From assembly GCF_003334355.1 (NCBI RefSeq), contig NZ_QOWP01000003.1: DNA of 64,000 nucleotides. The stretch is one strand, 5' to 3'. The position numbers and the translations under genes were made by a program. Source of the DNA: Escherichia coli. Lineage in GTDB: Bacteria; Pseudomonadota; Gammaproteobacteria; Enterobacterales; Enterobacteriaceae. Shown here piece after piece: positions 1-64,000 of this stretch. The notes under the pieces were generated by a model that was given only the letters and a program-made list of their open reading frames with translations, was not told the DNA's origin and did no database searches. Position 1 is the first letter of the stretch. Each line of letters begins with the position of its first letter.

Positions 1-36274: not shown

Positions 36275-37468
36275 TTACATCACCGCAGCAAACGCCTTTG
36301 CCACACGTTGTACATTTGCCGTATTTAACCCGGCGACACACATGCGACCGCTGGCGATGAGATAGACACCAAATTCTTCACGTAGTCGGTCAACCTGAGC
36401 GGCACTTAAACCGGTATAACTGAACATGCCGCGCTGATTAAGCAGATAATCGAAATTGCGTTCTGGCATCTCTGTGCTTAATACCTTCACCAATTCCTGA
36501 CGCATTGTCAGAATGCGAGTACGCATCTCTTCTACTTCCGCCAGCCAGCTGGCTTTCAATGCCTCGTCATTCAGCACTGCAGCCACCACCTGCGCACCAA
36601 AATTCGGCGGGCTGGAGTAGTTGCGGCGAACTGTTGCTTTCAATTGCCCCAGTACGCGGCCAGCGGCTTCGGCATCTTCACACATAACAGAAAGTCCGCC
36701 GACGCGCTCGCCGTAAAGGGAGAAAATTTTCGAGAACGAATTGCTCACCAGAGCGGGTAATCCAGCGCTGGCAATGGCGCGAATAGCGTAGGCATCCTCT
36801 TCCATACCGGCACCAAATCCTTGATAGGCAATATCGAGGAATGGAATAAGCTCGCGGGCTTTGAGAATTTCAATCACCGCATCCCACTGATCATTAGTGA
36901 GATCGGCACCCGTTGGGTTGTGGCAACATGGATGCAGCAACACAATACTGCGGGCAGGTAATGTTTTCAGCGTCGCCAACAGGTCATTAAAGCGCACGCC
37001 GTTAGTCGCTTCGTCATACCAGGGGTAAGTACTCACTTCGAATCCAGCCCCGGCGAATATTGCTACGTGGTTTTCCCAGGTAGGATCGCTGACCCAGACG
37101 CCTGATTCCGGGAAGTAGCGTTTCAGGAAATCCGCGCCCACTTTCAATGCCCCGGAGCCGCCAAGGGTTTGAATGGTTGCTACGCGCTGTTGTTTCAGTA
37201 CCGGATGGTCCGCACCAAACAGCAGCGGCGCAATGGCATGGCGATAGCTGTTAAGCCCTTCCATCGGTAAATAAAGCGAAGCGCCATGAGGCTGCGCATT
37301 CAGGCGCGCTTCCGCCTCCGCCACGGCTTGCAGTTGTGGAATAATTCCGTCTTCGTTGTAGTACAGACCGATACTTAAATTCACTTTGTCGCTGCGAGGG
37401 TCTTCTTTAAAACGCTCCATAAGCGTAAGAATCGGGTCGCCAGCGTAGGCGTCAACTTTTTGAAACAC
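36275..37468 (-). CDS. tyrB: Aromatic-amino-acid aminotransferase, 397 aa (GTG start)
   Basis: Start at GTG 37468 gives [16 protein letters not shown]... N-terminus; PLP-lysine motif [16 protein letters not shown]. Confidence 0.93.
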
Positions 37469-37664
37469 GCGATGGTTCTCCAGGTTTACGGGCAGGTGGT
37501 TAAAACACAATAAACCGGAAGAAGGCGAAGATCGAGTGGATGTTCAGGAGCGAACGGCAATTAGCAACAGAGTGAGACTCATGACAAACGTACATCCGCC
37601 AGAGGCACGACCTTTATAAGAGCATGAAAGAACATCAACTTATTGAATTTTTAGGATTTTATTG

Positions 37665-37694
37665 GCCGGATAAGGCATTCACGCCGCATCCGGC
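37665..37694. repeat. REP element between alr and tyrB
   Basis: GCCGGATAAGGCATTCACGCCGCATCCGGC palindrome. Confidence 0.75.
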
Positions 37695-37720
37695 ACAGAC
37701 AATCAAATATTACAGAACGA

Positions 37721-38800
37721 TTAATCCACGTATTTCATCGCGACCCTTGAAGTCAGGCGCGTAATAAGTTCGTAAGCGCTTACTTTCGTCATTTCAGCGA
37801 TACGTTCTACGGGCAAACCTTCGCCCCATAAAATGACCGGATCCCCGGCTTTGTCCTGCGCCTGTGGACCTAAGTCTACGCAGATCATATCCATCGCCAC
37901 GCGCCCGACAATCGGTACTTCGCGACCGTTCACCAGCACTGGCGTACCGGACGGCGCGGCGCGCGGATAACCATCGCCATAGCCCATCGCGACTACGCCA
38001 AGACGGGTATCACGTTCGCTTACCCAGGTTCCACCATAACCAACAGGTTCTCCGGCTTTATGCTCACGCACGGCAATCAGGCTGGAGGTTAGTGACATCA
38101 CTGGCTGACAGCCAAAATCGGCACCGGTGGAGCGATCTTCCAGCGGCGAGACGCCATAAAGAATGATGCCCGGGCGCACCCAGTCAAAATGCGACTGTGG
38201 CCACAGCAGAATGCCACCCGATGCGGCAATGGAACGTTGACCAGGTTTGCCTTCGCAAAAGGTATTAAAGATAGCGAGTTGTTTCTCGGTTGCGCCACAT
38301 TTTGGTTCATCCGCGCGCGCAAAATGGCTGACGATATTCACCGGCTGACGAACGTTTTTGCACTGGGTCAGGCGATGATAAAACGCCTCAGCCTGTTCCG
38401 GCCTTACGCCCAGACGGTGCATACCGGTATCGAGTTTCATCCAGACGGTAACCGGCTCGTCCAGGCTAGCCTCTTCCAGCGCAGCCAGCTGTTCTTCGTT
38501 ATGCACGGCGGTATGAAAATGTTGCGCAGAAATCGTCGGCAGATCTCTGGCATCAAAAAAGCCTTCGAGTAACAGTACAGGTTTGGTGATTCCCCCCGCA
38601 CGCAGTCGCAGAGCTTCTTCGAGACGGGCTACGCCAAAGGCGTCAGCATCGGGGAGCGTTCGCGCGGTCTCAAGAAGACCGTGACCATAAGCGTTCGCTT
38701 TCACCACCGCAACCATTTTACTGGCAGGGGCCAGTTCACGAAGACGTTGCAGGTTGTGTCGCAGAGCGCGGCGGTTAATCACAACAGTTGCCGCTTGCAT
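37721..38800 (-). CDS. alr: Alanine racemase (biosynthetic), 359 aa
   Basis: PLP-lysine motif [10 protein letters not shown]; full length. Confidence 0.95.
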
Positions 38801-38852
38801 TTGTGTTCCTTGATAAGTGTTTGCTTTAATTACCTAATTCATAAAATAATTA

Positions 38853-40268
38853 TTATTCGTCGTCGTACTGCGGCCCCGCATAGTTGTCGAAGCGCGACCA
38901 TTGACCGTTAAAGGTCAGGCGTACCGTCCCGATTGGGCCGTTACGTTGTTTACCGATAATAATTTCCGCGATGCCTTTTAAATCACTGTTTTCGTGATAC
39001 ACCTCATCACGATAGATAAACATGATCAAGTCCGCATCCTGCTCGATAGAGCCAGATTCACGCAGGTCGGAGTTGACCGGGCGTTTGTCGGCACGTTGTT
39101 CCAGAGAACGGTTCAACTGGGACAGCGCCACCACCGGCACGTTCAGTTCTTTCGCCAGTGCTTTCAGCGAGCGAGAGATTTCTGCAATTTCCAGCGTACG
39201 GTTATCGGAAAGCGCCGGTACGCGCATCAGTTGCAGGTAGTCGATCATGATAAGCCCGATGCCGCCGTGTTCACGGGCAATACGGCGTGCGCGGGAACGC
39301 ACTTCCGTTGGCGTCAGGCCGGAGGAGTCATCGATATAGATATTGCGTTTTTCGAGCAAAATACCCATGGTGCCGGAAATGCGCGCCCAGTCTTCATCAT
39401 CGAGCTGCCCGGTACGGATTTTAGTCTGGTCAACGCGCGACAGCGACGCCAGAGAACGCATCATAATCTGTTCTGAAGGCATCTCCAGCGAGAAGATAAG
39501 TACTGGTTTATCCTGCAACATCGCCGCGTTTTCGACGAGGTTCATCGCAAATGTTGTTTTACCCATCGACGGACGCGCGGCGACGATGATCAAATCCGAC
39601 GGCTGCAAGCCAGCGGTTTTTTTGTTGAGATCGTCATAACCGGTGTTTACTCCGGTAACGCCATCGTGTGGCTGCTGAAACAACTGCTCAATACGCGCCA
39701 CGGTTGCGTCGAGCACATCGGCGATGTTCTTCGGCCCTTCGTCTTTGTTTGCACGACTTTCGGCAATTTTAAAGACGCGGGATTCAGCAAGGTCCAGCAG
39801 ATCTTCGCTGGTACGCCCCTGCGGATCAAAACCGGCTTCAGCAATCTCATTCGCAACCGAGATCATCTCACGGACAACGGCACGTTCACGCACGATGTCA
39901 GCATAAGCACTGATGTTCGCCGCACTTGGCGTATTTTTTGACAGCTCTGCCAGATAAGCAAAACCACCGACGCTATCGAGTTGCCCCTGGCGTTCCAGCG
40001 ATTCCGCAAGAGTAATTAGATCGATAGGGCTACCGCTTTCCTGCAAACGCGCCATTTCAGTAAAGATATGACGGTGTGGGCGGGTGTAAAAATCGTCTGC
40101 TACCACACGCTCGGCTACATCATCCCAGCGTTCGTTATCTAGCATTAAACCGCCCAACACCGACTGCTCCGCTTCGATCGAGTGCGGAGGCACTTTCAGC
40201 CCGGCAACTTGTGGATCGCGTTCGCGGGGTTCAGCCTGCTGTTTGTTGAAGGGTTTATTTCCTGCCAT
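38853..40268 (-). CDS. dnaB: Replicative DNA helicase DnaB, 471 aa
   Basis: Walker A GARPSMGKT, RecA-like fold; full length. Confidence 0.97.
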   Translation of the reverse strand: MAGNKPFNKQQAEPRERDPQVAGLKVPPHSIEAEQSVLGGLMLDNERWDDVAERVVADDFYTRPHRHIFTEMARLQESGSPIDLITLAESLERQGQLDSVGGFAYLAELSKNTPSAANISAYADIVRERAVVREMISVANEIAEAGFDPQGRTSEDLLDLAESRVFKIAESRANKDEGPKNIADVLDATVARIEQLFQQPHDGVTGVNTGYDDLNKKTAGLQPSDLIIVAARPSMGKTTFAMNLVENAAMLQDKPVLIFSLEMPSEQIMMRSLASLSRVDQTKIRTGQLDDEDWARISGTMGILLEKRNIYIDDSSGLTPTEVRSRARRIAREHGGIGLIMIDYLQLMRVPALSDNRTLEIAEISRSLKALAKELNVPVVALSQLNRSLEQRADKRPVNSDLRESGSIEQDADLIMFIYRDEVYHENSDLKGIAEIIIGKQRNGPIGTVRLTFNGQWSRFDNYAGPQYDDE

Positions 40269-40350
40269 AGTGAATGGAGTTACCGAGATAAAGAATGGGT
40301 CGAAACTTTACCATATGAAGCAGACCCTGACGATACGTTCTGGAGGACAC

Positions 40351-41334
40351 ATGGCAACACGAATTGAATTTCACAAGCACGGTGGCCCGGAAGTACTTCA
40401 AGCCGTAGAGTTCACTCCTGCCGATCCGGCGGAGAATGAAATCCAGGTCGAAAATAAAGCCATCGGCATCAATTTTATCGACACATATATCCGCAGCGGC
40501 CTTTACCCGCCGCCATCGCTACCCAGCGGATTAGGCACCGAAGCAGCAGGCATCGTGAGTAAAGTCGGCAGTGGTGTAAAGCATATTAAGGCAGGCGATC
40601 GTGTAGTCTATGCGCAGTCGGCGTTAGGCGCTTACAGCTCTGTGCATAACATTATTGCGGATAAAGCGGCGATTCTGCCTGCGGCAATTTCTTTTGAGCA
40701 AGCTGCGGCATCCTTCCTGAAAGGCTTAACGGTTTATTATCTGCTGCGCAAAACCTATGAAATTAAACCCGATGAGCAGTTCCTGTTCCACGCAGCAGCT
40801 GGCGGCGTTGGCTTGATTGCCTGCCAGTGGGCAAAAGCCCTGGGCGCGAAACTTATCGGCACCGTAGGAACCGCGCAAAAAGCGCAGAGCGCGCTAAAAG
40901 CGGGCGCGTGGCAGGTTATTAACTATCGTGAAGAGAATCTGGTCGAGCGGTTAAAAGAGATCACCGGCGGTAAGAAAGTGCGCGTGGTGTACGATTCCGT
41001 GGGCAGAGACACCTGGGAACGGTCGCTGGATTGCCTGCAACGCCGCGGCTTAATGGTGAGTTTTGGCAACTCATCAGGTGCGGTTACCGGTGTGAACTTA
41101 GGCATTCTCAATCAGAAAGGCTCGTTGTATGTGACACGCCCTTCCCTGCAAGGCTATATCACCACGCGGGAGGAATTAACCGAGGCCAGTAATGAACTGT
41201 TCTCTTTGATTGCCAGCGGTGTGATTAAGGTCGATGTCGCCGAGCAGCAGAAATATCCGCTGAAGGATGCGCAGCGTGCGCATGAAATTCTGGAAAGCCG
41301 GGCAACGCAAGGTTCCAGCCTGTTGATTCCATAA
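40351..41334 (+). CDS. qorA: NADPH:quinone oxidoreductase (zeta-crystallin family), 327 aa
   Basis: ATG at 40351 (MATRIEFHKHGGPEVLQ...); ORF-track start is upstream; GxGxxG NADPH motif AAAGGVG. Confidence 0.92.
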   Translation: MATRIEFHKHGGPEVLQAVEFTPADPAENEIQVENKAIGINFIDTYIRSGLYPPPSLPSGLGTEAAGIVSKVGSGVKHIKAGDRVVYAQSALGAYSSVHNIIADKAAILPAAISFEQAAASFLKGLTVYYLLRKTYEIKPDEQFLFHAAAGGVGLIACQWAKALGAKLIGTVGTAQKAQSALKAGAWQVINYREENLVERLKEITGGKKVRVVYDSVGRDTWERSLDCLQRRGLMVSFGNSSGAVTGVNLGILNQKGSLYVTRPSLQGYITTREELTEASNELFSLIASGVIKVDVAEQQKYPLKDAQRAHEILESRATQGSSLLIP

Positions 41335-41342
41335 AAGAAATA

Positions 41343-41372
41343 GGGCTTCCACCTGGGAAGCCCTTTCTTTTT
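41343..41372 (+). terminator. Rho-independent terminator of qorA (GGGCTTCC/GGAAGCCC then TTTCTTTTT)
   Basis: 8-bp stem 41343-41350/41356-41363 and T-run. Confidence 0.8.
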
Positions 41373-41499
41373 ATAGTTCGGCTGTATGTAGGGTACAGCA
41401 CGATGAATCTGTTAGAGGCGCAATAGTGACAGATTTGATTATCAATTCCTATTTTGTTCTAAGGATAAAACCTTAGGTTGTGATCATCCGCACAATCCC

Positions 41500-41742
41500 T
41501 TAGTAACGCCAGCGGTCATAACGCTGATATTTCGGCACTTTTGGTGCTTTAATCGCCTTAATAACCCACACCACCGCAATCGCCAGTAGTAACCACGGCA
41601 GCAACTTAATCATCAATGCCAGCATACCGCCGAGGAACATAATGGCCGTCGCCACAACCAGCGCGGCGATAATGCCCAGCAACGAAACGCCGGTGACCAT
41701 CAGCATGACAAAAAAGCCAATCACAAAAAGTAGTTCCAGCAT
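41500..41742 (-). CDS. pspG: Phage-shock protein G (80 aa, membrane)
   Basis: ATG at 41742 (MLELLFVIGFFVMLMV...); ORF track extends upstream through the promoter. Confidence 0.88.
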   Translation of the reverse strand: MLELLFVIGFFVMLMVTGVSLLGIIAALVVATAIMFLGGMLALMIKLLPWLLLAIAVVWVIKAIKAPKVPKYQRYDRWRY

Positions 41743-41770
41743 GATGCACTCCCAAATATGAAATCTCTTG

Positions 41771-41793
41771 CTGGCATTACAAGAATCATGCCA
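41771..41793 (-). promoter_or_regulatory. Candidate sigma-54 promoter of pspG (minus strand TGGCATGATTCTTGTAATGCCAG)
   Basis: GG-N10-GT at -24/-12 spacing about 30 nt upstream of pspG ATG; -12 element is GT rather than consensus GC. Confidence 0.45.
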
Positions 41794-41875
41794 AAAATAA
41801 TCTATTGATTTAACAGCAAAACGCCCCGCGACGGTGCGCAGGGCGTGGTGAATTTGACTATTTTTTGGTGAAAAG

Positions 41876-42913
41876 TTAACGCTTATCCGCCACCAGTTTG
41901 AGCGCGTGTTCCAGCACATTAATGTCTGCACCCGCTTTATGGGCATTTTCACTTAAATAACGCCGCCACTGCCGCGCGCCAGGAATACCCTGGAACAAGC
42001 CCAACATATGCCGGGTAATATGACCGAGATACGTCCCCTGGCTGAGTTCACGCTCAATGTACGGATACATGGCGCGCACTACCGCCACCGGATCGGCATC
42101 GATATCCGAGGAACCAAAGATCTCCCGGTCTACCGCCGCCAGAATACCCGGATTCTGATACGCCTCGCGCCCGACCATCACGCCATCCATATGTTGCAGG
42201 TGTGCTTTGGCCTCTTCCAGCGACTTGATACCACCGTTAATCGACATTGTCAGATGCGGAAAGTCACGCTTCAGTTGATACACACGCGGATAATCGAGCG
42301 GCGGGATCTCACGGTTTTCTTTCGGACTTAACCCCGAAAGCCAGGCTTTACGTGCATGGATGATGAACATCTCACACTCGCCTTTGCCGGAAACGGTGTT
42401 GATGAAATCGCAGAGAAATTCATAGCTGTCCTGGTCGTCGATGCCAATACGCGTTTTCACCGTCACCGGAATCGACACCACATCGCGCATCGCTTTCACG
42501 CAGTCGGCAACCAGCTGCGCATTACCCATCAGACACGCACCAAACATGCCGTTCTGCACCCGGTCAGACGGGCAGCCGACATTCAGGTTGATCTCATCAT
42601 ATCCACGCGCTTCTGCCAGCTTCGCACACTGTGCCAGCGCCGCCGGATCGCTACCGCCGAGTTGCAACGCTACCGGATGTTCTTCTTCACTGTACGCCAG
42701 GTAATCACCTTTACCGTGAATAATCGCCCCTGTGGTCACCATTTCGGTATACAGCAACGTATTGCGGGAAAGCAGACGCAAGAAATAGCGGCAATGTCTG
42801 TCCGTCCAGTCGAGCATTGGTGCAACGCTAAACCGACCACTCCAGTGAACGTCAGTTTTTTCAGGCATTGCGCTGGTTTGGTTGATTTTTTGCATTTCAG
42901 AATTACCGTGCAT
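41876..42913 (-). CDS. dusA: tRNA-dihydrouridine(20/20a) synthase DusA, 345 aa
   Basis: ATG at 42913 (ORF track starts at TTG 42919); FMN-binding Dus fold motifs. Confidence 0.9.
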
Positions 42914-43205
42914 TTTCAAATGTAGAGATTATTTTATCGATATATCATGGGGTTATGTTATTCAGCATCACTGTTCAGGAGGCTCAATAACGGGGTACTA
43001 TACCATAACAACAGGAAGCGCCTGTCTCATTGCAAAAGAAAATTGAGATCCTCTCAAGGCATGAAGCTCTCACGAAGTGATGGAAATAATCTTATTAGCC
43101 GTTAGCTTTGTTAAGGCCAATGATAAACAATCCAGGTTCGACGATAAATAAAAATCACACATTAAACTCCGGTGATATCTCTCCCTGCTAATAGCACTGA
43201 TAGAG

Positions 43206-43238
43206 AAAAAAAGAACCCAATAAGCATTGGGTTCTTTT
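43206..43238 (-). terminator. Terminator hairpin after yjbM (AGAACCCAAT/ATTGGGTTCT), A/T runs on both sides, possibly bidirectional
   Basis: 10-bp perfect stem with 4-nt loop; U-run on minus strand follows the yjbM stop. Confidence 0.75.
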
Positions 43239-43275
43239 ATGTAATGCCTTCCATACCATCGAAGAACTTCACATA

Positions 43276-44022
43276 TTATTTCTCCGATTTAACCCCGAAT
43301 AAATCATAAATTAATTTAGAAGTGTCTGTATATATTTTAATCTTTTCCTTTGAGTTTGGGTCAAACGACTTAGCAAAGTCAATTAATTTCGGTGCAGCAT
43401 CTCGCATTTTGCTTAAAATATCAGGGGCGAGCTTTCCTTCATTCACCAGATGTGACATCTTATCCAGATAGCCATCAAAATTCATTTCTCCCCCATCTGC
43501 CAGACGCTTCATCTCTCCCAGGTACTTCTTCATATCACGTTGAGATAACTCTTCAAACTGAGCTGTCAGATAGTTCTCATTATCATCATTAATATTCACT
43601 TTTTCTGCTCCTGCTAAATCTGTGTAGGCACTAGAGTATGAAAGTGAAATCAACAGCGAAGCGAATAATTTTAAGCTGTTGTCATCATATTCCTGACATG
43701 CATTAACAAACGTTAAAAAACCAGAACCTATTGCTTGCAAATGTATATTCGCTAAAGGTTCATTATCTTTAGATTCCTCATAAAAAAGCTGAACCGTGGA
43801 GGGAAGGCCATTCTTGGTTTCTACATCAAAAGTATATCGTTCTATGGGCGTTGCATCTTTATTATCCTCAGGATTACATATACTATTAATCGCAAAATGA
43901 AAAATAGCCCGATCAACAACTGATGCAATAAATTCACGATCGTTTAATTCCTCATCAGTGCAATCTCCAATATACTTATTAACCCACTCTTTGAGATTAG
44001 TTATTTGCTCAATTAAAAACAC
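43276..44022 (-). CDS. yjbM: Uncharacterised protein (248 aa from GTG start; true start uncertain), low-GC islet
   Basis: ORF only; no recognised domain; start overlaps 3' end of yjbL by 10 nt. Confidence 0.7.
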
Positions 44023-44297
44023 ATTTTTTTACGTGCATGCCATAAATTATGAGTGATTCTTTGAATAAACAAATCTATTTTTGCAATAATTATATCCCGA
44101 TGACGCAGCGCTGAATAATCAATAGACTTACCATATATATTATTTAATTTATCTTTGATTGTACCTCTATTATCTAATTTATCGTTGGTTGCATCTATAG
44201 TATCTAATTTATCTTTGGTTGCATCTTTATTATCGAATTGATTTGAATTGAGTGTTTTATTAAAGTATCCAGTTGCACCGGGTATTATCTTCAACAT
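44013..44297 (-). CDS. yjbL: Uncharacterised small protein (94 aa) with three tandem decapeptide repeats (DATxDKLDxx)
   Basis: ATG at 44297; three 30-bp direct repeats inside the ORF; about 30% GC. Confidence 0.7.
44136..44225. repeat. 3 x 30-bp in-frame tandem repeat within yjbL
   Basis: Units 44136-44165, 44166-44195, 44196-44225 (consensus TCTATTATCTAATTTATCnTTGGTTGCATC). Confidence 0.8.
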
Positions 44298-44615
44298 GAT
44301 TCATCTACCTTTTTTGTCGTACCGTGTCCTCCTTATAAGTGTTTTGCCATCTGGTAACTATCAAAAATCGCTCATAATTTTCTGAACTACAGGTATGCGA
44401 ACAACCCCAGTTAAATAAATAGCGAGTTAACTTGAAGCAATTTATTTAAAAATGAATTATTAATTATTATCGTGTTGATAATGGTACGACCAGGCAACAC
44501 AACACCTTACGTACAAAACAGAAAAGCAACATTACGGCAACAATAAGGGTTCTCGGTGTTTTTCCTGGAACATGGTAAAGTAAGGACATTCTTAACCCCC
44601 ACTTTGAGGTGCCCG

Positions 44616-45131
44616 ATGGAAAAGACCACAACGCAGGAGTTATTAGCGCAGGCTGAAAAAATCTGCGCGCAGCGTAATGTGCGCCTGACCCCACAGCGCC
44701 TGGAAGTGTTGCGCCTGATGAGTCTGCAGGATGGCGCTATCAGCGCTTATGATCTGCTTGATTTGCTGCGCGAAGCTGAACCGCAAGCCAAGCCGCCAAC
44801 GGTTTATCGCGCGCTGGATTTTCTGCTTGAGCAAGGTTTTGTGCATAAGGTGGAATCCACCAACAGTTATGTGCTCTGCCATCTGTTCGACCAGCCCACC
44901 CATACGTCAGCTATGTTTATTTGCGATCGCTGCGGCGCGGTGAAAGAAGAATGTGCAGAAGGCGTGGAAGACATCATGCATACGCTGGCGGCAAAAATGG
45001 GGTTTGCCCTGCGGCATAATGTGATTGAAGCACATGGGCTCTGTGCGGCATGCGTGGAAGTGGAAGCGTGTCGTCATCCTGAACAGTGCCAGCATGATCA
45101 CTCTGTGCAGGTGAAAAAGAAACCGCGTTAA
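44616..45131 (+). CDS. zur: Zinc uptake regulator (Fur family), 171 aa
   Basis: ATG at 44616 (MEKTTTQELLAQAEK...); CxxC metal sites; ORF-track start is upstream. Confidence 0.93.
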   Translation: MEKTTTQELLAQAEKICAQRNVRLTPQRLEVLRLMSLQDGAISAYDLLDLLREAEPQAKPPTVYRALDFLLEQGFVHKVESTNSYVLCHLFDQPTHTSAMFICDRCGAVKEECAEGVEDIMHTLAAKMGFALRHNVIEAHGLCAACVEVEACRHPEQCQHDHSVQVKKKPR

Positions 45132-45172
45132 GAGGGCGTACATCCTTGTACACGTCGGGCAGGAGGGATTAA

Positions 45173-45382
45173 TTACCAGCGATATTCATTGCGGGTTTCC
45201 CAATCCACGACCTCTTTTTCTGCCTGATCTTTCTGATAACCATAACGTTCCTGGATTTTACCGACCAGTTGATCACGTTTACCTTCAATGATCGTCATAT
45301 CATCATCGGTCAGTTTGCCCCATTGCTCTTTCACTTTACCTTTAAACTGTTTCCAGTTACCGCCGGCTTCATCTTTATTCAT
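45173..45382 (-). CDS. yjbJ: CsbD-like stress-response protein (UPF0337), 69 aa
   Basis: ATG at 45382 (MNKDEAGGNWKQFKGKVKEQWGKLTDDD...). Confidence 0.85.
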   Translation of the reverse strand: MNKDEAGGNWKQFKGKVKEQWGKLTDDDMTIIEGKRDQLVGKIQERYGYQKDQAEKEVVDWETRNEYRW

Positions 45383-45497
45383 AATCAAGACCTCATCGTT
45401 AGGTTGTGAATGAGAGTACGTTCACTTTTCTTCTGAACGTGAGATTAAGTGTAGTCAGCAATTTGGCTTAGGATAATTTATTCAGAATTTTTAACCG

Positions 45498-46877
45498 TCA
45501 CGTTGCGGCAAACCAGGTACCGTTACGCCAGTGACGCCGCCAGATAGCCGCCAGAGAAAGCCCGCGCAACGCCAGAAAGACGGTTAATGCCAGCCACAAA
45601 CCATGATTACCCAGCCACGGCAGCGTAAGGAGCGTCAGCGCAAAACCTGCGGCGGCCACCGCCATACTGTTACGCATTTCGGCGGCACGCGTTGCGCCTA
45701 TAAACATGCCGTCCAGCAGATAACACCAGACGCCAACCAACGGCAAAATCACCTGCCAGATAAGATAGCGGTCAGCCAGCTGCTGAATCTGGGTTAACGA
45801 CGTCAGCAACGCAATGATGTGTTCCCCTGCCAGCAAATAAACCACCGAAAACAGTAACGCTACAATCCCCGACTGGCGGCACGCTGCCCGCCATACATCC
45901 AGCAACTGGCTACCGTCGCGCGCACCGTATGCCTGACCGGAGTGCGCTTCAACCGCGTAGGCAAAACCATCAAGCGCATAGGCGGTAAAGGTGAGTAGCG
46001 TCATCAGAACCGCGTTAACAGCGATAATGTCACTCCCCAGTCGCGCACCAAGTACGGTGATCGCGCCGAAACAGAGTTGCAACAACAGCGAACGCAGCAT
46101 GATATCGCGGTTAAGCGCCAGCAAGCGACGGAAGTTTCCTCGCCAGGCAGTTTTCAGCATTTCGCCGGAAATTCCGCGTAGTTTGAGGATTTTACGCACC
46201 ATTAGCAGACCAATCAGCAATGTTGCATATTCCGCAATAACCGTCGCCAGCGCCGCGCCCTGCATGTTCATATGCAGCCCCATCACTAGCCAGACATCCA
46301 GCACAATGTTGAGGATATTGCCGACCACTAACAAAATTACTGGCGCACGGGCATATTGCACGCCGAGTAACCAACCGAGTAATACCAGATTCGCCAGCGA
46401 CGCCGGTGCGCTTAACCAGCGGATTTCAAGAAAGCGCCGCGCCTGTTCCAGGACTGCTTCACTACCGCCAACAATATGCAGAGCCAGATCGATAATCGGT
46501 GTACGCAGCAGCGCAATTAACGCCCCAGCCCCCAACGCCAACAGCAACGGTTGCACCAGCGCACGGGCTAATGCCTGAGGATTTTTGGCACCATAAGCCT
46601 GCGCAGTCAGCCCGGTGGTGCTCATGCGTAAAAACAGCAACAGCATAAAGAGAAAGCTGGTCGCCGTTGCACCAACCGCCACGCCGCCCAAATAAACCGG
46701 GCTATCAAGATGACCAATTACCGCCGTATCGACCAGTCCCAGCAACGGAACGGTGATATTGGAGAAAATCATGGGTAAGGCGAGATGCCAGAGTGCTTTA
46801 TCAGATGAAGTGAGGAATGCCATGCAGACAAGCCTGATGAAGAGAGATGAAAAACAAACCGCGACGCCTGGCGGCAT
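45498..46877 (-). CDS. dinF: SOS-inducible MATE-family efflux protein DinF, 459 aa
   Basis: 12-TM ORF immediately downstream of lexA (18-nt gap), as in the lexA-dinF operon. Confidence 0.9.
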   Translation of the reverse strand: MPPGVAVCFSSLFIRLVCMAFLTSSDKALWHLALPMIFSNITVPLLGLVDTAVIGHLDSPVYLGGVAVGATATSFLFMLLLFLRMSTTGLTAQAYGAKNPQALARALVQPLLLALGAGALIALLRTPIIDLALHIVGGSEAVLEQARRFLEIRWLSAPASLANLVLLGWLLGVQYARAPVILLVVGNILNIVLDVWLVMGLHMNMQGAALATVIAEYATLLIGLLMVRKILKLRGISGEMLKTAWRGNFRRLLALNRDIMLRSLLLQLCFGAITVLGARLGSDIIAVNAVLMTLLTFTAYALDGFAYAVEAHSGQAYGARDGSQLLDVWRAACRQSGIVALLFSVVYLLAGEHIIALLTSLTQIQQLADRYLIWQVILPLVGVWCYLLDGMFIGATRAAEMRNSMAVAAAGFALTLLTLPWLGNHGLWLALTVFLALRGLSLAAIWRRHWRNGTWFAAT

Positions 46878-46895
46878 CGCGGTCTCAGAGATATG

Positions 46896-47504
46896 TTACA
46901 GCCAGTCGCCGTTGCGAATAACCCCAACCGCCAGCCCTTCAATGGTGAAGCTCTGCTGACGAAGGTCAACGACAATTGGTTTAAACTCGCTATTTTCTGG
47001 CAACAGTTCGACTTTATTGCCCTGTTTTTTCAGGCGCTTAACGGTAACTTCGTCATCAATACGTGCGACAACGACCTGACCGTTACGTACATCCTGAGTT
47101 TTATGCACTGCCAGCAAGTCACCATCCATAATTCCGATATCTTTCATCGACATCCCGCTGACGCGCAGCAGGAAATCAGCATTCGGCTTGAACAAGGAAG
47201 GATCGACCTGATAATGACCTTCAATATGCTGTTGCGCCAGAAGCGGTTCACCGGCAGCCACACGACCTACCAGCGGCAACCCTTCTTCCTCTTCCTGCAA
47301 CAGACGAATCCCGCGTGATGCGCCGGAAACAATTTCAATAACGCCTTTGCGTGCCAGCGCCTTCAGATGTTCTTCAGCCGCGTTTGGGGAACGGAACCCC
47401 AAACGCTGCGCGATTTCCGCACGCGTCGGCGGCATACCTGTCTGGCTGATGTGATCACGGATGAGATCAAACACCTCTTGTTGCCTGGCCGTTAACGCTT
47501 TCAT
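46896..47504 (-). CDS. lexA: LexA repressor, 202 aa
   Basis: Full-length match incl. cleavage site Ala-Gly (VAAGEP), Ser119 (SGMSM) and Lys156. Confidence 0.98.
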
Positions 47505-47512
47505 TCCGCCCC

Positions 47513-64000: not shown

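Follow-up and report, generated by a model that had tools for sequence, protein, structure and literature searches.

Upstream of pspG, the Escherichia coli chromosome carries an element with the spacing of a sigma-54 promoter, in which the -12 dinucleotide reads GT in place of the consensus GC. We asked whether this element is the promoter of pspG, and what the departure from the consensus signifies. In the window (the whole stretch of DNA analysed, 64,000 nt), the gene order was dnaB-qorA-pspG-dusA, with dusA followed by pspG on the minus strand, qorA convergent to pspG and dnaB beyond qorA. The dusA coding sequence, on the strand common with pspG, occupied 41876..42913, ending in the stop codon TAA at 41878..41876. 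The pspG coding sequence occupied 41500..41742 (minus strand; 80 amino acids plus stop), as indicated by translation, homologues and the RefSeq annotation pspG. The former name of pspG is yjbO, and its promoter is named pspGp. A Shine–Dalgarno sequence, GGGAG (41749..41753, minus strand), was read 6 nt 5' of the pspG ATG, and GGGAG or GGAG was present 5' of the ATG in most species compared.

The locus was ubiquitous in the species: a 601-nt query around the promoter matched 5426 of 5426 complete E. coli genomes, and dusA and pspG were annotated on all genomes among the matches listed. Over 2.5 kb around the site, the window differed from MG1655 by 18 substitutions and represented a non-K-12 E. 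coli chromosome. Two differences lay in the 145 nt between the dusA stop and the pspG ATG, and neither fell in the core promoter, a half-site or the IHF site described below; the core promoter sequence was the same in the window and MG1655. dusA is a recognised integration hotspot, and in E. coli strain 720632 (NZ_CP025842.1) a tyrosine-integrase prophage was inserted adjoining the dusA 5' end. No prophage insertion at dusA was found in the window, where the upstream 20 kb was ordinary backbone (dinF, plsB, lamB, malF). On the other side of pspG, the small RNA PspH is annotated in MG1655 just 3' of the gene, corresponding to approximately 41333-41443 (minus strand) in the window, with its end at the bidirectional pspG/qorA terminator (41342-41364). 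Melamed et al. 2016 (PMC5145812) describe PspH as an sRNA from the 3'-UTR region, with Spf as the RNA that it sponges, and consider a promoter of its own possible. When 40000-44000 was scanned against Rfam with a permissive threshold, sub-threshold matches fell at the pspG/qorA terminator only and none at the promoter.

On the minus strand, positions 41793..41771 read TGGCATGATTCTTGTAATGCCAG (23 nt), and 28 nt separated this string from the pspG ATG (41742..41740), in agreement with the distance of about 30 nt given in a first-pass annotation of this DNA. The core promoter was assigned to the 17-mer TTGGCATGATTCTTGTA (41778..41794, minus strand) on the basis of sequence, identity to a ChIP-seq motif, matrix score and conservation. 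The TGGCA block (41793..41789) held the GG of the -24 element (-25/-24; 41792/41791), and the GT at -13/-12 (41780/41779) followed after exactly 10 nt. The GG-N10 spacing, which the same annotation had judged to fit a sigma-54 promoter, was thus exact, and it was the same in 80 of 80 species. The expected GC at -13/-12 was replaced by GT; GC is a consensus feature and not an obligatory one. The GT was not considered disqualifying, because C is missing from 4 of 42 intergenic E. coli sites confirmed by ChIP and because occupancy has been published for this very site. Counting from the -12 position, transcription would start at a G (41767, minus strand) and yield a 25-nt leader; this predicted start equals the 'motif centre + 19' and agrees with the 'distance 25' given for pspG (PMC4591121 Table 1). 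The remainder of the 23-mer, ATGCCAG (41771..41777, minus strand), and TGGCAT make up an inverted repeat of 6 bp that we attribute to chance. An alternative -12 element at the GC of ATGCC (41775/41774) was rejected, as it would need a spacing of 15 nt and its GC was unconserved.

The pattern TGGCAYG-N4-TTGY occurred once in the 64-kb window; shuffled windows had a mean of 0.28 matches, and 26 of 100 contained at least one. A position-specific weight matrix (PSSM) was built from 40 intergenic-sense E. coli sigma-54 ChIP-seq motifs (Bonocora et al. 2015), excluding pspA and pspG. With both strands considered, the pspG site scored highest of all positions in the window (16.4 bits; training median 15.8), a value also attained in 6 of 30 shuffled windows. 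By sequence statistics, the site was weakly distinguished and not significant at the window level. The second-best match, GTGGCATAAAAGATGCA at 5463-5479 (plus strand), was the fdhF promoter, which was part of the training set. It corresponds to ChIP-seq site OS41 (Bonocora 2015) and is a genuine sigma-54 promoter inside the window, with the predicted start approximately 41 nt from the start codon (ATG at about 5531; MKKVVTVCPY). The next five matches (3776-3792, 33106-33122, 10436-10452, 22751-22767 and 14167-14183) were absent from the published ChIP-seq tables and were taken as chance.

Published data placed sigma-54 at this site. In E. coli, ChIP-seq peak OS40 has the motif TTGGCATGATTCTTGTA, the gene pspG and a distance of 25, with a fold-above-threshold score (FAT) of 15 (Bonocora 2015, PMC4591121 Table 1). 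Its flag 'C' denotes a promoter experimentally confirmed in EcoCyc, and overexpression of sigma-54 increased pspG expression (PMC4591121). ChIP-chip in Salmonella recovered pspG with TGGCATGATTTTTGTAAG at 39-fold enrichment, and ChIP-seq in Yersinia pseudotuberculosis recovered pspG with TTGGCACGTTTCTTGTAA (PMC3844500, PMC7657599). Genomic SELEX with reconstituted holoenzyme containing purified RpoN gave an in-vitro peak in the dusA-pspG spacer (PMC8743547). Counted against a sigma-54 promoter was the response to a promiscuous activator in Salmonella, in which pspG rose 1.4-fold only (PMC3844500). Both pspA and pspG have upstream activating sequences (UASs) to which PspF binds; a single UAS serves pspG, whose induction is approximately 20-fold (Mehta et al. 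2013, PMC3709507). Induction of pspG by PspF under secretin or membrane stress and repression via PspA are likewise described (PMC3709507, PMC2763126 and PMC3041696, citing Lloyd et al. 2004). For the dependence of pspG on PspF and IHF, we rely on such secondary citations. The Lloyd et al. 2004 study reportedly found that pspG depends on sigma-54, PspF and IHF and is under negative control by PspA.

Conservation was examined with one genome per species, in 80 Enterobacteriaceae loci with pspG anchored on the -24 element. Core counts were made over 79 species; the 80th, Citrobacter werkmanii, was kept apart as it has TTGTCATG at -24, still with TTGTA. TGGC (-26..-23), G-13, T-14, T-15 and T-17 were invariant (79/79), followed by A-22 (78/79), A-11 (77/79), and A-10 and T-12 (76/79 each, 96% for T-12). 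From -8 to +19, conservation was 30–58%, save for an A at +2 (87%). TTGTA was kept in 77 of the 80 species, with A at -12 in two and C in one; this sole C (TTGC) belonged to Salmonella enterica subsp. diarizonae. The C/T positions -21 and -16 of this alignment were split 26/53 and 59/20; transitions have thus had time enough to arise at positions that allow them. In S. enterica subsp. arizonae and diarizonae, the pspG leader was approximately 30 nt longer through a GC-rich, palindromic, REP-like insert (GTAGACCCGGTAAGCGC...GCCGGGCA). On a 339-kb contig with the label 'Chryseobacterium sp. 18061' (CACSKA010000007.1), the dusA-pspG locus was enterobacterial, with a promoter region close to that of 'Citrobacter sp. 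18056', an assembly with a similar title and accession prefix, and this looks like contamination or mislabelling.

Because the position of the element, its conservation in 80 species and the published sigma-54 binding agree, the call was decisive where sequence alone was suggestive. We conclude that 41771..41793 is the sigma-54 (RpoN) promoter of pspG, enhancer-dependent and PspF-activated, one of two promoters under PspF in the E. coli phage-shock regulon, with a probability of about 0.96. The first-pass annotation had offered it as a candidate sigma-54 promoter; the sigma-54 assignment stands, and the word candidate can be dropped for a promoter that is already published and characterised (PMC4591121).

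The region between dusA and the core promoter had the organisation of a PspF-regulated promoter. A PspF UAS-like element (41846..41872, minus strand), in which the half-site TTCACCA is directly repeated at a spacing of 20 bp, was recognised by its likeness in sequence. It began 4 nt past the dusA stop, and its half-sites lay at -105..-99 and -85..-79. The window contained one TTCRCYA-N13-TTCRCYA where 0.02 would be expected, although the pattern was picked after the data had been seen. PspF-regulon promoters have a pspA-like UAS about 80–130 bp upstream and an IHF site between UAS and core promoter; here the former was found by similarity and the latter as an exact match to the consensus. The putative IHF site, AATCAATAGATTA (consensus WATCAANNNNTTR), lay at -43..-31 (41798..41810, minus strand); six matches to the IHF consensus were present in the window, with 2.5 expected. 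Its core, AAATCAAT...TTA, was conserved across species. Between the half-sites and the IHF site, a terminator scan placed the dusA intrinsic terminator (41821..41846, minus strand; 10-bp stem, 6-nt loop, then TTTTGCTGTT), with the proximal half-site (TTCACCAC) adjoining the 5' arm of the stem.

The same order ran through the MAFFT consensus of 81 sequences. From the dusA stop, half-sites, dusA terminator, IHF consensus and core promoter followed one another; the 5' part, in which tTtC.CtAAAA..T.GTcAAaTTcaCCAc spans the UAS, read ...AAgCGtTAA. tTtC.CtAAAA..T.GTcAAaTTcaCCAc GCcctGc....gCgGgGcgTTTT, and it continued as ..Tt..aaatCAat...tTA.ttt TGGCAtG.TTcTTGTA. Motifs resembling AAATTCACCA also adjoined pspF in two distant pspF-pspA loci (L084 and L088). 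The position of the dusA terminator between half-sites and IHF site was kept in approximately 80 species with varied stems. In other species, the terminator hairpin took 76 different sequences with a mean MFE of -17.6 kcal/mol, and its T-run at -54..-52 was conserved at 96–99%. A strict automated test for hairpin plus T-tail was passed by only 50 of 80 loci, a shortfall due in part to loss of the tail from the extracted segment. We propose that the dusA terminator, lying within the enhancer-promoter loop, shields pspG from dusA read-through.

Alternative readings of the element were weighed against these observations. A chance resemblance to a sigma-54 promoter, with dusA read-through or a sigma-70 promoter that escaped recognition accounting for pspG transcription, would be consistent with the finding of a comparable match in approximately 20–26% of shuffled 64-kb windows and with the absence of C at -12, which ranks second within the motif for information. 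Yet chance would not keep the key positions invariant in 79–80 species while the flanking intergenic bases drift, nor would it bring sigma-54 to the site by ChIP-seq or ChIP-chip in three genera and by SELEX in vitro. Read-through would have to pass the strong dusA terminator upstream of the promoter, and the minus strand of the dusA-pspG interval showed no sigma-70-like promoter, so that we regard this explanation as extremely improbable. Slightly less remote, and still very unlikely, is that the inverted repeat TGGCAT-N10-ATGCCA serves another regulator, a dimer, as its operator, or acts as a hairpin signal. The arms were perfectly complementary in the window strain and in MG1655, but the downstream arm varied even among Escherichia, where E. 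albertii has ATACCA and further clades have AAGCCA and ATGGCT, and it was unrelated in other genera; AAGCAT was one more variant seen in the comparison, and -8 to -1 were conserved at 33–58%. The upstream arm was simply the -24 element.

The element could also be coding sequence, if a 150-amino-acid open reading frame with a GTG start (41500..41952, minus strand) encoded an N-terminally extended PspG. This frame starts in the 3' end of dusA and stays open across the terminator and the promoter into pspG. Extensions of this kind have been called in public data: one protein of 139 amino acids reads ...YFWHDSCNAS... across the promoter, and another of 105 amino acids does likewise. The first carries the source name 'phage shock protein G', and a third (91 amino acids) is also N-terminally extended through the promoter and leader region. 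Against an extended product, nearly all of the 1029 PspG homologues (Pfam PF09583) were 80 amino acids long and started with MLELLF, the extension overlapped dusA in another frame and crossed the dusA terminator, and the GGGAG ribosome-binding site stood 5' of the ATG at 41742. Between species, the distance from promoter to ATG was 48, 50, 51, 52, 55, 56, 57 ... 85 nt, and since it varied by non-multiples of 3, the upstream frame is not coding. Production of the extended protein can hence be given hardly any weight. The first-pass annotation had called the frame misleading, and rightly: with 80-residue homologues and a frame that is not kept, it is an artefact. Naive longest-ORF calling adds 70 residues to PspG across its own promoter, and such calls stand in public databases.

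The sigma-54 promoter would then operate as follows, where the sequence anatomy and the conservation come from this work, sigma-54 binding and PspF control come from the literature, and we infer what the -12 T does and where exactly transcription starts. RNA polymerase with sigma-54, bound to the -24 GG and the -12 GT, would form a closed complex unable to melt the DNA. PspF would bind the upstream repeat (the two TTCACCA, approximately -79 to -105), and IHF would bend the DNA at its site (-31 to -43), allowing PspF to touch the polymerase. ATP hydrolysis by PspF would remodel sigma-54 at the -12 fork junction and the promoter would open. Transcription would start near G41767 and produce the 25-nt leader with GGGAG, followed by the 80-amino-acid PspG. 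When membrane stress is absent, PspA would keep PspF inactive; secretins and loss of the proton-motive force would release PspF.

The T at -12 cost 4.6 bits in the PSSM (16.4 versus 21.1 bits with C). That GT replaces the consensus GC, as first annotated, is real, but it is no oddity of the pspG site and belongs to a conserved trait of Psp promoters (PMC3041696): GT stands in place of GC in the pspA promoters of almost all species studied (Huvet et al. 2011, PMC3041696). C was lacking at -12 in four of the 42 intergenic-sense ChIP-seq sites in E. coli: pspA, pspG and ygeW had T, and hydN had A. Two of these four, pspA and pspG, are the only PspF targets, and the chance that three random T sites include both PspF targets is 3/861. 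The E. coli pspA promoter reads TTGGCACGCAAATTGTA and its Salmonella counterpart TGGCACGCAAATTGTATT (PMC3844500), both with GT, and in Yersinia the -12 dinucleotide of pspA is GA (PMC7657599). Deep PspA lineages were sampled as well (n = 7; 42–63% identity to E. coli PspA), most of them with a divergent sigma-54 activator gene adjoining. These were mixed: three had GT (E. coli, L085 and L086), one had GA (L088) and three had GC (L084, L090 and L091). GT at -12 was accordingly rejected as a universal hallmark of PspF-dependent promoters, and because deep pspA lineages next to a pspF-like gene are mixed, T is not required for PspF-type activation. The -12 T is an enterobacterial habit that is most strongly fixed in pspG, where its distribution points to maintenance by selection, with counts taken over related species rather than over independent events on a tree.

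The bases at -12 and -11 lie in the early-melted region, which stabilises the closed complex, and are contacted there by sigma-54 (PMC3844500); a non-consensus -12 correlates with weaker repression (the repressive lock) and with activator-bypass transcription (PMC4551910). Most likely, then, the -12 T would tune the repressive contact with sigma-54 Region I and through it basal silence and the ease of activation. The change from C to T may weaken the lock formed by Region I and the -12 fork junction. A weakened lock might permit quick opening by PspF, an activator of low abundance that lacks a sensory domain and shuttles between only two promoters. Alternatively, occupancy by the closed complex could be low enough that PspF is not titrated. 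That selection has kept the -12 T, by either route, as a means of tuning the enterobacterial Psp regulon is a tentative idea, which we consider possible but rather doubtful. No functional test of the psp -12 T was found in the literature covered. Already known were the pspG promoter and GT as a trait of Psp promoters; the near-fixation of T-12 in pspG over 80 species and the mixed state of deeper pspA lineages are a small addition. The narrow question that follows is why enterobacteria keep T and not C at -12 in both psp promoters, and it bears on the balance of silence and inducibility at sigma-54 promoters. In practice, both PspF-dependent promoters would be lost from a sigma-54 scan that demands GC at -12.

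Compared with named systems, the element was the same promoter as pspGp of E. coli (Lloyd et al. 2004, J Biol Chem 279:55707; OS40). Its 17-mer was identical to the published ChIP-seq motif, and nothing of substance differed, the window strain being non-K-12. The E. coli pspA promoter shared the non-consensus -12 (TTGGCACGCAAATTGTA versus TTGGCATGATTCTTGTA in pspG), and both promoters are IHF-assisted and PspF-activated. Upstream of pspA, TTCGCCA-N13-TTCGCTA (-118..-92) had the same 20-bp spacing as the pspG half-sites, with half-sites starting at -118 and -98 in pspA versus -105 and -85 in pspG. Whereas pspA has two UASs and approximately 100-fold induction, pspG has one and approximately 20-fold (PMC3709507). 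The pspA control region is common to pspA and the divergent pspF, whereas the enhancer-promoter interval of pspG contains the dusA terminator. With consensus sigma-54 promoters (YTGGCACG-N4-TTGCW; fdhF, glnAp2, hypA), the pspG promoter shared GG-N10-G, TGGCA, TTG and A-11, and it differed from them in having T in place of C at -12.

Follow-up and report, generated by a model that had tools for sequence, protein, structure and literature searches.

The window analysed here is a 64,000-nucleotide stretch of a non-K-12 Escherichia coli chromosome, which is 92.8% identical to K-12 over the stretch. The local gene order is pspG, dusA (41876..42919, minus strand), a span carrying the open reading frames yjbL and yjbM, zur (plus strand, from 44616), yjbJ and dinF. 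Within the 5′ end of dusA and between dusA and zur the following features were identified.

42809..42919, minus strand: putative element-derived surrogate 5′ end of dusA, 35 aa, by homology to a 5′ end supplied by an Stx2d prophage.
42817..42809, minus strand: att core ATGCTCGAC in the dusA 5′ end, placed by a prophage homology break.
42826..44548, unstranded: islet relative to the empty site, where 1723 bp replace 133 bp of strain Rb-3, from alignment with Rb-3.
43209..43238, minus strand: intrinsic terminator with a 13-bp stem, 4-nt loop and T-run, -15.7 kcal/mol, z = -3.96 against shuffles.
43276..44297, minus strand: DUF2713 gene of 1022 nt, a frameshifted pseudogene here, from PGAP, allele alignment and Pfam.
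43276..44022, minus strand: 'yjbM' 3′ fragment ORF, 248 codons with a GTG start, corresponding to Pfam DUF2713, from the ORF list and Pfam.
44013..44297, minus strand: 'yjbL' 5′ fragment ORF, 94 aa with an ATG start, from the ORF list and alignment.
44024..44030, minus strand: poly-A tract, A7 on the coding strand, the frameshift site, from comparison of 20 alleles.
44136..44225, minus strand: three in-frame 30-bp decapeptide units, from repeat analysis.
44298..44548, unstranded: AT-rich region upstream of the gene, reaching the right edge of the islet, which is set by the junction 44548/44549 against the empty site.

The first-pass annotation of this DNA had placed two genes here, at about 30% GC against about 52% in their flanks and bounded by a strong terminator. 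The low GC content is evident, the 2-kb flanks of the gene being 51.8% and 52.3%, with the islet at 35.1%, while the figure of about 30% somewhat understates the whole span (33.6%; 27.7% in the yjbL part and 35.6% in the yjbM part). The terminator was recovered as described, with its stem and T-run clearly separated from shuffled sequence; it starts 38 nt past the stop codon of the gene and is flanked by an A-run and a T-run, one at either end.

The yjbL and yjbM frames do overlap by 10 nt (44013-44022), but it is a frameshift that makes them look like two genes. With one A inserted, the window sequence reads as a 340-aa ORF whose only stop is the terminal one. When the window was aligned with four other strains, the two ORFs fused to 340 codons once the CGT-AAAAAAA-TG run had eight A residues, as it does in EC554, and the strains EC554, E15 and PapRG-04-4 carry A8 together with a continuous 340-aa ORF. 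Intact genes of 318-320 aa are found in NRZ14408, U1 and O157:H7, the first of these being a divergent allele of 318 codons without a long A run, and intact genes are also annotated in alleles L004, L008, L011 and L017-L020. The entries in the protein database are mostly intact proteins of 318-340 aa, which align over 100% of the repaired query. In NCTC9008, K-12 and others, a 99.8%-identical genome among them, RefSeq/PGAP labels the same span as one 'DUF2713 family protein, frameshifted', and the status of pseudogene is already present in RefSeq.

Contrary to the earlier statement that no domain could be recognised, the repaired protein has a Pfam match, to the domain of unknown function DUF2713 (PF10897), which spans residues 105-340 with E = 1.3e-143 and covers model positions 2-235 of 235. 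This model was apparently built on the K-12 YjbM fragment; some 104 residues at the N-terminus, including part of the predicted fold, lie outside it. An AF2 model of the repaired protein (pLDDT 70.9, pTM 0.70) predicts residues 1-63, repeats included, to be disordered (pLDDT <50), followed at ~64-340 by a helical domain with a small sheet that continues across the break at residues 91/92. The predicted helix at 67-85 is encoded in 'yjbL' and would open a domain whose remainder lies in 'yjbM'.

Together, yjbL and yjbM make up one protein-coding gene at 43276-44297, an E. coli-specific gene of the DUF2713 family, and the window's copy has been put out of action by a one-base deletion that turned A8 into A7 at 44024-44030. 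Translation from the real start would stop after 94 codons ('yjbL'), leaving the remaining 248 codons ('yjbM') out of frame. No other lesion is present in the window allele, and a single +1 event would bring back the 340-aa protein. The usual K-12 gene list instead has a genuine operon of two translationally coupled, overlapping ORFs; beyond the 10-nt overlap this has the support of literature that gives yjbL and yjbM as an operon (PMC12218254; PMC3946193), the former counting it as a two-gene operon of 'young' genes in K-12, but the data already contradict it and we give it practically no credence, because many strains have intact ORFs of 318-340 aa in which A8 in place of A7 is the sole difference from the split ones, the predicted fold crosses the junction, 'yjbM' has no ATG in the window strain, where the K-12 Met codon is GAG, and RefSeq flags the span as frameshifted. 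Reading the sequence directly 5′ of the downstream GTG, we saw no Shine-Dalgarno-like purine run. A type II toxin-antitoxin pair was likewise rejected, as it needs two separately translated genes and both ORFs are fragments of one.

Within the 5′ part of the gene, three 30-bp repeats in perfect register had been described, encoding decapeptides DATxDKLDxx, with the prediction that copy number and protein length would vary between strains. TRF reports an array of period 30 with 3.6 copies, 80% matches and a score of 146 at 44132-44239, containing three complete in-frame units, each encoding a decapeptide. The units are in register; they are not perfect copies, being identical pairwise at 24-27 of 30 nt, and the third deviates from the motif. 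The prediction itself was borne out. The window and EC554 have three units, K-12 and 162.2 have two, and O157:H7, U1 and NRZ14408 have one, so that the copy number of the 30-bp repeat varies from one to three among alleles. Across a large protein collection the intact proteins fall at 318/320, 328/330 and 338/340 aa, in steps of 10 aa. The repeats sit in the predicted disordered N-terminal tail, where a change in length should be tolerated.

A gene-only search of 5,426 complete E. coli genomes found the gene in 4,145 (~76%), about a quarter being without it. States were assigned in 60 evenly spaced rows of the 4,146 records from span length modulo 3, with 15 checked by sequence. About 25 of the 60 rows were intact, about 33 were frameshifted, a class inflated by K-12 laboratory derivatives, one had an IS1 insertion and one was a remnant. 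In this sample, then, about 40% of carriers have an intact gene and roughly half of the gene copies are frameshifted.

The frameshift has a uniform cause in the 20 E. coli alleles that we aligned. All 12 frameshifted alleles have A7 and all five intact alleles having the tract have A8, while in three further intact alleles the run is interrupted, reading ATCAAAAA or GAAAAAAA. Only A7 and A8 occur among these 20 alleles, and A9 was never seen. Between L010 (A7) and both L002 and L011 (A8) there are no substitutions, and between L009 (A7) and L008 (A8) there is one. In a neighbour-joining tree the A7 alleles fall in five places, each nearest an A8 allele. These comparisons indicate that A7 arose independently two to five times, the minimum being two because short-patch recombination could spread the lesion and because two local haplotypes carry A7. 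Four of the 12 A7 alleles (L006, L014, L015 and L016) have further indels up- or downstream, as expected after loss of the frame, and in other strains there are IS1 insertions, with partial deletions in H34 and H107. Only one A/T run of at least 8 is found in the whole 64-kb window, and therefore the A8 tract of the intact gene is an unusual liability. The tract is a mutational weak point and a recurrent site of breakage.

It is possible to read these data as a reversible phase-variable, or contingency, locus, in which the gene is toggled between OFF (A7) and ON (A8), with the protein adjusted through the 30-bp repeat and with A7 as a regulated OFF phase. Near-identical alleles (L010 against L002 and L011, L009 against L008) differ in effect by tract length alone, the coding tract is accompanied by a variable coding repeat, A/T runs of at least 8 are rare (one in 64 kb) and many A7 alleles, the window's included, have no other lesion, all of which would suit such a switch. 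Against it, the tract occurs as A7 and A8 with no A9, and an A8 tract is short relative to known phase-variable loci. The four A7 alleles with downstream frameshifts are unable to revert, which argues against regular reversion. On balance we regard phase variation as unlikely, and favour recurrent loss at a weak point.

Full-length protein might also be made in A7 strains by recoding, through -1 ribosomal slippage on AAA-AAA-A or through slippage of RNA polymerase. Runs of the Lys codon AAA are slippery in E. coli, and from the sequence a -1 slip of tRNA-Lys on A7 would yield exactly the A8 protein. The frame of the tract, however, is not the canonical X XXY YYZ, as a T precedes it, and the AT-rich sequence downstream has no evident stimulatory structure, as judged by reading it. 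Nor is the downstream frame protected, given the secondary lesions in four of the 12 A7 alleles, and intact alleles carry the protein in a single frame. Recoding is very improbable on these grounds, and the A7 alleles are better regarded as broken copies of the gene.

The gene is a real one and under constraint. Its dN/dS is 0.27-0.71, mostly 0.3-0.5, suggesting purifying selection, and several residues are invariant across relatives of only 22-28% identity. The coding sequence of the window type is 55-76% identical to that of the NRZ14408 type, with dS of ~0.8, whereas identity is 98-100% in the left flank and 90-96% in the right; the divergence between the two types is limited to coding sequence. 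A third type (P0122), in the same slot on an E. coli-like contig, is 49% identical to the window type and 57% to NRZ14408. Three allotypes of ~50-57% identity thus occupy one slot between flanks that are 90-100% identical. Allotypes with such sharp boundaries are typically found in proteins that face an antagonist.

Database searches gave little beyond the family itself. HMMER against 1.84 billion representatives returned 53 matches, all of them DUF2713 fragments, nearly all from E. coli, or a few distant relatives. There was no match in NCBIfam or in a sequence search of the PDB, and in PADLOC-DB 2.0 there was only PDC-M15B, at noise level on the low-complexity N-terminal part (E = 0.008, 13.8 bits). 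No fold relatives were found in the PDB or AFDB with the AF2 model, of moderate confidence at that pLDDT, as the query. A SHOCT-like motif at residues 260-302, resembling repeats of a DotG/IcmE-like protein (E = 1.4e-6), was set aside as a short helix pair without Pfam support. The first annotation could not assign the islet to any known system, and that remains the case, as no characterised family matches. With no such homology and with a repeat number that is not uniform, its reading of a variable islet of unassigned function survives, while its gene model fails.

Several distant relatives lie on IS-rich or plasmid-like contigs, P0149 beside a PipB2/SopD2-like pentapeptide protein. Another is near an AIDA-type autotransporter. 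The distant relatives P0149 and P0156 were not found on sequenced plasmids or in E. coli genomes.

The region upstream of the gene has been characterised in K-12. The K-12 zur/yjbL spacer is among 78 'promoter islands', H-NS-bound in all the data sets cited and tied to predicted foreign genes (PMC3661553 Table 1), and the K-12 equivalent of 44298..44548 contains an RpoD promoter mapped by SELEX (PMC3946193). By analogy with these K-12 binding and promoter data, the AT-rich region upstream of the DUF2713 gene is probably an H-NS-bound promoter region in the window strain too.

How the islet came to lie between dusA and zur can be approached from strain Rb-3, in which the site is empty and dusA and zur are 155 bp apart. 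Homology between Rb-3 and the window ends within dusA at about codon 31 (~31-37) and resumes at 44548/44549. The N-terminus of DusA is MPAESHTVYPAYRFS in Rb-3 and a different 29-aa sequence in the window. We fetched 80 zur loci from other species for comparison. E. albertii, E. whittamii and other non-coli Escherichia have a compact dusA-zur arrangement and the Rb-3-type DusA N-terminus at every locus that includes dusA, and more than 70 loci of other genera (Citrobacter, Enterobacter, Klebsiella, Kluyvera and others) have a related native type (…ES…FPAHRFS). No DUF2713 gene was present at any of these 80 loci of other Escherichia species and other genera. The 'MH…K…TS[AV][MI]PEK' type of DusA occurs elsewhere only where inserted DNA parts dusA from zur.

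A counterpart of the window's N-terminus is found in the STEC strain 2014C-4135. This strain has an Stx2d lambdoid prophage in dusA, with a tyrosine integrase abutting the restored dusA, and the 5′ end supplied by the prophage, MHDNHETQKINQTSVMPEKTGVYWNSRFS, is clearly homologous to that of the window and unlike the native N-terminus. The N-terminal extension in the window is 85-92% identical in nucleotides to this surrogate end. In 2014C-4135 a 105-bp 5′ fragment of K-12-type dusA has been left beside the DUF2713 gene. Elements with dusA-specific integrases restore the gene with their own, surrogate, 5′ end (Farrugia et al. 2015, PMC4482086).

Little else of such an element remains in the window. 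With tblastn the best match to a prophage integrase in 42700-44700 had E = 1.1, there is no ORF longer than 54 aa in 42920-43275, no attL/attR repeats survive in the islet, and nothing in the window corresponds to the 133 bp of the native site, which include the native 5′ end of dusA. Reduced loci of a similar kind are found in Leclercia and Silvania, where integrase-less dusA relics have as cargo a NadS-type antitoxin-like gene and a small ORF, while Intestinirhabdus retains a 64%-identical integrase.

We infer that the islet at 42826-44548 is an integrase-less, immobile relic of a dusA-integrating element, because the outgroups have the native DusA end while that of the window resembles the surrogate end of a dusA prophage. 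A phage or island with a dusA-specific integrase would have inserted at the att core, bringing the surrogate 5′ end with it. Later deletions would have removed the integrase, attR, nearly all of the cargo and the native 5′ piece of dusA that the insertion had displaced, and what remained would be the surrogate dusA end, the DUF2713 gene and the H-NS-bound AT-rich promoter region. That the DUF2713 gene was itself cargo of the element is suggested by its position and composition. The view in the first-pass annotation of a horizontally acquired module without mobility genes is in keeping with these results.

The reverse history would have the islet already present in the ancestor of E. coli and the 'empty' dusA-zur arrangement produced by a later deletion, as when an integrated phage is lost and takes the islet with it. 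This history has some plausibility, as dusA is an active phage site beside the islet, where spanning deletions could occur, and partial deletions do exist (H34, H107). It is already disfavoured by the empty arrangement and native DusA end common to E. albertii, E. whittamii and other Escherichia, with related ends in Citrobacter, Enterobacter and Klebsiella, and by the occurrence elsewhere of the K-12-type extension only with an element between dusA and zur; we think there is scant chance that it is correct.

Three apparent links to present-day mobile elements were rejected. 'yjbM' is matched over its full length by phrog_29005, which would suggest a phage gene; this proved to be a prophage-boundary artefact, and tblastn gave no matches in 50,697 phage records. 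The gene is present on 12 IMG/VR contigs, all of them predicted dusA prophages whose limits were drawn too far into the chromosome, and in each the homology to the window breaks at 42810, inside the core. The matches to plasmids are mislabelled chromosomes. No complete element carrying the DUF2713 gene was found among the phage records or the IMG/VR contigs. Taken as a whole, we consider it likely that the locus is explained by one frameshifted gene, a recurrent break and a relic of a dusA element.

What the intact protein does can be discussed only tentatively. It may be a soluble, H-NS-silenced accessory protein that faces some antagonist and is conditionally useful, hence its repeated loss. 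The reading that it has no present function in most strains stands close to an even chance. A role as conflict or defence-type cargo, of the phage-exclusion or addiction type, is a fair way short of that but a real possibility, and a secreted effector-like protein is doubtful. The conflict reading is in line with the retention of at least three allotypes (~50-57% identical) in one slot with near-identical flanks.

Two other features would also fit a conflict role. The gene would be kept silent by H-NS, which in K-12 binds the promoter island upstream of it. The A8/A7 tract turns it off, possibly on again, with a disordered tail that may be tuned by the 10-aa repeats. It would go further to regard DUF2713 as a hypervariable E. 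coli conflict protein, either a single-gene phage exclusion or addiction system or a secreted effector, with the window holding the OFF phase of a contingency gene, and we think this combination improbable.

No paper in the literature searched mentions DUF2713. As far as the searchable part of the literature shows, there is no description of how the islet and the dusA 5′ end originated, of the repeated change from A8 to A7 or of the allotype structure. The corrected gene model bears on knockout collections, operon statistics and gene-age studies. In most E. coli, K-12 included, the 5′ end of the housekeeping gene dusA would be non-native, a surrogate from a mobile element. The locus also offers a natural experiment, in which an orphan gene has broken again and again at a single run of eight A residues, while purifying selection keeps it intact in ~40% of carriers. 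If the protein acts in conflict between phage and host, the locus would be a tractable model of conditional gene loss; if it has no such role, it would be an ordinary decaying relic. It would not be a new kind of system unless the protein has a conflict function.

The DUF2713 locus shares features with several known systems. Homopolymer-tract contingency loci are found among the phase-variable genes of Haemophilus, Neisseria and Campylobacter, and as in these a coding homopolymer sets an open or closed frame, the tract differs between otherwise identical alleles and there is a variable coding repeat. In contrast to them, the DUF2713 tract is short (A8), only the -1 state is seen and a number of OFF alleles show additional decay. 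Lineage-restricted secreted effectors with variable repeats, such as EspF or TccP of EPEC/EHEC, offer a second comparison. Like them DUF2713 is low in GC and strain-variable, with variable peptide repeats and no fold relatives; its N-terminus is predicted to be disordered and is polar, the first ~20 positions being free of acidic residues, and the distant relative P0149 adjoins a PipB2/SopD2-like protein. The whole comparison is a matter of resemblance only. Unlike them, the gene has no chaperone and no link to a secretion system, and its repeats are of 10 aa and not proline-rich. Among the H-NS-silenced promoter islands of K-12 the zur/yjbL spacer is itself on the list, although that work (PMC3661553) treats it as the yjbL promoter and does not address the structure or origin of the gene. 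A further parallel is with the islands and prophages that have dusA integrases. The islet in the window differs from these in having no integrase, attL/attR or native fragment, and in its 1.7 kb with one gene, but like them it lies at an att core in the dusA 5′ end, with what appears to be a surrogate 5′ end and a low-GC cargo.

In both this strain and K-12, dusA begins with a 5' end that comes from a mobile element, in place of the one native to Enterobacteriaceae. The N-terminal extension of the annotated 345-residue DusA is thus foreign. The surrogate 5' end (the dusA start brought by an integrating element) and the related loci in other genomes are located as follows.

Window 42809-42919, minus strand: surrogate 5' end of dusA
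L021 1-45226 and L022 13442-20501: Stx2d lambdoid prophage in dusA, E. coli 2014C-4135
L058 357-1300: integrase-less relic at dusA, Leclercia sp. 29361
L074 367-1400: integrase-less relic at dusA, Silvania hatchlandensis

In E. coli 2014C-4135 the gene encoding the DUF2713 protein directly adjoins the dusA-integrated Stx2d prophage. The integrase of this prophage sits next to the restored dusA, while its far (attR) end holds a SocA/Panacea-type antitoxin gene and a gene for a 182-residue hypothetical protein. The relics in Leclercia and Silvania each amount to approximately 0.9 kb of extra DNA compared with related genomes, and in both the N-terminus of DusA is of the surrogate type. Both also contain a NadS-family HTH antitoxin-like gene together with a small RelE-like ORF.

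In E. coli EC554 the DUF2713 gene is an uninterrupted ORF of 340 codons (L002 1878-2900) that PGAP splits in two, labelling one part 'DUF2713 family protein' and the other a 'partial' pseudogene; the split probably arises from evidence proteins derived from frameshifted strains. Further independent inactivations of the gene were observed among the matches in complete E. coli genomes, in MLI023K1 (H1/H48), E47 (H14), O121 201805972 (H34) and E1624 (H107), where the lesions comprise IS1 insertions, IS1 accompanied by a deletion that removed the greater part of the islet, and a remnant of 76 nt. Elsewhere, dinF is annotated as frameshifted in E. coli Rb-3, our empty-site reference (L005 6951-8275). 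The 64-kb window has a single A/T homopolymer of at least 8 nt, at 30451-30458.

Within the repaired DUF2713 protein, a 22-residue segment in residues 260-302 resembles a helix-pair motif (E = 1.4e-6) that occurs six times in tandem (…YAARLSQLVKEGKLTPEQAKKLL…) in P0166, a DotG/IcmE/TrbI-like protein of 939 residues from the family search.
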